Of a stretch of DNA of 64,000 nucleotides, positions 1-64,000 are shown piece after piece. Positions within the stretch are counted from its first letter, which is position 1. Each line of letters begins with the position of its first letter. Source of the stretch: an uncultured Candidatus Saccharibacteria bacterium. GTDB lineage: Bacteria > Patescibacteriota > Minisyncoccia > Phycocordibacterales > UBA9973. Location of the stretch: NCBI GenBank assembly GCA_964599225.1, contig CAZRDO010000003.1:8066-72065 (forward strand). Direction: 5' to 3'. The notes below the pieces were generated by a model. The model was not told the origin of the DNA and searched no databases. It worked only from the letters and a program-made list of their open reading frames with translations. Made by a program: the position numbers and the translations under genes.

Positions 1-1
1 A

Positions 2-1204
2 AACTTAACACTAACTGAAATATATGGACAAAAACTTTCTTCTTCATATGGTCGCGCAGATGAGCGAAACACAGACGAGTTCACCATGCTTACTGACGGT
101 AGTCCTTTCGGAGTAGAGGGAACAGGAGCGGTTGTACTGAAGCCGTATAGTATTACAAAAATTGAAGGATTGAATGAAGAAGAAGTGGCCATAGAAGACA
201 AAGTTCCTCCTACGCAACCAGTAAATATTGAGGTGGTTGAGCAGTCTCCCACAAGTGTTACTCTTGCCTGGGATCCAGCCGCAGATAATAGCGGAGAAGT
301 AGAGAGCTATACTGTCTATGAAGTAACAGGAGAAGATGGAGATTCTACGCCGACATGTAATTTGAACTCAAATGGCAATGTTCGATATTGCAATGAAATT
401 TTTAATCAATCAGAAATTGTAGAAACAAATGGGATTACATTTTCGACTACCTATAATCTGAAATTTGATATGTATACACCACCACTATCTGATACGGCGA
501 CAGATCGTCCGGTACTCATTCATTTCCATGGTGGTGGAGGAAGTTCAGAAGGTAGTGCAAGTGTTTGTAACCAGTACGCAAGACTTGGATATGTGTGTAT
601 TGCAGGTGACTACCGAGGTGGGGGCACGAGCCAAGGTTTCACCATAGGAGAACAAGCTGATAGTGCTTCAGATGCACACTCACTTATCCGTTATCTTCGA
701 ATCCATGCAACCGAATATAGAATTGATCCTAATAAGATAATGCTCGGTGGAGTATCGGCAGGAGGCATTACCGCAATGCTCGCAGCAACTGCTGGCAATG
801 ACACAACCAATACGGACTGGTTTAAGCTTGGATCAAAAAATACCGATAACAGTATGTATAGTAATGGAGCAGTAGTGCCCTCATGGAGCTGTATGGCGAC
901 AAGTAATTCAGGTCCACTTCTTCCTCCAGCTTACGAACTTATTGATTCAAATGATCCTCCAGCAATCTCGTTTTTGGGAGGGCAGGATTTGGATCACGGA
1001 TGGAGTTGTGCAGATGGAGAAAATGCGAAAAATATAATGACTGGTCTAGGTATCCCAAGTTACTTCCAATGTTTCCCAAATTCTGACCATAGTCTAGGAG
1101 AAGATGCTGCAATCGATGCGCTAGTGATACCTACTGCGTACAAAGAACTTGTTATTGAGAGTTGTCCACAAAGTTACAGTAATATTTCACGCATCAATAA
1201 TTAG
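2..1204 (+). CDS. Fibronectin type III domain-containing alpha/beta hydrolase (esterase/lipase-like), probably 5'-partial
   Basis: The frame is open from the window edge, with no stop between position 2 and the first ATG at 86, and the ATG-86 product has no signal peptide or TM, so the true N-terminus is probably upstream. An Fn3-like segment (TLAWDPAADNSGEVESYTVYEVTGE) precedes HFHGGGG (oxyanion-hole-like) and GVSAGG (GxSxG nucleophile elbow). Confidence 0.6.
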   Translation, partial: NLTLTEIYGQKLSSSYGRADERNTDEFTMLTDGSPFGVEGTGAVVLKPYSITKIEGLNEEEVAIEDKVPPTQPVNIEVVEQSPTSVTLAWDPAADNSGEVESYTVYEVTGEDGDSTPTCNLNSNGNVRYCNEIFNQSEIVETNGITFSTTYNLKFDMYTPPLSDTATDRPVLIHFHGGGGSSEGSASVCNQYARLGYVCIAGDYRGGGTSQGFTIGEQADSASDAHSLIRYLRIHATEYRIDPNKIMLGGVSAGGITAMLAATAGNDTTNTDWFKLGSKNTDNSMYSNGAVVPSWSCMATSNSGPLLPPAYELIDSNDPPAISFLGGQDLDHGWSCADGENAKNIMTGLGIPSYFQCFPNSDHSLGEDAAIDALVIPTAYKELVIESCPQSYSNISRINN

Positions 1205-1207
1205 TAT

Positions 1208-3049
1208 ATGGACTCACTCCGAAACCCCCAATATGATGGTGTGAAAATTCTCGCACTTGTGGCAGTAATTATTTTTTGCGCGGTGTTTGTTTACAATCAT
1301 ATTGCTCGCCGAAGTCAGGTTAATCAAGCTCTAGTCGGTGACATCACTCCTCCGACAGCCCCTTCCAATCTTTCGCTTGTGTCTAAAGATCCTTCAAGTG
1401 CAACGCTCTCATGGGATGCTTCTACCGATGATGATGTAATAGAAAATTATACGGTCTATGAAATTACTGGAGAAACAGAAAATCCAGACCCGGGAGGAGC
1501 AATAATTAATATTTCGACATCTTCAAGTACCCCAGTTGCTAAAGACCTCTTTGGAGTTGCGGTCAATGATTATGGAGAAAACTACACTGATTACAGCACA
1601 AATCCAGTTTGGAATACCATGATTGGTGAAGTTGGTTTTACAAGTGGTGCTTATACAGCTGGAGCAGAAGATCGTTGGATACATCCATACTCTGCAAAGG
1701 GAGGATATAATAATTCTAGTCTCGATCCTATAGGTACTAATTTGCCGTTGACCGTCTTGCCAAAGGTAGTGGGGATGGGAGCAAATATAGATGAAATATA
1801 TCACTACACAGGATCACAAGAGGGTGCGTATAAATTACAAACAAGCAATAATGAGACCAATGTAGATTTCTGGGATGTTACCGCTGACTATATTAAAAGT
1901 CATAACCAGAAAATGGTGTTTTCTGCAAATATCGTACATGGCACTACAGATGAAATGGCAACATTTATTAATTCGATTAGTGCACATGGAATTGGAAGTT
2001 ACAAACTCCGCTATGGTTTAGAGCTCTCAAGTGGTATCGGTGGCAATCTGACTTCAGGAGAATATATCGCCGCAGCTAGTGAATATGATTCGTATCTGAC
2101 GAGCCACTATTCATCATTACCACCTCGAGTAGTCAGTATGGCTGATCATACGACATGTAAGAATCAGACACAGACAGAGTGTTGGGATAATGATGATGTG
2201 TACCAGTGGGCGGTTTCGCGTGGCATTGAAGAATTTAGTCAGTATATGTGGCTTGATGCATTTCCTTCACTCTCAACGACTGCACCCAAAAATATTGATG
2301 ACTATTTTGCACAATCAAATCAACTCCTTCGAGCAGATCTTGATAGTGTGCTCGGTCGCCTTGCGTCGTATCAACATGATATGCCAAATCTTAAATTCCA
2401 TCTCGCTCAGTACGGTATGAATTTACAGCGAAGTGGATATGGTACGCAGACCATGCTTCATGGGATCATGACTTGGAATTTTCTATTTGAAATTCTTAAA
2501 TTTAATAGTACTCACAATAATTACGTAAGTTCAGCAATTTTCCTGGAGAATGAAAGTGCAGTAAATCCGTATGGAGCAGGGGATAGCTCTTTTGTCATTG
2601 ATTCAAGTTATGTCGATGGTGGAAAATCTTTCGTCAAACGTGTTCCAGGTGTTGCGTATGAAATGCTCAAGCCAATCTTCACTTCTCCAAATCCGCTTTT
2701 TGTAGACACGGATATTACAAGTGGAGAGGACGGCTTTGGTGCTATATCAGTAAAAACTGATAAGACCCGTTTGTATGTGTACAATAATGGTCCAGAGCGA
2801 ATGATTTCAGGTATTATGCTCAACGGTGCACCGGTGACGGGCTCACACTATAGGAATGCACTTTGGAGTGAAAAACTTTATGGTTCGATTGGTACTTCTC
2901 CAGCGCACTCTCACTTCAAAGGTGATAATTATATTGAGTCCAATCCTAATTACCAAGCAGTTTCTGCGCAGGCCGAAAAAGGAAATATTGACCTTGGGGA
3001 CGCTATTATGATACGTCCGAATAGTATTACCGTAATTGATCTGGAATAA
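1208..3049 (+). CDS. Membrane-anchored Fn3-domain surface protein, catalytic domain family unknown
   Basis: A short cytoplasmic tail (MDSLRNPQYDGVK) and one TM helix are followed by an Fn3-like segment paralogous to the upstream gene (IENYTVYEITGE). The remaining ~500 aa have no motif I can assign. Confidence 0.5.
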   Translation: MDSLRNPQYDGVKILALVAVIIFCAVFVYNHIARRSQVNQALVGDITPPTAPSNLSLVSKDPSSATLSWDASTDDDVIENYTVYEITGETENPDPGGAIINISTSSSTPVAKDLFGVAVNDYGENYTDYSTNPVWNTMIGEVGFTSGAYTAGAEDRWIHPYSAKGGYNNSSLDPIGTNLPLTVLPKVVGMGANIDEIYHYTGSQEGAYKLQTSNNETNVDFWDVTADYIKSHNQKMVFSANIVHGTTDEMATFINSISAHGIGSYKLRYGLELSSGIGGNLTSGEYIAAASEYDSYLTSHYSSLPPRVVSMADHTTCKNQTQTECWDNDDVYQWAVSRGIEEFSQYMWLDAFPSLSTTAPKNIDDYFAQSNQLLRADLDSVLGRLASYQHDMPNLKFHLAQYGMNLQRSGYGTQTMLHGIMTWNFLFEILKFNSTHNNYVSSAIFLENESAVNPYGAGDSSFVIDSSYVDGGKSFVKRVPGVAYEMLKPIFTSPNPLFVDTDITSGEDGFGAISVKTDKTRLYVYNNGPERMISGIMLNGAPVTGSHYRNALWSEKLYGSIGTSPAHSHFKGDNYIESNPNYQAVSAQAEKGNIDLGDAIMIRPNSITVIDLE

Positions 3050-3150
3050 ATATGTACCGATCTAATTTATTAGTAATAAAAATATGTATTATCCCTAGGC
3101 TCGGCAGAAGTCAGAGACGTGATATACTAACAACCATAACGTAACCACCT

Positions 3151-4986
3151 ATGAATTTTCTTCGCGATCCACAATATAATGCAATTAAAGTTATCCTCAT
3201 TCTCTTAGTGATTGTTGGTGCCGCTTATTTCATTATTTCCAATATTAACAGCAGCTTTAGTGGTGTTGCCAGAGTAGCTGATTCAGATTCAGGAAATAGC
3301 AGAGAATCTGCTTCGGGTGGAACAAGAACTCCGAACGCAGGCGGTGGATCATCAAGTGGACGACCAAGGTCTGGGAGTGGAACTACGAGTAGTGGTCCAA
3401 AACAGAGCACCGTTTCAACTATAATTGAGAACATTTTCAATGGATCAGATAGTATACAGAGCACAAATCCCACCAGCCTCGGTACAACGTTACCAACTAC
3501 ACCAGATGAAAAAGTGACCAATATAGTCGGGACTACCACCACTAATTTTATAACTATTCCTAATCTTACGCCTGGCACACATACATTCTCAGTTGTAGCA
3601 ACTGATGGTAATGGTAATTCATCGGCAGAGAGTAGCCCTATCACAGTTGTGATAGATGGTACGAGTACTGGTGATAATACCGCTCCGACCCTCACTTCAA
3701 TTGTGACCGGAGTCTCTCAAACATCCGCAACAATTACTTGGGAAACAAATGAAGTTGCCTCGTCAATAGTTGAATATGGCCAAACGACCAGCTATGGTAA
3801 TTCTACGACTGAAATTGATACTGCTCCATTTGTAACCAATCACTCTGTTACTCTCACAGGACTTTCAGCAGAAATGCTGTATCATTTCCGTGTGAAGTCA
3901 TATGATGTCGCACACAATCTTGGAACTTCTTCTGATTATACTTTTACAACACAATCACTTCCGACCCCGCCAACAACCCCGGTGATTATATCTTCAAATC
4001 CTAGCTCGGGATCGAACAATAATACTCCAAAAATTTTAGGTAGCGCACCAGCCGGTACGACCGTCAAACTCTATACCGCATCTTCGTGTAGTAGTGGATC
4101 ACTGGCTGTTTCAGGAAGCGCATCAACATTTACAAATTCTGGATTGGTAGTCACTGTAGCAGATAATACTGCAACTACATTCTATGCAACTGCAACTGAT
4201 GCCCAAGCAAATGTATCAGCGTGTTCATCTGGATATACCTATAGTGAAAAGACACCGCCTACTCCAGATACTACAGACCCAGTTATTTCAAATATCAATA
4301 TTGCTGTAACCGATTCATCCGCCGGTATTAGTTGGATAACTGATGAAGCAGCGTCTTCTCGAGTCGATTACGGTCTTACAAGTGGATATGGATCTACAAG
4401 CGGGACCATTAATACCAATCCACGAGTTACGAGTCACTCCATCACGCTCTCTGGACTTACCTCAGCAACTACCTACCATATGAGTGTTACTTCTACAGAT
4501 GGAAGTAATAATACTGCGACATCAGGAGATCTTACATTTACAACAGGCACACTAACGACCTATCAATGCGCTGACGGATTTGATAATGATGGGGATAGCC
4601 TTACTGACCTCAATGATCCAGGCTGTAGTAGTTCAAGTGATGATAGTGAATTTAATGAAGTTACTTCAGGTCCAGTACAAATTAGTAATGGAGGATCTAG
4701 TAGTTCAAACAACAATCAAAATACACAACATTGTTCAGTGTATGGCTCGCCACTTACGCTCATTAAATACTGGTCAAAAGGGACAGACGCAATGGGAGTA
4801 CAAAAGGCAATCAATCAAATGCAGGCCGCAAATCCACCACTTGTTACTGATGGTATTATTGGACCAAAATCACTTCTAGGTATTAAAACGGTACAATCAA
4901 TTCTTGGAACAAAAACCGATGGTCTCTGGGGTCAGATTACCCAAGGTCTCTATGCAACATGGGCACAGCAGGTCTGTCAGGACTAG
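3151..4986 (+). CDS. Membrane-anchored surface protein with Ser/Gly-rich linker, tandem Fn3-like domains and C-terminal peptidoglycan-binding-like domain
   Basis: The N-terminus (MNFLRDPQYNAIK plus TM) matches the upstream gene. Two Fn3/purple-acid-phosphatase-N-like repeats are present (ITWETNEVASSIVEYGQTTSYG; ISWITDEAASSRVDYGLTSGYG). A CADGFDNDGDSLTDLNDPGC motif and a C-terminal PG_binding_1-like segment (LIKYWSKGTDAMGVQKAINQ...DGIIGPKS) follow. Confidence 0.55.
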   Translation: MNFLRDPQYNAIKVILILLVIVGAAYFIISNINSSFSGVARVADSDSGNSRESASGGTRTPNAGGGSSSGRPRSGSGTTSSGPKQSTVSTIIENIFNGSDSIQSTNPTSLGTTLPTTPDEKVTNIVGTTTTNFITIPNLTPGTHTFSVVATDGNGNSSAESSPITVVIDGTSTGDNTAPTLTSIVTGVSQTSATITWETNEVASSIVEYGQTTSYGNSTTEIDTAPFVTNHSVTLTGLSAEMLYHFRVKSYDVAHNLGTSSDYTFTTQSLPTPPTTPVIISSNPSSGSNNNTPKILGSAPAGTTVKLYTASSCSSGSLAVSGSASTFTNSGLVVTVADNTATTFYATATDAQANVSACSSGYTYSEKTPPTPDTTDPVISNINIAVTDSSAGISWITDEAASSRVDYGLTSGYGSTSGTINTNPRVTSHSITLSGLTSATTYHMSVTSTDGSNNTATSGDLTFTTGTLTTYQCADGFDNDGDSLTDLNDPGCSSSSDDSEFNEVTSGPVQISNGGSSSSNNNQNTQHCSVYGSPLTLIKYWSKGTDAMGVQKAINQMQAANPPLVTDGIIGPKSLLGIKTVQSILGTKTDGLWGQITQGLYATWAQQVCQD

Positions 4987-5078
4987 TATAGGTTATGGGT
5001 AAGAGACGGTGTAATTCCTACAATTATTTCTCTGAACTCACCCTATTATTCCTCTAGTGGAAACTCACAATATATACT

Positions 5079-5708
5079 ATGCAGGTAAATGAAACGAAGA
5101 TACTTGAGCATATTGCCTTTATTTTTGTTCTACCCATCGCACTACTTTATTTCAATATCATAAATAAAGATTTCAGGGTATTAGTGCTTGCGGTTGCTTG
5201 CTTGCTTATTTATGGAATCATAAAAAAAGACCATTGGAGTAAGAAAGATATGGCAATGGTTGTCGGTGATCGTAAATCCCACCTCGTACCGTATGCATTT
5301 TTTATGCTCGTCGGGACATTTGTTATACTTTTGCTTGCCCGTCTTTTTGGGCTAGAGCCTGAAACCTCTTGGTGGAGTTCCAGAGAATTTTGGGCAAACC
5401 CACACTTCCTTTTTCTTTTTGTAGTCGTTTCATTCTTACAAGAATTTGCTTACAGAGTTTTTCTCATTCGAGAACTTGAGGGAATCTTTTCAAAAACATC
5501 CACAGTCATAGTTATCAATGCCATTCTGTTTATTTTTCTCCACGCAATCTATCCACTCACGTGGCCGAGCGTTATTTTAGTGACCATCTCATCCGTGGCT
5601 TTTCCGCTCATGTATATAAAGTACCGAGACTTCTGGCTCATCGGGCTTGCGCACTCACTCTTCAACTTTATCGCAGTACTCCATGGGTTTTTAGTGATTT
5701 CAAGCTAA
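5079..5708 (+). CDS. CPBP family intramembrane metalloprotease (CAAX protease / Abi family)
   Basis: A polytopic membrane protein carrying the three CPBP motifs: LQEFAYR (EExxxR-like), FIFLH (FxxxH) and HSLFN (HxxxN). Confidence 0.7.
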   Translation: MQVNETKILEHIAFIFVLPIALLYFNIINKDFRVLVLAVACLLIYGIIKKDHWSKKDMAMVVGDRKSHLVPYAFFMLVGTFVILLLARLFGLEPETSWWSSREFWANPHFLFLFVVVSFLQEFAYRVFLIRELEGIFSKTSTVIVINAILFIFLHAIYPLTWPSVILVTISSVAFPLMYIKYRDFWLIGLAHSLFNFIAVLHGFLVISS

Positions 5709-5754
5709 AGAGGGATATATTGCATATATATCTATATTGTGGTATAATCACAAT

Positions 5755-6168
5755 ATGAAAAGGATTATAAAATTCTTATTTCTTTCAGGTTTAGTTATCT
5801 TCCTGACCCAAACTGCACTCGCGTGTGAGTGTAATTGTGGTGGATATTATTACGACTCCACATACTGCTATAACTCCGATTATGTGTATAGCTCAAATTA
5901 CAGGTATATCTCAGATTATTTTAGTACTGATGAGTACATGTATGACAATGACTACACATTTACTAGTCCCTACACATATGAGAGCGAATATCAGCAAGAC
6001 TCATTCTATAATTATACACAAGGGTATGATGATGATTCTCATTACCGCTATCAAACTCAGTATGAACTCAATGATAACTATCGCTATCAAACCGCATATG
6101 AATATGATGATGGATATTCCTATACTTCAGATTATGTATACACATCTGACTATACTCGAGCAAACTAA
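5755..6168 (+). CDS. Secreted tyrosine/aspartate-rich repetitive protein with N-terminal CxCxC cap
   Basis: ATG at 5755; the ORF-track start at 5737 is a TTG. There is a Sec signal peptide (MKRIIKFLFLSGLVIFLTQTALA). The mature region starts CECNCGG and has ~27% Tyr in alternating YxY / SDY / YRYQT repeats. An extended -10 (TGgTATAAT) sits 8 nt upstream of the ATG. Confidence 0.6.
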   Translation: MKRIIKFLFLSGLVIFLTQTALACECNCGGYYYDSTYCYNSDYVYSSNYRYISDYFSTDEYMYDNDYTFTSPYTYESEYQQDSFYNYTQGYDDDSHYRYQTQYELNDNYRYQTAYEYDDGYSYTSDYVYTSDYTRAN

Positions 6169-6240
6169 ACATAACAGACTCCTACATATAGTAGGAGTCT
6201 GTTATACTAGTGCAACTTATTAAATTAATTTATCTATCAT

Positions 6241-6738
6241 ATGTATACACGAGAAGAAATCTGGAGTTCATTTGTTAACGAATTTCGCATCATAAAGCAT
6301 CTTGCCGAGAAAATTCCCGCTGGCAAAGAACATCATAAACCAACTGAAAAACAACGTACCACACTGGAATTACTTCAATACATAAGTCGAATGGGTAAGG
6401 GTATACTGCGTGCGATTTTGGAATCAAATGCCGAAGGCTTTACTCGTTATACTGAAGCATCGCAAGGAGTAACAGTTGAAAATTTCCAAATTGCAATTGA
6501 TGAACAAGTGAGAGAAATGAAGGAACTTTTTGATTTACTTACTGATGAGGAGCTAGCCAAAGAGCTCACGCTCTGGGGTATGACAGAGAAGAAATCCATG
6601 TTCGTACTCAACGCATTAAAAATGGTTACAGCTTACAAGATGCAACTTTTCCTCTATATCAAAGCCTCTGGTAATGAAAGTATTGGCACTTCAAACCTCT
6701 GGGCCGGTATGGATATGCCTTCTCCAAAGGATTCCTAG
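6241..6738 (+). CDS. Hypothetical protein (helical; possibly DinB-like)
   Basis: Clean 165-aa ORF in the operon gap between the Tyr-rich gene and the ABC exporter. No diagnostic motif was recognised. Confidence 0.4.
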   Translation: MYTREEIWSSFVNEFRIIKHLAEKIPAGKEHHKPTEKQRTTLELLQYISRMGKGILRAILESNAEGFTRYTEASQGVTVENFQIAIDEQVREMKELFDLLTDEELAKELTLWGMTEKKSMFVLNALKMVTAYKMQLFLYIKASGNESIGTSNLWAGMDMPSPKDS

Positions 6739-6741
6739 TGT

Positions 6742-8484
6742 ATGAAGTTACTCCTTAGCTATCTCAAGCAATATTGGAAGCTTTGTCTCCTCGTGTTGGT
6801 ACTCGCTGCCATCAATCAGGTATTTTCATTCCTAGATCCTCTTATTTTCCGTCACATTATTGATGATTATGCGACTAAATTTAACCTCTTCTCTCAAGCT
6901 GAGTTTTTTCGTGGTGTTTCATTCCTCCTACTGCTCGCAGTAGGTGCAGCGTTTGTCTCACGTGTTGCCAAAAACTTTCAGGACTATTACCTCAATACGG
7001 TCACTCAAAAACTCGGTGCGGAAATATATAACGATGGTGTTGAGCATTCGCTCGCACTCCCGTATGAAGTCTTCGAAGATCAGCGAAGTGGTGAAACCCT
7101 CGGTACACTCCAAAAAGTCCGTACTTCAAGTGAAACATTCATGGTTGCTTTTATTAATATTCTCTTCGTTTCGTTTGTTGGGTTTATTTTTATCACTGTG
7201 TATTCAGCCCTCATATACTGGGTCGTTGCAGTGGTGTATGCATCGGTCGTCCCACTTATCGGCACATTAAGCTATGTCTTAACAAAGCGCGTAAAGAAGA
7301 TTCAAAAGATTATCCTCGCTGAGACAACGGCACTCGCTGGTGCCACGACAGAATCGCTTCGCAACATTGAGCTCGTCAAAAGCTTAGGATTAGTCGGGCA
7401 GGAGATAGGGCGACTCAATTCCACGACAGAGAAAATCCTTAAATTAGAACTCAAAAAATTGCGCTACATTAGGAGTATTAGTTTTATTCAGGGCACCTTC
7501 ATCAACTTACTGCGTACCTTGATTTTGGCGTTTCTGCTTTATTTAGTGTTTACTCGTATTATTACATTTGGTCAATTTTTCTCGCTCTATATTTATTCAT
7601 TCTTTGTCTTCGGTCCACTTCAGGAACTTGGTGCACTTATTACCAGTTATCGTGAAGCTGAAGCTTCACTCAAGCGTTTTGACGAAATCATCAATACACC
7701 AGCCGAGGTACTCCCACCTAATGCAAAATTAATTGATAGTATTGATACTTTGGAATTTCAGAATGTATCGTTCCAGTATAAAAGTGCCTCGACTCTAGCA
7801 TTAGAGGGTGTTTCATTTACTGCCAAGAGAGGCGAAACGATTGCTTTCGTCGGACCGTCAGGCTCTGGTAAAACAAGTTTGGTAAAGCTTTTAGTCGGAC
7901 TCTATACTCCAAAAGAAGGCAAAGTACAATACAACAGTATTCCACTAACTGATATCGATATGAACGTCTTGCGCTCACAATTTGGTTTTGTCACGCAAGA
8001 TACCCAACTTTTTGCCGGCTCTATTAAAGAAAATCTCAAATTCGTAAATGGAAATGCAACCGATGAAGAGATTCTTAATGCACTCCAAAAAAGTGCCGCG
8101 ACTTCACTACTTGCGCGCGCTGACCAAGGGATTGATACGCTTATTGGCGAAGGTGGCGTCAAAGTTTCTGGAGGCGAGAAACAACGGCTTTCAATTGCGC
8201 GTGCGCTCTTGCGTAAGCCGACCGTATTAATTTTTGATGAGGCGACGTCTGCTCTTGATTCAATTACAGAAGAAGATATTACAAACACTATTAGGGACGT
8301 TTCGACTGGAGGAGCGAGGATCACTGTGCTCATTGCACACAGGCTTTCTACCATTATGCATGCTGACCGAATTTATGTGCTTGAGAAAGGTAGGATTATC
8401 GAGGAAGGTACTCATGATTCGCTTGTGGCAAAAAACGGCCTCTACCACGCTATGTGGCGCCAACAAATAGGGGAGAGAAACTAG
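6742..8484 (+). CDS. ABC transporter ATP-binding/permease fusion protein (type I exporter, MsbA/peptide-exporter-like)
   Basis: An N-terminal 6-TM domain is followed by Walker A (GPSGSGKTS), the ABC signature (LSGGEKQRLSIARAL) and Walker B (LIFDEATSALD). Confidence 0.9.
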   Translation: MKLLLSYLKQYWKLCLLVLVLAAINQVFSFLDPLIFRHIIDDYATKFNLFSQAEFFRGVSFLLLLAVGAAFVSRVAKNFQDYYLNTVTQKLGAEIYNDGVEHSLALPYEVFEDQRSGETLGTLQKVRTSSETFMVAFINILFVSFVGFIFITVYSALIYWVVAVVYASVVPLIGTLSYVLTKRVKKIQKIILAETTALAGATTESLRNIELVKSLGLVGQEIGRLNSTTEKILKLELKKLRYIRSISFIQGTFINLLRTLILAFLLYLVFTRIITFGQFFSLYIYSFFVFGPLQELGALITSYREAEASLKRFDEIINTPAEVLPPNAKLIDSIDTLEFQNVSFQYKSASTLALEGVSFTAKRGETIAFVGPSGSGKTSLVKLLVGLYTPKEGKVQYNSIPLTDIDMNVLRSQFGFVTQDTQLFAGSIKENLKFVNGNATDEEILNALQKSAATSLLARADQGIDTLIGEGGVKVSGGEKQRLSIARALLRKPTVLIFDEATSALDSITEEDITNTIRDVSTGGARITVLIAHRLSTIMHADRIYVLEKGRIIEEGTHDSLVAKNGLYHAMWRQQIGERN

Positions 8485-8488
8485 TACT

Positions 8489-8519
8489 TGACATATATCA
8501 TATAATGTAGTATACTTAC
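8489..8519 (+). promoter_or_regulatory. Sigma70-like promoter (TTGACA-17-TATACT) for the downstream small ORF
   Basis: TTGACA at 8489-8494, a 17-nt spacer, and TATACT at 8512-8517, ~30 nt upstream of the ATG at 8549. Confidence 0.5.
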
Positions 8520-8548
8520 TACAGTTTTTTCACTTAAATCCATAACTC

Positions 8549-8830
8549 ATGAAAGCAATAGTACTTTTAGTACTTGTTTGCGTGTTTGCAAGAGCAGATG
8601 CGCAAACTATTGACAGCTTAAAGGCTCAAATATACCCAAACCCCTGTATCGCAGAGGTTACACTTCCATACAATGCGGAAGTGTATGATCTGGCTGCAAA
8701 AAAAATTAAAGTATTACAGGCATGGGATAACAAGGTAGATGTTTCGAAACTACCACTGGGAATTTATTTCGTTCGCTTCCAAGTGGACGGAAGGGAGTAT
8801 GTGGTGAAATTAGTAAAAAAAGATGAATAA
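8549..8830 (+). CDS. Small secreted protein: signal peptide plus Por/T9SS C-terminal sorting domain-like beta-sandwich
   Basis: Signal peptide MKAIVLLVLVCVFARADA. The remainder (IYPNPCIAEVTLPYNAEVYDLAAKKIKVL...LPLGIYFVRFQVDGREYVVKLVKK) matches the Por_Secre_tail/TIGR04183 consensus. It has its own promoter and terminator. Confidence 0.6.
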   Translation: MKAIVLLVLVCVFARADAQTIDSLKAQIYPNPCIAEVTLPYNAEVYDLAAKKIKVLQAWDNKVDVSKLPLGIYFVRFQVDGREYVVKLVKKDE

Positions 8831-8856
8831 CTAATTTCTAAAACTTTCAAAAAATA

Positions 8857-8886
8857 ATCCGGGCTTTTTTGCCCGGATTCATTTTT
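8857..8886. terminator. Rho-independent terminator (bidirectional, between convergent genes)
   Basis: Stem ATCCGGGC / GCCCGGAT with a TTTTTT loop, A-tract upstream and T-tract downstream. Confidence 0.7.
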
Positions 8887-8899
8887 ATAATAAGCATGC

Positions 8900-9616
8900 T
8901 TAGGCATCTCTACGCTCAAATGTTTCACGATCTGATTTAAAACAGAGAAGCGCCAGATGATAAATCGTGTAGGTGATAAAGAAAGCTGCCAAAACATCAA
9001 TTGAATAGTGAAGATGAGCGAGGAGTACGACTATTCCAAAGAATCCTGCAGCTGAGACAAAAAATGTTCGCAAAACTTTTTGTTCCTGGAAAATCAGTGC
9101 AAGGAGGAAAGGCAGTCCTGTATGCCCAGAGAAGAATAAGTCTCCGCCAAAGGTAAATTTAGCGATTAAATTGCTCGTCGGAATAATAGCTTCAGTCGGG
9201 AAGGGTCCGATATGAGTGAGCGATATGAAGAGCGAACGAATGAGTACAAAGAGTGCAACCGTTTTAAGTGTGAAGGGGATATGTTTGGGGTTTGTGACAA
9301 GGAGTGTACTGACAAATATCCAAAAGAGTACTGAGCCGTAGACGAAGACGCCTTCAAGGTAGAAAATTGGGATGTTATTGAGTATCAAATCAGTGACTGG
9401 GTTACTAGCACGCTCTGTAGCATAGGTCCCAGCATAGTAGTTCACCACAAGACTTCCAAAGAGGAGCAGAAATGCGCCAAGGAATGAATACACGAAGTTT
9501 CGCTCTCGGAAGAGTTTTTTGTATTTGAGTATGATCTGGCTTACGTGTGCTCCAAGCATGGTCATAAGGATTAGGGTGAGTATAACATTAATATTTAGAG
9601 AAAAATCGTTTCTCAA
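8900..9616 (-). CDS. PAP2 superfamily membrane protein (lipid phosphate phosphatase-like)
   Basis: Polytopic membrane protein with FFSGHTG (PSGH-like) and AHLHYSIDVLAA (SRxxxxxHxxxD-like) phosphatase motifs. Confidence 0.55.
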   Translation of the reverse strand: MRNDFSLNINVILTLILMTMLGAHVSQIILKYKKLFRERNFVYSFLGAFLLLFGSLVVNYYAGTYATERASNPVTDLILNNIPIFYLEGVFVYGSVLFWIFVSTLLVTNPKHIPFTLKTVALFVLIRSLFISLTHIGPFPTEAIIPTSNLIAKFTFGGDLFFSGHTGLPFLLALIFQEQKVLRTFFVSAAGFFGIVVLLAHLHYSIDVLAAFFITYTIYHLALLCFKSDRETFERRDA

Positions 9617-9632
9617 CTACAATAAAGATTAT

Positions 9633-10199
9633 ATGTGGGATCTTATAATGGCCTATAAATATATCATTCTCATACCACTAGCGACACTTGAGGGGCCGTT
9701 TATCATGATGTTTTCTGGTTCTCTCATTAAGCTCGACTATCTATCATTTTGGCCTGCCTTTCTAGTACTTATGTGCGGAGACCTCTTAGCAGATGTCCTA
9801 TGGTATTGGATTGGCTACACATGGGGTGAGAAATTTATCAGACGCTTTGGAAAGCTCTTTGGCGTCAGTATGGTTGAAGTAGAAAAAGCCAAAACTATTT
9901 TTCATACCCACAAGAATTCTATCCTCTTTGTTTCGAAAATTACGATGGGTTTTGGTTTCGCGACTGCCGTACTGGTCACTGCAGGTTTGGTTGGAATTCC
10001 ATTTAAGAGGTATGTACTACTCAATGTACTGGGACAAATTGTCTGGACGAGTGTGCTAATTGGAGTTGGATTCTTTTTTGGTAATTTCTATCAATCACTC
10101 AATTCAATATTTGAACAACTCTCATTCATTGCTGGTGCAGTAATCGTGATGTGGTTACTTTTCAAATTTGTAAAAGGAGCATTAAAAAAACATATATAA
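9633..10199 (+). CDS. DedA/TVP38 (VTT domain) family membrane protein
   Basis: LIPLATLEGPFIMMFSGSL is a DedA signature. I take the ATG at 9633 (MWDLIMAYK) rather than the track start at 9519, which overlaps the 5' end of the upstream minus-strand gene. Confidence 0.7.
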   Translation: MWDLIMAYKYIILIPLATLEGPFIMMFSGSLIKLDYLSFWPAFLVLMCGDLLADVLWYWIGYTWGEKFIRRFGKLFGVSMVEVEKAKTIFHTHKNSILFVSKITMGFGFATAVLVTAGLVGIPFKRYVLLNVLGQIVWTSVLIGVGFFFGNFYQSLNSIFEQLSFIAGAVIVMWLLFKFVKGALKKHI

Positions 10200-10206
10200 T
10201 AGAGCC

Positions 10207-10923
10207 ATGATTTCCATCATTATTCCTACACTCAATGAAGAAAAGATAATTGCAAAGACACTAGAGAGTCTCAAGAGTATTCGAGTCCCGTGCGAACTCA
10301 TTGTTTCTGATGCTAAGAGTAGTGACAGTACAGCACTCTTAGCACGTCCTTTGGCAGACAAGGTTGTTATCCATGATGGTGAGTATCGTCAAACAATTGC
10401 AGAAGGCAGGAATAAAGGTGCTGTAGTCGCTCATGGAGAAATCCTACTTTTCCTCGACGCTGACTGTACTATACCGAATCCAGAAACTTTTTTCCCAAAA
10501 GTCTTATTACATTTTGAAAATCCTGACATAGTCGCGCTCACTGTTCCGTACAAAGTACCACCCGATGTTGCTACGAGAGGGGATAGAATTATGGAGCGCA
10601 TTGTCAGTACTCTATTTCGCATTTCCAACAATGTCTTCCACAACGGGCGCGCATCTGGAGAATTCCAGATGATGCGCAAATCGGCATTTGAAAAGGTTGG
10701 CGGGTATAACAGTGCACTTGTGGTAGGTGAAGATATTGATATGTTCAGTAGGCTCTCAAAGATTGGCCGGACATACTTTGATTCGAGTGTCTTTATTTAT
10801 CATACTGGGCGACGGGCGCACACTATTGGATGGCCGCGACTTCTGGTACTCTGGTTACTTAATGGATTTTCAGTCGCTATTCGTGGTAAATCATATTCTA
10901 AAGAATGGAAACCAATCCGTTAA
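10207..10923 (+). CDS. Glycosyltransferase family 2 (polyprenyl-phosphate sugar transferase-like)
   Basis: N-terminal ISIIIPTLNEE and a DxD-type motif (LFLDADC), in a small (~235 aa) GT2 format. Confidence 0.8.
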   Translation: MISIIIPTLNEEKIIAKTLESLKSIRVPCELIVSDAKSSDSTALLARPLADKVVIHDGEYRQTIAEGRNKGAVVAHGEILLFLDADCTIPNPETFFPKVLLHFENPDIVALTVPYKVPPDVATRGDRIMERIVSTLFRISNNVFHNGRASGEFQMMRKSAFEKVGGYNSALVVGEDIDMFSRLSKIGRTYFDSSVFIYHTGRRAHTIGWPRLLVLWLLNGFSVAIRGKSYSKEWKPIR

Positions 10924-10941
10924 TTGTAGATATCTTATTTT

Positions 10942-11640
10942 ATGAAAGTTTCAATTGTTATTCCAGCACATAATGAAGAAGATTCACTTGCCGAGACACT
11001 CAGACATGTGCTTGCACTAGAGTACAGTGATTTTGAAGTCATCGTCGTTGATAATGCGAGTACTGATCGGACGAGTGAAATTGCGCGAGAGTTTCCCGTC
11101 CTCGTCGTATATGAGAAGAACAAAGGGTTACTTCATGCGCGTGAATGTGGCAGGTGTCATGCTAAAGGTGAAATTATAGCTAACATTGATGCTGATTGCT
11201 TGCCCGATCCAGACTGGCTGGCAAAAGGCCTCCCATACTTCGATGATCCTCAAGTAGTCTCAGTTTCTGGTCCGTATGATTACTATGACAGCAAGCCGTG
11301 GTTTCGAACTATTTCATCGTTTGTTCAGACCAAAGGTTTTAGTGCACTATCACGGTTTCTTTTACGAATTGGAAAACATGGGGTGATGATTGGCGGTAAT
11401 AATTTAATTAGAGCTCGTACATTAGAGTCACTGGGAGGGTACAATACAGATATATTGTTCTATGGTGAAGATACTGACACAGCCAAGAGAGTTTCAAAAG
11501 AGGGTCGAATCGTTTTCGACAGAGGATTTGTTATGAAGAGTTCAGGAAGACGTTTCAAGCGTCACGGGACACTCAGTATCTTTCTCCTCTACATCTACCA
11601 TTTTTTAAAAGTTTCATTTTTCTCAAAGACCAAGATCTAA
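10942..11640 (+). CDS. Glycosyltransferase family 2
   Basis: VSIVIPAHNEE, VVDNASTD and IANIDADC motifs; paralogous to the preceding gene. Confidence 0.8.
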   Translation: MKVSIVIPAHNEEDSLAETLRHVLALEYSDFEVIVVDNASTDRTSEIAREFPVLVVYEKNKGLLHARECGRCHAKGEIIANIDADCLPDPDWLAKGLPYFDDPQVVSVSGPYDYYDSKPWFRTISSFVQTKGFSALSRFLLRIGKHGVMIGGNNLIRARTLESLGGYNTDILFYGEDTDTAKRVSKEGRIVFDRGFVMKSSGRRFKRHGTLSIFLLYIYHFLKVSFFSKTKI

Positions 11641-11695
11641 ATGGGCCACTACGTCATGACTTCCAAAAAGAGAGTGGCGACGGTATACTTCATAT

Positions 11696-12181
11696 ATGGA
11701 TCTTCACCCTATTTTCGTTCATTTTCCAATTGCGCTCCTCACACTCTATGCACTTGCTGAATTGCTTCCATTAAAGCTTACTCAAAAAATTCATGGATTC
11801 CATTTAATCAAACAAGCCTTCCTCTATATAGGTGTATTGAGTAGCTCTGTTACTCTCTATACAGGACTTCAAGCTGGAGAAAAGCTTGAGGGGACTATCA
11901 TTCATGAGCTCGCGGATACACATGAGCTTTTTGCAATCATTTCAGTTAGTATCTTTTCCTTTATTATGCTGAGCTACTTGTTTTCTTATTTCACCAGAGA
12001 ACAATCACAAGTGCTTATACAGAGATATCATGTAGTAAAGCTTTTCCCTATTTTTAGAAAAATCTTCGCAGTTATTGGGCTTATCACCATTACTATTACA
12101 GGTACCCTAGGAGGGATTATTGTATATGGACCTGATATTGATCCGGTCGCACAATTTATTTACTCACTATTCTTTTCATAG
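11696..12181 (+). CDS. Membrane protein (DUF2231-like)
   Basis: HPIFVHFPIALL N-terminal motif and four predicted TM helices. A TATACT -10 hexamer lies 6 nt upstream of the ATG. Confidence 0.45.
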   Translation: MDLHPIFVHFPIALLTLYALAELLPLKLTQKIHGFHLIKQAFLYIGVLSSSVTLYTGLQAGEKLEGTIIHELADTHELFAIISVSIFSFIMLSYLFSYFTREQSQVLIQRYHVVKLFPIFRKIFAVIGLITITITGTLGGIIVYGPDIDPVAQFIYSLFFS

Positions 12182-12209
12182 CATCCCTGGAATTGAGTGC
12201 GTTGTAATT

Positions 12210-12962
12210 ATGAGTATGCTTCCACAAATTAAAGATAAAATCATTGAGCGCCCAGGAACGTATAAAGGTAAGCGCAAGCAGTTCATTCCAGATCAGAATT
12301 ATGATGAATTTTGGGCGAAGTTTTATCAAAAAATCCGTGCATTACCTGATTTAATTTTCCCGATTAAACGTGGCAATAAAACAATTGATCCATATTTTGG
12401 CTATTTTGGCTATCGGTATCACCCGGTTGCACATCGACCAAACTATTTTCATGTGGGAGTCGATATCCAAGGTAAGATTGGAACAAACATTTATCCGATT
12501 CTTCCTGGTGTTTTTGAATATTCTGGTTATGGAACGACGAACGGTAACTATATTCTCATTGCCCATCCTGACGTCGTCACTGAGGATGGCTTCGTACTCC
12601 ACTCACTCTACATGCATCTTGATTCCGCACTCATAAAATTTACTCCCTATCAAAAAATGCTTCGAGAAATTAGCCGTCATACCTACCCCAAAATCCAAAT
12701 ACCAACTTCACAAATCATTGGAACCCTTGGTAATACTGGTGACTTGCGGGGGATAGTGCCACATCTTCATCTCCAGCTCGAATTCATTGACGCAAAGGGC
12801 AAAATTGTGGTTATCGACGGCGCTCGAGTTCTTGGTAAAAAAACTGGAGAAAACTTAACGAAAAAAATTGCACGGCAAAGTGAATTTCGCTCCTTTATTA
12901 AGGAGCACCGTGCCTCTCTTCTGCCTTGGCGTACCTATTGGGGCGAGGATCTCTTCTTATAA
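12210..12962 (+). CDS. M23 family metallopeptidase
   Basis: HVGVDI (HxxxD) and PHLHLQL (HxH) zinc-ligand motifs. Start set at the ATG at 12210 (MSMLPQ); the longer track ORF overlaps the previous gene. Confidence 0.75.
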   Translation: MSMLPQIKDKIIERPGTYKGKRKQFIPDQNYDEFWAKFYQKIRALPDLIFPIKRGNKTIDPYFGYFGYRYHPVAHRPNYFHVGVDIQGKIGTNIYPILPGVFEYSGYGTTNGNYILIAHPDVVTEDGFVLHSLYMHLDSALIKFTPYQKMLREISRHTYPKIQIPTSQIIGTLGNTGDLRGIVPHLHLQLEFIDAKGKIVVIDGARVLGKKTGENLTKKIARQSEFRSFIKEHRASLLPWRTYWGEDLFL

Positions 12963-12987
12963 CAATCCACTGTGTTAGAATTCAAGT

Positions 12988-13155
12988 ATGGAATCCCTTA
13001 CTATTATCAATACCATCCTCGCCTCAATTGAGGCTTTTGGCTACGTCAAATTCGCAAGCTTTGTTATTGCCGATATTGTGCTCTGGCGTATTCACCCAAT
13101 TTTAGGTCTTCTCGGGACACTCTTTACGTTTGCGCTCTTACTTCACCTTATCTAG
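12988..13155 (+). CDS. Small hydrophobic protein (55 aa), hypothetical
   Basis: ATG-initiated ORF MESLTIINTILASIEAFGYVKFASF... in an otherwise empty 400-nt gap. It is below the ORF-track length cutoff. Confidence 0.25.
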   Translation: MESLTIINTILASIEAFGYVKFASFVIADIVLWRIHPILGLLGTLFTFALLLHLI

Positions 13156-13361
13156 AGATTGAACAAATCATTCAACATTTTTGACCAGGTATCCCCTAGG
13201 TAATTTACTATGAGAAATGCTGGCAGAAAAATAACTGAGAGAAGAATAAAGATAGGCAGTTTTAGAAGTTTTTCAAACATAGAGACATTGTACGCTAGGA
13301 CAAGCATCTAGTTCAAGTCAAGACTTTTCTTACCTAGGGGTGCTAGGGTATACTACGATCC

Positions 13362-13835
13362 ATGGAAAGAACCAAAAAACAGAAGACTGAACTTCTAGGC
13401 TCAGTCGTGATAGTAATTATTGTTATCGTGTTAGGCGTCGTGTTTATGCGAATGAACGGATCGTCGACACACACAAATGGAACTACAATGAATAATGAAG
13501 TAACAACCGCATCAGGTCTCGTTTATACAATTACAAAGCCAGGTTCTGGAGCAATTGCCAAGGCCGGAGATAAAGTGCAAGTTCATTACACTGGCACACT
13601 AGCTGACGGCACTGTCTTTGACTCAAGTGTCACACGAGGAGCGCCGTTTGAATTTAATCTTGGTGCTGGCCAAGTGATTGCAGGCTGGGACGAAGGTGTC
13701 GCAGGCATGGAGATTGGAGAGAAGAGAACCCTCGTGATTCCGGCCAATCTAGCTTATGGAGATAATGGTGTTCCTGGAGCGATTCCACCAGGAGCAACAC
13801 TTACATTCGAAGTAGAATTACTCGCTATTCTCTAA
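13362..13835 (+). CDS. FKBP-type peptidyl-prolyl cis-trans isomerase, membrane-anchored
   Basis: N-terminal TM helix, then the canonical FKBP fold sequence (VHYTGTLADGTVFDSS...GAGQVIAGWDEGVAGMEIGEKRTLVIP...LTFEVELL). Confidence 0.9.
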   Translation: MERTKKQKTELLGSVVIVIIVIVLGVVFMRMNGSSTHTNGTTMNNEVTTASGLVYTITKPGSGAIAKAGDKVQVHYTGTLADGTVFDSSVTRGAPFEFNLGAGQVIAGWDEGVAGMEIGEKRTLVIPANLAYGDNGVPGAIPPGATLTFEVELLAIL

Positions 13836-13918
13836 ATGTAGGAAAAAGAGAAAATTTTGAAAAACCTATTTTTAGGCTATACTAAGCTCACTTATTATTA
13901 AAAACATACATATTCACT

Positions 13919-14704
13919 ATGATTACACTCTCAACTACAGAACAGAAGCGCCTTACCGTACTTATCTCAATCGTACTTGCAATTCTTGCCTTACTTTTAT
14001 TCGTTAAATTTGCTTCTGCAGCCAAAGCCTACCGCTATATTGGGGCAGGGACCAATACTGCAACGACTATTTCAGTGAATGGTACAGGGGAGATTTTTGC
14101 AGTACCAGATATCGCGACAATTAATTTCACTGTACGTGGTACAGGTAAAGACTTAAAAGCTGCGCATGACCAAGTTATTGAGGTCATGGATAAGGCACTT
14201 GAGAAGACCAAAGAACTCGGTATTGAAGACAAAGATACCAAAACACTCACTGATTCTGGAAATCCAGTCTACGACTATGGCCGTCCTTGCTACGTCTATC
14301 CATGTTCACCAACCCAGAATAAAATCACGAGTTATGAATGGGCGGAAACTATTGAGCTCAAAATTCGCAACACTGATGATACAGGAGCAGTTTCTGAAGC
14401 ACTCTCCGCACTTGGCGTGACAGAAATTCAGGGACCAAACTTCACGATTGATGATCCAGAAAAAGTAAATAATGATGCTCGCGATATGGCAATCGAGAAC
14501 GCCAAAGAAAAAGCCGACATCCTTGCAAAATCACTCGGGGTCAAACTTGTGCGCATTGTGAATTTCACTGAAAGTGGCTATAGTCCTTACTATTATGAAA
14601 AGGCAGTTATGATGGACAGTGCCGCCTCAAACCAGGCCTCTACAGTCCCAGTCGGTCAGAATCAAATCACTTCAAACGTCACAATTACCTACGAGATTCG
14701 CTAA
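13919..14704 (+). CDS. SIMPL/DUF541 domain protein (periplasmic immunogenic protein-like)
   Basis: TM anchor, then ISVNGTGEIFAVPDIATINFTV... and a C-terminal QNQITSNVTITYEI pattern typical of the SIMPL family. Confidence 0.6.
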   Translation: MITLSTTEQKRLTVLISIVLAILALLLFVKFASAAKAYRYIGAGTNTATTISVNGTGEIFAVPDIATINFTVRGTGKDLKAAHDQVIEVMDKALEKTKELGIEDKDTKTLTDSGNPVYDYGRPCYVYPCSPTQNKITSYEWAETIELKIRNTDDTGAVSEALSALGVTEIQGPNFTIDDPEKVNNDARDMAIENAKEKADILAKSLGVKLVRIVNFTESGYSPYYYEKAVMMDSAASNQASTVPVGQNQITSNVTITYEIR

Positions 14705-14737
14705 GCTTCTGTTGTTGAATTGAAGTTTTAGAAATAT

Positions 14738-14765
14738 AAAAACCCTTTTAAATAAAGGGTTTTTA
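14738..14765. terminator. Rho-independent terminator
   Basis: AAAAACCCTTTTAAATAAAGGGTTTTT hairpin with a T-tract. A second GC hairpin (AAAAGCCCCGCGAGGGGTTTT) lies at 14807-14828. Confidence 0.65.
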
Positions 14766-14884
14766 TATTAGCTTTTGACATTTTCGTATAGTTTGCTACC
14801 ATACATAAAAAGCCCCGCGAGGGGTTTTAAAAATGGCTTTATTCCTTCTATTTACTACTTACTAATAACTATTTACATAATTTT

Positions 14885-15067
14885 ATGTCCATTATTGATT
14901 ACATAAAAGAAACCAAGGCTGAGTTTGTCCACGTCAATTGGCCAAGTCGCGAATCACTTATCTGGCTCACTATTTCGGTATTACTCGTTACTATTATTAT
15001 TGCAGCATACCTCGGAGCGCTCGACTTTCTTTTTGCCCGCTTCATTAAGTCATTCATCTCAGCGTAA
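14885..15067 (+). CDS. secE: Preprotein translocase subunit SecE
   Basis: A 60-aa single-TM protein in the conserved position immediately upstream of nusG. Confidence 0.75.
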   Translation: MSIIDYIKETKAEFVHVNWPSRESLIWLTISVLLVTIIIAAYLGALDFLFARFIKSFISA

Positions 15068-15108
15068 TAAATCCATTTACTATTTTCTACTAACTATTTA
15101 CTACTCAA

Positions 15109-15654
15109 ATGGCAAAACAAGAAACAACAGGGGAGCGACACTGGTACGCAATTCATACCTACTCAGGATATGAAAACGCCGTCTTACGCAACCTTAAGCA
15201 GCGCATTGAATCACTCGGTGTTGAAGATAAAATCTTTAATGTCGTCGTCCCTACAGAGAAAAAAATTAAGGTCAAAGGCGGTAAGCGTGTTGAAATTGAA
15301 GAGAAGATTTATCCAGGCTATGTGCTCGTTGATATGGTGGTGACCGATGATTCATGGTTTGTGGTGCGCAACACGCCTCGTGTAACGGGATTCGTCGGAG
15401 CAGGGGTTAATCCAGTGCCACTTCAACAAGAAGAGATTGATTTTCTTTTCTCACGCATGGACAAGAATACGCCTATGCATACCGTTGAGCTTGAAATCAA
15501 TGAGTCAGTCACGATTAGTGATGGACCATTCAAAGATCTTGAAGGAAAAGTCTTCGAAGTTGATCGTGAACGTGGTAAGGTCAAGGTTCTTGTGTCACTC
15601 TTCGGTCGCGAGACACCGGTCGAGCTCGATTTCTTGCAAGTGAAGAAAATCTAG
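15109..15654 (+). CDS. nusG: Transcription termination/antitermination factor NusG
   Basis: NGN domain ([14 protein letters not shown]) and C-terminal KOW ([28 protein letters not shown]). Confidence 0.9.
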
Positions 15655-15748
15655 CCTAATACTAAGTTTTCTGCTAAAGTAGCCTCGTTACGCTCTCTAG
15701 AGTTCGCTTCACTCTCACCTATAACCTAACCCCTATAATCTAATTCAT

Positions 15749-16171
15749 ATGGCCAAAAAAATTACAAAACAAATCAAACTCCAAGTCCCTGCAGGTAAGG
15801 CAACTCCTGCCGGCAAGCTCGGTCCTGCGCTTGGTCAGGCCGGTGTCAATATTGGTGACTTCGTACAGAAATTTAATGCCGCAACTAGCTCAATGATGGG
15901 AGATAATGTCGGTGTGGTGATTTCAGTCTACGAAGATCGTAGTTATGATTTTATCATCAAAACCCCTCCAGTTTCTGATCTCTTGAAAAAAGCAGCTGGT
16001 GTAGAATCGCTCTCAGGTAAACCAAACACCAAAAAAGTTGGTTCAATTACCAAAGCGCAACTGAAAGAAATTGCTGAGAAGAAAATGCCAGACCTAAATG
16101 CACACGATATCGAAGCGGCAATGAAAATTGTTGAAGGCTCTGCTCGATCTGCTGGAATAGAAATAAAATAA
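15749..16171 (+). CDS. rplK: 50S ribosomal protein L11
   Basis: [39 protein letters not shown] is the canonical L11 N-terminal domain. Confidence 0.95.
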
Positions 16172-16243
16172 CACTCGTATTAATTTTTTAGAGCTATGTA
16201 AGAACAGCGCTCAAAAAAATCTTTACTCACTTGAATAGGCAAA

Positions 16244-16272
16244 TAAAAAGGAGACCACTAAGGTCTCTTTTT
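16244..16272. terminator. Bidirectional rho-independent terminator
   Basis: AAAAAGGAGACC-ACTAA-GGTCTCTTTTT hairpin between convergent rplK and folA. Confidence 0.7.
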
Positions 16273-16284
16273 GCTATATAGTAG

Positions 16285-16809
16285 TTATTTGCTTTCTCGT
16301 ACAAGATGATGGAAGGAATAGTTATGGGTACTTCCAGGTTCGTTGAAGATCTCTACTGGTTTGGTATCTTCTCTCCATAACCCATCCACCCAATCAAGGA
16401 AGTAAGTATCTCCCTCAATACTAATATCCATTACCCTTGTTAGATAGAATTCATCAGCTCTTGGCCAGGTTGCATTGAAAATTTGCTCTCCTCCTATGAC
16501 AAAAACCGTCCCATCCGGCGAGTGCGATTGTGCTATTTCCAGAGCTTTCTCTACGCTTGTTGCGTAGAGGACATTATCATACTCCTTAAATTTTGAGGGA
16601 TTCCTCGTGATAACAATGTTTATTCTCCCTGGCAATGGCTTTTTGAGCATATCCAGGATTGATTGGAAGGTATTAGCTCCCATAATGACATTTGAACCCA
16701 TTGTCACCCTCTTAAAATTAGGCAAATCCTGTTTTAGGGTCCAAGGAAGTTTATTATTTTTACCGATCACACCGTTTAATGCGACGGCGGCAATCAATGC
16801 TATTTTCAT
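16285..16809 (-). CDS. folA: Dihydrofolate reductase
   Basis: MKIALIAAVALNGVIGKNNKLPW...VIMGANTF...IVITRN...VIGGEQIF pattern. Confidence 0.85.
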   Translation of the reverse strand: MKIALIAAVALNGVIGKNNKLPWTLKQDLPNFKRVTMGSNVIMGANTFQSILDMLKKPLPGRINIVITRNPSKFKEYDNVLYATSVEKALEIAQSHSPDGTVFVIGGEQIFNATWPRADEFYLTRVMDISIEGDTYFLDWVDGLWREDTKPVEIFNEPGSTHNYSFHHLVRESK

Positions 16810-16946
16810 TTTTGTATTTTTTCTATCAGGAGATTAACATAGGATTCTCCATTAAACAAACATGTAATTGATGTATTAAAATATGAAGTTTTAATAAAAA
16901 AAGTTTGGTAAATTGATCCAGTAGACAGGAATCAATATTTGTTGTA

Positions 16947-17474
16947 ATGTGCAAAAAGAAAAATTTCGTTATGGATACCAAGATAATGTTTCTGCCTATT
17001 ACCGAGCGGGGAACATTCATCCGCTCCGGTAGAGAAATTGATGAGTTTCCAATTGAGCTGATATTGTTTGTCGAGCGTGTAATGACTGCGGTTGCGATTG
17101 ATTATGAATGTTCAGCGCTTATTTTTTTCAAAGATTCGCGTAGTGAACAGATTATCGAAGCCAAGGATTTGGTGTTCAAAATTTTGCAGGAAAAAACATG
17201 GTGTGACTGGCGAGCGCTTGCCAGGTTACTTTGGCTCAAAGACATTGTGGCCGTTAACCGAATCAAACATCGTCACAATGAGAGGATGGTGAGTTCTGAT
17301 GAGTGCCATACAAAGTACAAAAAAGTCCATAAGCGACTTGTCAGAATATTTCCAGACATGAAAGTGAAATTTAAGGATCACAAACTCATGATTGTTGAAA
17401 CGGATAATAGGTATAAAAAGTATCTCTATAAAAAGAAACAACGTTGTAAAGGTATATTAAAGAACGCCTCATGA
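16947..17474 (+). CDS. Hypothetical protein
   Basis: 175-aa ORF divergent from folA and followed by a terminator. An alternative ATG lies at 16971. No recognisable domain. Confidence 0.4.
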   Translation: MCKKKNFVMDTKIMFLPITERGTFIRSGREIDEFPIELILFVERVMTAVAIDYECSALIFFKDSRSEQIIEAKDLVFKILQEKTWCDWRALARLLWLKDIVAVNRIKHRHNERMVSSDECHTKYKKVHKRLVRIFPDMKVKFKDHKLMIVETDNRYKKYLYKKKQRCKGILKNAS

Positions 17475-17498
17475 AGCCTGTTGTAAGGCTTTTTTATT
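17474..17498 (+). terminator. Rho-independent terminator
   Basis: AAGCCT-GTTGTA-AGGCTT hairpin followed by TTTTTATTTT. Confidence 0.65.
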
Positions 17499-17528
17499 TT
17501 GTCCCAATCCTGTAGACTCTTACTATCA

Positions 17529-19214
17529 ATGAAAGAAATACTAAGAAAAGCGATAGAAATTGCAGTTGAAGAGCTCGGGTATAAAGCCGAGGTGTTTTCA
17601 GTTGCAGAACCTGCTGATTTGGCAAATGGCGACTATTCTACCAACATTGCACTTCTCTTGGCCAAGACCGCAGGGGAGAAACCTCACAATCTCGCTGAGA
17701 AAATCGTCGCACAATTAGAAAAATCAAAACAACTTGAACGTGTTGAACGCGTTAGTATCGCTGGTCCGGGTTTCGTTAATTTCTATTTGAAGAGTTCATA
17801 TTTTAGCTCCACTATTCAATCAATAGATAAGGATTGGGGAAAGAGTGGAAAGTTTAAAGACAGAAAGATTCTTGTGGAGCACTCAAGTCCTAACTTGTTC
17901 AAGTCTTTCCACATAGGGCACGTGATGAATAACACCATTGGTGAATCCATCAAGCGCTTAGCAGAATTCTCTGGAGCCGAGGTAACAACCATTTCATATC
18001 CATCTGATGTCTCGCTTGGCATTGCTAAAGCGGTTTATGTCATGCTCGAAGACGGACTCGAGAAAGTTAATTCATTCTCTACAATTACCGAGAAATTAAA
18101 TTATCTGGGTGAGTGTTATGTGCGAGGCACGAAGGCATTTGAAGAAGACAAATCACTTGAACCACGTATCCGTGAAATTACACAAATCCTCTATGACAAG
18201 AAAACCGATACCAAAGAATATGAAGCATATCAATTAGGACGAGATATTAATCTCCAGTATTTCAAGGAAATTACGAGAAGGCTTGGCTCAGAATTTAACG
18301 ATTTCATATTTGAGAGCGAAGCTGGCGTTGAAGGAGCAAAACTTGTACGTGTACATGTGGGTGATGTGTTTACCGAGAGCGATGGCGCAATTATTTTCAA
18401 AGGCGAGGATGTCGGACTTCATACCAGAGTTTTTATTACCAAAGAAGGCAATCCAATCTATGAAGCCAAAGACATAGGACTGCTTTCGCTTAAATTTTCA
18501 CGGTTTACACCTGATCTCTCAATCTTTATTACAGACCATGAACAAGGGGAGTATTTCAAGGTTGTCATGGCAGCAGCAGGAATGATTAATCCAGTATGGA
18601 AGGAGCACTCAATACACCGCACACATGGCAGGATGAGTTTTAAAGGTATGAAAATGTCATCACGCTTGGGTGGAGTACCTCTTGCACATGATGTACTGGA
18701 TTCAATTATTGAAGAAGTTACTAAACGTTCAAGAGATCTCACTGGAGAAGCAAATGACATTATCGCGATTTCAGCACTTAAATTCTCCATTCTTCGTTCA
18801 ATGGCCGGCAAAGATATTAACTTTGACCCTGATACGTCACTCTCGTTTGAAGGCGACTCAGGACCCTATCTTCTCTATAGTGCGGTACGTGCGCAATCGA
18901 TTCTCACAAAGGCAAACTTTACGGATAAAAATGGAATAAAGATTCCAGAAGACTGGCAGAGCACCATGCTTGAACGACAACTTATTCATTTCCCAGAAAT
19001 TGTGTCGCGCGGAATCGAGGAATGGGCACCACATCATATGGTCATCTACCTCCTTGCACTCGCACAAGAATTTAATAGTTGGTATGCAAATACACAAATC
19101 TTTGATGAGAATGATGTTTCTTCACCTTACAAACTTGCGATCACCAAAGCATTTTATACTACGATGAAAAATGGCCTCTATCTTTTGGGAATTGAAGTAC
19201 CGGAGAAAATGTAA
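17529..19214 (+). CDS. argS: Arginine--tRNA ligase
   Basis: Class I HIGH motif (SFHIGHVMNNTIG), a KMSxR-type region (MKMSSRLG) and a C-terminal DALR anticodon-binding region. Start taken at the ATG at 17529 after the upstream terminator; the track start at 17499 is a TTG. Confidence 0.9.
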   Translation: MKEILRKAIEIAVEELGYKAEVFSVAEPADLANGDYSTNIALLLAKTAGEKPHNLAEKIVAQLEKSKQLERVERVSIAGPGFVNFYLKSSYFSSTIQSIDKDWGKSGKFKDRKILVEHSSPNLFKSFHIGHVMNNTIGESIKRLAEFSGAEVTTISYPSDVSLGIAKAVYVMLEDGLEKVNSFSTITEKLNYLGECYVRGTKAFEEDKSLEPRIREITQILYDKKTDTKEYEAYQLGRDINLQYFKEITRRLGSEFNDFIFESEAGVEGAKLVRVHVGDVFTESDGAIIFKGEDVGLHTRVFITKEGNPIYEAKDIGLLSLKFSRFTPDLSIFITDHEQGEYFKVVMAAAGMINPVWKEHSIHRTHGRMSFKGMKMSSRLGGVPLAHDVLDSIIEEVTKRSRDLTGEANDIIAISALKFSILRSMAGKDINFDPDTSLSFEGDSGPYLLYSAVRAQSILTKANFTDKNGIKIPEDWQSTMLERQLIHFPEIVSRGIEEWAPHHMVIYLLALAQEFNSWYANTQIFDENDVSSPYKLAITKAFYTTMKNGLYLLGIEVPEKM

Positions 19215-19263
19215 TGAGTGAGCGGATAGCCTGCCTGCCGATATCGGCAGGGGAATAGTAAAA

Positions 19264-19292
19264 CAAAAAAGAAGTCTTTAGACTTCTTTTTT
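19264..19292. terminator. Bidirectional rho-independent terminator
   Basis: AAAAAAGAAGTC-TTTA-GACTTCTTTTTT hairpin. It overlaps the stop codon of the convergent minus-strand gene. Confidence 0.7.
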
Positions 19293-19793
19293 GTTTTTGA
19301 AAGCGTGTACTGCTTCGAGAATTTTATCTCGCACTAGATTTGGTCTAGCAACATCAGGAATTTTGAATTCTTCAGACGCTCCTGCAGTCTGGACTTTCAC
19401 TAGACCCATTCCGAAAATTTCATCAAAAATTCCACGGGATTCGACAGTGACATCCTGAATGTTGCCAAGTTCGAGTGTGGAAACCGAACGAGTGAAGAGA
19501 CTCTGTTGATCAATATCGACGAGTCGCTCACTCGTGAGTACCCATGAGTCAAGCATGTAGTTGGTCCAAGAAACGAAGAATCCTACCCAAGCAAAAAGTA
19601 TCCAGATCGTATTACCAAGTTCGAGATAGGGGATGTACCCAGAGAAAATATGAATGAGTGAGAAATGGGTGAGGATTTTTACTGCGAGTGAGGGAAGTAT
19701 ACCGAGAATAAAAAACCCAATCGCTCGAGTCAGAACATAGATGACGTGTTTTCGATACACTGCAATACGTTTTTCTCCAGGATATAATTTCAT
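19278..19793 (-). CDS. Membrane protein with bacterial PH (bPH_2/DUF304) domain
   Basis: Two N-terminal TM helices, then a YdbS/YdbT-like PH-domain pattern (WVLTSERLVDIDQQSLFTRSVSTLELGNIQDV). Confidence 0.55.
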   Translation of the reverse strand: MKLYPGEKRIAVYRKHVIYVLTRAIGFFILGILPSLAVKILTHFSLIHIFSGYIPYLELGNTIWILFAWVGFFVSWTNYMLDSWVLTSERLVDIDQQSLFTRSVSTLELGNIQDVTVESRGIFDEIFGMGLVKVQTAGASEEFKIPDVARPNLVRDKILEAVHAFKNKKEV

Positions 19794-20059
19794 ATTAATG
19801 CGCGTATTTGATTATAAATACTTAAAAGTAGCGCAGCGGTTCCGAAGCCATAGAGTGCATAGATCGCGATACCTTGAATCCAGTCTTGTCCATATTCTTT
19901 CCAATGCCAGAAAAGAAAAATTGATATGAAAATTATGACCAGTGCGATTAGATAAAATAAATAGATAAAGCCATGTGGTAGGAAAGTTTGTAGCCACGGA
20001 GTGCCGTCAATCGAAAACTGAGGAAGTGCTCCAGAGAGATCGGGAAGTGTCGGATTCAT
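19790..20059 (-). CDS. Small membrane protein, hypothetical
   Basis: 89-aa ORF with two TM helices whose 3' end overlaps the downstream gene by 4 nt (operon-like). Confidence 0.45.
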   Translation of the reverse strand: MNPTLPDLSGALPQFSIDGTPWLQTFLPHGFIYLFYLIALVIIFISIFLFWHWKEYGQDWIQGIAIYALYGFGTAALLLSIYNQIRALI

Positions 20060-20089
20060 GAAGATATTTTAGCATATGAGCTTCGGTAC

Positions 20090-20118
20090 TTGTCATAATA
20101 TGGTAATTGCCTATAATG
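20090..20118 (+). promoter_or_regulatory. Sigma70-like promoter (TTGTCA-17-TATAAT) of the ileS leader
   Basis: TTGTCA at 20090-20095, an exact 17-nt spacer, and TATAAT at 20113-20118. Confidence 0.55.
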
Positions 20119-20124
20119 AGGGAA

Positions 20125-20371
20125 AGCACTGACGAGGCCCCGCCCCAGAAATCCGCTCAGACAGATTCGGGCAGGCATCACCTCTGAGCTCGCCGTAGGC
20201 GAGTAGGCTTCAGGAAGAATGCCCTAAAACATTTGATGACAAATGTTCGGGTACATAGAACCTGACGGGTAAACCCGTAATAGTTGTAACAAGAAGTAAG
20301 TAAGGTGGTACCACGAGGAAACTCGTCCTTATCCAATCAAGATTATTGGTTGTATGAGGACGAGTTTTTAT
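20125..20371 (+). promoter_or_regulatory. T-box riboswitch leader upstream of ileS
   Basis: A ~230-nt leader contains the T-box consensus AAGGTGGTACCACGAGG at ~20302-20318. A terminator/sequestrator hairpin (CTCGTCCT ... AGGACGAG then TTTTTAT) follows, and a candidate ATC specifier lies in an upstream GC-rich stem. It sits upstream of an aminoacyl-tRNA synthetase gene. Confidence 0.6.
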
Positions 20372-23300
20372 ATGGAAGAAAAAACAGAAAACAAAAAATC
20401 AGAATCAGTGCTTCGCGAAGAAGCGGTTTTAAAGTTTTGGCAGGAAAATGAAATTTTCAAAAAATCCCTCAAAAAAGACTCCCCAAAAGGTAACTATGTA
20501 TTCTACGATGGACCTCCTTTTGCGACAGGATTGCCACATTATGGACACATTCTTGGTTCAACGGCAAAAGATGTTGTGGGACGATACCAAACTATGCAAG
20601 GCTATCGGGTGCCAAGGCGTTGGGGATGGGATTGTCATGGACTTCCAATTGAAAATATTGTTGAGAAAGATTTAAAAGTTTCTGGACACAAAGAAATTGA
20701 AGCGCTTGGAGTAAAGCAGTTTGTTGAGCACGCACGAAGCAAGGTACTTACCTATGTGCACGATTGGAAGAGGACAGTGGACCGTATAGGTCGCTGGGTT
20801 GATTTCGAAGGTGGCTATAAAACAATGGATAATACATTCATTGAAAGTGTGTGGTGGGCGCTTGCTGAACTTCAAAAAAAGAATCTTCTCTACGAAGGCG
20901 TGCGAGTGTTGGCATACTGTCCGCGTTGTGAAACTCCGATTGCCAATTCAGAAATCGCCATGGATAATAGTTACAAAGACATTACTGATATTTCAGTGTA
21001 TGTGAAATTTGAACTTGTCGATGAGTCAGGAACATATTTACTTGCTTGGACAACAACACCTTGGACACTGCCGGGGAATACAGCGATTGCAATTAACAAG
21101 GATACGATTTATATCAAAGCCAAAGTTGGCGAAGATACTGTAATTCTCGCAAAAGAGTTAGTTGAAAAAGTGCTTGGTGAGAAGGAATTTACAATGGTAG
21201 AAGAATTTTCTGGTGCGACACTTATTGGTAAAAAATACAAACCAGTTTTTTCATATTTTGAAAACAAAGAAATACAGAATAAAGAAAATATTTGGAAAGT
21301 CTGGCATGCGGATTTTGTAACAACTGAAAAAGGAACAGGTATTGCTCATATGGCGCCAGCATTTGGAGAAGAAGACATGATGCTTGCGAAGAAAGAGAAT
21401 ATTCCTTGGATTATTCATGTTGACCCAACTGGTAAATTTACCGACGAAGTAACTGATTTTGCTGGGCAGTTAGTGAAGCCAAAATCTGATCAAAAAGATG
21501 GTCACCAAGCTACTGATATTGAAATAATAAAATATCTAGCACATCGAGGTTCATTATTTGCAAAAGAAAAAATAATCCACTCATATCCGCACTGCTACCG
21601 CTGTGAAACACCACTTTATTATTACGCTCTCCCATCATGGTTTGTGAATATTCAGAGTGCAAAAGCTCAGATTCTTGAAAAAGCCAAGGAAATGAATTGG
21701 GTACCTGAGTATTTGAAAGACGGACGATTCCACAATATTCTCGAAGGAGCACCTGATTGGACTATTTCACGCAATCGGTATTGGGCAAGCCCTTTGCCAT
21801 TTTGGAAGTCTAAGAATGGGGATCTAATGGTCGTTAGCTCACTAGAAGAATTGAAAAAGAAGACAAAGAAATCTGGAAATAAGTATTTCGTCATGCGCCA
21901 TGGCGGTACCGAGGGTAATGCCAAGGGTGTTATTAGTTTCAAATATCAAGAAAGTGATAATTTAACAGAAGAAGGTAAAACGCAAGTTGAAAGGACTGTG
22001 GAGGCACTACAGCATGAAAAGATCGATCTTATTATTTCTTCACCGTTTACGCGCACCAGAGAAACAACAGAGATTTTGCGTGAAAAGCTTGATCTCTCAG
22101 ACGATCAGATCATCTTCGCTGACGAATTGCATGAAATCGATGGCGGGGATTTTGATGGGAAAACCTGGGAAGAATATCATCAATATATTTTGCAAATGGG
22201 TGAAGATTGGTTTGTAGAGAAGATTCCTGGTGGTGAATCACTCAAAGATGTGGGCAAGCGAACAGGCAAAGTATTGTATGAATTAGAAAATAATTATAAA
22301 GACAAAAATATTTTGATTGTGACGCACGGGGGTCCCGCCTGGGCACTCTTTGTGAATGCTGGATTATTTAGTCCAGTAAATAAAGAATACCAGCCGGCAA
22401 ATTCTCATGTGTTTGTGCCAGAATTTAAACGCTTTCATAATGCCGAGGTGCGAACATTGCCGTTTGTACCACTTCCTCACAACGATAATTACGAACTTGA
22501 TATTCATCGTCCCTACATCGATGAGATTACACTTGTTGATGAAGGTGGAGAGGAATATCATCGAATACCTGAAGTGATTGATTGTTGGTTTGAATCAGGC
22601 TCAATGCCATTCGCTCAAGATCACTATCCTTTTGAACGACCAAACTGGCCAGAAGAAAATTTCCCAGCGGACTTTGTTGCAGAATATATTGCCCAGACTA
22701 GGACGTGGTTTTACTATACGCATGTGCTCTCAACAATCCTGTTTGATCATGCGCCATTTAAACATGTCGTTACAACTGGAACACTGCTTGCCGAAGATGG
22801 AGAGAAAATGTCTAAATCAAAAGGTAATTATCCTGATCCTTGGATTTTGTTTGATAAATATGGTGTTGACGCACTACGACTTTTTCTTATGGGGAGTCCA
22901 CTGATGAGAGGAGAAGACATGAATTTCTCAGAAAAAGCAGTTGATGACATTTATAAAAAGATTGTATCTCGACTCAATAATGTTTTAGTTTTTTACGAAC
23001 TTTATCGAGAAATAGGAATCGAAAACGAAAAAGCGAAAATCGAAAGCGAAAATGTGCTTGATCAATGGATTATAGCGAGACTCAATCAGACCATGACTGA
23101 AGTGACAATACATATGAATATGTATCAATTAACTGAAGCAGTACGACCTTTTGATCTATTTGTTGATGATCTATCAACATGGTACCTCCGTCGTTCTCGT
23201 GATCGAATCAAAGATGGTGATACTGAAGCCAAAGCCACACTCTATTATGTAATAAAAACCCTCGCACAAATTATGGCACCGTTTGCCCCATTTACGGCCG

Positions 23301-23857
23301 AAGATATCTGGAGACGATTGAGAAGTGGTGAAGATGAAGAAAGTGTACACCTAACAAAGTGGCCAGAAATAAGTCAAAAGTCGAAGGTCGAAATCGAAAA
23401 GTTGTTAGAAGAAATGCAGGTTGTGAGAGATCTTTGTACTGTTGGAAATGCACTTCGCAAGAAATCTAATATACCACTTCGCCAGCCACTTGCGTTTTTC
23501 TTTGTGACTGAAGATTTAACGGATGAATTCAAAGAAATTATCAAAGATGAGCTCAATGTCAAAGCAGTCGAGAAGGGGACTGTGATTATATTCGATGAGC
23601 GAATTACGCCAGAACTCAAAGCAGAAGGAGATTATCGTGAATTTGTTCGCGGAGTTCAGGAGTTACGCAAAAAGGCTGGACTCACGCCAAGTGACCGAGT
23701 TACGGTAACACTTTCAGCTAATGCAGAGCCACTGGTGAGACAATTTATGGAAGACTTCAAGAAAACAGTGTTGGCTGATAAAGTTGTCTTTACAGAGAAT
23801 GATGGAGAAAAAGTGAAGACAGGTGAAGATGAGTTTAGTGTTACACTCGAAAAATAA
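20354..23857 (+). CDS. ileS: Isoleucine--tRNA ligase (type 2) with inserted histidine-phosphatase domain
   Basis: HIGH (PHYGHILGS), CP1 editing-domain landmarks (WTISRNRYWASPLPFW) and KMSKS (KMSKSKGN). Residues ~510-700 (FVMRHGGTEGN ... ILIVTHGGPAW) are a PGAM-like His phosphatase. An alternative start is the ATG at 20372, after the leader hairpin. Confidence 0.9.
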   Translation: MRTSFYMEEKTENKKSESVLREEAVLKFWQENEIFKKSLKKDSPKGNYVFYDGPPFATGLPHYGHILGSTAKDVVGRYQTMQGYRVPRRWGWDCHGLPIENIVEKDLKVSGHKEIEALGVKQFVEHARSKVLTYVHDWKRTVDRIGRWVDFEGGYKTMDNTFIESVWWALAELQKKNLLYEGVRVLAYCPRCETPIANSEIAMDNSYKDITDISVYVKFELVDESGTYLLAWTTTPWTLPGNTAIAINKDTIYIKAKVGEDTVILAKELVEKVLGEKEFTMVEEFSGATLIGKKYKPVFSYFENKEIQNKENIWKVWHADFVTTEKGTGIAHMAPAFGEEDMMLAKKENIPWIIHVDPTGKFTDEVTDFAGQLVKPKSDQKDGHQATDIEIIKYLAHRGSLFAKEKIIHSYPHCYRCETPLYYYALPSWFVNIQSAKAQILEKAKEMNWVPEYLKDGRFHNILEGAPDWTISRNRYWASPLPFWKSKNGDLMVVSSLEELKKKTKKSGNKYFVMRHGGTEGNAKGVISFKYQESDNLTEEGKTQVERTVEALQHEKIDLIISSPFTRTRETTEILREKLDLSDDQIIFADELHEIDGGDFDGKTWEEYHQYILQMGEDWFVEKIPGGESLKDVGKRTGKVLYELENNYKDKNILIVTHGGPAWALFVNAGLFSPVNKEYQPANSHVFVPEFKRFHNAEVRTLPFVPLPHNDNYELDIHRPYIDEITLVDEGGEEYHRIPEVIDCWFESGSMPFAQDHYPFERPNWPEENFPADFVAEYIAQTRTWFYYTHVLSTILFDHAPFKHVVTTGTLLAEDGEKMSKSKGNYPDPWILFDKYGVDALRLFLMGSPLMRGEDMNFSEKAVDDIYKKIVSRLNNVLVFYELYREIGIENEKAKIESENVLDQWIIARLNQTMTEVTIHMNMYQLTEAVRPFDLFVDDLSTWYLRRSRDRIKDGDTEAKATLYYVIKTLAQIMAPFAPFTAEDIWRRLRSGEDEESVHLTKWPEISQKSKVEIEKLLEEMQVVRDLCTVGNALRKKSNIPLRQPLAFFFVTEDLTDEFKEIIKDELNVKAVEKGTVIIFDERITPELKAEGDYREFVRGVQELRKKAGLTPSDRVTVTLSANAEPLVRQFMEDFKKTVLADKVVFTENDGEKVKTGEDEFSVTLEK

Positions 23858-23858
23858 T

Positions 23859-24185
23859 ATGAAAAAATTCCTTGTAGTCATTCTTGTACTTATTAATGTT
23901 TATGTCATATATACGGGCTATAAAATATTCTTTTGGGAACCAAAGGTTGTCTCAGAGGCACCACAAGACTTCTGCCTTACTACTCCCACTTCTCCATTTA
24001 TTGGAACTAATATATTCACTGGTGAATGTCATTACTGGCCCGGCTCATCTTGTCTAATAAGCAAGAATATACCATGGTGGTATAAAGGTAGCTGTTCACA
24101 AGAAGGTTTAGAGAGTGTCTCAAAAGAAATAGGGATTTCAATCGAAAGTTTACAAAGATTAAATTTACAGCCTGGACGTTTCTAA
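23859..24185 (+). CDS. Small membrane-anchored Cys-containing protein, hypothetical
   Basis: ATG 1 nt after the ileS stop. MKKFLVVILVLINVYVIYTG is an anchor; the product has four Cys. Confidence 0.45.
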   Translation: MKKFLVVILVLINVYVIYTGYKIFFWEPKVVSEAPQDFCLTTPTSPFIGTNIFTGECHYWPGSSCLISKNIPWWYKGSCSQEGLESVSKEIGISIESLQRLNLQPGRF

Positions 24186-24187
24186 AT

Positions 24188-24796
24188 ATGAAAGCAATCC
24201 TTTTTGATTTTGATGGAGTGCTCGTGAACACATTACCAATGTGTTTTGAGATAAATCGAGAAAAGAATCCTAATTTCACCTTCGAACAGTATCAAGATAT
24301 GTCAAACGGTAATTTCTATGTTTCGTACGTTGAACATAGCGCTAAGGGTCTTTATGTTGCTCATGACGACTACCACAAACAATATGCAAAACATCTCATA
24401 CAATACCAAGTTCCAGAAGAATTAAAGAGGCTCATTATAGAATTGAAAGATAAGTTTCTCTTGGCCATTATTACTTCTGGGGACACCTCGGCAATTAGTA
24501 CACTACTAGAAAAAGAAAATATACGTTCATATTTTTCTGAACTACTTGGATACGATTTTCATACTGATAAAACTCATAAGATTTTGCATGTACTCAAGCA
24601 GTATTCAATTGAACCACATAATACTGTGTTTATTACCGATACGCTCGGGGATATTCTTGAAGCAGAGAAAGCGGGAGTCTCAGCAATCGCAGTGACCTGG
24701 GGTCTTCATGATAGAGATAGACTTAAGAAAGGTAAGCCTATCACTATTGTTGATACAGTTGGAGAATTAGAAACTAAAATTAAAGAAGTATTGTGA
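24188..24796 (+). CDS. HAD superfamily hydrolase (subfamily IA)
   Basis: Motif I (ILFDFDGVLVNT), motif II/III context, and a C-terminal DTxxD-like TDTLGDI. Confidence 0.8.
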   Translation: MKAILFDFDGVLVNTLPMCFEINREKNPNFTFEQYQDMSNGNFYVSYVEHSAKGLYVAHDDYHKQYAKHLIQYQVPEELKRLIIELKDKFLLAIITSGDTSAISTLLEKENIRSYFSELLGYDFHTDKTHKILHVLKQYSIEPHNTVFITDTLGDILEAEKAGVSAIAVTWGLHDRDRLKKGKPITIVDTVGELETKIKEVL

Positions 24797-25608
24797 TGAA
24801 ATCACTCAAATTCCAACCGCATCTCCGAGATCCGATTTTAGATGGTAGCAAAACTATAACCTGGCGATTTTTTGACGATAAAGATATACAAGTTGGTGAC
24901 GAATTAGAATTCTTTGTCAGTGGCGATGATCGATCATTTGGTCACGTAAGTGTGATAAAAATTGAGAGTAAAAAAGTTGGTGAGCTTACCCAAGATGAAA
25001 TGAGTGCTCATGGCTACCATTCAATCGAAGAAGTTATTGAGGCACACAACACTTACTATGGCGGCAAGATAACAGAGGAGACTCCACTAAAAATAATTTA
25101 CTTCTCCCGAGTCAAAGATCCATATCAAGTAGTGAATCCGTATAAGTATTCTCCAGAAGAAATTGCTAAGCTTCCTATAGCCAAAAAAGTCCGTGCAGCA
25201 GTTTTCTTAGACGAAAATACACTTATCTGTACTGAAGAAGAAAATATGGAACAGATGGTGCTTGGAATGCCAGGTGGAGGTATTGAGGAAGGGGAGGATA
25301 ATGAGAGTGCACTTCGACGTGAGGTGAGGGAAGAGGTGGGTTATGAAATTAAGAATATTTCATTCCTTGGCACAATAGAGGCTGTAAGAGAGTCTTATAG
25401 ATCTGTCACACTCTGTTACCAGTGTGAAGTAGAGGGTGTAGCTGGAGAGCTTAAGCCCACCGAAAAAGAGATTAGAGCCAAAACCCATCCAGTAATTGTG
25501 AAAACCAAGGAAGCTCATATGAGATGTAAAAATGAGTATGAAAAATATGGAACATTTCACTCAATTCGATCTGTGTTTATACTTGAACATTTAAAAAAGA
25601 ATACTTGA
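24793..25608 (+). CDS. ASCH domain / NUDIX hydrolase fusion protein
   Basis: N-terminal ASCH/PUA-like segment (ILDGSKTITWRF...GDELEF). C-terminal Nudix box (GGGIEEGEDNESALRREVREEVGY). Overlaps the HAD gene by 4 nt. Confidence 0.75.
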   Translation: MMKSLKFQPHLRDPILDGSKTITWRFFDDKDIQVGDELEFFVSGDDRSFGHVSVIKIESKKVGELTQDEMSAHGYHSIEEVIEAHNTYYGGKITEETPLKIIYFSRVKDPYQVVNPYKYSPEEIAKLPIAKKVRAAVFLDENTLICTEEENMEQMVLGMPGGGIEEGEDNESALRREVREEVGYEIKNISFLGTIEAVRESYRSVTLCYQCEVEGVAGELKPTEKEIRAKTHPVIVKTKEAHMRCKNEYEKYGTFHSIRSVFILEHLKKNT

Positions 25609-25654
25609 TTATAATTTTTACTATAAAAACATAATTTTCCGCTATAATATAGAC

Positions 25655-26857
25655 ATGAAAAAGCTTTTTGGAATACTTCTCATCGCTGTAGTTGTCGTAG
25701 GCATCTTGTTGATCGTCAAGGACAATACTACACCTCTCATCGAGCCCATAGTCTCGTATGACTTGAGTTCGCTGGATGTATTTAGTAAGCCACTTTCTGA
25801 ATCAGGAATACGAGCTGATTCGATTGGATTTACCTCATTTTCTCCAAGTGGGCACTATTTTATGTTTGTTGCCTTTAATGAAGCAATGACGCTAGGAAAT
25901 CAGACATTTGTCGTTGATTTAAGTTCTGGTTCAATTGTTAATCCAGAAGGTGTACCACAGCGCGGTTTCACTACGGCAAATGGCGACACATTAGAACTCT
26001 TCACGTCTAACGGTTTGGTACTCTATGATCCAAAAAATGATCCAGTGGTACCAGGGAAAGCGATTCCAAATTCAAAAGAGATTTTTGGTGGTGCACTTTC
26101 ACCAAACGGAAACTATTTCATTATGAATGGAAGTGACGGTGTGAGCTTGTACGATATGCACACTAAATCCGTGAGAGAGATCGGAGGGGGAAAGTATGAT
26201 GGGGCGCATGTATGGTTTTCTGATAATGCTCGAATACTTGGATATCGAGAAACTGATGAGAATCTCTTTGAAGCAGGCAAGGGTAGGGAGCTCGGCATTT
26301 GGAATATTGATGGAACGTTTTCCAAATTTCCCATCGAGGTTCCGGTGCACGTCATTGGTCTCATTGAATGGGTCGTGCCAGAGAAAATTGCTCGAGTGAA
26401 TGCTGGTTACGATGATGGCTCATTTGACTACCTTATCAATCTCGAGGCCAACACAGTTGCGAGTCTTGGCGACACCAGCGGTGCGATTATAGGTGGTATT
26501 GAAGTCGATGTGAAGAATGGAGTAGTCGGAGTACTTGGCGCATTTGAAGGCTCGGCAAATTATCTGAAAATGTTTGGAAGTGATGGTGCACTTTTGTATA
26601 AAATGACACTCGACCCACTGAAACTTTACAAAGATTTGCAAATTGTATCAAAAGACGAGGTGCTTTATCTTGAAAGCACAGTTCCATCAAATGGAGTTGG
26701 TAAAGATACTCTTCTTGTTAGACATAATCTTAAAACCAACCAAAAGAGTATTCTCAAAACATTTACAGATTCAAACTTCGTCTCACTCTCACTTCATCCC
26801 GATCATGTGACCTGGATAGTTTCAGATGGAACTGCCTTTTCATTGGGTAAATTATAA
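25655..26857 (+). CDS. Membrane-anchored hypothetical protein (beta-propeller/TolB-like repeats suspected)
   Basis: N-terminal TM helix. Repeated motifs (FSPSGHYFMFVA, LSPNGNYFIMNGSDGVSLYD) resemble PD40/WD-like blades. Confidence 0.45.
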   Translation: MKKLFGILLIAVVVVGILLIVKDNTTPLIEPIVSYDLSSLDVFSKPLSESGIRADSIGFTSFSPSGHYFMFVAFNEAMTLGNQTFVVDLSSGSIVNPEGVPQRGFTTANGDTLELFTSNGLVLYDPKNDPVVPGKAIPNSKEIFGGALSPNGNYFIMNGSDGVSLYDMHTKSVREIGGGKYDGAHVWFSDNARILGYRETDENLFEAGKGRELGIWNIDGTFSKFPIEVPVHVIGLIEWVVPEKIARVNAGYDDGSFDYLINLEANTVASLGDTSGAIIGGIEVDVKNGVVGVLGAFEGSANYLKMFGSDGALLYKMTLDPLKLYKDLQIVSKDEVLYLESTVPSNGVGKDTLLVRHNLKTNQKSILKTFTDSNFVSLSLHPDHVTWIVSDGTAFSLGKL

Positions 26858-26909
26858 ACCATGTTAGCTTAGTTCTTTTGAGACCTGGGTGGTAAAATTA
26901 CTGAACTAT

Positions 26910-27497
26910 ATGCATCAGATTTACCACACCGAAGCGTTTATATTGAAATCAAGCAATGTCCGCGAAGCTGACAAGGTGATGTATTTGTATACTCGAGAAC
27001 TCGGACTAGTACGAGCAACCGCGCAAGGAATTAGAAAAATAGGCTCAAAACTTCGCTTTGCACTGCAGGATTTTACGTATGCAAAGGTTGATCTTGTTCG
27101 TGGCCGTGCTTCGTGGCGTGTTACTTCAGCTCAGCCGGTAGATTCGCTAGTGTATATCAAAAAGAATCAAGCTTCGTATACTATCATGCACAATACCTCA
27201 CGTCTTCTTTTGAGTTTGGTGCAGGGAGAAGAGGCACATGAGAAAATATTTAATGATCTTAAGCAGGCACTCTTTTTTCTCAATCATATCCATGTGTCAC
27301 GTGGAGAGCGTCGGGCAACAGAATTGTCGCTCGTACTTCGGATCCTCCATCACCTCGGCTATATTAGTGGTAAAGATGACATGACTCCAATTACCATGCA
27401 TGAGTATGTGGAAGAGACACTCCAGTACGCCCAAGAAAAAGAACTGGCTATTGTTTCTGAAATCAATAGGGCATTAAAGGCTAGTCAGCTTTTGTAA
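26910..27497 (+). CDS. recO: DNA repair protein RecO (compact form)
   Basis: N-terminal OB-fold pattern (EAFILKSSNVREADKVMYLYTRELGLVRATAQGIRK..SKLR..LQDFT) and a C-terminal helical part ending ELSLVLRILHHLGY. ATG at 26910; the track start at 26889 is a GTG. Confidence 0.65.
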   Translation: MHQIYHTEAFILKSSNVREADKVMYLYTRELGLVRATAQGIRKIGSKLRFALQDFTYAKVDLVRGRASWRVTSAQPVDSLVYIKKNQASYTIMHNTSRLLLSLVQGEEAHEKIFNDLKQALFFLNHIHVSRGERRATELSLVLRILHHLGYISGKDDMTPITMHEYVEETLQYAQEKELAIVSEINRALKASQLL

Positions 27498-27565
27498 ATT
27501 TCAAGAGCGCAAGATGTGACTTTCTACCATGTAATTCATGTGTAAATTATGCTATACTCGGCGAC

Positions 27566-29479
27566 ATGGACGAGGAGAAAAAACCGAGCAGAATTGAGGC
27601 TGTAAAACGATCACTCTATACCAAAGATGCTGTACTAGCGAGAAAAGATGGCGTACTACACCCTCAGTCGTTTGATGCACCTCGAACCTGGAAGGACGAC
27701 ACCGTGAAAAAACCAGAATCTACAACTCTCAAAATACCAAGCACTATCTATAAGAAGTTTTTTATAGGAGCACTAATTTTTTTTGTATTAGCGATCGCAT
27801 TCGGGGTCTTCACTTTTTTCCATGGCTCAAACACCGTTTCGAATGACGATATTGAAATTCATGTCATTGGTAATGCATTTGCCGCTGGTGGTGAATCACT
27901 ACCACTTCAGATTGAAGTCGTGAACAAAAATAATGTGCCACTGGAACTCGCTGATCTGATTGTTGAATCACCAAAAGGTGAGAGTGGAGAGACGAGTGGA
28001 GATTTTAATCGTCAGCGTTTCTCACTCGGCACTATAGCGGGTGGCAAAAGCAAAACTCAGAATGTTGAACTAACGCTCTTTGGTGCTGAAGGTGCTATGC
28101 GGACTATTAAGGCTACGATTGAATACCGCGTCAAAGGATCCAACGCAATCTTTGTCAAAGACACAACTTACCCTGTGACTATTAGTACCGCACCACTGAC
28201 GCTTCTCGTCGAAGGTCCTGAAAAATTAAGTTCAAATCAGAATTTTAATCTCTCGATCAAAGTCACTTCCAATGCCAAAGAAACACTTCATAATATTGTG
28301 CTTGAAGTGAAATATCCATTCGGATTCTCCTATAAGAGCGCAACTCCAAGTCCCTCATTTAACAACGACGGTTGGGCTCTGGGAGATTTAGCGCCGGGTA
28401 TTACTCGAACGATTACACTCACGGGAGTAATTATCGGTGAAGAAGGCGATGATCGGGCATTCCAAGTGTTAGCTGGTTCTGCCGATGAGAAGGATCTCTC
28501 TAAAATTGCGATTCCATTTAATTCAGTACTCCACACGACTACCATCGAAAAAGCATTTCTCGCGACTGATATTGTTGTCGGTGGTTCTCGAGATGAAAAT
28601 CCGGTTATTGAAAGTACTGAAGATGTAAATGTTTCAATTAACTGGGCCAACACGTTGCCTACAAAACTCTCAAATGTCGAAATCCATGCCAGTCTTTCTG
28701 GAAATGCAATTGATTTCAATTCAGTAGACACAACAGATGGATTTTATAACTCAAATACACACGAAGTACTCTTTGATGCAACATCGAATCATGAATTTAA
28801 ATCGCTTGAACCAGGCGATGAAGGTTCAGTTGCATTTAGTGTGCGCTCATTGCCACTTACCGGTGCTAATCAAACACTGATCGAAAATCCTACCATTACC
28901 ATCACACTCTCAGTCAAAGGCCAAGCCATTGCGGATGGTGGACAGACAAGCGAGGTCACAAATTTGATCACTCGCAATATCAAAGTCGCAACGGATCTTT
29001 CAATTCTTGCCAAGGCGCTCTACTTTACGGGACCATTTACCAATACCGGTTCTATTCCACCTAAAGCAGGAGCAAAAACTACCTATACGATTACCTGGAC
29101 GGTGACCAATACCGCCAATGCAGTCCGAAGTGGGATAGTTACTGCTACACTCCCGTCCTACATTACTTGGGAAGGCCATACGTCACCTTCGATTGAAGGA
29201 GTGACATTTGATCCAGGAAGCCATGTCGTCACATGGAAGGTTGGTGATATTGGTAAAGGTGCTGGTTTTATCAACGCACCACGCGAAGTTTCATTCCAAA
29301 TTGGACTGACCCCATCTACTTCACAGGTTGGATCAATTCCAGAACTTATTCGAGAGACAGTGCTCGAAGGCCAGGACACATTTACCAATACTCTTCTTGA
29401 AATCTCTCGGTCACGTCTGACTGCAACGCTATTCTCTGATCCAGGATTCCCAAGTGGGGGAGATCGAGTGACAAACTAA
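27566..29479 (+). CDS. Large membrane-anchored surface protein with repeated Ig-like/DUF11-like domains, hypothetical
   Basis: ~60-aa cytoplasmic N-terminus and a single TM (FFIGALIFFVLAIAFGVFTFF), then ~550 aa of beta-rich repeats. Confidence 0.5.
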   Translation: MDEEKKPSRIEAVKRSLYTKDAVLARKDGVLHPQSFDAPRTWKDDTVKKPESTTLKIPSTIYKKFFIGALIFFVLAIAFGVFTFFHGSNTVSNDDIEIHVIGNAFAAGGESLPLQIEVVNKNNVPLELADLIVESPKGESGETSGDFNRQRFSLGTIAGGKSKTQNVELTLFGAEGAMRTIKATIEYRVKGSNAIFVKDTTYPVTISTAPLTLLVEGPEKLSSNQNFNLSIKVTSNAKETLHNIVLEVKYPFGFSYKSATPSPSFNNDGWALGDLAPGITRTITLTGVIIGEEGDDRAFQVLAGSADEKDLSKIAIPFNSVLHTTTIEKAFLATDIVVGGSRDENPVIESTEDVNVSINWANTLPTKLSNVEIHASLSGNAIDFNSVDTTDGFYNSNTHEVLFDATSNHEFKSLEPGDEGSVAFSVRSLPLTGANQTLIENPTITITLSVKGQAIADGGQTSEVTNLITRNIKVATDLSILAKALYFTGPFTNTGSIPPKAGAKTTYTITWTVTNTANAVRSGIVTATLPSYITWEGHTSPSIEGVTFDPGSHVVTWKVGDIGKGAGFINAPREVSFQIGLTPSTSQVGSIPELIRETVLEGQDTFTNTLLEISRSRLTATLFSDPGFPSGGDRVTN

Positions 29480-29533
29480 AAATTACAAATTATTAATTAC
29501 GAATTACGAATGAAAGCTGGAGAAAATAATGTC

Positions 29534-30850
29534 ATGGAGAAAATTGTGAGCTTGTGCAAACGCAGAGGATTTATTTTCCCCGGTTCTGAGATTTATGGCG
29601 GGATGGCAGGCCTCTATGACTATGGTCCACTTGGTGTTGAACTTCGTCACAATATTAAACAACATTTTTGGCAATCCTTTATCGGAAATCGTGATGAAGT
29701 CTATGGTCTCTCAGCTTCAATTTTAATGCCAGCTCGAGTCTGGGAAGCCAGTGGTCACATGGATTCGTTTACTGATCCACTTGTGGAGTGTAAGACTTGT
29801 CATGCGCGCATTCGGGCTGATCAAGCTGATGCAATTAGTGAACACGAAGCAGTACACCAGAAAAAGAAAGAAATCTGCCAGTGGTCAGAACCAAAAGTTT
29901 TCAATCTCCTCGTGAAAACTCATCTCGGAGCAGTTGAAGATGATGCATCAGTCGCCTATCTCCGTGGAGAAATTACTCAGGGAGTTCATGTTAATTTCAA
30001 AAATATCCTCGACTCGATGCATCCAAAGCTTCCATTTGGTATTGGGCAAATTGGTAAAGCCTTTCGAAATGAAATTACACCAGGGAACTTCATTTTCCGC
30101 TTACGCGAATTTGAGCAGATGGAACTACAGTATTATATTCAACCTGAGGAAGAAGAAGGGAAGCGACAATTTGAATATTGGAAAGACTTTGCGTTCTCAT
30201 GGTACAAAAGCCTTGGCTTTCGTGATGAGAGTTTGCGCCTCCGGCCTCACGCGCCTGATGAGCGTGCGCACTATGCCAAAGATGCTTGGGATATTGAATT
30301 CAATTCGCCATTCGGTGGCTGGAAAGAAGCTTGGGGAATTCATCACCGTGGGGATTGGGATTTGCGTCGACATTCTGAGTATTCAAAAGTTGGTCTCTCA
30401 TATTTCGATGAAGAGAAAAAGGAGCGTGTGATTCCGTGGGATATTGAGTGCTCTGGTGGTGTTGATCGGGCAGTTCTCTTCGTCTTACTTGAAGCGTATC
30501 GAGAAGATTCGCTTGGTGATGATACACGTGAATACCTTGCGCTCGCACCCAAGGTTGCACCAGTCAAAGTAGCTGTCTTTCCACTTCTGAAAAACAAACC
30601 AGAACTTGTTGAGAAAGCCCGAGGAATATACCAGGCTCTCAAAAAAGAAATTCCTCAAGTCATGTTTGATGATAACGGTAATATCGGTAAGCGCTATCGT
30701 CGTCAGGATGAAATTGGTACACCATGGTGTATCACTATCGATTTCCAAACACTCGAAGATGAGACCGTGACAATTCGTGAGCGTGATAGTGGAGAGCAAA
30801 AGAGAATCACAACTACCGAATTACAAGCATATATACAAAAATCTCTATAA
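29534..30850 (+). CDS. glyQS: Glycine--tRNA ligase (dimeric alpha2 type)
   Basis: MEKIVSLCKRRGFIFPGSEIYGG...YDYGPLG is the N-terminus of class II GlyRS; class II motifs and an anticodon-binding C-terminus follow. ATG at 29534, preceded by GGAGA. Confidence 0.9.
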   Translation: MEKIVSLCKRRGFIFPGSEIYGGMAGLYDYGPLGVELRHNIKQHFWQSFIGNRDEVYGLSASILMPARVWEASGHMDSFTDPLVECKTCHARIRADQADAISEHEAVHQKKKEICQWSEPKVFNLLVKTHLGAVEDDASVAYLRGEITQGVHVNFKNILDSMHPKLPFGIGQIGKAFRNEITPGNFIFRLREFEQMELQYYIQPEEEEGKRQFEYWKDFAFSWYKSLGFRDESLRLRPHAPDERAHYAKDAWDIEFNSPFGGWKEAWGIHHRGDWDLRRHSEYSKVGLSYFDEEKKERVIPWDIECSGGVDRAVLFVLLEAYREDSLGDDTREYLALAPKVAPVKVAVFPLLKNKPELVEKARGIYQALKKEIPQVMFDDNGNIGKRYRRQDEIGTPWCITIDFQTLEDETVTIRERDSGEQKRITTTELQAYIQKSL

Positions 30851-30857
30851 AATTTAT

Positions 30858-31805
30858 ATGAAAGACAAATCATTTCTCGTCACGGGCGGAGCCGGATTTA
30901 TTGGTTCACACATTGTTGAGCGGTTACTGAGTGATGGTGCCAAAAAGGTTCGAGTACTTGATAATCTCTCAAGTGGGAACCGGAAAAATATTGCAGCATT
31001 TGAAACAAATCCAGCCTTTGAATTTATTGAAGGAGATATCCGTGATGCAGAAGCCTGTGCCAAAGTATGTGAAGGAATTGACTACGTGTTCCACGAAGCA
31101 GCACTCGTTTCAGTGCCACGCTCAATTAAAGAACCCGAAGAATATCAAGCAGTGAATGTCACAGGATTTTTCAATGTGCTCAATGCTGCGAGAAATGCTG
31201 GAGTAACTCGCGTGGTGTATGCGTCATCCTCCTCAGTCTATGGTGATAATGAAACACTGCCTAAGCGTGAAGGTGCTATTGGACAAGCGCTCTCCCCCTA
31301 TACACTCTCTAAACAAATGGATGAGCTCTATAGTAGCCTCTTTGCGAGAGTCTACGGGCTCTCAAGTATTGGTCTTCGCTACTTCAATGTTTTTGGACCA
31401 CGACAAAATCTAGAGAGCGCTTATGCGGCAGCAATTCCAAAATTTATTGCAAATATTCTCACTGACAAACCAGTGACGGTCTTCGGAGACGGTGAACAAA
31501 CACGAGATTTCACATTTGTAGAAAATATTGTTGAAGCAAATATATGCGCGCTTAGTGCAAAGGATGCCTTTACTGCATTCAATGCCGGTGCAGGGGATCG
31601 GGTAACAGTGAATGAGCTCATTGCAACTATCGGCGAACTTACTGGCAAAGAGCCGATAATAGAATTTACCGAAGTGAGAAAAGGCGACATTCCTCATTCA
31701 TATGCCGATATCGAAAAAGCTCGTACAGAAATTGGCTATATTCCAAAAATAAAACTCCGTGAAGGGCTTGAGAAAACTATTGCCTACTATAAAACAGTTA
31801 TATAA
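30858..31805 (+). CDS. NAD-dependent epimerase/dehydratase (UDP-sugar 4-epimerase-like SDR)
   Basis: GGAGFIGSH Rossmann motif and YTLSK (YxxxK) catalytic motif. ATG at 30858, 8 nt after the glyQS stop. Confidence 0.85.
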   Translation: MKDKSFLVTGGAGFIGSHIVERLLSDGAKKVRVLDNLSSGNRKNIAAFETNPAFEFIEGDIRDAEACAKVCEGIDYVFHEAALVSVPRSIKEPEEYQAVNVTGFFNVLNAARNAGVTRVVYASSSSVYGDNETLPKREGAIGQALSPYTLSKQMDELYSSLFARVYGLSSIGLRYFNVFGPRQNLESAYAAAIPKFIANILTDKPVTVFGDGEQTRDFTFVENIVEANICALSAKDAFTAFNAGAGDRVTVNELIATIGELTGKEPIIEFTEVRKGDIPHSYADIEKARTEIGYIPKIKLREGLEKTIAYYKTVI

Positions 31806-31807
31806 AT

Positions 31808-33073
31808 ATGAAGCCTGAAATTACCACGCTCGCAAATGGGCTCCGTGTACTTCCTATTCCCATCATTGGTTCTGAAACAGTCACAGTACTTGTACTGGTC
31901 AAAGCAGGATCGCGCTACGAGACTCTAGAGACCAACGGGCTCTCGCATTTCCTTGAACACATGTGTTTCAAGGGTACCACCAAACGACCTTCGGCATTTA
32001 TCATTTCAAATGAACTTGAGTCAATCGGAGCGATTTCTAATGCCTTTACTGGCCAAGAAGTGACGGGTTATTTTGCCAAAGGACTTTCTGAGCATTTTGA
32101 ACAGATTACAGATGTCATCAGTGATATATATCAGAACTCACTTTTTCCAGAAGCAGAAATTGCAAAAGAGAAGGGCGTGATAATTGAAGAAATAAATATG
32201 TATGAAGACATCCCACAAGCACTTGTTGAGTATGATATCTACAAATTAATGTTTGGTGATACACCGCTTGGCTGGAGGATTGGCGGATTTAAAGAAGTAG
32301 TAAGCACACTCACGCGCGAGGATCTCACAGAATACTATGGTCGTCGCTATGTTCCAGAAGAAACACTCCTTGTCATGGCAGGGAATATAACGACAGATCA
32401 GGCGTTAGGGTTAAGCGAAAAATATTTTGGTACACTCGTTGCAAAATCCTCCGGTCAAGATATTTCCACACAGATACAACAAACTGAGCCCAGAGTTAGT
32501 ATTAGAAAAAGAGTAAATGATCAAACCTATATATCCATTGGATTTCGCGCTTTCTCATCGTATGATCCACGATTGCCGGTACTTGAGGTACTAGGAGGTG
32601 TGTTAGCCCACGGTATGGCTTCACGACTTTTCCAAATTTTACGCGAAGAGATGGGAGCGTGTTATTACGTGAATGCGAGCATTCATTCATATCGTGAGGA
32701 AGGATTTTTTGAAATCAGTGCTGGGGTAGACACAAAGCGCCTACATGAAGTTGTTGCGCGTATATATGCCGAATGCCAAAAATTAAAAACAGAATTGGTG
32801 AGTGAGATGGAACTTTCTCGGGTAAAAGAATATAACGTGGGATCAATAAAGCTCGGACTCGAATCTTCAAATGCTCAGGCAATGTTCTATGGCGAGCAGG
32901 CAATTTTAAGGAAACCGCTCAAAACCCCTCGAGAAATTGCCGATGAGATTAGAGGAGTTACCTCCGGAGCTATTCAGAAACTGGCAGAAGAGCTTTTTCG
33001 GCCTGAGCACGCCAACCTCGTGGTTGTTGGACCAGAAGGTGATGAAGTGACACTCAAATCAATTTTCGTCTAG
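31808..33073 (+). CDS. M16 family (pitrilysin-like) zinc peptidase
   Basis: Inverted zinc motif HFLEHMCF (HxxEH) plus a downstream E in the NAFTGQEVT region. Confidence 0.85.
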   Translation: MKPEITTLANGLRVLPIPIIGSETVTVLVLVKAGSRYETLETNGLSHFLEHMCFKGTTKRPSAFIISNELESIGAISNAFTGQEVTGYFAKGLSEHFEQITDVISDIYQNSLFPEAEIAKEKGVIIEEINMYEDIPQALVEYDIYKLMFGDTPLGWRIGGFKEVVSTLTREDLTEYYGRRYVPEETLLVMAGNITTDQALGLSEKYFGTLVAKSSGQDISTQIQQTEPRVSIRKRVNDQTYISIGFRAFSSYDPRLPVLEVLGGVLAHGMASRLFQILREEMGACYYVNASIHSYREEGFFEISAGVDTKRLHEVVARIYAECQKLKTELVSEMELSRVKEYNVGSIKLGLESSNAQAMFYGEQAILRKPLKTPREIADEIRGVTSGAIQKLAEELFRPEHANLVVVGPEGDEVTLKSIFV

Positions 33074-33115
33074 ACCTCCTGTCATTGGAGTGTTATTTTT
33101 GCTATACTTCCGTAT

Positions 33116-34198
33116 ATGGCAGTTAACGCAAATAAAGAATACCAAGTTCATATAAGTGGTAAAACTATTTCCACGTTCTTCATAGTGATTATCGCTCTCG
33201 CGACACTCTGGGTGCTTCGCAATCTCGCGCTTGTACTTCTGACGGCAATTGTCATTGCTTCATTTAGTGAATATGTAGTTCTTAAACTGCGACGTTATCG
33301 TTTTCCGAGAGTCCTTTCAGTGATTATCGTCTATGTTGCGACATTGCTTGTATTCTCAGGCCTCTTCTATGTTTTAGTACCGATATTTGTGGGTGAAGCA
33401 TCAGACCTCATTGATGCGGCCCAGAAATTTATTCCCGTAGGACAAGAATCCACTGCGATTAATCCAAGTTCAATTGATACTGCAACATCACTGGTTTCAG
33501 GCATTACACACGGCGCACCACTGAGCCAAATTCTCCAGCAATCACAATCATTTCTCTCGAGTTTTTCTGCAGGATTCTTTGGTATTGCGACAGGTATTTT
33601 TGGAGGTATATTTAATTTCATACTTGTCATTATTTTGTCGTTCTACCTCTCGCTTCAGGAGAAGGGTATTGAGCAGTTTATTCGAGTGGTGGCACCAGTG
33701 CGAGCACAAGATTACGCAGTTGATCTTTGGCTTCGTACTGAGCGGAAGATTGGGCTTTGGATTAAAGGTCAATGCTTCTTGGGACTTCTCATAGGCGTGA
33801 TTACCTACATTGTGCTTTCGATTATTGGTGTTAAGTACGCACTTCTTCTGTCCATTCTCTCAGCCATTGCTGAGCTGGTTCCGTTCGGTATCGTTGTGGC
33901 AACCGTGCCAGCAGTACTCTTTGCCTATCTTGGCGGGGGAGTGAAGCTTGCAGTGATTGTCGGAGTCTTCTACTTTATTCTCCAACAGATTGAAAACTAT
34001 TTTATTGTCCCTCTGGTGGTCAAACGAGTCGTCGGTATTCCACCACTTGTCGTGATCCTTTCAGTCCTCATTGGGGTGAAACTCGCAGGATTCTGGGGAC
34101 TTGTGCTAGGTATCCCCGTTACTGTACTTCTGATGGAGTACATTGATGACCTTCGCAAAAAAAGAATAGTTGAGGATGTTTCGAAAGCGCATGAATAA
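33116..34198 (+). CDS. AI-2E family transporter (UPF0118/PerM-like)
   Basis: Eight predicted TM helices. The C-terminal ILSAIAELVPFGIVVATVPAVL pattern is typical of the family. Confidence 0.6.
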   Translation: MAVNANKEYQVHISGKTISTFFIVIIALATLWVLRNLALVLLTAIVIASFSEYVVLKLRRYRFPRVLSVIIVYVATLLVFSGLFYVLVPIFVGEASDLIDAAQKFIPVGQESTAINPSSIDTATSLVSGITHGAPLSQILQQSQSFLSSFSAGFFGIATGIFGGIFNFILVIILSFYLSLQEKGIEQFIRVVAPVRAQDYAVDLWLRTERKIGLWIKGQCFLGLLIGVITYIVLSIIGVKYALLLSILSAIAELVPFGIVVATVPAVLFAYLGGGVKLAVIVGVFYFILQQIENYFIVPLVVKRVVGIPPLVVILSVLIGVKLAGFWGLVLGIPVTVLLMEYIDDLRKKRIVEDVSKAHE

Positions 34199-35636
34199 TG
34201 AGTCTAAAAAACCTTTCTATATTACGACGACTCTTCCGTATGTGAATGCTGAGCTCCATATGGGGCACGCACTTGAATTTATACGGGCCGACGCCATTGC
34301 CCGGTACAAAGAGCTCATGGGCTTCGATGTGTTCTTTAATTCAGGGACTGATGAGCACGGTAGCAAAATTTATAAAAAAGCAGAGGAGGAAGGCAAAGAG
34401 GTAAAACAATTTGTTGACGAGAATGTAAAGAAATTTTATGAATCAGTAAAAATCTTTGGGTTAAAAGACGGGGTGCATTTTATTCGTACGACCGATGATG
34501 CTCATATAAAAGCGGCGGAAGCTTTTTGGAAGACTGTTGACTCGAATGGATATATCTATAAGAAAAATTATCAGACGAAATATTGTATTGGTTGTGAGAG
34601 CGAGAAAACTGAATCCGAACTTGTCGACGGCAAATGTCCTGAGCATGGCACCATACCCGAACTTATCGACGAAGAGAATTATTTCTTCAAGTATAGTCAC
34701 TTCACCAAACCACTTCTCGACTTCTATGAGAAAAATCCTCAATTCGTTGTTCCAGAATTCCGCTTCAATGAAATGAAGGCCTTTGTTGAGCGAGGACTCG
34801 AAGATATCTCTATCTCACGCAGAAAAGAGAAAATGCCTTGGGGCATCCCAGTGCCAGGCGACGATGCTCATGTGATGTATGTCTGGTTTGATGCGCTCAC
34901 AAGCTATATAGCGACCCTGGGCTGGCCAGATGAGGAGGGAGAGTTTAAGAAGTATTGGGTAGGGGGTACGCCAACTCAATACTGCGGCAAGGACAATACG
35001 CGTTTCCAGAGCGTACTCTGGCAAGCAATGCTCATGGCAGCCGGACTTCCTAATTCACACCAGATTATCGTCAATGGCTTTATTGTCGCCGACGGAGGCG
35101 TAAAAATGTCCAAAACTATTGGTAATGTGGTGAACCCGAGAGATATTGCCCGAGACTACAGTACCGAAGCACTACGGTTTTTTCTTCTCGCTGAAGTTGC
35201 GAATTTCGAGGATAGTCCATTTACTGCGTCTCGGTTTCGGGATGCGTATAATTCGAAGCTCGCCAATGGTTTGGGCAATCTCACGAGTCGTATTATGAAA
35301 ATGGCAGTTACGAATTTGACCGAGTGGCCAGAGATACCTCTGACTTCAATTCCTGATGAATGGAAAGAGCGAATGGAAGCATTTGATATCAAAGGCGCGA
35401 TGGATATTATCTTTCGCCATGTCGGCGAACTCGATTTGATTATTCAGAGCAAGGAACCATTTAAAATGGTGAAAATTGAGAAAGAGAAGGCACTCGCGAT
35501 CATGAGTGATTTGGTAGTGAGACTTTATACGATTGCTCGGATGTTAAGTCCATTCATGCCGGAGACGTCTAAACAAATGAAAGAAATAATTAAATCACGG
35601 AACATGCCGGGCCCACTTTTTTTGAGGAAAGAATAG
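34191..35636 (+). CDS. metG: Methionine--tRNA ligase (short form)
   Basis: HMGH variant of HIGH (NAELHMGHALEF), a zinc-knuckle CIGC...CPEHG, and KMSKT (VKMSKTIGN). ATG at 34191 overlaps the upstream stop by 8 nt. Confidence 0.9.
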   Translation: MNNESKKPFYITTTLPYVNAELHMGHALEFIRADAIARYKELMGFDVFFNSGTDEHGSKIYKKAEEEGKEVKQFVDENVKKFYESVKIFGLKDGVHFIRTTDDAHIKAAEAFWKTVDSNGYIYKKNYQTKYCIGCESEKTESELVDGKCPEHGTIPELIDEENYFFKYSHFTKPLLDFYEKNPQFVVPEFRFNEMKAFVERGLEDISISRRKEKMPWGIPVPGDDAHVMYVWFDALTSYIATLGWPDEEGEFKKYWVGGTPTQYCGKDNTRFQSVLWQAMLMAAGLPNSHQIIVNGFIVADGGVKMSKTIGNVVNPRDIARDYSTEALRFFLLAEVANFEDSPFTASRFRDAYNSKLANGLGNLTSRIMKMAVTNLTEWPEIPLTSIPDEWKERMEAFDIKGAMDIIFRHVGELDLIIQSKEPFKMVKIEKEKALAIMSDLVVRLYTIARMLSPFMPETSKQMKEIIKSRNMPGPLFLRKE

Positions 35637-35639
35637 ATT

Positions 35640-36449
35640 ATGAAATTTAACTATTTTGATATTCACTCTCATCTCAACCTCTCACCACTCTATGATAAGA
35701 GAACAGAGATTATGGCACGCATGCGTGAGACGGGAATTGGTACGATTACTGTCGGAGTTGATCGCGAGACTTCAAAGCTCGCGATTGAAATTGCCGAAGA
35801 GAGCCCTGATATGTGCTGGGCAACAGTTGGACTCCATCCAACTGACAATGTTGCTGAAGATTTTGATATTAGGACATATCGAGAGCTTGCTCTCTCATCA
35901 AAGGTAGTTGCAATAGGGGAGACAGGATTGGACTACTTTAGAATTACGAATGACGAATTGAGAATTAAGAGTAGACAACAAGAAGTCTTTAAGAAACATA
36001 TCGAGCTTGCAATTGAAATTGGTAAACCACTCATGCTTCACTGTCGCCCAAGTAAGGGAACTATGGATGCCTATCTCGATGCAATAGAAATTTTGGAGAC
36101 TTATAGCTCACAGGTCGGATCTAATAGCTTGCACGGCAATTTCCACTTCTTCGTCGGCGATATACCAATTGCTCAGAAAATTTTAGACATCGGCTTCACT
36201 ATGAGCTTTGACGGTCCGATTACATTCTCTCGTGACTACGATGCATTAATTAAATTTCTGCCAATTGAATCAATTATGGGTGAGACTGATGCGCCATTTG
36301 CTGCCCCAGAACCCCATCGTGGCCAGAAATGTGAGCCATGGATGGTAGAAGAAGTGTATAAAAAAATTGGCGAAATAAAGAATATTGAGCTCTCTACAGT
36401 AAGAGATCAGTTTGAAAAAAATATCGAGCGAGTTTTCGGTATTCCATAA
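35640..36449 (+). CDS. tatD: TatD family metal-dependent hydrolase/DNase
   Basis: DIHSHL (HxH) N-terminal motif and the GETGLDY mid motif. It holds the conserved position after metG. Confidence 0.85.
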   Translation: MKFNYFDIHSHLNLSPLYDKRTEIMARMRETGIGTITVGVDRETSKLAIEIAEESPDMCWATVGLHPTDNVAEDFDIRTYRELALSSKVVAIGETGLDYFRITNDELRIKSRQQEVFKKHIELAIEIGKPLMLHCRPSKGTMDAYLDAIEILETYSSQVGSNSLHGNFHFFVGDIPIAQKILDIGFTMSFDGPITFSRDYDALIKFLPIESIMGETDAPFAAPEPHRGQKCEPWMVEEVYKKIGEIKNIELSTVRDQFEKNIERVFGIP

Positions 36450-36480
36450 AATAAAAAACTGCTCGATTTGAGCAGTAGCA
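36449..36480. terminator. Hairpin terminator serving the convergent gene pair
   Basis: AAAATAAAAAA-CTGCTC-GATTT-GAGCAG. The A/T tract gives a T-run on the minus strand after the hairpin. Confidence 0.55.
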
Positions 36481-36486
36481 TTTAAT

Positions 36487-36945
36487 TTAGCTTGTAGCTT
36501 TTTCCCAAGTGAAGGAATGAACAGAGAAAGCATCCTCCACTATAACCAGCCTATTACTCCAAAGCAAGATTTTGCCACCTTTTTCAATTCGAATACAATG
36601 CTCAGATTTGCCCCTAATTCTAGTGGGAGAAGATCTTTTTCTTACATTAAATCTCCCGACTACAGTTGATTCTGTATTATAAAGAAAAAAATCATCGAAA
36701 TCACTAGGTATTATATAAGTGAACATATTCTCTACTATAATCCCTTGGATCATACGGGCGCTACTATCAATTAATCTTTTGATTACTATGTGGTTGGCTT
36801 CTTTAAAAAAGCTAGATTCTTGTGAAGTGAATTTCTTATATTCAATTTCTTTCTCACAAAGTCTGCTTTTTAACAGTTGAAGAATTTCTTTTCTAACTTG
36901 AAATTTTATCAAGAACCCTTTCGGGAATTTCCTTTTTGTGTCCAT
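36487..36945 (-). CDS. Hypothetical protein (AT-rich, possibly foreign)
   Basis: 152-aa ORF that is noticeably more AT-rich than its neighbours. No confident domain. Confidence 0.4.
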   Translation of the reverse strand: MDTKRKFPKGFLIKFQVRKEILQLLKSRLCEKEIEYKKFTSQESSFFKEANHIVIKRLIDSSARMIQGIIVENMFTYIIPSDFDDFFLYNTESTVVGRFNVRKRSSPTRIRGKSEHCIRIEKGGKILLWSNRLVIVEDAFSVHSFTWEKATS

Positions 36946-37049
36946 TATTTAGGTTATTTTCTAAGGCAAGATTACTATCTAAATATAGTCATGTCAATAT
37001 GTCTGAAGAAGCCTTGCCTTTTTTGAATTTTACTGTTAAATTAAACAGA

Positions 37050-37121
37050 TTCCCGTTCGATGCGCGCCTGAACGCGTATCGCAATTCCGTCTCTTGAGCC
37101 GGATAAGGTCCGAAGCGGGAA
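37050..37121 (+). promoter_or_regulatory. GC-rich structured element upstream of rpsF (candidate rpsF-leader-like RNA)
   Basis: Closing helix TTCCCG/CGGGAA encloses a 9-bp GC hairpin (CGATGCGCG-CCTGAA-CGCGTATCG) and two short hairpins. It is embedded in AT-rich intergenic DNA directly upstream of the S6-SSB-S18 operon. Confidence 0.3.
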
Positions 37122-37149
37122 GTTAGATATTATAAAATAGCAATTTAGA

Positions 37150-37683
37150 ATGGATACAGAAGTAATTGAAACAGGCGATAAGCGTCCTGTCTATGAAGTA
37201 AGCTTCCATCTTGTCCCAACACTTAGTGCAGACGAAATGGTGGCGAAGTTTTCAAGCCTCAAAGACATGCTCGCCGGAGCTGGGGCAGTATTTGTAAGCG
37301 AAGAAATTCCAAAAGAATTTACACTCGCGTATGAATTCTCTCATACCGTTGAGAACAAAAAAGAATGGTTCACCCATTCGTATTTCGGTTGGATAAAATT
37401 TGAGTGTGATGAGAGCGAGATTAGTAAAATCGATGCGGCACTCAAACTTGATCGCAGTGTCATTCGTTTCCTACTCATTAAAACAGTACGAGAGAATACG
37501 CTTTATGGAAAGCGTTTTGGTGTACCAGCACGTCGTCGCACCGAATCAAAGCATGAGACAGTAGAAGAGAAGAAACCAATTGATGCAGTTGAACTCGACA
37601 AAGAGCTCGATGCCATGCTCAGTGATGAGCCCGTTGTAGCTACAGACACAGAAGTAAAAGAGAAAGTTGAGACAGAGGCTTAG
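37150..37683 (+). CDS. rpsF: 30S ribosomal protein S6 with acidic C-terminal extension
   Basis: S6 fold pattern (YEVSFHLVP...LAYEF...GWIKFECDE...VIRFLLIK); operon with ssb and rpsR. Confidence 0.75.
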   Translation: MDTEVIETGDKRPVYEVSFHLVPTLSADEMVAKFSSLKDMLAGAGAVFVSEEIPKEFTLAYEFSHTVENKKEWFTHSYFGWIKFECDESEISKIDAALKLDRSVIRFLLIKTVRENTLYGKRFGVPARRRTESKHETVEEKKPIDAVELDKELDAMLSDEPVVATDTEVKEKVETEA

Positions 37684-37764
37684 CTATACAGAGGTGCATT
37701 CCTTTGTTAGAGTTAAACCATACATCCACAATGGTGGACATTACTCATAAAAGAGAAAAGTAGT

Positions 37765-38223
37765 ATGAATCTAAACAAAGTATTACTTATAGGAAATCTC
37801 ACGCGCGACCCTGAACTCCGCGCTCTCCCATCAGGTGTCAAAGTGGCAACCTTTGGAATGGCAACCAATCGAGTTTGGAAAGACGCAGAAGGCGTGAAGC
37901 GCGATGCAACAGAGTTTCATAATCTTGTTGCTTTTGCCCGCCCAGCCGAAGTCCTTGCCCAATATGCCAAGAAAGGAAGTCCACTCTACATCGAAGGCAG
38001 ACTTCAGACCCGAAGTTGGGACGATCAAGCAACTGGTCAGAAAAAATATCGGACTGAAATCGTTATTGAAAACTTCCAGTTTGGACCAAAAAGTTCTCCA
38101 GGCACTGGAGGTAATGATTTCAAAAGTCAGGAAAAACCAGAAAATAAGAAAGAAGAAAGTGATGCTGTAGATACCATTGAATATCCAGAAGAAGACATCA
38201 ATGCTGCGGATATTCCGTTCTAA
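37765..38223 (+). CDS. ssb: Single-stranded DNA-binding protein
   Basis: OB fold (NLNKVLLIGNLTRDPELR...TEFHNLVAF...LYIEGRLQTRSW) and the C-terminal acidic tail ending DIPF. Confidence 0.9.
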   Translation: MNLNKVLLIGNLTRDPELRALPSGVKVATFGMATNRVWKDAEGVKRDATEFHNLVAFARPAEVLAQYAKKGSPLYIEGRLQTRSWDDQATGQKKYRTEIVIENFQFGPKSSPGTGGNDFKSQEKPENKKEESDAVDTIEYPEEDINAADIPF

Positions 38224-38280
38224 TAACAGTAATTCAAAATATCGCTATCGCAATTAGTAAATTATCAATATACCTCATTC

Positions 38281-38481
38281 ATGAAACAAGACTTTTTTAC
38301 CGCAAATAATATCAAGCATCTTGATTACAAGGATACAGAAATCCTCAAAAAGTTTCTCTCTCCGACGGGCAAGATTCTTTCTCGTCGTCGCACAGGTGTG
38401 GCAAGTAAAAATCAGCGCCAGCTCTCACTTGCAATCAAGCGCTCCCGCTTTATGGGACTCCTCCCATACGTCGCGAGATAA
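38281..38481 (+). CDS. rpsR: 30S ribosomal protein S18
   Basis: [43 protein letters not shown] is the canonical S18 sequence. Confidence 0.9.
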
Positions 38482-38494
38482 TTATTGAACAAAC

Positions 38495-38521
38495 TAAAAA
38501 GCACCTGAATAGGTGCTTTTT
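38495..38521. terminator. Bidirectional rho-independent terminator
   Basis: AAAAAGCACCT-GAAT-AGGTGCTTTTT between convergent rpsR and efp. Confidence 0.7.
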
Positions 38522-38573
38522 AGTTTGAATAAATGTATTTACAAGAGCATATACAATTTTACTTCTTTATATA

Positions 38574-39152
38574 CTATGCGCGTTCAGCGTATTCTCCTGT
38601 GACTGTATTGACGATGATTTTGTCACCTTCAGCGATGAAAAGGGGAGTTAAAATTGTTGCACCATTTTCAAGTGTGACTTGTTTGTTGCCGCCAGTGCGT
38701 GTGTCGCCTTTGATTGCAGGCGGTGCGTCTTTGACCACAAATTCCATTTTGACAGGAAGTTCAACTGAGATAGTCTTCTCTTCACCATCGTCATCAAATA
38801 TGACTGCCGTGACAATGGTATTGTCTTTGAGAAAGCGTGCACTCTCTCCAATGAGGCTACTCTCAAGTTTGAATCGATCAGAGGGATTGCCGGGATCACA
38901 AAACCAGAGTTCACCACGGTTTTGGTATAAAAATTTTACTTCACGTTTTATGATATCTGCCTCATCAATTTTGTCAGAGACATGAAATGTTTCGTTGTAG
39001 GTTTTACCAGTGAGGAGGCTCTTGAGCTTGACCTGGTTTTGAGGTTTACGCTGTTGTGTACGGGCCACATGGCTCTCGAGTACCTTGCAAGGCTCACCTT
39101 GGTAGACGATAATTTTGTTTTCGCGGACTTCGTTGTATTCGAGGATAGCCAT
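38574..39152 (-). CDS. efp: Elongation factor P
   Basis: MAILEYNEVRENKIIVYQGEPCKVL...KGDTRTGGNKQVTLENGATILTPLFIAEGDKIIVNTVTGEYAERA (192 aa). The longer track ORF (to 39398) has an 82-aa non-homologous N-terminal extension that overlaps the divergent gene, so I rejected it. Confidence 0.9.
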   Translation of the reverse strand: MAILEYNEVRENKIIVYQGEPCKVLESHVARTQQRKPQNQVKLKSLLTGKTYNETFHVSDKIDEADIIKREVKFLYQNRGELWFCDPGNPSDRFKLESSLIGESARFLKDNTIVTAVIFDDDGEEKTISVELPVKMEFVVKDAPPAIKGDTRTGGNKQVTLENGATILTPLFIAEGDKIIVNTVTGEYAERA

Positions 39153-39357
39153 ATGAATGGGGTTAAAGTTTAAAGTTGGAAACTTGCCCGACTGAAAAGT
39201 TTCAATCTTTCGGGCGGGGTTGATGGAATAAAAATAGGCGAACCGCCTTAAGAGCACTATAGCAATATTAGTGGTTTTTGTGAATACAGATTTAAAACAT
39301 AGAGTTGTTGACTTGAAGAGATCTTTATGGGAATCTGAGTTTAGAAAACTAAAGGCA

Positions 39358-39897
39358 ATGAATATAAATGAGATTGTTAAAGCACCAAAATATTTCAAAG
39401 TTCATTTTGATGAGTCCTATGTAGGCATAGACGGTTATGATAGTGGCCGGGCATATCCAATTACATGTGATGGATTTACGTGCAATGTGTACGGTCTCTC
39501 GGAGGAAGAAGCAGTTACGTTTGATCCACATCGGTTAAGAGGCTTGTTGAGAGGTAGTCGTCTCATAGATATCCTCTGGGATGCACCTGATAGGGAAACC
39601 CTCATGAAAGAAATTGAGAATGATGAAAGGGTGAAAAGTGGAGTCTACAAGCTTGCTCGCTGGACATTAAACGGGCAAATTGAAGACATCCCAGCCTGTT
39701 CCAGAATGTACATTGATAAGAGCGATCCAGCCCTTTCAATTCTTTGCGGTAAGCCGAAGAATGAATTTAATGATGGATGTTTAGGAGGGTGCATTATCCA
39801 AGGTTATGACATTGAGGATGAGACATTAGAAGAGATCAAATGCCCACTTAAAAAAATGTGGGAAGAAAGATCTAAAAAGGCAAAAGTATCTGCATAA
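39358..39897 (+). CDS. Cysteine-rich hypothetical protein
   Basis: Eight Cys (ITCDGFTC, PACSR, LCGKP, DGCLGGC, KCPL). ATG at 39358; the track ORF begins at 39271 with a non-ATG codon. Confidence 0.4.
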   Translation: MNINEIVKAPKYFKVHFDESYVGIDGYDSGRAYPITCDGFTCNVYGLSEEEAVTFDPHRLRGLLRGSRLIDILWDAPDRETLMKEIENDERVKSGVYKLARWTLNGQIEDIPACSRMYIDKSDPALSILCGKPKNEFNDGCLGGCIIQGYDIEDETLEEIKCPLKKMWEERSKKAKVSA

Positions 39898-39909
39898 AAA
39901 TAGGCTCAC

Positions 39910-39945
39910 AAAAATCCCTGCAAATTATGCAGGGATTTTTATTTT
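39910..39945 (+). terminator. Rho-independent terminator
   Basis: 9-bp stem ATCCCTGCA / TGCAGGGAT with an AATTA loop, followed by TTTTTATTTT. Confidence 0.7.
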
Positions 39946-39998
39946 AATTGACTCCTAATCTCATCTATGAGAATCTAAATTTAGAAAACCTTGTAGTT

Positions 39999-40319
39999 AT
40001 GGAAATCCCTGAATTATCCATGGAACGGCTCGTGCACATTATTGCTTCCATGGCGGGTTTCTATGGTAAGAGATGTGAAGCAGTCGTTAATTATGGATTG
40101 GATGAATGTTTTTTATTTCTTGGGCTAGAAGAAAAAGACGTTACCATTTATTATAATGAAATACAGTGTCTGGTTGATAATGACATACTTGAGCTTAGTT
40201 GTGGCTCCGATGAGCCAGGACACGAGACTGAGGTATATGTTTTAACAGATGAGGCGGAGGAAAAGATAAAAAAAATTCTAAAAAACAAAAAGGAATTTTT
40301 TTTAAAGAAACTTACCTAA
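39999..40319 (+). CDS. Hypothetical acidic protein
   Basis: Short ORF between two terminators. ATG at 39999 (MEIPELSM); the track start at 39948 is a non-ATG codon. No domain. Confidence 0.3.
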   Translation: MEIPELSMERLVHIIASMAGFYGKRCEAVVNYGLDECFLFLGLEEKDVTIYYNEIQCLVDNDILELSCGSDEPGHETEVYVLTDEAEEKIKKILKNKKEFFLKKLT

Positions 40320-40346
40320 CGGAGCTTTTCAGCTCCTTTTTCTTTT
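40319..40346 (+). terminator. Rho-independent terminator
   Basis: GGAGCT-TTTC-AGCTCC followed by TTTTTCTTTT. Confidence 0.65.
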
Positions 40347-40378
40347 ATAAAACCTAAAAATTAGCACCCAGGGTCTAA

Positions 40379-40417
40379 TTATTCCTCAGAGCTTCCACTC
40401 GAAGTTTGGATTTCACC
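40379..40417 (-). repeat. Direct-repeat copy A: non-coding duplicate of the last 12 codons plus stop of recA
   Basis: On the minus strand it reads [12 protein letters not shown]-stop. Over the 37-nt shared core (the 39-nt copies minus the differing stop codons) it differs from the genuine recA 3' end (42696-42734, [12 protein letters not shown]-stop) at 4 positions, mostly third-codon positions. It lies 13 nt downstream of the metzincin stop. Confidence 0.8.
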
Positions 40418-40430
40418 TCGGTCTTTTAAA

Positions 40431-42689
40431 TTATAGTTTAATCTGTTTTAAAACTTTGTTAAAAAAAGTCTGGCCGTTTGTAGCTGAGCGCTCTTGTGTG
40501 GAAGATTCTTCAGGACTTCCATCAACAATTTGTATTATCTGTGTGTGAGGTTCAGACAAAGAACCTGAGTCTATATTTGTTGACGAAGCGGTGATCTCAT
40601 ACAGACCAGGTAGTGTACCTTTAGGGATCGTAATCCAGAATATCCACAGCGCGGTAGACGATGAACCATTGATATTAAATACAGTCTCATAGGAAGATAG
40701 ACCATCTTTTGTGAGCGGGGAGTCATACTCAATCTTAAAATTAAAACCTTGAGAAAAGCACTGTACTGGGTTTTGGTTTTTGATTGTGTATATCTCAATC
40801 AGTTTCTTATCATTTGCCGCAACCTCATTTGCATCAATTTTCACTGTCATTCCATCAAAAGGGATATTTTCAACATTCTCATTACCAACAGAGGTAAGAC
40901 TTATGAGCGCAGGCTCTGAACAGTCAGGTTCAGAGTAAGGATATGAGTCAATTCCAACATGGAATGTCACGTAGTCGTTACTTAGGTACTTTATATCTTT
41001 TTGTTTTGTTGGAAACTGTTCAGTAATATATTTGTCTGGTCCCTGGTGTATTTCCACAGAATCTATAACTAGATTATATGAAGGGTCTGAGAAACTATTT
41101 CCAGGGGATAGTGTTGATTTCTTTAGGTCATCACCCCAATCTTGAGTGCTTGGAAAAGCATCGAGTATTGAATTGTTTTTATAGAGTCTAAGACCTGGGT
41201 AATTGAGTGCTTGGTTACTAAGTGCCCCATCAAATCCTAGCGGATAGCGATATTCCAAGGAATATGGTGTCGGCACTACCGTTCCAGTGTCTGAAATAAA
41301 TGAAATAGTAGCTAAACGTTTATTAGATGATTTTTCCATTGGGTAGAGAGTGTATTCTCCTGGTCCAGTGATAGAGACAATATCCGTAGAGGGTATCCAG
41401 CCGAGCAAGGATTTACTCCATGCGTTAAAATGAAGTCCGTATTCACTTGAGCCCATGGTGTCGTACAGATTTCCATATTCAACCGTTGAGCAACCCGACT
41501 CGCCAAGCGTTGTGTTTCCACAATCAAAACCAGAAGAGTGACTTCTTCCAAGCAGGTGTCCAACTTCGTGTGTAAGCACACGATCAAGTGGAGTCCATGA
41601 GAATGGATGATATTGACTCCACGATATATTTTCTCCGTACCACCAACTACTTCCAACTGATGTCGCGAAGGAATCGCCAGAGGCATTGCCGAAGAAGTCT
41701 TCGGAATCTTCACAATTTTGGATGACGTAAGTGAAATCATATTCATCAAGATTAATTTCATTTGCAGTAATGTATGCTTGAAGTTCTGAGTCTGGGGCAA
41801 TGTTCCCCATGAGGCCACAGGTCTCACTATCACGATGTTCTGTAACCCAGCCATAAACCTCTCCAGCAAAAGTTGCTTTGCCATAAGATTGCTCTTCGAA
41901 GAATTTCGTGAAATTGCCATCAAAGATTCGTGTATAGGCGGTTTCAGAATCAAAGGGATTTGTAGTGGTGTCTTCATAATTTACAAGAAAGACTACCATT
42001 GTATATTCAGGCTTATCAACAATATCAAGTGTATGAACATGAGGGGCAGATATTGGTATAGGGTTTTTTTGGTTTGCGGTGGCGTCTTCAGTTTTTTTAT
42101 TTTGGCTGGTTATTTTGCCAATAAAAAATTCACCAATTTTGTGACCGGTTACGGTTACATTTTGATGTTCATCAATATCTTTAATTTCTGATCCAATATT
42201 TACAAATAAATACTCGCTCCCCGAATTAAGTATATATGAGGGCTCAGCATGTTCGCCTTTTGAAGGGAATGATTTGTCTTTGGTACTATGGATATGAATA
42301 GTGGAGAGAGCCCCTCCGACTGTAGATTCTGATTCGAGGAGATCAGAGAGGCTAGAAGGTATGGCTTGCAAAGTCTGCTTATCAAAAAGAAGAGAAGTGA
42401 ATTGAGTTGGAGAAGATCTTGCAATTTTTGCAAGATAGTAACGGCGTTCAATTAGTTTCTGACGAAGATTCGTTTCGTTCTGGACAGGGCTTTTAAGTAA
42501 GACCCCTATTTCTGCATTAATAGTTTGTGCTGATTCGACTAATTTTTTTGCTTCCACTGACACTATTTGTGCGGACTGAGTATTTTCTCGCAGGAGGGAA
42601 GGGAACTTAATTATAAAAAAGCCAAAAAACACAAGTACTGCTAGTGATGCAATTACTTTGAAAGTATCAAACTGATGATTATTTTGCAT
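40431..42689 (-). CDS. Secreted/membrane-anchored metzincin-like zinc metalloprotease
   Basis: N-terminal anchor, then an extended zinc motif HEVGHLLGRSH (HExxHxxGxxH). The ATG lies only 6 nt after the recA stop codon. Confidence 0.7.
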   Translation of the reverse strand: MQNNHQFDTFKVIASLAVLVFFGFFIIKFPSLLRENTQSAQIVSVEAKKLVESAQTINAEIGVLLKSPVQNETNLRQKLIERRYYLAKIARSSPTQFTSLLFDKQTLQAIPSSLSDLLESESTVGGALSTIHIHSTKDKSFPSKGEHAEPSYILNSGSEYLFVNIGSEIKDIDEHQNVTVTGHKIGEFFIGKITSQNKKTEDATANQKNPIPISAPHVHTLDIVDKPEYTMVVFLVNYEDTTTNPFDSETAYTRIFDGNFTKFFEEQSYGKATFAGEVYGWVTEHRDSETCGLMGNIAPDSELQAYITANEINLDEYDFTYVIQNCEDSEDFFGNASGDSFATSVGSSWWYGENISWSQYHPFSWTPLDRVLTHEVGHLLGRSHSSGFDCGNTTLGESGCSTVEYGNLYDTMGSSEYGLHFNAWSKSLLGWIPSTDIVSITGPGEYTLYPMEKSSNKRLATISFISDTGTVVPTPYSLEYRYPLGFDGALSNQALNYPGLRLYKNNSILDAFPSTQDWGDDLKKSTLSPGNSFSDPSYNLVIDSVEIHQGPDKYITEQFPTKQKDIKYLSNDYVTFHVGIDSYPYSEPDCSEPALISLTSVGNENVENIPFDGMTVKIDANEVAANDKKLIEIYTIKNQNPVQCFSQGFNFKIEYDSPLTKDGLSSYETVFNINGSSSTALWIFWITIPKGTLPGLYEITASSTNIDSGSLSEPHTQIIQIVDGSPEESSTQERSATNGQTFFNKVLKQIKL

Positions 42690-42695
42690 GAGTCT

Positions 42696-42734
42696 CTATT
42701 CCTCAGCACTTCCACTTGAGGTTTGGATTTCACC
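42696..42734 (-). repeat. Direct-repeat copy B (functional 3' end of recA)
   Basis: Homologous to 40379-40417; together they bracket the metzincin gene. Confidence 0.8.
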
Positions 42735-43748
42735 AAAGCGTTTGCGAATTTCTTTCATCAAGTAGTCAGTGATCTTTGGATTTGCGCGTAAGTGTTGGCG
42801 AGTTGCATCATAGCCCCGTTCAAGTTTCTGATCAGCTCCATCCTTATCAACATACGAGTACGAAGCGCCACTCTTTTTGACAATACCGATTTTCTCACCG
42901 AGCGCCATGAGCTCACCTTCGCGTGAAATACCTTCGCCGTAGATAATATCGAATTCAGTTTGCTTAAATGGTGCAGCAACTTTGTTCTTCACCACTTTCA
43001 CTCGTGTGCGGCCGCCGACGACTTCCTCACCTTTCTTGATTTGTGCAATGCGACGGATATCCATACGGATAGATGTGTAGAATTTGAGTGCCTTACCACC
43101 TGGGGTAGTTTCAGGATTACCAAACATCACACCAATCTGCATACGAATTTGGTTGATGAAGATCACAATGGTATTTGATTTGGAGACAATAGCAGTGAGC
43201 TTGCGGAGTGCTTGGGACATCAGACGTGCCTGCTTACCCATATGTTGCTGTCCCATATCACCTTCGATTTCATCTTTGGGAGTGAGTGCGGCGACCGAGT
43301 CGATGACGACGACGTCGATCTTGCCTGAGCGGACAAGTGACTCACAGATTTCAAGACCTTGCTCTCCTGTGTCAGGTTGAGAGATGAGAAGATCATTAAT
43401 ATTGACGCCTAAATTTTTGGTATAGACCGGATCCATAGCGTGCTCTGCATCGATGTAGGCACAGACACCGCCTTTCTTCTGTGCTTCAGCGACTATGTGA
43501 AGTGCGAGGGTCGTTTTACCAGAAGATTCAGGTCCATAGATTTCAATAATACGGCCACGGGGGACACCGCCGACGCCGAGCGCCATATCGAGTCCAAGTG
43601 AACCTGTCGGAATGACATCGATATCAACTTTGGGCGTGTCACCCATTTTCATAATCGAGCCTTCGCCGAATTTAGTTTGGATTGATTTAATGGTATCTTC
43701 GATTGCCATGTCCATGGTTTTGGCTGGCTTTGGTTGTTTTTTTATCAT
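42696..43748 (-). CDS. recA: Recombinase RecA
   Basis: Walker [14 protein letters not shown]1/L2 loop regions, and near-identity to the RecA consensus along the whole length. Confidence 0.95.
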
Positions 43749-43757
43749 AGTAGTAAG

Positions 43758-44168
43758 TTAGCTTTTAAGTACTCCGCTTCCTTCAGTATTCTCAAGTACT
43801 GACTCAATGTGTGGGGTGTACATGAATCTATAGGTCAGCACTTTTGTTTTACCCCAGCGATTTGAGGCACTGACGCTCAGTACATTATATCCCGAAAGTG
43901 GGGCAATGACATCAGCGAATGATCCGTCTGGAGAGAGGAGGACTTGGCGACCGTTTATATAGAGGGTGTTGACGCGCTCGGTAGTGCCAGAGAGTGGAAG
44001 TGTCGGTTCACTATACGTCATACCATTTTTGATATTTGAGAGGGAAACTGACATACCACGTATTGCAAGCGTTCCTCGAAAGTACGCATAGGCGATGACA
44101 ATCACAAACAGTAGACCAAGCGCCAGTGCACCGAGGCCAATTTTATGATGTTTAGTAATTGTCCACAT
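43758..44168 (-). CDS. Membrane-anchored hypothetical protein
   Basis: 136-aa ORF with an N-terminal TM, placed between ftsK and recA in the same orientation. Confidence 0.45.
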   Translation of the reverse strand: MWTITKHHKIGLGALALGLLFVIVIAYAYFRGTLAIRGMSVSLSNIKNGMTYSEPTLPLSGTTERVNTLYINGRQVLLSPDGSFADVIAPLSGYNVLSVSASNRWGKTKVLTYRFMYTPHIESVLENTEGSGVLKS

Positions 44169-44210
44169 ACGAGTTAGTAAATAGTGAGTAGTAAATAGTA
44201 AATAGAAACA

Positions 44211-46400
44211 TCAGATAGTTCCAGAAATACCACCTGGGTCGATGTTATTCACCGGTTTCTCGAGCACTTCTCTTGGTTTGGCACCATAGCCTGGACCAAC
44301 TATACCTTTCTCTTCAAGCATATCAACAAGTCTCGCTGCGCGTGCGTATCCAACTCCAAGTTTACGCTGGAGGAATGATGTCGAAGCTTTACCTGCTTCA
44401 ATCACTGTCTGACGTGCTTCTTCGTACAGTTCATCGTCGTCATCATTGTCAACAGAGTCACTGAAGATTGTTTTGCCCTCAGAAATTGGTCCAGAGAGAA
44501 TAATTTCACTTGGTGGTTCGTCTTTGAATTGTGAAGCGATGAACTTCACGACACGCTTCACTTCTTCTTCTGAGATGTAGGCGCTTTGGAGACGTTCAGG
44601 ACTTGCCATATCACCGGCGAGGTAGAGCATGTCACCGGCACCGAGAAGTTTCTCCGCACCAGATTGGTCCAAAATTGTACGTGAATCAATTTGTGAAGAC
44701 ACCTGGAGGGCGATACGCGAAGGCACGTTGGCTTTGATGAGTCCGGTAATGACATTGACCGACGGACGTTGAGTGGAGAGGATGAGGTGGATACCGACTG
44801 CGCGCGCCATTTGAGCGAGACGCACGATTGCTGACTCAAGTTCCCGAGGATAGCTTTGCATAATATCTGCAAGTTCATCAATGACGACGACAATATAGGG
44901 GAGTGGATCGATTTCATCATCTGGTCCAGCCTTGCCACTGACATTGGTGTGGTATGAAATTAAATCGCGCACGGCATGCTCTTCTAAGAGTTGGTAGCGA
45001 CGTTCCATTTCTTTGGTTGCCCACTTGAGTGCGAGAATTGCTTTCTTGGCGTCAGTAATGACTGGGGTAAGGAGGTGAGGGATGCCGTTATAGAGGGTAA
45101 GTTCAACACGCTTCGGATCAACCATGATGAATTTAAGGAGTTCAGGTCCATTACGATAGAGAAGTGAGGTAATAATAGTATGAATGGTGACAGATTTACC
45201 TGCGCCAGTGGCACCGGCGACCAAGACATGGGGCATTTTGGCCAAATTGGCAAAACGAGCTTTACCGGAAATATTCTTGCCGAGTGCAATCGAAAGCACG
45301 GTGCCAGCACTGAAACCAGCTTCGCCGAGAAGTGTGCCGAGGCCAACGACTGACTTGGCGCGGTTGGGTACCTCAATGCCAACAAGTGATTTGCCGGGAA
45401 TTGGTGCTTCGATTCGAATTGGGTGAGCGGCAAGCGCAAGGCCAAGATCATTTTGAAGTGAGAGAATGCGAGAGAGCTTCACACCTTCAGCTGGCTTGAT
45501 GGCGTAACGAGTGACTGTGGGACCAGTTGTGATTTCATCCATCTCAACTTCAATGCCAAAGTTTGCGAGTGCACGTTTGATGATGTTGGCGTTGGCTTTG
45601 ATATCGCCGGTGTTAGGTTTACCCCGATCGTTTTCAAGGAGTGAGAGTGGTGGTGGGGTATAGGCTCCAAGCATCCGGCGGCGTGCTGGTGTAGGTACGA
45701 TATCGTCATCATGGCTCTCATCACGTGGTACTTCGATGGGTTCTGGCTCACGCATGGGTAGTGGAGCTGAGTTTGGAATCTCAGTTTTTGGGAGAGACTC
45801 TAGAGTAAGTGTATCTTCGGTAAGTCCAGAAATTTTCACTTCCTTCTCTAATTCATCATTTGATATTTTTTTCTTAAACAATTTTTCAAAGAATGCCTTA
45901 ATGCCAGGGATTGATGGGGTAGAGTCAAAAATGACCATAAGGGAGATAATGAAAAATCCGCAGAAGATAACCATACTGGCGATTGGCCCAAAAAGTTTGA
46001 GAAAGGGGATCGAAACAATATCTCCGACGACTCCACCAATTCCGTGTTCTCCCATCCCAATTTCAATAATACCGAGACCTGAGAGTTTAAAAATAATTGA
46101 TCCGATAATATGCGTGCGAGCAACTTTAGGGCGCTTATTATTCAAGAGTGAAATTCCTAGGAGTCCAAAGACGAGTGGTGCGAGGAAGAATCCAACACCA
46201 AAGAGTCCCTTCAAAATTCTGAAAACAAATTCTCCAGCAGGCCCGGCAAGATGGAGGGAAGAGAGAGCAAAAAAGATTGCAACTATAAACAACAATACTG
46301 CGTAGACATTTTGCCACGTTTTCTGTTCAAGGTGTCTGGTTGGCTCAGCTTCTCCGCGCTTACTCTTCTTGCGAGCATTCTCAGATTTTTTTTTCGCCAT
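44211..46400 (-). CDS. ftsK: DNA translocase FtsK/SpoIIIE
   Basis: N-terminal 4-TM domain, Walker A GATGAGKSV, and a C-terminal gamma wHTH (SFLQRKLGVGYARAARLVDMLEEKGIVGP). Confidence 0.9.
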   Translation of the reverse strand: MAKKKSENARKKSKRGEAEPTRHLEQKTWQNVYAVLLFIVAIFFALSSLHLAGPAGEFVFRILKGLFGVGFFLAPLVFGLLGISLLNNKRPKVARTHIIGSIIFKLSGLGIIEIGMGEHGIGGVVGDIVSIPFLKLFGPIASMVIFCGFFIISLMVIFDSTPSIPGIKAFFEKLFKKKISNDELEKEVKISGLTEDTLTLESLPKTEIPNSAPLPMREPEPIEVPRDESHDDDIVPTPARRRMLGAYTPPPLSLLENDRGKPNTGDIKANANIIKRALANFGIEVEMDEITTGPTVTRYAIKPAEGVKLSRILSLQNDLGLALAAHPIRIEAPIPGKSLVGIEVPNRAKSVVGLGTLLGEAGFSAGTVLSIALGKNISGKARFANLAKMPHVLVAGATGAGKSVTIHTIITSLLYRNGPELLKFIMVDPKRVELTLYNGIPHLLTPVITDAKKAILALKWATKEMERRYQLLEEHAVRDLISYHTNVSGKAGPDDEIDPLPYIVVVIDELADIMQSYPRELESAIVRLAQMARAVGIHLILSTQRPSVNVITGLIKANVPSRIALQVSSQIDSRTILDQSGAEKLLGAGDMLYLAGDMASPERLQSAYISEEEVKRVVKFIASQFKDEPPSEIILSGPISEGKTIFSDSVDNDDDDELYEEARQTVIEAGKASTSFLQRKLGVGYARAARLVDMLEEKGIVGPGYGAKPREVLEKPVNNIDPGGISGTI

Positions 46401-46676
46401 AGATTCACATGATTATATCATGGAACAACGTATACAAATATTATTCAGATGATTATTATTTTGAATAAAATTGATATATGTTACATCAAGATTTTCCATA
46501 GTTTTATGAATGAAATCAGGATAGTTATTGGTTCGAGAACGAGGCCAGTAGACAGGTGTCAAAAGATGAGTCGCTTAGGCATAAAGTAGCAGTCAAGAAC
46601 TTGCAAAGGGATACTGTCCTATATATACTCTTGGTGTCTTTTAGGTTATTTTTTATTAAGGACAGAGATTTTTCAA

Positions 46677-47492
46677 ATGGACTTATATAAAAAAAATAAT
46701 GAAACTCTATCACAGGCTCCAGCTGGTAGTCTTAATTCTCCTTTGCTACATAAGGCTATTTCTAATAAGGACAGTGTCTTTTTAGAACAAAGGACACAAA
46801 AACTCTCTACTGCTATCCACATGGTTACGGATTCGTTACCAGAGACTGAGGCACTAAGACATGACCTGCGAGCAGTCAGTTTGAAACTATTGGGAGCTTC
46901 GTTCTCACTTGAACTTTCTTCTGGTGAATCCCAGGCCCTCCAATTCAAAGAGCTTGAAGTTGGAGTGAGGAATATCATGGCACTTGTAGAACTCGCCAAA
47001 ACAATTGGACTTATGGGCCAGATGAATGCAGACATCCTTTTGCAAGAACTCAAAAACATAGGATCATATGTACTTGAATATTCTAATCGAGCCACAAGAG
47101 AAAGTGGAGTACTCATTCGTACAGAGAAACTCATGGAGGTGTCACTTGAAGGCATGTTCCCAATATTCGAAAACAAAACCACTTTAATAGGACACGATTC
47201 TGGTCAAAAAGGACAGGTATTAAACACAGAATCATATAAAGGACATCAGGAATTAAATAAGAGATATCGGAACCCAAAACAGCTAGAAGTTGTCCTTAAG
47301 AGTGAGCGAAGAAGTGCGATACTTGGAGTCCTTAAAAATAAGGGAGAGATTAGTGTCAAAGATGCTTCAGAAGTAATAAAAGATTATAGTGAAAAGACAA
47401 TTCAGCGTGAACTTATAAGTATGGTTAGTGAAGGAATTTTGAATAAAATTGGCAATAAAAGGTGGTCAAAATATTCCATAAGGACAAAGTAA
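46677..47492 (+). CDS. Hypothetical protein with C-terminal DeoR-like winged HTH (possible regulator or Rep-like DNA-binding protein)
   Basis: The C-terminal RRSAILGVLKNKGEISVKDASEVIKDYSEKTIQRELISMVSEGILNKIG is wHTH-like. The gene body and flanks are studded with the heptamer AAGGACA. Confidence 0.45.
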   Translation: MDLYKKNNETLSQAPAGSLNSPLLHKAISNKDSVFLEQRTQKLSTAIHMVTDSLPETEALRHDLRAVSLKLLGASFSLELSSGESQALQFKELEVGVRNIMALVELAKTIGLMGQMNADILLQELKNIGSYVLEYSNRATRESGVLIRTEKLMEVSLEGMFPIFENKTTLIGHDSGQKGQVLNTESYKGHQELNKRYRNPKQLEVVLKSERRSAILGVLKNKGEISVKDASEVIKDYSEKTIQRELISMVSEGILNKIGNKRWSKYSIRTK

Positions 47493-47524
47493 TTGTAAAG
47501 GACAGTTATGTAATTAAGACACAT

Positions 47525-47554
47525 AAAAGGACATATAAATTTATATGTCCTTTT
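47525..47554. promoter_or_regulatory. Perfect 30-bp palindrome (AAAAGGACATATAAAT|TTATATGTCCTTTT), candidate operator/iteron cluster
   Basis: Two inverted AAGGACA half-sites. Direct copies lie at 47480, 47498 and 47527, and an imperfect inverted copy (CGGACA) at 47558-47563. An AT-rich stem-loop follows at 47569-47620. Confidence 0.4.
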
Positions 47555-48248
47555 ATGTGTCCGTTTGAGTGTGAGCTAAATATTAAACAATACATTTATT
47601 TGTATTCTAGAGGCTCACACTGTAAGGGATTGGATCTTTACCCGTCATATTTGGTAGCCGATAGTGAGCTCTATTGGCACCATATTAGATCTATAGTTTG
47701 TAGTTGAGAGAGATTTGCGAGCCATCAAATTTAGCCATGATGAGGAAGTGGAGTGCTACAGCAATGTAGACCTCGACTTATCCACAAATTGCCACTTTTG
47801 TGTGAGTTTGCAAATCAATGCAATTATAGCTATACTAGCTCGGTGCATACCTAATCGCTCTTTTGAGTGACTTTGTGCGCATAGGTTTATGGTCGCTTTT
47901 AGATAGGGGCGATCAGATAACCAAGGAAGTCGATTCAATGAACATTGAAAAGTGAATAGAAGTAAATAGGATGACGGCGCTACCCGATTCCTATATATGT
48001 ATGTTTTCTTTTTGATTTTGTTGGCTACGGCTTCTGCCCTGTCGACAAAGGCAATTCCGTTCCGAGTGGATTCGTCCACAGAGAACAACCTTCAGACGCC
48101 TTAATTAAGCGCCTGAATATATTCTTAACGATGCGCATCAATACTACAGTGGTTTTGTCGAACCACTATTAATCAGATAAGCGCATCAGCCCTCTTATAT
48201 AAATTGTTAAAGAATTTTTATAATGGCAACTTATACACGATAAATATT

Positions 48249-50153
48249 ATGAGTAAATTATTTAAAATTTCAGTCGCCGCTTTTGCTCTCCTTGCACTCG
48301 TTGCAGTTGGCTCAAAAGCAAATGCTGAAACTTGGGATTTCGGTACAACAACCCTTAAAATGGGTTCAAGTGGTACTTTTGTAATGAATCTCCAGACAGC
48401 ACTTAATACATGCGCAAGTGCAGGCCTCACTGCTGACGGATCGTTTGGTCCTAAGACAGATGCTGCAGTACGTGCGTTCCAAACAGCACACGCTCTCGTT
48501 GCTGACGGTCTCGTTGGTATGAATACCAAAGCTGCCCTTAATTCATGCGGAGGCGTGATTACTGGTGGAACAGGTTCATGTCCTACAGGCTTCACATGCG
48601 CTCCAACAACTCCAGTCGCTTGTCCAGCAGGCTTCACATGTACACCAGCAGGTGGCAGTGGAACTGTTACAGGTGGCGCAGGATCAGTTGACTCTTACAA
48701 CGAACTTTCATCTTTCTCTAACGAGGAAGTAGGAGAGGACGAAGAAGATGTTGAAATCGGAGGTATTGAAGTTGAAGTAGGAGATGGCTCTGACATAATG
48801 GTCACAGCTGTTAAACTTGACTTCTCTACACAGCCTGGAAATGATGACCTTGGTGACTTCATCACTGAAGTTGCAATTATGGTTGACGGTGAAGAGTTCG
48901 CTCGCGTTGACGCAGACGAATTCAACGATGACAATGATTGGACAAAGACTGTCACACTTTCAGACGGTGCAATCATCAAAGAAAATGAGACAGGAGAAAT
49001 TACTGTCGCAGTTACAGGAGTAAGTAACATTGACTCAGATGACGCTGGTGATGACTGGGCTCTTGATTTCGTGACAGTCCGATTTGAGGACGGTCAAGGA
49101 GCAACTATCTCAGAAGACACTGGTACAGATGCATTTGCATGGCAAGTAGATACGTTTGCCTCTGCCGCTGACGTTGAGCTCAAAGTTGCTGAAAGTAACG
49201 ACAATCCTGAAGCACAAGTTGTAGATATTGATTCATCCGATGACACCAATGGTGTTGAGGTTCTCAGATTTACTCTTGAAGCTAATGGTTCTGACATCGA
49301 AGTTAAGGATATTCCTGTTCTCTTCACAGTAACAGGAGCTACCGATGTTGATGCAGTTATCAACACCGCATACCTTACAATCGATGGAGAAGAATTCTCT
49401 GAATCTGTATCAACAAGCACAGCTGCAGCAACAGTTACTTTTGATGACATTGACTTCACAGTTGATGAAGGAGAAGAAGTTGAAGTAGTTGTTACAGTTG
49501 ATGTTAATAATACAGACTCAGCATTCGAACAAGGAGATACAATTAAGGCTGAACTCCGTGCAGCTTCAGAAGTTGACGGAATTGACGCTGAAGACCAAAC
49601 AGGTGAAGATCTAGCAATTGGTGATCTTACTGGTTCTGCTCTCGGTGAAGTAATGTCATTCTATGACGCAGGTATTATGGTTTCATTCGTGTCTGCTACA
49701 GAATCTTCTGCAGTTGATGATGGATCAGATGATGATACTGGTACCTTTGTACTCAAGTTCACAGTTGAAGCCTTTGGTGGAACAGTGTATGTGTCTGACA
49801 CAGCCGCTGCAACCGTCTCAACTTCAATTGCTGAAACATCGCTTACTAATGCAGACGGAATTCTCTACCTCGTAGAAGATTCTGGTACCGCTACAGTAGA
49901 TGATCTTGCTGATCTTCTTACTGAAGAAGGTGATGCTGATCTCAGTGCTTCAAACAACTGGACCCTTACAGATGGTGAAGAGTCTACATTCACGCTTACA
50001 GTCACACAGACAAATGACTCTATAGAAGACGACGGTCTCTACCGAATGCTTCTCAAGTCAATCGGATGGAATACAACTGATTCTGCAACTGTATACAATG
50101 TATACGACTTCGACCTTGAAGACTTCAAGACAGATCCTCTCTCTCTTAACTAA
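48249..50153 (+). CDS. Secreted peptidoglycan-binding-domain protein with Cys-rich linker and long highly acidic repetitive domain
   Basis: Signal peptide MSKLFKISVAAFALLALVAVGSKANA, then PG_binding_1-like (LQTALNTCASAGLTADGSFGPKTDAAVRAFQ). A tandem CPTGFTCAP / CPAGFTCTP repeat follows, then ~480 aa with more than 25% D+E. ATG at 48249; the track start at 48204 is upstream. Confidence 0.55.
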   Translation: MSKLFKISVAAFALLALVAVGSKANAETWDFGTTTLKMGSSGTFVMNLQTALNTCASAGLTADGSFGPKTDAAVRAFQTAHALVADGLVGMNTKAALNSCGGVITGGTGSCPTGFTCAPTTPVACPAGFTCTPAGGSGTVTGGAGSVDSYNELSSFSNEEVGEDEEDVEIGGIEVEVGDGSDIMVTAVKLDFSTQPGNDDLGDFITEVAIMVDGEEFARVDADEFNDDNDWTKTVTLSDGAIIKENETGEITVAVTGVSNIDSDDAGDDWALDFVTVRFEDGQGATISEDTGTDAFAWQVDTFASAADVELKVAESNDNPEAQVVDIDSSDDTNGVEVLRFTLEANGSDIEVKDIPVLFTVTGATDVDAVINTAYLTIDGEEFSESVSTSTAAATVTFDDIDFTVDEGEEVEVVVTVDVNNTDSAFEQGDTIKAELRAASEVDGIDAEDQTGEDLAIGDLTGSALGEVMSFYDAGIMVSFVSATESSAVDDGSDDDTGTFVLKFTVEAFGGTVYVSDTAAATVSTSIAETSLTNADGILYLVEDSGTATVDDLADLLTEEGDADLSASNNWTLTDGEESTFTLTVTQTNDSIEDDGLYRMLLKSIGWNTTDSATVYNVYDFDLEDFKTDPLSLN

Positions 50154-50192
50154 CAATTTGTTAGTATAAGAAAGACGAATCTAGTCTTTAAC

Positions 50193-50226
50193 AAAAAACC
50201 ACCCGAAGGGGTGGTTTTTTGTTTTG
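50193..50226 (+). terminator. Rho-independent terminator
   Basis: AAAAAACCACCC-GAAG-GGGTGGTTTTTT. Confidence 0.75.
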
Positions 50227-50310
50227 TTCCATAAACAATCATCGCATTGCATTAAAAGACAAACATGATAAAGTGCGAGTATTACAATTAGTTATGGTCC
50301 ATGAAATGCC

Positions 50311-53300
50311 ATGAATAAAAGCTTATATTTCCGTAATAAAAATATGAAACGCCTTGCCAAACTAACCGCATTTTCTGCGGCCTTTTTATTACTCCTCGAG
50401 CCTGTTTTTGTTGTCTTAGCTCAACAAGAACTACCTTCTTCTAATTCCATACAGGCTTCAGAAACTGTGGTACCAGTCACTGTTTCTGAAGTAGAGCCAA
50501 GTCCCACTAATACTCAGGAAGTAAATCCTAGTGAGATAAAAGATCTTATTGAAAGTAAGGTTATTGAAAAAGAGCTAAGGGGCAAATTAAAGGATAGGGA
50601 CCGAAATGATAATATAAAATTAGGTGGGGAGGGGATATCAAAAACACTCCAAGCAACTGAAAGTACAAAATTATTACCTAAAACCGATCCGTCCACTGGG
50701 GCACTCTTATATTCCTATCGTGTGGGACTTCCTGAAGGTAGAAATAATTTAACGCCTGAGCTTGCTCTTGAGTACAATAGCAATAGTAAAGATTCTCGTA
50801 GTTATATTGGATCGGGATGGGAGTTTAATATTCCTTCAATTGTACGGATTAACAAATATGGTTCAGAGCAAATGTACGATCATCATGATTTCTCCTCAAG
50901 TCTTTCAGGGGAGTTAATAAATATTTCTGGAATTTCTTATTCTGCGAAGGTAGAAAATAATGATTTTCTCTCCTATACGTTTTCAAATAATACTTGGACA
51001 GTTTACGATAAAGACGGTACGAGGTACGTATTTGGTCAAAGTGCAGAAACTCGGCAAGATGATCCTAGTGATAGCGCTCGTATTTATAAATGGATGCTTG
51101 AAGAAGTGCGCGATACGAATGATAATTACATTCGTTATGAATATTATAAAGACACAGGTCAGATTTATCCCTCGAAAATAATATATACAGGCCACGGTTC
51201 AGAAGAAGGAATGTTTGAGGTTATTTTTAATCGAGATGGAACATTTACAATGAGTCCTACATTGTATAGTACTGGTTTCGAAGTGAAAACTAAGTATAGA
51301 ATTTCTAGTATTGAAGTAGTAGAGAATGGTAATTGGGTTAAAAGATACGAAATTAGTTATGATGATACACAAAGCGGCAGACTTCCTATAGCAATTACAG
51401 AGTCGGGAAAAGATTTACAATCCGGAGTAGTTTCAATTGATAGTCCGACTAAGTTTACCTATAAAACACAAGAGACATCATTGGGATGGTCACAGACTGA
51501 GAATAATCTCTGGGAACTTCCTCACGCACTCTATTCTGGTGAAAATGGACCCACTCATATTCAAGTGAGAGATATAAATAATGATGCGTATCCGGATGTG
51601 CTCTTCTTCTCTGATGAAGAAACAGAGTGTCTTTATAAGAATACTTTCATAAATAATACTCATGGGGGATGGATAAATTATGGTGGCTGTGGAGCAGATT
51701 GGGAAATCCCAATATACTTAAGAAATCCCTATAATTTGTACTCTGACTATGGAACTCGTGCATTTGATTACAATGGTGATTTTCTCACCGATCTCATATG
51801 GTCATATGCATCTAACAAAGGCGTAACTGTTCCTGTCTCACAGACATTCAGAAATACTGGAGACCCAATTGACCCTTGGGTGCCCGATGATGTATATCCT
51901 CCGGTAGCGTTTGTGTATTACGATAATGTGCATGCTGATAATGGCGCGCAGATTATTGATGTAAACGGCGATGGGTTGCAAGATATCGTACGTTCTTTTA
52001 GTGATGGTTCTGAGCAAGATTATACTTATTTGAATAACGGATCTGGATGGATACAAGCAGCTCCAAATGATTGGGTATTGCCTGTGGGTATTATCACTCA
52101 AGATGGTGGACCAGATGATAACTTCACTCATGCACAATTTGTAGATATTAATGGGGATGGACTCACTGATATTTATTGGAGTGATGATGATAATCCAATG
52201 CTTGAGCGTACCTTTATCAATAATGGTCATACTTGGCTTCCTGATAGCATAGGTGACTGGACTATTCCTTTACCATTTTGGTCTAGAGAAGGTGCTGAAA
52301 TTGGGAATACGGATGCGGGCAGTCGAAGTACTGACGTGAATGGTGATGGAGCTATTGATCTTGTCTCTAGCCATTGTTGGAATTCGAATTGTGACGAAGT
52401 TGTAGGTTCGGTATGGCTAAATAAAAATGATGAATTTTCATCCGGAAGCTCATTCTATTTTACAGAAACTATTGTCCCTGAAGCTTTTGTAAATAACAAT
52501 TATGTGACCTTATACTCAGTTATTGTCGATATGAACGCTGATGGTATGGATGATATAACGTATGCATTGAGTGGAGAAGATGCGAGAACACACTTATCAA
52601 AATCTACTCCGTTCGTCAATCTTCTTGTAAGTATCGAAACACCATATGGGGGAGTTGCAAACATTAGTTATAAGCCATCGACAAAGTATTATGATGATAG
52701 CGGTATACTTCAGAATCCAAAGCTTCCGATTTTGATCACAACTGTTGATTCAATTACCACCGATGATGGATTTGGAAACGTTGCAACTGAGCATTTCACA
52801 TATGCTGATGGATTTTATTATTTTAATTCTCCACACGATCGCAAATTTGCTGGATTTGGAGTAGTGACAAGTACAGATTCTGTCGGTAATGTCGTGAAGA
52901 CCTACTATCACCAAGGCAATACCACAAACACATCTCTTGGTGAGGACACGGATCATATTTCCAAAATGGGTAGATCATATCGCACTGAAGAGTATGATGA
53001 CAGTGGTAATTTATATCGTCTTACAGTGAATAAGTGGGATAAATATGATATCGGTGTTGATCATGATTTTGTGAAACTTGCTCGTACCACCACGCTTACC
53101 TATGATGGTGATTCTGATCACAAAGATACTGCTGTTGAATATACATACGACAACGCGAACGGTAATCTGCTTACCGAAATAAACTATGGAGAAGTCATAG
53201 CAAATACTGATGGAAGTTTTACTGACACGAGTACGGATAAAGGTACAGTGGCTTATTTGTACGCAATAAATGGTAGTGGCCGATTCGCGATTTCTCAGCA

Positions 53301-56300
53301 AACACTTGTCAATAATGCTGGCAACAAAGTGAGTGATGCAAAATATTATTATGATAATCAAGCTTTTGGGGCACTCACACTTGGGAATACTACTAAGGTT
53401 CGTAATTGGAAAACAGGCTCACAGTGGGTTGATACACTAACAAGTTATAATTCATTTGGTCTGCCGATTACCACCACAGATCCGCGTGGCAAAGTCACTC
53501 AATATACAAACGATTCATACAATCTCTATCCTGCTACTATTACCAACTCACTGCTTCAAACTACGCAATATGTATATGATTATTCTTCCGGTAAACCAAC
53601 ACAGATCACTGATGCGAATAATCTAGTCACAAAAATAATGTTTGATGGCTTGGATCGTATTATCGAAGAAAAAATCCCTGACCTTACGACGCCAAGTACA
53701 CTGGTTACTAAAACAACATATACCTACACTGATACGCCAGGTGCGGTATCTGTGCACAAGACAGACTATTTAGATGACGCTACGAATGTTGATAGCTACC
53801 AATATTTTGACGGTCTTGGTCGTATCTTTCAAGAACGTAGAGAAGCCGAAGCCACTAATACATTTAATGTCAAAGATAGTATCTACAATACTCGCGGGCT
53901 TCTGGAGAAAGAATCTCTACCCTATGCCTCGACTGGAAGTGCTCGTACAGTATCCACTACTGATGGAGCACTTTATTCGACAAACACGTACGATGCACTC
54001 GCACGACCACTCACAACATCAAACATTCTCGGTACTACAGCCTTTGTATATGATGATTGGAAAACTACGATCACTGATACCAACGGAAAAGAGAAAATTT
54101 TCACTAATGGTGCAAGAGGTAATCTTACTAAAGTTGAAGAAAAAAATGGTGTGAGCACATACACGACATCCTATAAATGGGATCTGGTAAAAAATCTCAC
54201 TAAAATCACAGATGCACTCGGGAATATCCGCAATTTCACCTATGACGGACTTGGCCGCAAGCTGACTGCAGAAGACCTCCATGCTTCAGCTGACACAACA
54301 TTCGGGATTTGGTCTTATGGATATGATGATGCTGGTAATCTCACGCAATCAATTGATCCAAAGAATCAGACGATTAATTACACATATGATGATATCAATC
54401 GTAAATTAACTGAAGATTTTACTGGCGCGACTGGAACAGAAATTGTGTACGCGTACGATAGTGGGATATATGGCAAAGGGTATCTTGCAAGTGCCACTCT
54501 TCCTTCAGTTACCACTACCTACACTTACAATCCTCACGGCACTCTTGCAAGTGAGACAAAAACGATCGATGGAAGTGCATATACTACAAGTTATACATAT
54601 GATCGTTTAGGCAACCAAACCGTAGTGACCTACCCAGACCTTTCTCAAATGAAATATTTATATAGCACAGCAGGTTATCTCAACAAAATTCGTCGAAAGG
54701 AAAATGGCGGGAGTTTTGTCGATGTAGTGACGAGTTTCAATTATGCTCCAACAGGAGAAGTGAAAGTCATTAATTTTGCTAATGGTGTCAGTACAACCAA
54801 CACGTATGACGCAACTAAGCTCTACCGTCATACTAATAAAAAAACAAACATTGGTTCGACCAAATATCAAAATATTGGTTATACATATGATTCGGTTGGT
54901 AATATCACACAAATTGTCGATTCATCAAATACTAATACTGCGAAAACACTTACTTTTACCTACGACGATTTGTATCGACTTCTTTCAGCGACCTCAAATG
55001 GTGCGGTGGCAGGTGGTAACTTTACTGAAACGTATTCTTACAATGAACTTGGGAACATTCTCTCAAAGTCGGATGTTGGTACGTATGCGTATGCTGGCAA
55101 TACTGGTACACTCTTTGCCAATCCTCACGCTCCGACATCGATCGCCAGCGTTTCTCGGACCTATGATAAAAACGGCAATCTGTTAAATGATGGTGCCAAT
55201 ATATATACTTGGAATTACAAAAATCAACTTGCAAGTACGACTACTCCTGGTGGAGCGCTCTCATATATTTATGACCATAGTGGCTCAAGACAAAAGTATA
55301 TTACCCAAACCTCCACAACAATCACCCCAAACCGGTACTATGAAGAAGAGGGAACAATAAAACGTCGCCATATCTACGGAGGAGACACGTTGCTGGCAAC
55401 GATTGAAAAAGATGGAACAACGATCACTCCATACTATGTCCACAGTGACCACTTAGGATCGGTGGAGAAGATCACGAACCAGGCGGGGTTAGTCACCGAG
55501 CTCAATGATTTCTACCCATTCGGCAAGGTTCGGTACACTGAAGGAGGTACTGGAGGAGATAAAACATTCCTTGGGAAATATCATGATGTTGAGAGTGGTC
55601 TTGAATATTTAGAAGCACGGTATTATGGTAGCAAGCTTGGACAGTTTACTACTCAGGATCCGGCGTTTTTAGTTGTGGGAAATCCGAATGCAATTAAGTC
55701 ACTTACTTCACTCGAATTTGTCCAATATCTTTCTGATCCACAGGCAATGAATAGCTACAATTACGCGCGGAATAATCCGATTAAATACAAAGATGATGGA
55801 GGGAAATATTGGGAGTCAGCTCTCGATATTGCTTCATTATCACTGTCTCTAAGGGACTACCAAGCGAAACCAACACTTAAGAACTATCTTTTTGTTAGTG
55901 CCGATGTACTATCATTAGCATTTCCGGTTCCAGCATTTATCGGTTATGCTCGTCATGCTGATGAACTTGGAGATGCAGCAGGTATCTTAAAACGTCATGA
56001 ATCGATGGGAGGGCATACTCTAAAAACACATGTTGGACAGAGCAATGAGGCTCTTAAGGCACGATTTAATAACCCAAGATTTCATTCAGACTATTCAACA
56101 ACATTTCACTCTGAAGAAATTGGTAACCATGCAACATATAAAAACATTCAGAATAATATTGATAAAATTAATTCATGGATGGCAAATCCCAATGCTTTTA
56201 AATTAGAAATAAGTTCTAATCTAAGTGAAAATTTGGGCCATGGTTTTACCAGGGATGGCCATATTCTTGAAAATCTTACTGAAGTTCGGTTGATACTTAC

Positions 56301-56367
56301 GAAAACACAAAATGGTAAAGAATATATAAAATCATCGTATCCTTTTAAAAGTAGTAATAGTAATTAA
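50311..56367 (+). CDS. RHS/YD-repeat polymorphic toxin with Tc-toxin-B-like N-terminal region and variable C-terminal toxin domain
   Basis: Signal peptide; an alternative ATG at 50344 gives a better signal peptide. SpvB-like segment (YSYRVGLPEGRNNLTPELALEYNS...GSGWEFNIPSI). FG-GAP/VCBS-like repeats (DINNDAYPDV, DVNGDGLQDI, DINGDGLTDI, DVNGDGAIDL). Many YD repeats (YTYDGLGRKL, YGYDDAGNLT, YTYDRLGNQT). RHS core (RYYGSKLGQFTTQDP...NSYNYARNNPIKYKDDGG), then ~190 aa of unique C-terminus. Confidence 0.85.
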   Translation: MNKSLYFRNKNMKRLAKLTAFSAAFLLLLEPVFVVLAQQELPSSNSIQASETVVPVTVSEVEPSPTNTQEVNPSEIKDLIESKVIEKELRGKLKDRDRNDNIKLGGEGISKTLQATESTKLLPKTDPSTGALLYSYRVGLPEGRNNLTPELALEYNSNSKDSRSYIGSGWEFNIPSIVRINKYGSEQMYDHHDFSSSLSGELINISGISYSAKVENNDFLSYTFSNNTWTVYDKDGTRYVFGQSAETRQDDPSDSARIYKWMLEEVRDTNDNYIRYEYYKDTGQIYPSKIIYTGHGSEEGMFEVIFNRDGTFTMSPTLYSTGFEVKTKYRISSIEVVENGNWVKRYEISYDDTQSGRLPIAITESGKDLQSGVVSIDSPTKFTYKTQETSLGWSQTENNLWELPHALYSGENGPTHIQVRDINNDAYPDVLFFSDEETECLYKNTFINNTHGGWINYGGCGADWEIPIYLRNPYNLYSDYGTRAFDYNGDFLTDLIWSYASNKGVTVPVSQTFRNTGDPIDPWVPDDVYPPVAFVYYDNVHADNGAQIIDVNGDGLQDIVRSFSDGSEQDYTYLNNGSGWIQAAPNDWVLPVGIITQDGGPDDNFTHAQFVDINGDGLTDIYWSDDDNPMLERTFINNGHTWLPDSIGDWTIPLPFWSREGAEIGNTDAGSRSTDVNGDGAIDLVSSHCWNSNCDEVVGSVWLNKNDEFSSGSSFYFTETIVPEAFVNNNYVTLYSVIVDMNADGMDDITYALSGEDARTHLSKSTPFVNLLVSIETPYGGVANISYKPSTKYYDDSGILQNPKLPILITTVDSITTDDGFGNVATEHFTYADGFYYFNSPHDRKFAGFGVVTSTDSVGNVVKTYYHQGNTTNTSLGEDTDHISKMGRSYRTEEYDDSGNLYRLTVNKWDKYDIGVDHDFVKLARTTTLTYDGDSDHKDTAVEYTYDNANGNLLTEINYGEVIANTDGSFTDTSTDKGTVAYLYAINGSGRFAISQQTLVNNAGNKVSDAKYYYDNQAFGALTLGNTTKVRNWKTGSQWVDTLTSYNSFGLPITTTDPRGKVTQYTNDSYNLYPATITNSLLQTTQYVYDYSSGKPTQITDANNLVTKIMFDGLDRIIEEKIPDLTTPSTLVTKTTYTYTDTPGAVSVHKTDYLDDATNVDSYQYFDGLGRIFQERREAEATNTFNVKDSIYNTRGLLEKESLPYASTGSARTVSTTDGALYSTNTYDALARPLTTSNILGTTAFVYDDWKTTITDTNGKEKIFTNGARGNLTKVEEKNGVSTYTTSYKWDLVKNLTKITDALGNIRNFTYDGLGRKLTAEDLHASADTTFGIWSYGYDDAGNLTQSIDPKNQTINYTYDDINRKLTEDFTGATGTEIVYAYDSGIYGKGYLASATLPSVTTTYTYNPHGTLASETKTIDGSAYTTSYTYDRLGNQTVVTYPDLSQMKYLYSTAGYLNKIRRKENGGSFVDVVTSFNYAPTGEVKVINFANGVSTTNTYDATKLYRHTNKKTNIGSTKYQNIGYTYDSVGNITQIVDSSNTNTAKTLTFTYDDLYRLLSATSNGAVAGGNFTETYSYNELGNILSKSDVGTYAYAGNTGTLFANPHAPTSIASVSRTYDKNGNLLNDGANIYTWNYKNQLASTTTPGGALSYIYDHSGSRQKYITQTSTTITPNRYYEEEGTIKRRHIYGGDTLLATIEKDGTTITPYYVHSDHLGSVEKITNQAGLVTELNDFYPFGKVRYTEGGTGGDKTFLGKYHDVESGLEYLEARYYGSKLGQFTTQDPAFLVVGNPNAIKSLTSLEFVQYLSDPQAMNSYNYARNNPIKYKDDGGKYWESALDIASLSLSLRDYQAKPTLKNYLFVSADVLSLAFPVPAFIGYARHADELGDAAGILKRHESMGGHTLKTHVGQSNEALKARFNNPRFHSDYSTTFHSEEIGNHATYKNIQNNIDKINSWMANPNAFKLEISSNLSENLGHGFTRDGHILENLTEVRLILTKTQNGKEYIKSSYPFKSSNSN

Positions 56368-56371
56368 TAGT

Positions 56372-56878
56372 ATGAAAAAAAGAGTCTTTATCTGTGAACA
56401 AAATCAAAATTCTCCATCCAAGGAAAAATGGTGTGAAAATGTAAACCCATTGTTATTACAAGATAATCCCTACAACGGGACAGTTGCTACTAAAGATGTG
56501 TTAAAAAAAATTGAATTAGAAAAGTTTCCTCTCGTTGAAGATATTAGGCTTGTAGTCAAAAATACTGATATTCTTGGTGAGCGTTTGTACTACCAAAGTG
56601 ATGAACACGGGATTATTGCTACTTTCCCTTGGTGGGACAACATTAGGGAGTATATTAAAAAAGAAAAAATACAAAACCCTCTATATGGATCATTAGAAAT
56701 TCCATTTGAAGATATAGAGCAATCTTGGAATGTAATTATTTTTTTAAAGGGAGATTTTGTGTATTTTCTTGAAGGAAATGACGAAGAGTACAAAGAATAT
56801 TATCTCTATTATAAAGTTCCTAAAGATAAATATGATAAAGAATGGAATAATTTTCTAAAATTAGTATGGAATGGATAG
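56372..56878 (+). CDS. Putative cognate immunity protein of the RHS toxin
   Basis: 168-aa AT-rich ORF starting 5 nt after the toxin stop, in the classic toxin-immunity arrangement. No known domain. Confidence 0.5.
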   Translation: MKKRVFICEQNQNSPSKEKWCENVNPLLLQDNPYNGTVATKDVLKKIELEKFPLVEDIRLVVKNTDILGERLYYQSDEHGIIATFPWWDNIREYIKKEKIQNPLYGSLEIPFEDIEQSWNVIIFLKGDFVYFLEGNDEEYKEYYLYYKVPKDKYDKEWNNFLKLVWNG

Positions 56879-57050
56879 ATAATAATATCAAAATAAATAT
56901 AGTGAAAGAAAATAATCTAATAATTATTAGAGGTGCTAAAGAGCAGATTCTGTCTTTAAGCAAGGGACATGTGTTGATAATAAGGGGTCAGGCACCTTTT
57001 GTACAAGCGGTTTTTGTATTCCTATCATTGTGTTAATATGAAATTATTAT

Positions 57051-59075
57051 ATGTTCAAAAACACTAGTTTTACAGGAGTTTTGACTGCAGTTGCAGTCTT
57101 TGCGCTGCCTTTTGTGGTTTCGCATAAGCTTTTCTATGGCGCGACCAATGCCAAGTACTTCTTCGTAGTGGGATTTGTAGCAGTTTTGGGACTCATCTTT
57201 ACCTACCAATTAATCTTTAATAAAATTACGCTTTCAGTTCGAAAGCGCTATCTGCTTTGGATTCTAGGAGCTCTACTAGTGCTTCATTACATTAGCAGTC
57301 TTTTTGGTCCGTATTTGTCGATGTCACTTTGGTCAGATATATTGCGAAGTACCGGTGTTTATTTCTTCAGCGCACTCTCGCTGATGGCCTATTTTCTCTC
57401 TGAATTACTCAAACGAGAGGATTGGATACTTATTCGTCGAGTGGTTATTGTCTCATGTGTCTTCTTCTCATTTCTCTATTTCTTTGGGGCTGAAGGGGCA
57501 GGGTTTACTACTAGAATCATCTCAATTAAATTAGATGTGATCGGACTTACGCTCGGTAACTCTACATTTGCCGGCGCGTATGTGCTCTTCGGTGTCATTT
57601 TCACATTGATTGAGCTTGGCTATAGTCGAGGGAAGCGATGGTTACAAATTGGACTTGTGGGTGGATTACTTATCGAGCTTCTCTCACCACTCTACTTCAA
57701 TTCTCATCTGTGGCGTGGAGTAAGTACATTTGCCGATGCGATAAAAAACCCATTTGATTTTTTTGGCACTGCACAAGCTTCCGCAGTCACGGTTTTTGCT
57801 GTTCTTGTTTATTGGGGAATTGTGACCCTTATTAAAAAATTCACTAATGAATCAAATAGAAAAACTATACTTACTATTCATGCTCTAGTTTGGATACTTG
57901 GTGTTACTATCGGCGTGCTACTTCTCTTTGTCCCAGGCTCACCAGTGCAAGATCGTTATATCGCTAAATCAACAGCGGCTCGTGTCATAGTCTGGCAGAG
58001 TGGATGGGAAGCGATCAAAGAGCGACCGCTCTTGGGCTATGGACCAGAGAATTTCGCACTCGCAGTTCAGGGTCATTTTGATAACAGGCTTTATCTAGAA
58101 GAGAATATTGGTGAGACCTGGTTTGATCGCGCACACAACTTCTTCATTGATACACTTGTTCGAATTGGCTTTGTAGGTATCGCAGTATACCTGGGCCTTC
58201 TTATTTATCTTGGACATGTGTTCCTACGGGCTGGGAAAGCCGGCAGTATAAGTCGAAATGAGTCGCATCTACTTTGTGTACTTATTTTCGGTCACATACT
58301 CCAATTACAGACATCATTCGATACTATTGCAACTCATAGCCTACTACTCCTTCTAGCTGGCTATGGTCTATGGCTAGAACGTGAGCGCACACAATTAGCA
58401 AGTCTTCCCTTGAAATCAAAATCTATGGCTAGTGCTCGTTATCCACAAATAGTTGTGGGATGTGCCGTTTTTATACTTATTGTAGCGAGTGTCCCATCGC
58501 TCATCTTTGCTGAACACACGAGGCAGAAAGCACTCTACAATGTTTTCGTCGAGAACAATGATACCGAAAGAATCGAATTTGCAAAGAAGGCAGTGGAGAG
58601 AGCCTCAAGTTTTGAATCTCTTAGACTTTCATCAACATCATTCGTAAAAGGGCTACTTGAGAAAATTGCTGATCATAGTGCAACCGAACTACTTATCACA
58701 ACTGCAAAAGAAGAAATTAAAATCTACGAAGAAGCATTTGAAAAGAGACTCTCTGAGAATCCCGCTGACTATCGATCACATATGGATCTCGCGTACCTCT
58801 ATCTCACGAGTACTATCATCGGAGACAATCAAACGAAGCGAGCCAAGGAACTTATCAGTGCTTCGTACGAGCTTTCACCAGAGAATCCGCTGACCTATAC
58901 ACTCGATGCGCTCACAGAGCTCTATCAAGGCAATATTGCAGAAGCGAAAAGAATTGCCGCACTTGGTTTGACACTGAATCCAGAGATCGAAATGTCAAAG
59001 AAAGTTGTCACGCACATAGAAGCTCAGGCTAAGAGTTTCCCAGAAATTAGCGTCCTTCGACTTGAGAACCTCTAA
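57051..59075 (+). CDS. O-antigen ligase-like (Wzy_C/PglL-like) polytopic membrane protein with C-terminal TPR repeats
   Basis: ~12 TM helices with a large loop, then a soluble C-terminal TPR-like region (DYRSHMDLAYLYL...NPLTYTLDALTELYQGNIAEAKRIAALGLTLNP). Confidence 0.55.
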   Translation: MFKNTSFTGVLTAVAVFALPFVVSHKLFYGATNAKYFFVVGFVAVLGLIFTYQLIFNKITLSVRKRYLLWILGALLVLHYISSLFGPYLSMSLWSDILRSTGVYFFSALSLMAYFLSELLKREDWILIRRVVIVSCVFFSFLYFFGAEGAGFTTRIISIKLDVIGLTLGNSTFAGAYVLFGVIFTLIELGYSRGKRWLQIGLVGGLLIELLSPLYFNSHLWRGVSTFADAIKNPFDFFGTAQASAVTVFAVLVYWGIVTLIKKFTNESNRKTILTIHALVWILGVTIGVLLLFVPGSPVQDRYIAKSTAARVIVWQSGWEAIKERPLLGYGPENFALAVQGHFDNRLYLEENIGETWFDRAHNFFIDTLVRIGFVGIAVYLGLLIYLGHVFLRAGKAGSISRNESHLLCVLIFGHILQLQTSFDTIATHSLLLLLAGYGLWLERERTQLASLPLKSKSMASARYPQIVVGCAVFILIVASVPSLIFAEHTRQKALYNVFVENNDTERIEFAKKAVERASSFESLRLSSTSFVKGLLEKIADHSATELLITTAKEEIKIYEEAFEKRLSENPADYRSHMDLAYLYLTSTIIGDNQTKRAKELISASYELSPENPLTYTLDALTELYQGNIAEAKRIAALGLTLNPEIEMSKKVVTHIEAQAKSFPEISVLRLENL

Positions 59076-59077
59076 GA

Positions 59078-60178
59078 ATGAAAATCCTCTACGTTATTAC
59101 AAAGTCAGAAATGGGAGGAGCTCAGACCCATGTCTCTCTACTGATAGAATATATGAAGAATTCTGGTCATACTGTTGCAGTTATGGCGTCACCAAGGGGC
59201 TGGTTAGAAGAAAGATGTAAAAAACTAAATATTACTTTCTATCAGAACATATATTTTAAGAATAGCTATAATCCATTAAATCTCATCTATGCATTACATG
59301 GTGTGCGGACTATAGCATATCAAATAATGCCAGATATAGTTCACTGTCATAGTGGTGGTGGGGGGTTCTTTGGGAGATTAGGAACAATTGGAATACCAGC
59401 AAAAAAGATTTTTACAGCACATGGTTGGAGTTTTCGTCGAGGTGTTCCAATCCTACAGAGAGTGATTGGCTGGCTTGGTGAATTTCTAATGCGACCCCTG
59501 ACGGATATGACAATTTGTGTTTCTGAGTTTGATAGGGCTCTGGGTTTACGGGCTTCTATTCTTAGTCCAGACACATCGGTGGTTATCCATAATGGCGTTC
59601 CAATTCCTGATTATAAAATGCCCTCTCGGACCCCTGGGAAAATAAATATAATTTTTGCTGGTCGCTACGCTCCACCAAAGCGTCAGGACTTACTGCTAGA
59701 GGCTATCAGCTATCTACCAGAAGAGCTCAGAAGTCGTATATCAATACAACTTCTTGGTAATGGACCAGAGAGAAGAAAGTTAGAGGAGTTTGCAGCTAAG
59801 CTTAATATTTCGAATATCATTCATTTTGATTCGCTTCCGACAGAGCGTATGGGAGAAGCATATATGTCAGGCAGCCTTCTAGTACTCATCTCTGACTATG
59901 AAGCTTTTCCTATGGTTATTCTCGAAGCCATGTCATATGGATTACCAATTATTGCGAGTAAAGTAGGCGGAATTCCTGAAATAGTGGATGAACATGTAGG
60001 AGTACTTATTCCTCCTCGAAGTACACCTCTAGCAATTAGTACAATACTTCAGAGAGTCTTGAGTAATACTTCAGAACTAGAAATGTATGGAGTTCATGCT
60101 AAGCGATGCATAGAAGAATCATTCTCAATTGAATTGATGTGTAAAAAAGTAGAGAAGTTATATGCAAGAACAAAATAA
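59078..60178 (+). CDS. Glycosyltransferase family 4
   Basis: GT-B fold with the C-terminal EAFPMVILEAMSYGLPIIASKVGGIPE (EX7E) motif. Confidence 0.85.
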   Translation: MKILYVITKSEMGGAQTHVSLLIEYMKNSGHTVAVMASPRGWLEERCKKLNITFYQNIYFKNSYNPLNLIYALHGVRTIAYQIMPDIVHCHSGGGGFFGRLGTIGIPAKKIFTAHGWSFRRGVPILQRVIGWLGEFLMRPLTDMTICVSEFDRALGLRASILSPDTSVVIHNGVPIPDYKMPSRTPGKINIIFAGRYAPPKRQDLLLEAISYLPEELRSRISIQLLGNGPERRKLEEFAAKLNISNIIHFDSLPTERMGEAYMSGSLLVLISDYEAFPMVILEAMSYGLPIIASKVGGIPEIVDEHVGVLIPPRSTPLAISTILQRVLSNTSELEMYGVHAKRCIEESFSIELMCKKVEKLYARTK

Positions 60179-61322
60179 AAAGGTTCTTATATTCTCTCTG
60201 GTCTACCTGCCACGTTATGTCGGGGGAGCGGAGCTTGCAGTTAAAGAAATTACTGACCGGATTACTGGTATTGATTTTGACATGATTACGCTCTGCACAG
60301 AGCGTACACGTGTTGAAAAAGTCGGTAATATTATGGTCTATCGTGTGGGACTTTATTGTGGAGGACAGAGTTTCGTGCAGAGGATAATCCGTACGTGTAT
60401 GAAGTATATGTTTCCTTGTATGGCGCTTTGGAGGGCGACGGTACTCCATAAAGAAAAAAAATATCATACTATCTGGTCAATTATGGCCAATTATGCTGGT
60501 TTTGCAGCTTCATTTTTTAAACGGAAGTTTCCAAAAGTCTTCTTCATCCTCACACTCCAAGAAGGGGATCCGATTCCTTATATCAAGCGGCGTGTAAGAA
60601 TTGTATATCCATTATTTAAAAAAATATTTGAGCGGGCTGATGCCGTGCAAACAATCTCGCGCTATCTTTCGGATTTTGCAGTTGATATGGGTTTTGGTGG
60701 CACACCCTATGTTATTCCAAATGGAGTCGCAATAGAATATTTTTCACACCGATCCAGTGAAGTTGAGAGAAGCACACTTCGCCATAATCTTGGATTTGCT
60801 GAAAATAGTATTGTTATGGTGAGCGCTTCACGGCTTGTGAAAAAAAATGGACTAAAGGATGTCATTGATGCGCTAATGTATTTGCCCGAGCAGTACACAT
60901 TCCTTGTTATTGGTTCGGGGGAACTCGAGAAAAGTTTGAAGCTCCAAGTTATAAGTTTAATATTAGAAGATAGAGTACGTTTTACTGGCTATGTTCCTCA
61001 TAGTCAGTTACCTAAGTATTTCCATGCTTCAGATGTCTTTATTCGGCCGTCACTTTCAGAAGGACTCGGTAGTGCGTTTCTTGAAGCTATGGCCGCAGGG
61101 TTACCAGTTGTGGCAACGGAGGTTGGGGGAATCCCTGATTTTCTCAAAGACGGAGAGACAGGATTATTTTGTAAGGTAGAAGATCCAGAGTCTATCGCTC
61201 GTACGGTAAAGCTTCTTGAGAATCCAGTATTAAAAAAGAGTGTTATTGAGAATGGAACGGCCCTAATGAAGGAGTCGTATGATTGGTCTACTATAGCTTG
61301 TGAGATAAAAAAACTATTGTAA
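60162..61322 (+). CDS. Glycosyltransferase family 4
   Basis: EGLGSAFLEAMAAGLPVVATEVGGIPD motif; overlaps the upstream GT4 gene by 17 nt. Confidence 0.85.
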   Translation: MQEQNKKVLIFSLVYLPRYVGGAELAVKEITDRITGIDFDMITLCTERTRVEKVGNIMVYRVGLYCGGQSFVQRIIRTCMKYMFPCMALWRATVLHKEKKYHTIWSIMANYAGFAASFFKRKFPKVFFILTLQEGDPIPYIKRRVRIVYPLFKKIFERADAVQTISRYLSDFAVDMGFGGTPYVIPNGVAIEYFSHRSSEVERSTLRHNLGFAENSIVMVSASRLVKKNGLKDVIDALMYLPEQYTFLVIGSGELEKSLKLQVISLILEDRVRFTGYVPHSQLPKYFHASDVFIRPSLSEGLGSAFLEAMAAGLPVVATEVGGIPDFLKDGETGLFCKVEDPESIARTVKLLENPVLKKSVIENGTALMKESYDWSTIACEIKKLL

Positions 61323-61349
61323 TTCAAATATTTTACTGAAATGCCCTGC

Positions 61350-61377
61350 TTGACAGTGGGGGCCTTACTCATATACA
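61350..61377 (+). promoter_or_regulatory. Sigma70-like promoter (TTGACA-16-TATACA)
   Basis: TTGACA at 61350-61355 and TATACA at 61372-61377, with the ATG at 61394. Confidence 0.45.
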
Positions 61378-61393
61378 GTCAGATAACAAACAT

Positions 61394-62836
61394 ATGTATA
61401 TACTGAAAATAAAGCAGTTTTTTAAGAAAAAGACCCATCTTATTGGAGCAGCAGTAGTTCTCCTTATTATCATACTCATTATATTTATTGGCGGTAACCA
61501 AAGTGAGGCTGAGACGGTTGTTGTAGAGCGTCGAGCGGTGGTTGAGAGTGTTGATATTGTCGGTAGTGTTCAAGCTGGCATTGTAGCTGATCTTGGCTTC
61601 CCTGTGTCTGGAATTCTCCGGCGCGTGTCAGCTGAAGTAAATCAAGTCGTAAACACAGGTACGGTTTTAATGTCGCTTGATCTCGGTACACTAGAATCAG
61701 AACTTGCAGTCAAGAATGCTAATCTCGCAATTGCCAAAGCAAAAGTCGATAATGATGCAGTTAATCTGGATGCAATAAAAGAAGAGCAAGATGCACTTGT
61801 AGCAAGCGCGTATGCAACCCTTCTTTCTGATGATCTCGTCGCAGAAGCAGAAAGTGAATCATATACTGTCACACCGCCCACTATTACAGGTAATTACAAG
61901 GGGCAAGAAGGAACCTATAAAATTCAGATTGAAGCGAAGACAAATGCACAGGGTACTTTCCTGCTCTCAACATTTAATCTTGAAAAAACAGAGCCAGTTG
62001 AAATAAAAGAAACAGCACCAACAATGGTAGGCACCAAGGGTCTCTTTATAGATTTTCCTGATTCAATAAGTGAATATGATGACACCATTTGGTATATAGT
62101 GATCCCAAATACTTCGAGCGCTTCATATAGTGTGAACTTCAACATGTATCAAGAGGCGCTTAAAACACGCACACGAGTACTCGAAGATGCAGAGGCTCTT
62201 ATCCGAGAAAATTCGGCTGGATCGTCAATTAGTGCAGCAAATCTTGCTATTGCACTTGCTGAAGTAAAAGGCGTTGAGGCACAAATTCGTGAGAGAATTC
62301 TCAGTGCGCCATTTAAAGGAACAATCACAGCAGTCAACAGTGATCTCGGAGAATCAGTTGCCGCTAACGAGTCAGTGCTCTCACTTATATCTCTTGATGA
62401 CTTGGGAATTGAAATTGATTTGCCTGAGATTGATAGTATTAAAGTCCTTGCAGGTGATAGCGCAACAGTCACACTTGATGCATTTGGGGAGGATGTTCAG
62501 TTTCCAGCAAAAGTTGTCCAAGTCAATCGTGCTGAAACGATTGTTGATGGCGTACCTGTGTATGAAGCGAGACTTGTATTTGATATTGAAGATGAGCGTA
62601 TCGCATCGGGCATGACTGCAGAGGTGCATATTATTACTGACATGCGAGAAGATGTTGTTACTCTACCTATTCGGGCAGTTCGGACACGCGCTGATATGTC
62701 TACTTATGTTGTAGTAATGAAAGACGATGAAAAGACAGAAGAAGTTCCGGTGACTATGGGTCTTCGCGGTAGTGATGGTTTCGTCGAGATCACACAGGGA
62801 CTCAGCGAAGGAGCGCTCGTAGTGATTCCAAAATAA
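61394..62836 (+). CDS. Efflux transporter periplasmic adaptor subunit (HlyD/membrane fusion protein family)
   Basis: N-terminal TM, a biotinyl/lipoyl-like hairpin region (VVESVDIVGSVQA...TGTVLMSLDL), a long coiled coil, and a C-terminal beta-barrel (GMTAEVHIIT). Confidence 0.75.
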   Translation: MYILKIKQFFKKKTHLIGAAVVLLIIILIIFIGGNQSEAETVVVERRAVVESVDIVGSVQAGIVADLGFPVSGILRRVSAEVNQVVNTGTVLMSLDLGTLESELAVKNANLAIAKAKVDNDAVNLDAIKEEQDALVASAYATLLSDDLVAEAESESYTVTPPTITGNYKGQEGTYKIQIEAKTNAQGTFLLSTFNLEKTEPVEIKETAPTMVGTKGLFIDFPDSISEYDDTIWYIVIPNTSSASYSVNFNMYQEALKTRTRVLEDAEALIRENSAGSSISAANLAIALAEVKGVEAQIRERILSAPFKGTITAVNSDLGESVAANESVLSLISLDDLGIEIDLPEIDSIKVLAGDSATVTLDAFGEDVQFPAKVVQVNRAETIVDGVPVYEARLVFDIEDERIASGMTAEVHIITDMREDVVTLPIRAVRTRADMSTYVVVMKDDEKTEEVPVTMGLRGSDGFVEITQGLSEGALVVIPK

Positions 62837-62837
62837 T

Positions 62838-64000
62838 ATGTTTCGTGAGACCCTTCGAGTTGGCCTCTTCCTTGGTTGGAAGCAAATCAGACGTGCAAAT
62901 ATGTGGACAACAAGCCTCATCGTGTTCATCATGATGCTCACTTTCCTTAATCTCGTAGTAGTCTCTGGAATATTAGTCGGATTAATTGAAGGATCAGTAC
63001 GTGCATTTCGTGATCAACACACGGGAGACATCTTCCTCTCAACACCAGAAGGTGAATCGTTCATAGAAAAAAGCACAGACATACTTGCAACACTTGATAC
63101 CATCGAAGGCATTGAACGTTACAGTGCCCGTGCGACCGAGGGTGCAACTGTAGAAGCAAATTACCGTACGCGACGAGATCCTCACGAAGTTCGGGATACC
63201 GTTGCTACTCGTATTGTTGGAATCGATCCTCTAGCTGAAGATGCTGTTACCCACCTTTCTCATTATGTGGAAAGTGGAGCATATCTGACTGAAGGCGATG
63301 AAGGATCAATACTTGTTGGCGCAAATATGCTAGAAGAATATGCACCCGATTTTGGCGATGTATTTTCTACCATTGCTGGCGTCGAACCTGGGACACGAGT
63401 TCGGGTGACTGCACATGGAAACACGAGGGAATTTACGGTGAAAGGTATTATTAAATCGAAAGTTGATGAAACTTCATTTCGGGTATTTATGCTTGAAAGT
63501 GATTTTCGTCAGCTCGTCGGACGTACTAATATGAATGTGAATGAGGTGGCAATTACAGTTAGTGACACTACAACGCCACTTGCCGTGAAGTCAGCACTTA
63601 TTGGAAGTGGAATCGATTCACAAGCTACTGTCCGAATTTCGCGAGAAGCGCTTCCACAAGCACTCGAAGATATTATTGTTACCTTTAGCATACTTGGTAA
63701 TGCCATTAGTTCGATTGGGTTGGTAGTCTCTTCAATTACTGTTTTTATTGTGGTATTTATCAACGCAATCACCCGCAGAAAATACATTGGTATTTTGAAG
63801 GGTATTGGAATTAAGGCGAGCGCAATTGAATTTTCATATGTATTTCAATCTCTTATTTATGTACTCATTGGGGCAGGGATTGCGATGATCATTATTTATT
63901 CTGTATTAGTTCCGCTTCTCACTGCACATCCAATTGATTTCCCGTTCTCTGATGGTATATTGGTCGCGCCACTTGCAGGAACACTGGTACGTCTTTCGAT
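62838..64000 (+). CDS. ABC transporter permease, MacB/FtsX-like (3' partial, runs off window)
   Basis: ATG 2 nt after the adaptor stop, with no stop codon before the window end. N-terminal TM, a large periplasmic domain, then the FtsX TM bundle (ILGNAISSIGLVVSSITVFIVVFINAITRRKYIGILKGIG). Confidence 0.65.
   Translation, partial: MFRETLRVGLFLGWKQIRRANMWTTSLIVFIMMLTFLNLVVVSGILVGLIEGSVRAFRDQHTGDIFLSTPEGESFIEKSTDILATLDTIEGIERYSARATEGATVEANYRTRRDPHEVRDTVATRIVGIDPLAEDAVTHLSHYVESGAYLTEGDEGSILVGANMLEEYAPDFGDVFSTIAGVEPGTRVRVTAHGNTREFTVKGIIKSKVDETSFRVFMLESDFRQLVGRTNMNVNEVAITVSDTTTPLAVKSALIGSGIDSQATVRISREALPQALEDIIVTFSILGNAISSIGLVVSSITVFIVVFINAITRRKYIGILKGIGIKASAIEFSYVFQSLIYVLIGAGIAMIIIYSVLVPLLTAHPIDFPFSDGILVAPLAGTLVRLS

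Follow-up and report, generated by a model that had tools for sequence, protein, structure and literature searches.

The window, a 64-kb stretch of DNA, contains a single ileS gene (20354..23857; this and all features described below lie on the forward strand), which encodes 1167 amino acids plus a stop codon and has argS, encoding ArgRS (17499..19214), as its syntenic neighbor. The true start of ileS is likely an alternative ATG at 20372, which is the start of the database copy P0001 (1161 amino acids, 100% identical, beginning at M7). The ileS product matches the equivalog model TIGR00392 with 856.9 bits (cut-off 621.4) in two stretches that flank an insert, and its best matches in the PDB are Priestia megaterium IleRS2 (PmIleRS2) and the yeast, Candida, and T. 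thermophilus IleRS, with type-1 enzymes scoring lower. Type-2 bacterial IleRS, such as PmIleRS2 (8c8v), are eukaryote-like and mupirocin resistant (PMC10485003). Homology to PmIleRS2 extends over the full length of the window IleRS (709 bits), and the domain order, including DUF5915, is alike. From its sequence, the ileS product is a type-2 IleRS, and isoleucylation itself is predicted. Assignment to MupA or MupB was rejected (NF000257 and NF000258; 677 and 725 bits, respectively, against a cut-off of 1900), as was assignment to IleRS with a GNAT domain (NF040702, ileS_w_GNAT; 321.8 bits against 1999). The latter is nonetheless a curated precedent for an IleRS with an additional enzymatic domain, which is a GNAT there and a phosphatase here. 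An Rfam scan of the window found no RNA element.

The N-terminal part of the IleRS (amino acids 1–503; 20354..21862) carries HYGH, in the first half of the Rossmann/HUP fold (20537-20548), TTTPWT, in the CP1/editing domain (21050-21067), and WTISRNRYW (21758-21784), and closes with the first half of a former zinc-knuckle hairpin, whose last helix is SSLEELKKK. The C-terminal part (amino acids 713–1167; 22490..23854) begins with YELDIHRPYID and contains DCWFESGS (22580-22603), the derived motif EYIAQTRTWF (22682-22711), and KMSKS (22805-22819), followed in the Pfam search by Anticodon_1 and the type-2 C-terminal DUF5915. HYGH, TTTPWT, KMSKS, and GTGxAHxAP are invariant in 120 of 120 relatives. 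Three features distinguish the window enzyme from PmIleRS2: the insert, the loss of the zinc-knuckle cysteines, and EYIAQTRTWF in place of EGxDQxRGWF. The last of these is the reading in the window's subclade and is not tied to the insert, since many insert-bearing IleRS keep EGxDQTRGWF.

Between the two parts lies a histidine phosphatase domain of branch 1 (His_Phos_1; amino acids 510–704; 21881..22465), running from strand β1 (KYFVMRHG) to a last strand, NAEVRTLPF. An earlier note, made from the sequence alone, had proposed such a domain within ileS. A PF00300 search of the full product bears this out, with a match at amino acids 512–667 (E = 5.5e-34; 118 bits against a Pfam cut-off of 21.7) that sits between two tRNA-synt_1 stretches; translated positions 21881-22480 alone gave E = 1.6e-35 (118–123 bits across both runs). 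The motifs that the note had quoted are where it placed them, with RHG at 21896-21904 and the histidine of THGGPAW at 22325-22327. Its size estimates need revision. The insert, put at ∼180 residues, comprises about 195–207 residues as a complete domain (amino acids 506/510 to 704/712). The ileS product is indeed overlong, but by 135 residues relative to PmIleRS2 and by about 200 relative to the insert-less IleRS of related Paceibacteria (949–966 amino acids), rather than by the 120–130 suggested.

An AF2 model of the phosphatase domain (pLDDT 95.6, pTM 0.92) retrieved PspA (4ij5), GpgP, PhoE, and TIGAR in a Foldseek search (TM 0.6–0.72, probability 1.0). PspA 4ij5 is the structurally closest solved protein, yet is only 28% identical. 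By profile, motifs, and modeled fold, the domain is a branch-1 histidine phosphatase, with phosphomonoesterase or mutase activity predicted. It shares its fold with the PhoE/PspA/CobC/GpgP type (4ij5, 1h2e, 3hjg, 4qih, 9mmh), and its RHG, Arg, Glu/Asp, and His residues, its size, and its cap region are like theirs; unlike those free enzymes, it is nested in another enzyme or encoded by a gene that abuts one. Among solved structures, those nearest to the domain are of enzymes with unrelated small-molecule substrates.

All catalytic residues of the superfamily are in place, as the note had supposed, and R515, H516, R567, E594, and H658 are each 100% conserved among 120 sequences at 59–66% identity. 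RHG comprises R515, H516, and G517 (21896-21904; 100%, 100%, and 99% conserved in these relatives). The second phosphate-binding arginine, R567, lies in SSPFTRTRET (22052..22054), the putative general acid/base, E594, at 22133..22135 (100% in the close family), and the second catalytic histidine, H658, in THGGPAW (22325..22327). By homology with the superfamily, phosphomonoesters would be hydrolyzed through a phospho-His516 intermediate, with H516 as the phospho-accepting nucleophile, R515, R567, H658, and N522 holding the phosphate, and E594 acting as general acid/base. Position 594 is E in 90% of embedded copies and D in 95–100% of separate copies. The window copy also has a singleton double change, D589A and R591E, in a conserved co-varying pair.

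Scores against the curated subfamilies of branch-1 phosphatases all fall far below cut-off. The candidates rejected in this way were CobC α-ribazole phosphatase (TIGR03162; 94.3 bits against 162.9), PspA phosphoserine phosphatase (NF045917; 70.6 against 350), and cofactor-dependent phosphoglycerate mutase (NF038349, NF002339, and NF002217; 64.9 against 225, 37.7 against 316, and 19.4 against 320, respectively). The family has its own signature, consisting of N-x-Y ahead of strand β1 and HG[GD]P[LA]W following the second His, which goes beyond the catalytic core and is common to the embedded, adjacent, and unlinked forms described below.

How is the phosphatase accommodated within the synthetase? 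Alignment to PmIleRS2 8c8v pairs residue 503 of the window protein with residue 477 and residue 713 with residue 484, such that ∼209 residues stand in for a loop of ∼6 residues in the solved enzyme. Within the catalytic Rossmann/HUP domain, the insert emerges from the zinc-knuckle hairpin at its tip, past WxISRxRxW and ahead of DxWFxSG, and the zinc-knuckle cysteines on either side of the tip are absent in the insert-bearing enzyme. The full-length AF2 model (pTM 0.75) superposes on 8c8v with TMt 0.79 and on 1ile with TMt 0.84. Together, the alignment and the superposition of the full model indicate a clean loop insertion with the IleRS body intact, in agreement with the earlier proposals that the flanks are contiguous in homologues and that the phosphatase was inserted in frame within the enzyme rather than fused end to end. 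An N-terminal linker, TKKSGN (amino acids 504–509; 21863..21880), and a C-terminal linker, VPLPHNDN (amino acids 705–712; 22466..22489), join the phosphatase to the synthetase. They are modeled with pLDDT of about 92–94 and 87–93, respectively (87–94 for the linkers in the full-length model). S507 and N509 are 100% conserved across the embedded family, and P708, H709, and N710 are 90–99% conserved, in embedded forms only. In the model, attachment of the phosphatase to the catalytic domain looks fixed and rigid.

The note had also argued against an intein. Neither a Hint family nor a transposase family is among the Pfam matches of the ileS product, and the junctions (...KKK|TKKSGN... and ...PLPHN|DNYE..., with HN followed by Asp; K-S-G-N and P-H-N-D) do not contain intein splice residues, which rules out that reading. 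As composition does not break at the insert, the insertion is old.

The architecture is widespread. The phosphatase insert is present in all of the 120 best homologues of the window IleRS (59–66% identity), and a survey of related genomes, which the note had recommended, found phosphatase-bearing IleRS in at least 159 GTDB species genomes of Paceibacteria/Parcubacteria lineages, one of them a closed chromosome. Independent NCBI, JGI, ENA, and Logan assemblies contain the embedded form. The embedded phosphatase is thus a clade-wide trait and not peculiar to the genome of the window, and the assembly chimera that the note had named as a possible refutation is excluded. More generally, an artefact or selfish element, whether a chimera, an intein, or the remnant of a mobile element read through in frame, now has a negligible chance of explaining the insert. 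Nothing speaks for it except an IS200-like Y1 transposase segment found elsewhere in the IleRS of a distant relative, P0250; against it are the recurrence of the architecture in assemblies from four sources and a closed chromosome, the lack of Hint/intein or transposase families and of a compositional break, and signs of purifying selection on the domain.

Those signs come from comparing the 120 relatives, in which the mean frequency of the top residue is 0.55 in the insert versus 0.78 and 0.72 in the IleRS flanks. Judged from these sequences, the insert, apart from its catalytic residues, changes more rapidly than the body of the IleRS does, and the phosphatase domain is under purifying selection that appears to act on catalysis. 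This pattern bears on whether the domain is a non-hydrolytic or regulatory module with no metabolite to turn over, serving either as a sensor of a phospho-ligand or as a phospho-His/Ser/Thr/Tyr protein phosphatase with IleRS or a partner under its control. The histidine phosphatase superfamily does include the protein phosphatases SixA, Sts, and PGAM5, the SixA model weakly matches the N-terminal half of the insert (E = 1e-8; 35 bits against a cut-off of 74.5), and a rigid-looking attachment to the catalytic domain would suit such a role. However, the nucleophile, the acid, the two arginines, and the second histidine do not vary in any copy, a constancy that catalysis demands and that goes further than ligand binding needs, and the best matches are small-molecule enzymes. 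We therefore consider a regulatory module very unlikely.

In sister lineages, the phosphatase is a gene of its own. At all three loci that we looked up, ileS lacks the insert and is immediately preceded by the gene for a stand-alone homologue (34–42% identity with the insert), in the order argS – (His_Phos) – ileS – recO. Among 69 informative loci from metagenomes, the gene adjoins ileS in 42, is embedded in 10, and is unlinked in 17; these unlinked genes, about a quarter, form one subgroup, and physical linkage to ileS holds for 75% of the stand-alone-type genes. In 42 of 47 adjacent pairs, the phosphatase gene and ileS are separated by no more than 30 nt or overlap (by 4 nt in 14 pairs), and the two are probably co-translated. 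These loci show that the partnership between phosphatase and IleRS is conserved across Paceibacteria-type Patescibacteria and that it takes two interchangeable forms, in which the phosphatase either has its own gene, right against the 5′ end of ileS, or is inserted into ileS as one or several domains.

It is less straightforward to say how the two forms are related. A neighbor-joining tree of the phosphatase domain implies about four changes between embedded and separate, whereas a tree of the IleRS body splits embedded and insert-less enzymes almost cleanly. We therefore set aside the many independent captures suggested by the domain tree. Our claim is limited to a switch between embedded and separate among close relatives and extends to neither the number nor the direction of such switches; the L130-type embedded IleRS is 63–67% identical to an insert-less enzyme versus 49–50% to other embedded enzymes. 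The forms also differ in charge, with median pI of 9.9 for phosphatases adjoining ileS versus 5.8 for embedded and unlinked copies. Since the insert-less IleRS at those loci are likewise basic (8.7 versus 5.9), this is a lineage-wide effect of composition, and we rejected it as evidence of docking to tRNA or IleRS.

Some IleRS hold two to four copies of the phosphatase, at three different insertion sites overall, with the catalytic set intact in every copy. Additional insertions follow KMSKS in P0165, P0198, and P0228 and lie between DxWFESG and EGxDQ in P0178. These variants, together with the linkage to ileS, speak against the domain being a hitch-hiker, that is, an ordinary metabolic or house-cleaning phosphatase that is no more than an operon-mate of ileS in streamlined genomes, was captured in a tolerant surface loop, and retains an unrelated function, leaving aminoacylation unaffected. 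Such a history would fit the generic, PhoE/PspA/CobC-like fold and sequence, the subgroup of stand-alone genes that lies away from ileS (17 of 69 loci), the compact genomes of Patescibacteria, and the position of the insert at the tip of a surface hairpin that can do without its zinc ligands. It does not readily explain why an essential enzyme has kept an insertion within one of its internal loops in at least 159 species, why phosphatase domains recur at three sites of one enzyme in two to four copies, why linkage to ileS, with stop and start codons that overlap, is found for 75% of stand-alone-type genes, or why the linkers are conserved and confidently modeled. We consider passive capture fairly unlikely.

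We instead favor, with modest confidence, the explanation that the domain is an active phosphomonoesterase in obligate partnership with IleRS. Phosphatase and synthetase would act together on a molecule that is made or used by IleRS, or that inhibits it. The class of substrate is the least certain step. Since the domain and its cap region resemble PspA, PhoE, CobC, and GpgP, our leading guess is a small phosphorylated metabolite or nucleotide, which could be AMP or a related nucleotide from the synthetic site. Several points weigh against this explanation: the unrelated substrates of the nearest solved enzymes, the scores far below cut-off for every subfamily, the unlinked quarter of the stand-alone genes, and the singleton double change in the window copy. 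We also found no reason why IleRS alone among synthetases would need a phosphatase.

It is also conceivable, if improbable, that the substrate is tRNA. The phosphatase could make tRNA(Ile) chargeable by stripping its acceptor end of a 3′-, 2′-, or other phosphate. The synthetase itself would then be the place where tRNA that is damaged or modified by a toxin undergoes end-healing or proofreading. All insertion sites are within or beside the catalytic core, where the CCA end is received, and the tie to one synthetase suggests a role specific to a tRNA or amino acid. In P0216, a P-loop kinase-like domain beside the phosphatase recalls end-healing enzymes that combine kinase and phosphatase, with a weak PDB match to Pnkp1 (E = 0.056). 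However, this domain, seen in a single cluster representative, matches APS kinase and shikimate kinase just as weakly, with guanylate kinase also among its mixed matches (all at E = 0.02 or worse), and we found it uninformative about the substrate. Every one of the nearest folds belongs to a small-molecule phosphatase whose cap region is normal, we know of no branch-1 histidine phosphatase that acts on RNA ends, and the high pI of the stand-alone proteins, being lineage-wide, is not evidence of RNA binding.

A bolder version of the favored explanation is that phosphatase and synthetase form an undescribed two-enzyme unit in Paceibacteria-type Patescibacteria, with the second activity mechanistically part of isoleucyl-tRNA synthesis. 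We put this forward tentatively, as a serious possibility but not as the probable outcome. In such a unit, the phosphatase might remove a nucleotide product or an inhibitor from the synthetic site, or it might mend tRNA(Ile) whose end is phosphorylated, and selection would repeatedly have joined the two activities, as an abutting gene, as a domain in the zinc-knuckle hairpin, and as copies at two further sites. If so, a need for phosphatase activity would be known for the first time in an aminoacyl-tRNA synthetase.

Few enzymes have been studied as well as the aminoacyl-tRNA synthetases, whose added domains typically serve in RNA binding, error editing, or signaling. A fully catalytic-looking phosphatase inside the catalytic core of an essential synthetase, conserved throughout a class of tiny uncultured bacteria and paralleled by a separate abutting gene in their relatives, differs from these and implies a previously unrecognized chemical or regulatory need of isoleucylation in these ultra-small bacteria, or at least a striking enzyme within an enzyme. 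Branch-1 phosphatases joined to a second enzyme are known from RNase H/acid phosphatase (NF005567; 83 bits against a cut-off of 326) and 6-phosphofructo-2-kinase/fructose-2,6-bisphosphatase (1bif, 5hr5), both among the matches to the insert. These bifunctional proteins are end-to-end fusions, whereas the window phosphatase is nested within the catalytic domain of its partner, and that partner is a translation enzyme. Consistent with the note, whose author knew of no such synthetase, our literature searches found no description of an IleRS, or of any aminoacyl-tRNA synthetase, with an embedded phosphatase. The clade-wide spread, the separate gene abutting ileS in sister lineages, and the multi-copy and multi-site variants were beyond what the note could see. 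An essential gene is under-annotated across hundreds of genomes; many of these proteins are labeled by the NCBI pipeline only as "class I tRNA ligase family protein."

The phosphatase lies within the coding sequence of isoleucyl-tRNA synthetase (IleRS). The ileS ORF (window 20354..23857, + strand, 1167 aa) contains the Pfam domains tRNA-synt_1, Anticodon_1, DUF5915 and His_Phos_1, the last (PF00300) at residues 512-667 with an E value of 5.5e-34 when the whole ORF was searched. The earlier note had placed a histidine phosphatase within IleRS at 21881-22480. That segment, translated on its own, matches PF00300 at E 1.6e-35, the motifs quoted were all found where they had been placed, and the ORF scores 856.9 bits against the NCBIfam IleRS equivalog TIGR00392 (cut-off 621.4), in two stretches either side of the insert. 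The observation is thus confirmed. No jump in base composition was found across the insert. The ileS start codon is ambiguous: the longest ORF begins at 20354 (MRTSFYMEEK...), and both the family alignment and the identical database protein P0001 (1161 aa) begin at the in-frame ATG at 20372.

PF00300 accompanies the IleRS domains in every one of the 120 best homologues, which are 1120-1219 aa long, 59-66% identical and drawn from NCBI, JGI, ENA and Logan assemblies, and a scan of GTDB species representatives found the insert encoded in at least 159 genomes, including the closed 0.99-Mb chromosome CP060229.1. This occurrence across independent assemblies rules out an assembly chimera, which the earlier note had named as a potential refutation. 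Submitter labels among the genomes listed are Zambryski-, Nomura-, Taylor- and Adlerbacteria, Paceibacteria/Paceibacterota, Parcubacteria and Minisyncoccia; the label Saccharibacteria, used in one submitter's series, and a single Spirochaetia are probably generic or wrong. Many such proteins are named only "class I tRNA ligase family protein" by NCBI, despite TIGR00392 scores well above cut-off, apparently because the insertion keeps this essential gene from being named automatically.

Where does the domain sit? In an alignment to the solved enzyme PmIleRS2 of P. megaterium (8c8v), query residues 503 and 713 correspond to residues 477 and 484, so that about 209 residues replace a loop of about 6 and the IleRS flanks are contiguous in the homologue, as had been proposed. 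The insertion point is in the second half of the catalytic domain, with WxISRxRxW on one side and DxWFxSG on the other. In PmIleRS2 and insert-less relatives, the uninterrupted segment forms a zinc-knuckle hairpin flanked by CxxC...CxxC, and these cysteines are also kept in 79 insert-bearing relatives. The phosphatase occupies the hairpin tip, with the helix SLEELKK before it and LDLHRPYID behind it, lengthening the segment from 61-64 aa to 262-274 aa in the examples printed. Both cysteine pairs are gone in 152 embedded sequences, among them the window's, which has KSKNGD and VDEGGEE instead (21785-21862 and 22490-22579).

The synthetase itself is intact: the aligned relatives keep HYGH, KMSKS, WxISRNR and DCWFESGS without variation, and likewise TTTPWT and GTGxAHxAP of the editing domain, and a full-length model (pLDDT 85.2, pTM 0.75) superposes on type-2 IleRS structures (TMt 0.79 for 8c8v, 0.84 for 1ile and 0.76-0.82 for the yeast IleRS-tRNA complex 8wnd). 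Within this model, the insert has pLDDT 89-97 and both linkers 87-94. Since the linkers are also conserved (S507 and N509 100%, F704 94%, P708/H709/N710 90-99%) in a manner specific to embedded forms, the model suggests that the insert is held in a fixed docking rather than on a floppy tether. Separately, where class-Ia enzymes normally have an invariant EGxDQxRGWF motif (AEGIDQTRGWF in PmIleRS2), this protein has EYIAQTRTWF at window 22682-22711 (aa 777-786); among close relatives, Y778 occurs in 120/120, A780 in 112/120 and T784 in 119/120. Enzymes with EYIAQTRTWF form a monophyletic subclade of the insert-bearing IleRS, and EGxDQTRGWF is retained in more distant carriers of the insert. In T. 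thermophilus IleRS, the Asp of the usual motif probably touches the adenylate ribose.

In the histidine phosphatase superfamily, the RHG histidine attacks the phosphate to form a phospho-enzyme, two arginines and a second histidine bind phosphate, and an acidic residue protonates the leaving group. Across 120 aligned sequences, R515, H516, R567, E594 and H658 are invariant (G517 99%, N522 91%), which upholds the claim of intact catalytic residues, and the insert as a whole varies more than the body of the synthetase (mean top-residue frequency 0.55 vs 0.78 and 0.72). The insert is a complete histidine-phosphatase domain, its catalytic residues under purifying selection, nested in an intact IleRS; it looks catalytically alive, and we have high confidence in its reality, its conservation and its catalytic design. 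One reservation is that the window's A589 and E591 (22118-22126, aa 589-591) replace the D...R of relatives. D and R occupy these positions in 88-100% of relatives and are paired in 159 of 179 domains, and the A/E combination is a singleton among 120 close relatives; as the two positions co-vary, they probably form a structural pair.

What might the substrate be? The excised domain model (pLDDT 95.6, pTM 0.92) is nearest, among solved structures and at TM 0.6-0.72, to small-molecule phosphomonoesterases: PspA (phosphoserine phosphatase); mycobacterial hydrolases and GpgP; a riboflavin-pathway phosphatase; PhoE; TIGAR; and CobC. None of the curated subfamily models reached its cut-off (CobC 94 vs 163 bits, PspA 71 vs 350, dPGM 65 vs 225). 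Because of these fold neighbours and an ordinary cap region, we would tentatively guess at a small phosphomonoester or nucleotide. Alternatively, the domain may be a regulatory or protein phosphatase.

The insert has free-standing relatives. Used alone as the query of an exhaustive search, the insert retrieved 11,308 relatives at E ≤ 1e-3 and 946 at E ≤ 1e-10, and among the best 150 of the 11,308 are complete proteins of ~190-200 aa, which their sources name histidine phosphatases of Parcubacteria, Paceibacterota or Pacebacteria; one bears the JGI name "isoleucyl-tRNA synthetase". In 3/3 contigs looked up, the gene lies directly upstream of an insert-less ileS on the same strand (949-966 aa where called whole), in the order argS - phosphatase - ileS - recO with a 4-nt gap or 4-nt overlap; the argS ... 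ileS synteny recurs in the window. Scanning metagenomes with the stand-alone family yielded 80 loci, 11 of which reached a contig end. The 69 informative loci comprise 39 with ileS starting <300 nt downstream, 3 with ileS farther downstream, 10 with the phosphatase embedded at the same hairpin site and 17 with no ileS in the flank; 52 of 69 (75%) are thus physically tied to ileS. Of 47 adjacent pairs, 14 have a stop-to-start spacing of -4 nt, 4 overlap by some other length and 24 are 0-30 nt apart. The GTDB embedded loci listed have one phosphatase copy each, and no separate copy was found within 6 kb of them.

Outside the catalytic core, a common set of residues marks the embedded, adjacent and unlinked forms alike (N509, Y511, L537, T538, G541, D558, S563, T571, G598, G602, E628, R636, K651). 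The relationship is of the Rosetta-stone type, phosphatase and ileS being linked across lineages by adjacency or domain insertion, and we have moderate confidence in a functional coupling, in which the phosphatase would act together with IleRS. It may instead be a tRNA-end phosphatase, or an unrelated metabolic phosphatase that is hitch-hiking with ileS. The 17 unlinked copies form one closely related subgroup with variable contexts (199 aa, MKLxLKNKYFLLRHGKTIHQ...; loci L098, L101, L105, L118, L129, L164 and others), frequently beside a gene beginning MKYDVAVIGGGPAGMIAAGRAG (FAD/NAD-binding type N-terminus). In separate-gene lineages (loci L081-L166) both proteins are basic (phosphatase pI ~9.9, IleRS ~8.7), and in embedded lineages (loci L001-L080) both are acidic (~5.8-5.9), a protein-charge shift across whole lineages.

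A neighbor-joining domain tree places three small embedded clusters within adjacent-gene forms (4 parsimony changes), and an IleRS-body tree splits embedded from insert-less enzymes almost cleanly. As the C-part of L130-type embedded IleRS is 63-67% identical to an insert-less IleRS vs 49-50% to other embedded enzymes, the sequences indicate one or more switches, in either direction, between embedded and separate states among close relatives. Variants, with 1-3 cluster representatives each, include IleRS with two phosphatase copies (P0165, P0178, P0198, P0228) or four in tandem (P0130). A second insertion site follows KMSKS, ahead of the anticodon-binding domain (P0165, P0198, P0228); at a third, between DxWFESG and EGxDQ, P0178 has a phosphatase and P0216 (aa 746-869) a P-loop kinase-like AAA_18/AAA_33 domain. 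All phosphatase copies retain R-H...R...E...H. P0250, like P0216 and P0130 a distant relative, has its editing region interrupted by an IS200-like Y1 transposase segment and ends in a C-terminal GNAT (aa 340-461 and 935-1063); the gene may be damaged.

An IleRS that carries a further enzymatic domain is a recognized kind of protein (NCBIfam ileS_w_GNAT, NF040702), and a nested phosphatase adds a new form of it. Nothing relevant came up in full-text searches that paired IleRS or aminoacyl-tRNA synthetases with a histidine phosphatase, phosphoglycerate mutase or phosphatase domain, or with Patescibacteria, CPR or Parcubacteria, in keeping with the earlier suspicion that none had been described. 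Neither the PmIleRS2 structure paper (PMC10485003) nor a 2026 preprint that segments 1047 IleRS2/IleRS-A sequences into domains (10.64898/2026.02.03.703510) mentions it. Precomputed Pfam annotations already display the architecture, so it is contained in databases, yet it appears undescribed. Overall, the interpretation in the earlier note is supported.

Just downstream of ileS are two more putative phosphohydrolases, a HAD-family hydrolase (24188-24796) and an ASCH-NUDIX fusion protein (24793-25608) that overlaps the stop codon of the former and has an RNA-binding-type domain. No Rfam family, tRNA included, reached the gathering score in the 64-kb window. Three class-I synthetase genes lie inside 18 kb: argS (17499-19214), ileS and a metG-like gene (34170-35633).

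Follow-up and report, generated by a model that had tools for sequence, protein, structure and literature searches.

In the genome of an uncultivated member of the Paceibacteria, a metzincin-type gene and a diverged duplicate of the recA terminus most likely mark an integrase-free recombination scar

Introduction

Direct repeats of the 3′ end of a target gene are the classic signature of integrative elements, and such elements and their cis-mobilisable, integrase-less derivatives are found in the 3′ ends of genes such as fda of Streptococcus thermophilus. Homology-facilitated illegitimate recombination (HFIR) has reportedly been observed in the transformable bacteria Acinetobacter baylyi and Streptococcus pneumoniae, and transfer hotspots between core genes are said to be exchanged by homologous recombination. 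The microcin H47 island of Escherichia coli, 13 kb long with repeats of 144–148 bp that are 76% identical, is excised and integrated without RecA, through unidentified functions of its host, with exchange in short identity blocks (PMC3191183, PMC5426353). In Vibrio cholerae, the 32.8-kb island RME, which encodes a phage integrase, interrupts recA at nucleotide 494, has 9-bp inverted repeats at its borders and brings in a complete second recA (PMC4405046). Here we analysed a 64-kb stretch (the window) of an uncultivated Paceibacteria (CPR) genome from a metagenome assembly, in which a metzincin-type gene directly behind recA and, beyond it, a 39-base diverged duplicate of the recA terminus most likely represent an integrase-free recombination scar.

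Results

The interval between recA and efp was compared with that of four contigs from the closest lineages (L082–L085; RecA >90% identical), referred to below as siblings, and contained the following features:

42696–43748, minus strand: functional recA, 350 aa (open reading frame; Pfam RecA_N and RecA_C on an identical product)
42696–42734, minus strand: copy 1 of the repeat, forming the tail of functional recA (12 codons and TAG)
42690–42695, minus strand: AGACTC, the 6 nt that separate the recA stop from the protease ATG
40431–42689, minus strand: open reading frame of the cargo, a predicted metzincin-type zinc metalloprotease of 752 aa with an N-terminal hydrophobic helix
40418–40430, minus strand: the 13 nt that separate the protease stop from repeat copy 2
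40379–40417, minus strand: repeat copy 2, a non-coding recA pseudo-tail (12 codons and TAA)
40321–40336: terminator hairpin (GGAGCTTTTCAGCTCC) separating copy 2 from orf123, absent from siblings
39948–40319, plus strand: orf123, an orphan reading frame convergent with the protease gene, among the DNA missing in siblings
39904–39945: bidirectional terminator common to siblings (86% identity)
39271–39897, plus strand: orf208, a Cys-rich variable gene
38574–39152, minus strand: efp, a conserved gene that bounds the variable interval on the right

The two copies of the recA tail were identical at 34 of 38 positions (40380–40417 against 42697–42734), or at 34 of 39 once the third base of the stop codon was counted, with longest perfectly identical blocks of 14 and 10 nt and five differences at codon positions 3, 3, 3, 1 and 3. 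This pair was the top direct repeat of the entire window and is far beyond chance, its local alignment score of 28 comparing with a maximum of 15.5 in 176 control comparisons. Copy 2 was out of frame with the protease gene, and no open reading frame followed it on the minus strand. The window held no third copy, and a degenerate back-translated pattern of the tail gave 0 matches in viral and metagenome collections, so no source element was seen. A preliminary description of this DNA had placed both copies, the 752-aa gene and the 6- and 13-nt spacers where we find them, and all of these coordinates and spacings hold; its count of 4 differences in 37 positions was essentially right (34/38 identity).

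Over its last 36 nt, which begin with the second codon and take in the stop, copy 1 was identical to the recA tails of the siblings, so that all five differences lie in the pseudo-tail and the downstream copy is the diverged one. Four of these five were silent third-position changes (P = 0.035 for at least four of five at third positions; P = 0.009 for at least four of five silent under neutral change), and this silent-site bias suggests that the pseudo-tail was once part of a working recA allele. The divergence of the pseudo-tail is of the coding type and appears to have arisen while the sequence was still coding, and the earlier view that one copy came from a diverged recA appears correct on the same wobble bias (P ~0.01–0.035). 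The pseudo-tail differed from the sibling consensus at 12.8% of sites, a level that resembles the own-branch divergence of the window lineage in flanking genes (~9–21%), unlike that in the present recA (4.3%).

Other properties of the repeat were considered and set aside. Nucleotide constraint on the recA tail, as might mark an att site, was rejected: its 36-nt invariant run was the longest in recA among three lineages, and runs of 35 and 32 nt occurred too. Folds at the repeat were not significant (z = −1.5 for copy 2 and −0.3 for copy 1, each folded together with flanking sequence), and RNA structure was likewise discarded; the corresponding region of a second case described below also fell within z = −0.3 to −1.5 and was not significant, and the z of −2.75 in the sibling region was largely owing to the terminator there. 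Of the features of integron attC sites, there was no GTT core at the repeat boundaries and no significant fold, and no integron integrase was found. The tetranucleotide AGAC was present at three junction-proximal spots in the window, which may or may not reflect microhomology at the joint.

The protease gene was missing from all four sibling contigs, whose homology to the window broke off one base past the recA stop (42695), and therefore the insertion is real. Window-specific DNA ran from 42694 to ~39946, and the siblings had the bidirectional terminator ~35 nt past the recA stop. The lineage-specific metzincin insertion directly after recA that had been described before thus stands on comparison of related recA loci; its extent is corrected here, because the inserted DNA continues beyond copy 2 to ~39946 and includes the hairpin and orf123. 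No exact empty site was recovered in the siblings, which have a single tail but are also without orf123 and the second terminator. A contig from a separate assembly (L001) matched the junction of recA and the protease gene at every base.

The gap between recA and efp ranged from −1 to 5067 nt across 132 loci, in line with the accessory hotspot suggested previously. Of 155 loci, 16 had a compact arrangement of recA with a variable gene packed behind it, which makes suitable donors common. Only the first ~30 codons of orf208 were homologous to the 294–318-aa gene in the same slot of the siblings; orf123 had no Pfam, NCBIfam, PADLOC or PHROG match and no homolog in 172 related loci. Site patterns were star-like for recA (45:43:50) and efp (23:33:43), whereas they placed the window as outgroup in orf136 (65:14:13), the 5′ part of ftsK (146:15:19) and ssb–rpsF (110:22:22), which indicates that the recA and efp alleles were exchanged by homologous recombination. 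The star-like patterns could also stem from a later import of the whole recA–efp block, decoupling the mosaicism from the insertion. The tail was the least conserved part of the recA gene. As a separate observation, the motif TACTAHTTAC lay upstream of two genes (2 matches against 0.3 expected).

The best matches of the window RecA were Paceibacteria RecA proteins (86–88% identical). Its neighbour is predicted from an N-terminal helix and a zinc motif to be a membrane-anchored, metzincin-type protease: residues 374–384 (41538–41570) read HEVGHLLGRSH, an instance of the HExxHxxGxxH zinc-binding motif, and H374, E375, H378, G381, H384 and M412 were invariant in an alignment of 4 sequences (A1), M412 being a candidate for the Met-turn in a protein whose structure model was poor (mean pLDDT 50.5). 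No curated family model exceeded its threshold for this protein (Reprolysin_5, 20.6 against a cut-off of 27; Peptidase_M10, 16 against 24; TIGR03296, an M6 domain, 32 against 110.8), and two homologs barely exceeded the Reprolysin_5 or Reprolysin_3 thresholds. The idea that the protease is an orphan was abandoned, as a word-indexed search yielded only 3 homologs but an exhaustive search 4305 homologous cluster representatives. Exact look-ups of the product gave no match, and a sequence search against solved structures was uninformative. Three homologs (P0002, P0003 and P0247) were neither beside recA nor flanked by repeats. A Shine–Dalgarno-like GAGGA (42700–42704) lay within the recA tail, 10 nt upstream of the protease ATG, and there was no terminator-like site on the minus strand between the two genes; judging by this arrangement, the protease gene is probably co-transcribed with recA.

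A second, independent duplication of a recA tail was found on another contig of a metagenome-assembled genome (L007). Its two copies were identical at 36 of 36 positions, its tail sequence differed from that of the window, and its cargo was an unrelated gene of 174 aa, separated from the repeats by 0 and 0 nt. The occurrence of another tail with another cargo points to a process that depends on homology and is not sequence-specific. In L007, the two repeat copies and the cargo all had ATGAAAGA at their start, which likewise may or may not reflect microhomology at the joint. No exact empty site was found for L007, the nearest relatives being ~75% identical in DNA and having different downstream genes. 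There were no further cases among ~158 recA loci or 2,583 tails of open reading frames, and 80 extra metagenome loci gave 0 cases. Gene tails duplicated without cargo did occur, namely an efp tail triplicated in units of 41 nt bounded by AGAGTAAAT microhomology (L097) and a tandem gene-tail duplication with a 62-nt unit (L022).

Neither an integrase or recombinase nor a transposase was detected in the 2.75-kb block or among 20 other open reading frames tested in the 64-kb window, and no tRNA gene was present either. There were no terminal inverted repeats at the ends of the insert, and no phage or defence signatures were found. Neither the protease nor the L007 cargo had viral relatives or a PHROG or PADLOC match.

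Discussion

We tentatively propose, with rather less than full conviction and short of an even chance, that the 39-nt pseudo-tail is the stump of a displaced resident recA allele, left by recombination that was anchored in recA and independent of any integrase. In donor DNA from a related Paceibacteria lineage, the protease gene would already have followed immediately on the recA of that lineage. On recombination of this DNA into the chromosome, one crossover would have used recA homology, and the other end, finding no homologous partner, would have formed an illegitimate joint 39 nt before the resident recA stop, an event of the HFIR type. The insertion, the repeat, the allele mosaicism at recA and efp and the coding-type divergence of the pseudo-tail are observed; how the joint was made, and in which order the steps took place, we infer. 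The incoming recA with its own tail would now be the functional one, the protease, going by the layout, would be expressed by read-through from the recA promoter with GAGGA as ribosome-binding site, and the last 39 nt of the old recA would persist, non-coding, before the old downstream terminator. No integrase would act at any step. As in an HFIR scar, a putative resident remnant lies beside the joint and is diverged as an ortholog would be. Against this proposal count the failure of our searches to recover a donor genome with recA and the protease gene but without the stump, or a genome in which the pseudo-tail allele is the functional recA end. The identical copies of L007 also speak against it, since they would imply a donor and a recipient of one species, between which an ordinary double crossover should have been easier. 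So does the tidiness of the joints, which lie 36–39 nt before the recA stop and 0–13 nt past the cargo stop, unlike random illegitimate joining; it can be rationalised only by survivorship, longer duplications being unstable and shorter ones going undetected.

The main rival, which we consider somewhat unlikely, is a Campbell-type single crossover, in which a circular, promoterless one-gene cassette with a copy of the recA tail was inserted by host short-homology recombination or by a recombinase acting in trans. This would yield the order tail, cargo, tail, and in principle the cassette could excise again. The geometry in two independent lineages is exactly that of attL, cargo and attR, with one open reading frame and 0–13 nt to spare; the repeats are alike in length (39 and 36 nt), each running up to the stop codon, the pseudo-tail resembles the tail of another recA allele, as an element-borne copy would, and the perfect repeats of L007 suit a recent single crossover. 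The integrase-less, RecA-independent H47 island of E. coli, with its imperfect repeats, provides a precedent (PMC3191183, PMC5426353). However, the identity blocks of 14 and 10 nt in the window are short for a RecA-driven exchange, the sequence searches found no circular form, other cassette copies or related elements, the nearest homologs of the protease have unrelated surroundings in which repeats are absent, and the origin of a first circle bearing a recA tail is left unexplained. A more far-reaching idea, to which we give only a small chance, is that the window and L007 are the first two members of a recA-tail cassette system, an undescribed, integrase-free docking of single promoterless genes at the recA end in Paceibacteria. 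If so, one-gene cassettes, each with a 36–39-nt copy of the host recA tail, would insert exactly at the stop codon and be expressed by recA read-through, with excision possible, and specificity for recA might come from high local RecA activity at its own gene or from a trans-acting factor.

Site-specific, integrase-mediated integration, as first suggested for this locus, would mean that the insert is what is left of an integrase-bearing element targeting the recA 3′ end, or a minimal form derived from one, with the repeats as attL and attR and the recombination genes lost or located elsewhere. Direct repeats that hold the 3′ end of the target gene do bracket the insert, which is missing from sibling lineages, and inspection covered 64 kb of the genome, leaving room for an integrase elsewhere. 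We nevertheless regard this origin as improbable. The profile search of the block and 20 other window reading frames bore out the earlier remark that the block has no integrase, and spacers of 6 and 13 nt between repeats and cargo (0 and 0 nt in L007) are too short to accommodate arm-type sites or decayed element DNA. No related elements with the same att sequence were found, the sole other case among ~158 recA loci having an unrelated tail; the fact that the window and L007 share neither repeat nor cargo argues against a sequence-specific att site, and the least conserved part of recA makes a poor att target. Reconstitution of recA by an element-borne tail does not hold, because the functional end is the native-like copy, and a decayed island fits poorly with two inserts of exactly one open reading frame and 0–13 nt to spare. 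An equally slim probability, in our judgement, attaches to duplication of the recA tail in place and subsequent neutral drift of the downstream copy, whether insertion itself made a long target-site duplication or a gene later landed in a tandem duplication. Cargo-free tandem duplications of gene tails exist (L097 and L022), the identical copies of L007 fit a fresh duplication, and 5 differences in 39 positions are compatible with the age of the lineage split, but the excess of silent third-position changes (P = 0.009–0.035) is unexpected in a non-coding copy, and terminal inverted repeats and a transposase are lacking. The duplication of 36–39 nt stands against the short target duplications of 2–14 bp made by transposons and insertion sequences, and we know of no bacterial transposition system that makes target duplications of 36–39 nt; on the tandem route, a pair of rare events would have had to coincide in position, and to do so twice. 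That strains were joined into a chimera during metagenome assembly is very improbable. Both the window and L007 come from metagenome assemblies, and the junction of the protease gene with the pseudo-tail is without independent contig coverage; yet a contig from a separate assembly shows exactly the same junction with recA, the copies match exactly over at most 14 nt, which is below assembler k-mer sizes, and a chimera would presuppose that the cargo, wherever it truly belongs, is flanked on either side by this repeat.

CPR bacteria are uncultivated, and gene acquisition by their small genomes has so far been largely inferred. The locus provides a datable, base-level footprint of gene gain beside a core gene, without mobile-element machinery, and should the tidy geometry of one gene and a 36–39-nt repeat turn out to recur, this would suggest that a specific mechanism connects new genes to the recA transcription unit. 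Around the variable slot, recA and efp alleles have been swapped between lineages, and as recA is in use as a phylogenetic marker, this exchange is a warning against such use in this clade.

Comparison with known systems

The locus is like HFIR in that one end would be anchored by homology in a conserved gene and the other joined without homology, no integrase being needed and foreign genes next to the anchor being carried in. HFIR, however, was shown in laboratory crosses and usually involves deletion of recipient DNA, whereas here the joint would lie upstream of the end of the anchor, leaving a duplicate of 36–39 nt. With the H47 island it shares an integrase-less insert between imperfect direct repeats, but the H47 repeats are not a gene end, whereas those described here are the coding end of recA, measure 36–39 nt and enclose a single gene. 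As in elements of the fda type, repeats with the target 3′ end bracket the cargo and the target gene is intact; those elements carry a tyrosine integrase or descend from carriers of one and keep a conserved att core across hosts, in contrast to the absence of an integrase and of space for arm sites, the two unrelated repeats and the one-gene inserts found here. RME resembles the locus as a horizontally acquired, recA-associated insert coupled with lateral movement of a recA allele. Finally, as in transfer hotspots, accessory genes in the recA–efp interval vary by lineage and the flanking core alleles are exchanged; ordinary exchange leaves no duplicated gene end, and the putative stump is the unusual extra here.

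Layout of the recA tail repeat

All coordinates of the preliminary description were borne out by a minus-strand reading of 39000-44200 and by the ORF list, which gave this layout:

42696-43748, minus strand: recA (ORF list), ending in GGTGAAATCCAAACCTCAAGTGGAAGTGCTGAGGAATAG (12 residues plus stop), the functional tail
between the recA stop and the protease ATG, minus strand: 6-nt spacer AGACTC (sequence reading)
40431-42689, minus strand: protease ORF, 752 aa (ORF list)
40379-40417, minus strand: non-coding pseudo-tail GGTGAAATCCAAACTTCGAGTGGAAGCTCTGAGGAATAA (12 residues plus stop), 13 nt past the protease stop
40321-40336: terminator hairpin between the pseudo-tail and orf123, within window-specific DNA

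The tail copies were identical at 34 of 38 positions (34/39 with the final stop base included) and formed the top direct repeat of the entire 64-kb window, with a local alignment score of 28 against a maximum of 15.5 among 176 control comparisons; a repeat scan found no third copy in the window. The recA-protease junction was identical in L001, a 2.3-kb contig assembled separately, and an assembly artefact is highly improbable. The tail pattern matched nothing in viral and metagenome collections, and RNA folding of the repeat gave no significant structure. The functional tail was also considered as an att site conserved at the nucleotide level: its 36-nt invariant run was the longest in recA across three lineages, yet runs of 35 and 32 nt exist, and we drew no inference from it.

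Insertion relative to sibling lineages

The nearest RecA proteins (86-88% identity) came from Paceibacteria/Nomurabacteria-type MAGs, and the 90%-identity RecA cluster comprised three sequences, two of them on the sibling contigs L082 and L083/L084/L085. In these siblings a reverse-strand gene encoding 294-318 aa lies 64 nt past recA and is itself followed by efp, with no protease. DNA homology between the window and the siblings spans recA, ends at 42695, one base past the recA stop, and resumes at a common terminator (39945-39904) and then from 39348 on, leaving the protease, the pseudo-tail, the extra terminator hairpin and orf123 (39948-40319) as window-specific DNA (42694 to ~39946). Judged from these alignments, insertion of the protease gene at the recA 3' end, as had been proposed, is real.

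Since the sibling recA tails equal the functional copy from the second codon on (last 36 nt including the stop), all five copy differences sit in the pseudo-tail. They fall at codon positions 3, 3, 3, 1 and 3 (P = 0.035 for at least four of five at third positions), and four of the five are silent, leaving the residue or stop unchanged (P = 0.009 for at least four of five random substitutions, with a transition bias of 2). Such a distribution is typical of divergence in a sequence that was still coding. It places the tails of two different recA alleles side by side, which speaks against mere duplication and subsequent decay, and with its silent third-position bias the pseudo-tail upholds the earlier suggestion that one copy derived from a diverged recA. 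Against the sibling consensus the pseudo-tail showed 12.8% divergence, and the own-branch divergence of the window lineage was ~9-21% in flanking genes and 4.3% in the present recA; in level, the pseudo-tail resembles the flanking genes and not the present recA.

The protease cargo

A hydrophobic helix lies at the N-terminus of the protease, which also contains the motif HEVGHLLGRSH; H374, E375, H378, G381, H384 and M412 were invariant among its closest homologs. Curated models (Reprolysin_5, Peptidase_M10 and the M6-domain TIGR03296, E = 1e-7) matched it below threshold only, though two homologs narrowly exceeded Reprolysin thresholds. A word-indexed search had given the impression of an orphan, which was overturned when an exhaustive search returned 4305 cluster representatives at E <= 1e-3 (201 at E <= 1e-30), so that the protein belongs to a large, uncharacterised and uncurated family. 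Many members are 600-1300 aa long with extra C-terminal domains, and the family as a whole falls slightly short of the Pfam thresholds for Reprolysin and Matrixin. The nearest homologs occupied unrelated contexts with no repeats. A structure model was too poor for use (pLDDT 50.5). As the minus strand has no terminator between recA and the protease, and a GAGGA motif lies in the recA tail 10 nt before the protease ATG, the protease is likely co-transcribed with recA. Elsewhere in the window, a 2018-aa ORF (50311-56367) showed ~29% DNA divergence from its L083 and L085 copies; Pfam matches of the sibling counterpart (SpvB, RHS-repeat, FG-GAP) suggest a polymorphic-toxin-like protein.

Variability and allele exchange around recA

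The order ftsK, 136-aa gene (orf136), recA, efp, then rpsR-ssb-rpsF on the opposite strand was kept in 80 genome loci. The recA-efp gap ranged from -1 to 5067 nt (median 392) over 132 loci, so the interval is a variable slot between two core genes, as expected from the accessory hotspot suggested earlier. Homologs of the protease, orf123 or orf208 were not encoded in 80 genome and 80 metagenome loci. At 16 of 155 recA loci (e.g. L073, L151, L143, L168) a variable non-efp gene starts -10 to +60 nt from the recA stop on the same strand, in a compact arrangement with no tail relic; in this clade, the recA transcription unit has thus repeatedly taken in diverse genes. Adjoining efp (38574-39152) is a hypervariable Cys-rich gene (orf208, window 39271-39897; L082:7640-8596; L083:11118-12002), whose first ~30 codons and terminator are common to window and siblings; beyond these, the window gene (208 aa) bears no relation to the sibling genes (318 and 294 aa, containing CxxC motifs), whose bodies share 43% identity. 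The siblings carry two additional genes between efp and ssb (L083:12976-14488, L082:9459-10976), absent from window 38224-38573, encoding 301 aa with no Pfam match and 118 aa of the 23S_rRNA_IVP family; no repeats flanking them were detected.

Three-way site patterns (window odd : L082 odd : L083 odd)
ftsK 5' part, 146:15:19
orf136, 65:14:13
recA, 45:43:50
efp, 23:33:43
ssb-rpsF, 110:22:22

The window was the outgroup by the ftsK 5' part, orf136 and ssb-rpsF, but not by recA or efp, which were star-like; at the ftsK 3' end L082 was the odd one out. Between L082 and L083, recA diverged by 9.7%, more than the fast-evolving orf136 (~8%). These differing patterns give recA and efp, which bracket the variable block, histories unlike their flanks, and their alleles were probably exchanged by homologous recombination. 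Such exchange makes recA a marker to be treated with caution in this clade.

A second case and other gene-tail copies

Scanning all recA loci for a downstream copy of their own tail yielded exactly one further case, L007, a Paceibacterota MAG contig (JAOAUE010000005.1) whose RecA is 80% identical to that of the window. Its recA ends in 36 nt, ATGAAAGAAGTCGTAGCAGATAGCGCGAGTGAGTAA (MKEVVADSASE plus stop), that recur 556 nt downstream with 36/36 identity (L007:5756-6347). The cargo between the copies is one ORF of 174 aa, with 30% G+C against 40% for the contig. The ORF start codon shares bases with the recA stop (TAATG), its TGA falls in the opening bases of the second copy, and ATGAAAGA stands at the start of both repeat copies and of the ORF. 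Neither the tail sequence nor the cargo is related to its window counterpart.

In 1.9 Mb of related DNA, 2,583 tails of long ORFs were scanned without yielding another tail-cargo-tail structure; they gave only three tandem duplications without cargo. In L097 (8240-8360) a 41-nt unit, made up of the final 29 nt of efp and 12 nt of spacer, occurs three times in tandem, bounded by microhomology AGAGTAAAT. In L022 (minus strand, ORF 1-681 plus the next 120 nt) the last 37 nt of a gene are repeated 26 nt past its stop amid CTGACCCCATTAGC repeats, the matched stretch being 40 nt and extending 3 nt beyond the stop. In L118 (minus strand, around 760-870) a 48-nt tandem duplication, which could be real or an assembly error, gives an M16-like gene a premature stop. 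Intergenic regions of L100, L109, L024, L034, L015 and L008 hold families of 30-70-nt palindromic repeats such as AAACTTGTCAACCTGGCAGGTTGACAAGTTT, several per locus and often at gene ends, which look like REP- or terminator-type elements.

Possible mechanisms of insertion

The locus has the attL-cargo-attR layout of an islet at a gene 3' end, but without what would place it among integrase-mediated elements. No integrase, transposase or tRNA gene was found in the block or among 20 further window ORFs, and the cargos of the window and L007 had no phage relatives and no PHROG or PADLOC matches. Repeat-to-cargo spacers of 6 and 13 nt (0 and 0 in L007) are too short to accommodate arm-type sites or debris from the decayed island once suggested, and a decayed or minimal integrase element is improbable. 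The overall interpretation in the preliminary description is upheld in part: its insertion and hotspot stand, as does the origin of one copy in a diverged allele, while site-specific integration is not supported, with no recombinase, arm space or common att sequence found. Local duplication followed by drift is about as doubtful, given the silent-site bias with which the pseudo-tail diverged. Either of these, like an artefact, is less likely than the two readings below.

We tentatively prefer recombination anchored in recA and independent of an integrase. Incoming DNA of a related lineage, already bearing recA-protease, would recombine through homology in recA, its far end would be joined illegitimately 39 nt ahead of the resident recA stop, and the resident tail would remain as a stump before resident downstream DNA. 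This would account for the coding-type divergence of the pseudo-tail and its level, the mosaicism, the absent integrase, the repeats that differ between the two cases and the choice of a highly conserved gene as anchor. It leaves unexplained why both joints are so tidy, at 36-39 nt ahead of the stop and 0-13 nt past the cargo, and the identical copies in L007 are hard to reconcile with it. The tidy geometry fits better with the main rival, itself rather unlikely, in which a circular one-gene cassette carrying a recA-tail copy integrates by a single crossover, analogous to the integrase-less, RecA-independent H47 island (PMC3191183, PMC5426353); in the window, however, the exchange would have to occur within identity blocks of 10-14 nt, and the origin of the circle is unexplained. 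That the locus marks a dedicated recA-tail cassette mechanism is improbable.

Comparison with known systems

The locus offers a clean natural footprint of how CPR bacteria gain a gene with no integrase, and two lineages show it at recA. It differs from the recA island of V. cholerae, a 33-kb element with an integrase that splits recA internally and supplies a second, complete recA (PMC4405046). It is best described as a combination of two known phenomena: the exchange of accessory genes at a hotspot between core genes, and a joint, illegitimate or by short homology, that duplicated the gene end.

Follow-up and report, generated by a model that had tools for sequence, protein, structure and literature searches.

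A winged helix-turn-helix (wHTH) gene at 46677–47492 (plus strand) lies among many copies of the heptamer AAGGACA or its complement TGTCCTT, and the arrangement raises the question of what the repeats do. Throughout, the window denotes the whole 64-kb stretch of DNA that was analysed. A sequence-only reading of this locus had proposed either an operator or autoregulatory array, or the iteron-type origin from which an integrated or ancestral plasmid replicated. The cluster it described, with about 10 copies in 1 kb, is real: 10 of the 12 exact copies in the window fall inside 46658–47552, at 46658, 46767, 46790, 47209, 47239, 47291 (reverse complement), 47480, 47498, 47527 and 47546 (reverse complement). 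The positions 46761, 46789 and 47233 are corrected here to 46767, 46790 and 47239, the reverse-complement copy placed at 46612 is the one-mismatch TGTCCTA at 46615, and the reverse-complement copy at 47291 had been overlooked. Between 46658 and 47552 about 0.15–0.2 exact copies would be expected against the 10 seen. Shuffling of the whole window gave 9.8 copies per 64 kb, and order-1 and order-2 Markov models of the region itself gave 0.23–0.66 per 981 bp, with a maximum of 3–5 copies in 5000 simulations; the Poisson probability of at least 10 copies is ~1e-14. When the variant AAAGACA is included, 13 of 37 window sites lie inside 46635–47546.

We compared the window with 82 homologous loci whose encoded proteins are ~30% identical, taking the gene ±300 bp as the region of interest and 511 kb of flanking DNA as background. 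AA[AG]GACA was found 704 times in the former (6.1/kb) and 164 times in the latter (0.32/kb), a 19-fold enrichment, so the motif is far less common in these flanks. The median locus carries 9 sites, and 73 of the 82 carry at least 5. Only one pair of sites spaced within 60 bp was found in 502 kb of flanks, and within the sampled DNA (these flanks and the 64-kb window) the array is confined to this locus. Since the locus sites share an extra flanking T (66–69%) and A (74–85%) that flank matches do not, the consensus was written as TAAARGACA. Non-coding copies upstream of the gene are ~50-fold enriched; summed over the 82 loci, the 100 nt before the ATG contain 126 plus-strand and 14 minus-strand copies. 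Distant family members retain both the motif and the synteny.

Motif sites at the promoter and in the leader

A consensus scan predicted the promoter of the wHTH gene at 46601–46629 (plus strand), with the -35 hexamer TTGCAA (46601–46606), a 17-nt spacer and the -10 hexamer TATACT (46624–46629), and the same arrangement was found in at least 45 homologous loci. The block 46600–46704 is ~97% identical to L001, the closest relative. Identity is ~45% in the half of the intergenic region that faces ftsK, and the ftsK-recA side is free of motif sites. Two window sites flank the -10 hexamer, overlapping the gene's own core promoter or predicted start. One is a one-mismatch copy, TATAGGACA (46615–46623, minus strand), which lies in the promoter spacer and abuts the hexamer; the other is an exact copy, TAAAAGACA (46635–46643, minus strand), which covers the predicted transcription start as placed by the usual distance of 6–7 nt from the -10. 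A further copy, TTAAGGACA (46656–46664, plus strand), is part of the 5' leader and ends 13 nt short of the ATG.

Other family members have sites at the same position. Sites abut the -10 hexamer as TATAATGGACA in 45 of the 82 loci, in the pattern TATA[AC]T[GA]GACA, with GGACA directly 3' of the -10, which lies 53–134 nt upstream of the ATG and occurs only twice elsewhere in the loci. Eleven loci have the perfect dyad TGTCCGwTATATAATGGACA. The copy at 46615–46623 is the counterpart of the TGTCC arm of the TGTCC-N10-GGACA dyad that surrounds the -10 elsewhere; the window has its -10-adjacent sites on the minus strand, and its dyad has a degenerate right half. Counted from the start of the -10 hexamer, subsequent sites are found at +17, +48, +69, +80, +90 and +100, and pairwise site distances peak at 11, 19–21, 30–32, 49–52 and 61–63. 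This phasing of the leader sites gives a Rayleigh z of 25–31 at 10.5–11 bp, a statistic that overstates independence because the loci are related by descent. In many loci a motif copy abuts the ATG, at the position expected of a ribosome-binding site.

Sites in the coding sequence and past the stop codon

The array continues into the gene. The variable N-terminal coding part contains ATAAGGACA (46765–46773, plus strand), AAAAAGACA (46775–46783, minus strand) and CAAAGGACA (46788–46796, plus strand). In the part that encodes the disordered linker, AAAAGGACA (47207–47215, plus strand) and TAAAGGACA (47237–47245, plus strand) encode the peptides QKGQ and YKGH; helical phasing is absent from this 3' cluster. 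A minus-strand copy, TTAAGGACA, follows at 47291–47299. The copy GAAAAGACA (47391–47399, plus strand) encodes E239-K240-T241 of the recognition helix, and at this site AAG-ACA is used in 27 of 82 loci against ~16% expected. Two direct copies, ATAAGGACA in the last codons (47478–47486, plus strand) and TAAAGGACA just past the stop (47496–47504, plus strand), are kept in L001.

Synonymous codon choice is bent to preserve the embedded sites. Across the coding sequences we counted 421 sense copies against 164±9 under synonymous-codon permutation (27 sd above the mean) and 102 antisense copies against 25±4, so that the enrichment over synonymous expectation is larger for antisense (4-fold) than for sense copies (2.6-fold). 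Shuffling of codon order gave an expectation of 35 sense copies; the rise from 35 to 164 comes from a protein sequence rich in K, D, T and G, which explains part of the enrichment. The peptide KKTEK is encoded with AAG-ACA in 44 of 51 cases (~16% expected), and KG[HQ] with AAA-GGA in 76 of 88 cases family-wide (24% expected), where the preceding codon ends in T irrespective of the residue. Between the window and L001, motif positions are 91% identical and other positions 70%. An A-rich, K/D/T/G-rich gene could in principle produce such an array as an artefact of composition or coding, and the protein sequence alone does lift the expected sense count. We regard the probability of this as negligible, since the observed count lies far above that expectation, the upstream non-coding copies are enriched as well, the flanking T and A are conserved, and it is the T, not the amino acid, that is kept in the codon before KG[HQ].

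Past the stop codon, the perfect 30-bp palindrome noticed earlier at 47525–47554 proved to be part of a longer one, a perfect 44-mer at 47518–47561 with 22-nt arms and no spacer. It contains two inverted motif copies (47525–47533, plus strand; 47546–47554, minus strand) flanked by A4/T4. Folded as RNA it gives -29 to -31 kcal/mol (z = -6.4), in a hairpin that lies 26 nt past the stop codon and has the inner stem GGACAUAUA/UAUAUGUCC followed by UUUUAUGU. The U-run of UUUUAUGU is itself paired within the full 20-bp stem, and the consensus scan made no call here. Canonical GC-rich terminator hairpins stand at this position in other loci, and L001 retains an 18-bp hairpin with a compensated indel. 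The palindrome could be compared with L001 only, because closer relatives were not found: a JGI metagenome scan for the window clade gave distant homologues only, and an exact search with the window's protein gave no match. Inverted site pairs directly past the stop codon occur in several lineages; the direct copies downstream of the gene, like the palindrome, are confined to the clade of the window and L001 and are no feature of the family. Judged by its sequence, the palindrome is probably a bidirectional intrinsic terminator built from two inverted sites, and possibly also a putative high-affinity dyad site. A dif/Xer site, considered with ftsK adjacent, was rejected on inspection, as the arms are unlike the 11-6-11 dif layout and the skew shows no switch.

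A second stem-loop lies at 47568–47621 (plus strand; -23 kcal/mol, z = -4.3), where GTGTGAGC (47569–47576) pairs with GCTCACAC (47613–47620). It had been described as an 8-bp GC stem with an AT-rich loop; both are present, and the stem reaches 10 bp when extended, but its sequences are lost in L001. The accompanying suggestion of an AT-rich unwinding-like element found no support: the stem-loop is unconserved even in L001, and nothing marks it as such an element.

The encoded protein and its neighbourhood

The 271-residue product, read as a wHTH protein from the outset, has a DeoR-type wHTH at its C-terminus (residues 200–268), preceded by an Avd-like four-helix bundle (22–142) and a disordered linker (146–190). 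Pfam gave HTH_DeoR at 22.7 bits (residues 211–258 of 271), and PF08220 matches the HTH in 23 of 33 family members. The bAvd family (PF22296) scored 21.6 bits, below its cut-off of 40, and NF033474 16.5 bits against a cut-off of 80. In Foldseek searches with the AF2 model (pLDDT 77), the N-domain matched Avd-type bundles (4dwl, 8ub7, 2gsc, 2rld) with TM 0.82–0.87 and rmsd 1.2–2.3 A, and also Avd-like phage models; the C-terminal domain matched ArsR/BlaI-like wHTH domains (1xsd, 1sd7, 1u2w). The family alignment shows no variation in the recognition helix SEKTIQRE, alongside the invariant motif, so that sites conserved beyond background occur together with a conserved DNA-reading helix. In curated families (Pfam, NCBIfam, PHROGs, and PDB by sequence and fold) only the HTH_DeoR, bAvd-like and ArsR/BlaI-like similarities were found and no family match. 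The protein has the Avd-like four-helix fold, but the sequence-level family score falls short and no diversity-generating retroelement (DGR) reverse transcriptase is among the neighbours; it also lies outside the DeoR family, with its HTH at the C-terminus and no DeoRC match. We found no description of this protein family or motif in the literature. The gene is carried by at least 597 species-level genomes, with ftsK alongside it in hundreds of Patescibacteria species.

The divergent upstream gene was correctly taken for ftsK, as its 92%-identical copy in L001 carries FtsK Pfam domains. The divergent pairing with the wHTH gene is kept in 79 of 81 loci, and the order recA-ftsK<>gene>PG_binding_1 in ~80 species; the locus is therefore part of the core chromosome. 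Its neighbours are ftsK, a Glucodextran_B-like small gene, recA, PG_binding_1 and Wzy_C. Window and L001 are 99.7% identical in RecA, 95.5% in the PG-binding protein and 91.7% in FtsK. Near-100% identity to L001 in 47790–48200 suggested an ultra-conserved ncRNA; this idea was dropped because the two genomes are simply close, and other loci have no nucleotide similarity in the gap. Rfam at gathering threshold found no match in the whole window and 17 loci, the sole Rfam matches in E-value mode over 47400–48300 were spurious ones of miRNA hairpins to the palindrome, and ARAGORN found no tRNA or tmRNA. Three further candidates were set aside. For a defence system, PADLOC gave nothing beyond weak wHTH-level CARF-HTH matches. 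DGR involvement, prompted by the Avd-like fold and the fast-evolving gene, was rejected because the reverse transcriptase is absent from every neighbourhood. A LexA-like SOS repressor, prompted by the adjacent recA, was rejected because the protein has no S24 peptidase domain and the ftsK-recA side lacks sites.

Function of the array

The earlier operator or autoregulatory-array reading is supported: 82 loci show the motif clustered at the orthologous gene, where it adjoins or overlaps the -10, is phased at ~10.5 bp in the leader and is protected at synonymous positions. We consider it probable, on sequence grounds, that TAAARGACA marks an autoregulatory operator array putatively bound by the gene's own, probably oligomeric, product, and the most likely outcome would be that the encoded protein switches off its own gene. 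The protein would probably oligomerise through its Avd-like four-helix bundle and carry several flexibly tethered wHTH domains. Such an oligomer could occupy the sites next to the -10 hexamer and over the transcription start, together with the helically phased leader and first-codon sites and further sites in the coding region, and this occupancy would block RNA polymerase, so that the gene represses itself. The window genome and its closest relative add two direct sites and an inverted pair just past the stop, the pair forming the 44-bp palindrome that most likely serves as a terminator hairpin. We note that simple promoter occlusion leaves sites 500–800 bp into the gene or past the stop unexplained.

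Several known systems share parts of this design. Like the autorepressors BlaI/MecI and ArsR/CadC, the protein has their wHTH fold in its C-terminal domain, and sites including a dyad overlap the -10/start of its own promoter. Unlike in those systems, the wHTH forms the C-terminal part of a fusion with an Avd-like bundle, ~9 mostly direct sites replace their one or two dyads, the sites run through the coding sequence with codon-level selection, and neither a sensor domain nor a partner gene was recognised. DeoR proteins form oligomers and act through several operators; relative to them, the HTH is at the C-terminus instead of the N-terminus and a DeoRC effector domain is missing. The N-domain superposes on Avd- and bAvd-like pentameric bundles (the DGR accessory protein; Xcc0516, BT_0352), but the bAvd score is below cut-off, the bundle is fused to a wHTH, and there is no nearby reverse transcriptase or template/variable repeat; a pentamer is putative here. 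The centromere complexes TubR-tubC and ParR-parC and oligomeric excision factors such as RdfS (PMC11963761) likewise involve a small DNA-binding protein, with a wHTH in TubR and RdfS; in this type, helix-phased direct-repeat arrays are coated and the protein's own operon is also repressed. The present locus differs in having no TubZ, ParM, ParA or recombinase neighbour, in placing sites within the gene itself, and in being chromosomal and vertically conserved.

An alternative is an architectural role, in which the product binds the array and a multivalent oligomer wraps or loops ~1 kb from the promoter to the intragenic and terminator cluster, leaving a fixed nucleoprotein landmark such as a centromere-like or FtsK-related site. 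The spread of a median 9 sites over ~1 kb including the coding sequence, the post-stop inverted pairs in several lineages, the restriction of the array to this locus in sampled DNA, the near-universal pairing with ftsK and the likeness of the N-domain to homopentameric Avd-type bundles all point in this direction. We nevertheless judge it unlikely, as the neighbourhood lacks a partner NTPase (ParA/TubZ/ParM), no GC-skew switch marks an origin or terminus, the best-conserved sites lie exactly on the -10/start region, as a repressor needs, and the intragenic spread may merely reflect where the protein sequence tolerates sites. A more specific and rather doubtful version has a pentameric Avd-scaffolded assembly with five tethered wHTH domains wrap its own gene as an FtsK-coupled landmark in Paceibacteria. 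If so, a fixed nucleoprotein particle would take in ~9 phased sites between the promoter and a point beyond the stop, the coupling to FtsK would serve to control segregation or division, autoregulation would be a by-product, and the 'conserved' linker peptides (YKGH) would be translated DNA sites and not functional residues. It is quite improbable that a different protein reads the sites, or that they are a special promoter or discriminator feature, with the wHTH gene merely a regulated target. TATAATGGACA could indeed be read as an extended -10 or discriminator, and the link between product and motif rests on sequence comparison; however, the array is found at this gene only in the 502 kb of flanks and the window, an invariant recognition helix accompanies the motif throughout the family, and a promoter feature would leave the deep coding-sequence copies on both strands unaccounted for.

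The sense-strand bias of the copies (126:14 upstream of the ATG; 421:102 in the coding sequence) and the copy abutting the ATG would fit a motif that acts in mRNA, for example as the site of an RNA-binding protein controlling translation or stability. We hold this to be very improbable, since the most conserved copy lies directly 3' of the -10 with a dyad arm upstream, both probably untranscribed, the antisense enrichment exceeds the sense enrichment, and a period of ~10.5 bp is that of the DNA helix. For the iteron-type origin or integrated-plasmid remnant, now extremely unlikely, there are direct repeats and an inverted repeat beside a wHTH gene, and a single exact DnaA-box sequence, TTATCCACA, at 47778–47786. 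Iteron Reps (RepA/pi/TrfA) share with this locus a winged-helix protein, direct and inverted repeats near its own gene and the logic of autoregulation. However, the comparison with Rep families proposed earlier gave no Rep-family or other initiator match (Pfam, NCBIfam, PHROGs, PDB), and no Rep_3/RepA-type WH1-WH2 initiator is adjacent; in place of tandem 17–22-bp iterons in a non-coding origin there are dispersed 9-mers over ~1 kb, mostly in coding sequence. The lone DnaA-box-like site belongs to the next promoter, as an upstream element conserved in 58 of 82 loci, and neither a DnaA-box cluster, an AT-rich unwinding element nor a mobile neighbourhood was found. The cumulative GC skew, also proposed as a check, rises monotonically through the window with no origin or terminus switch, and the gene is core-chromosomal, as its synteny and its distribution over species genomes indicate.

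The locus provides a clear instance in which DNA sites embedded in a coding sequence have shaped it. The DNA site T-AAA-GGA-CA accounts for KGH/KGQ, the sole residues that are conserved in the linker, which calls for caution in reading protein conservation. The fusion of an Avd-like bundle to a wHTH suggests a multivalent DNA-binding architecture not previously described. To our knowledge, very few regulators can be recognised in the Patescibacteria (CPR), and hardly any regulatory DNA motifs have been defined there. A protein family that can be tied to an exact 9-bp motif and to a defined promoter is a rare handle on regulation in the CPR, and a synthetic gene and oligonucleotides would allow a direct test of the link, with no culturing required.

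A motif array confined to one locus

Exact copies of AAGGACA or its complement TGTCCTT occurred 12 times in the 64-kb window, and 10 of these lay between 46658 and 47552, at the gene (ORF 46677-47492) for a winged helix-turn-helix (wHTH) protein. Whole-window dinucleotide shuffles gave a chance level of 9.8 copies per 64 kb (~0.15 per kb), and the region's own Markov models gave 0.23-0.66 copies per 981 bp, with a maximum of 3-5 in 5000 simulations; the Poisson probability of 10 or more copies was ~1e-14. The repeat cluster proposed from the sequence-only reading was therefore borne out against a low expectation under every null, although several coordinates in its list were a few bases off, the complementary copy at 46612 carries one mismatch and a complementary copy at 47291 had been omitted. 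This array was the sole motif cluster of the window.

We compared 82 loci, comprising the window, its nearest relative L001, L002 and 79 GTDB representatives. In most of these, an unbiased count of 7-mers ranked AAGGACA and/or AAAGACA first for enrichment. Pooled, AA[AG]GACA occurred 704 times within the gene ±300 bp (6.1/kb) versus 164 times in 511 kb of flanking sequence (0.32/kb), with a median of 9 copies per locus (range 2-14; at least 5 in 73 of 82). Two extra bases, T (66-69%) and A (74-85%), were conserved at locus sites and absent from flank matches, which extends the consensus to TAAARGACA. In 502 kb of flanks, two sites lay within 60 bp just once. The three most distant members examined all kept the synteny, with motif enrichment clear in two and weaker in one. 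Between the window and L001, motif positions were 91% identical, compared with 70% for other positions.

Site placement at the promoter and within the coding sequence

The promoter upstream of the gene takes the form TTGCAw/TTGACw-17-TATAAT. Its window version has a -35 TTGCAA (46601-46606) and a -10 TATACT (46624-46629), with minus-strand motif copies on either side of the -10 (46615-46623 and 46635-46643) and a plus-strand copy in the leader (46656-46664). In 45 of 82 loci the -10 hexamer runs directly into GGACA (TATAATGGACA), a combination found only twice elsewhere in the loci, and in 11 loci a perfect dyad, TGTCCGwTATATAATGGACA, surrounds the -10. In the 100 nt preceding the ATG, plus copies outnumbered minus copies 126 to 14. 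Counted from the first base of the -10 hexamer, sites in the leader and first codons fell at +17, +48, +69, +80, +90 and +100. Distances between pairs of sites in this 5' cluster peaked at 11, 19-21, 30-32, 49-52 and 61-63 nt, with a Rayleigh z of 25-31 at periods of 10.5-11, a value that overstates independence because the loci share ancestry. Sites phased in this way lie on the same side of the DNA helix. A second cluster occupies coding nt 450-800, in the parts encoding the linker and wHTH, and its pairwise distances across the 82 loci showed no helical phasing. Block 46600-46704 was ~97% identical between the window and L001, versus ~45% for the half of the intergenic region nearer ftsK.

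Permutation of synonymous codons inside each of the 82 genes predicted 164±9 sense and 25±4 antisense copies in the coding sequence; 421 and 102 were observed. Under a codon-order shuffle the sense expectation fell to 35±6. The peptide KKTEK was encoded with AAG-ACA in 44 of 51 cases (expected ~16%), and KG[HQ] in the disordered linker with AAA-GGA in 76 of 88 (expected 24%). The codon preceding KG[HQ] ended in T whatever residue it encoded (TCT, TAT, CAT, AAT, GAT), and the conserved unit here is T-AAA-GGA-CA, not the peptide. Selection thus acts on the DNA as well as on the protein. Enrichment over expectation was higher for antisense (4-fold) than for sense copies (2.6-fold); the sense-strand bias in the coding sequence is therefore explained by coding constraints. 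The antisense enrichment, the probably untranscribed copies beside the -10 and in the dyad, and the helical phasing together argue that the sites are recognised as DNA and not as RNA.

Elsewhere in the window, one isolated exact TAAAAGACA (50253-50261) is bracketed by TTGCAT and TAAAGT hexamers (50247-50275), upstream of a 2018-aa RHS/YD-like ORF (50311-56367). The regulator may have another target promoter here, or the match may be due to chance, the expectation for an exact 9-mer being ~1 per window.

The 3' end of the gene and the downstream leader

Across the 82 loci, the 100 nt that follow the stop contained just 9 plus and 11 minus copies. A downstream array characterises the window/L001 clade; isolated parallels occur in L071, L013 and L043, where inverted site pairs also follow the stop. 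What had been described as a 30-bp palindrome proved to extend over 44 bp without a mismatch (47518-47561), its two 22-nt arms directly adjoining, and as RNA it folds into a 20-bp hairpin (-29 kcal/mol, z -6.4). L001 keeps an 18-bp hairpin in which insertion of a U on the left is compensated by insertion of an A on the right, and in many other loci this position is taken by a GC-rich terminator of the hairpin-plus-U type. A4 and U4 border the inner stem GGACAUAUA/UAUAUGUCC, an arrangement shared with bidirectional terminators; a simple consensus terminator scan did not call the palindrome because its U-run is paired within the full stem. We infer that it is probably the gene's terminator, made of two inverted sites, and possibly a dyad operator in addition. 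The adjoining GTGTGAGC/GCTCACAC stem (47569-47576 and 47613-47620) was present as described, within a stable fold (47568-47621), but was not preserved in L001, and its interpretation as an AT-rich unwinding element was not supported. In L062, ~18 tandem-like and inverted copies of a different repeat, GGGACTA (4801-4920), directly follow the homologous gene's stop, occupying the position of the window palindrome.

Farther downstream, exact TTATCCACA, the DnaA-box consensus, occurred 0-400 nt past the stop in 58 of 82 loci (66 with TTATCCCCA allowed), on the plus strand only; the window copy is at 47778-47786 (+). From 5 to 20 nt beyond the box comes a strong TTGCA-17-TATAAT promoter (window 47808-47836) that drives a 300-400-nt leader of the PG_binding_1 surface-protein gene (window region 47778-48248). 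Here and in the homologous gaps of L002-L083, the leaders open with a long hairpin, with covariation of its arms between clades, and ~26 contain (G)ACTTTGACAAyTAAATA, which may resemble a Firmicutes-type rrn boxA antitermination element. Rfam gave no match for the leader; an S-layer-like gene could here be preceded by a leader, structured or antiterminated, of a kind not yet described. On the opposite strand (48091-48117, -) the leader region contains a GC hairpin resembling a terminator, TTCAGGCGCTTAATTAAGGCGTCTGAA, which in plus-strand sense might form part of the leader's structure.

The protein, its chromosomal setting and a model of autoregulation

The 271-aa product gave a marginal Pfam match to HTH_DeoR (residues 211-258, C-terminal) and a sub-threshold bAvd-like match (36-130); NCBIfam, PHROGs, PADLOC and PDB sequence searches added generic wHTH matches alone, and no curated family in Pfam or NCBIfam covered the full length. 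An AlphaFold2 model (pLDDT 77) predicts a four-helix bundle (22-142), a disordered linker (146-190) and a wHTH (200-268). The modelled bundle superposes on homopentameric Avd, the accessory protein of DGRs, and on Xcc0516 and BT_0352 (TM 0.82-0.87), and the wHTH on ArsR/CadC and MecI/BlaI. Homologues are ~270-aa proteins of Patescibacteria (Paceibacteria/Parcubacteria), 69 of them from the database search, and the pattern S[EI]KTIQREL matched at least 597 GTDB species genomes. In the family alignment the recognition-helix segment SEKTIQRELxxLVxxGxLxKxGxxRWSxY is invariant, and the N-terminal and linker regions are variable. Our literature search found no paper on this family or its TAAARGACA motif. 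Between the window and L001 (5001-5816) the protein was 67% identical, compared with 99.7% for RecA, 95.5% for the PG-binding protein and 91.7% for FtsK; the gene and the first 250 nt 3' of it evolve much faster than their surroundings, with motif copies retained.

The gene order recA <- small Glucodextran_B-like gene <- ftsK <-> wHTH gene -> PG_binding_1 surface protein is conserved, with 400-1100 bp between the last two. The divergent upstream neighbour was ftsK, as had been claimed for the window, in 79 of 81 loci; recA was present in 65 and the PG_binding_1 gene in 53. The small gene (43758-44168, -; ~136 aa, weak Glucodextran_B match), conserved between ftsK and recA in 61 of 81 loci, makes recA-small gene-ftsK a fixed operon across Paceibacteria. 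Because synteny is so strongly conserved, the locus is core chromosome and no mobile element. The GC-skew check suggested by the sequence-only reading showed no switch: cumulative skew rose monotonically across the window, which therefore contains neither origin nor terminus. The proposed replication origin or plasmid remnant was thus not supported, and its alternative, an operator or autoregulatory array, gained strong comparative support from the family-wide motif, promoter placement and codon-level selection.

The best-supported model is negative autoregulation by the gene's product, in which we infer the identity of the binder, the direction of regulation and the oligomeric state. The product would occlude RNA polymerase by binding TAAARGACA sites that cover the -10/start region and continue along the leader. 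Since the bundle's structural neighbours are pentamers, analogy suggests oligomerisation through the Avd-like bundle, and an oligomer with a ~50-residue flexible linker could present several wHTH domains to the similarly oriented, phased sites. The array would function as operator arrays do for autorepressing wHTH regulators, and it resembles direct repeats coated by TubR/ParR/RdfS-type proteins. Tests for defining features of the Rep/iteron, DeoR, Avd/DGR and Par/Tub families came out negative, and the protein belongs to none of them, nor does the array belong to the Rep/iteron or Par/Tub systems. The near-universal pairing with ftsK and the exclusivity of the array to this locus would also fit a less likely, more architectural role, such as a loop joining the 5' and 3' clusters or a landmark of centromere type beside ftsK. 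The regulator and its motif form a phylum-level, previously undescribed pair with an unusual self-embedded site array.
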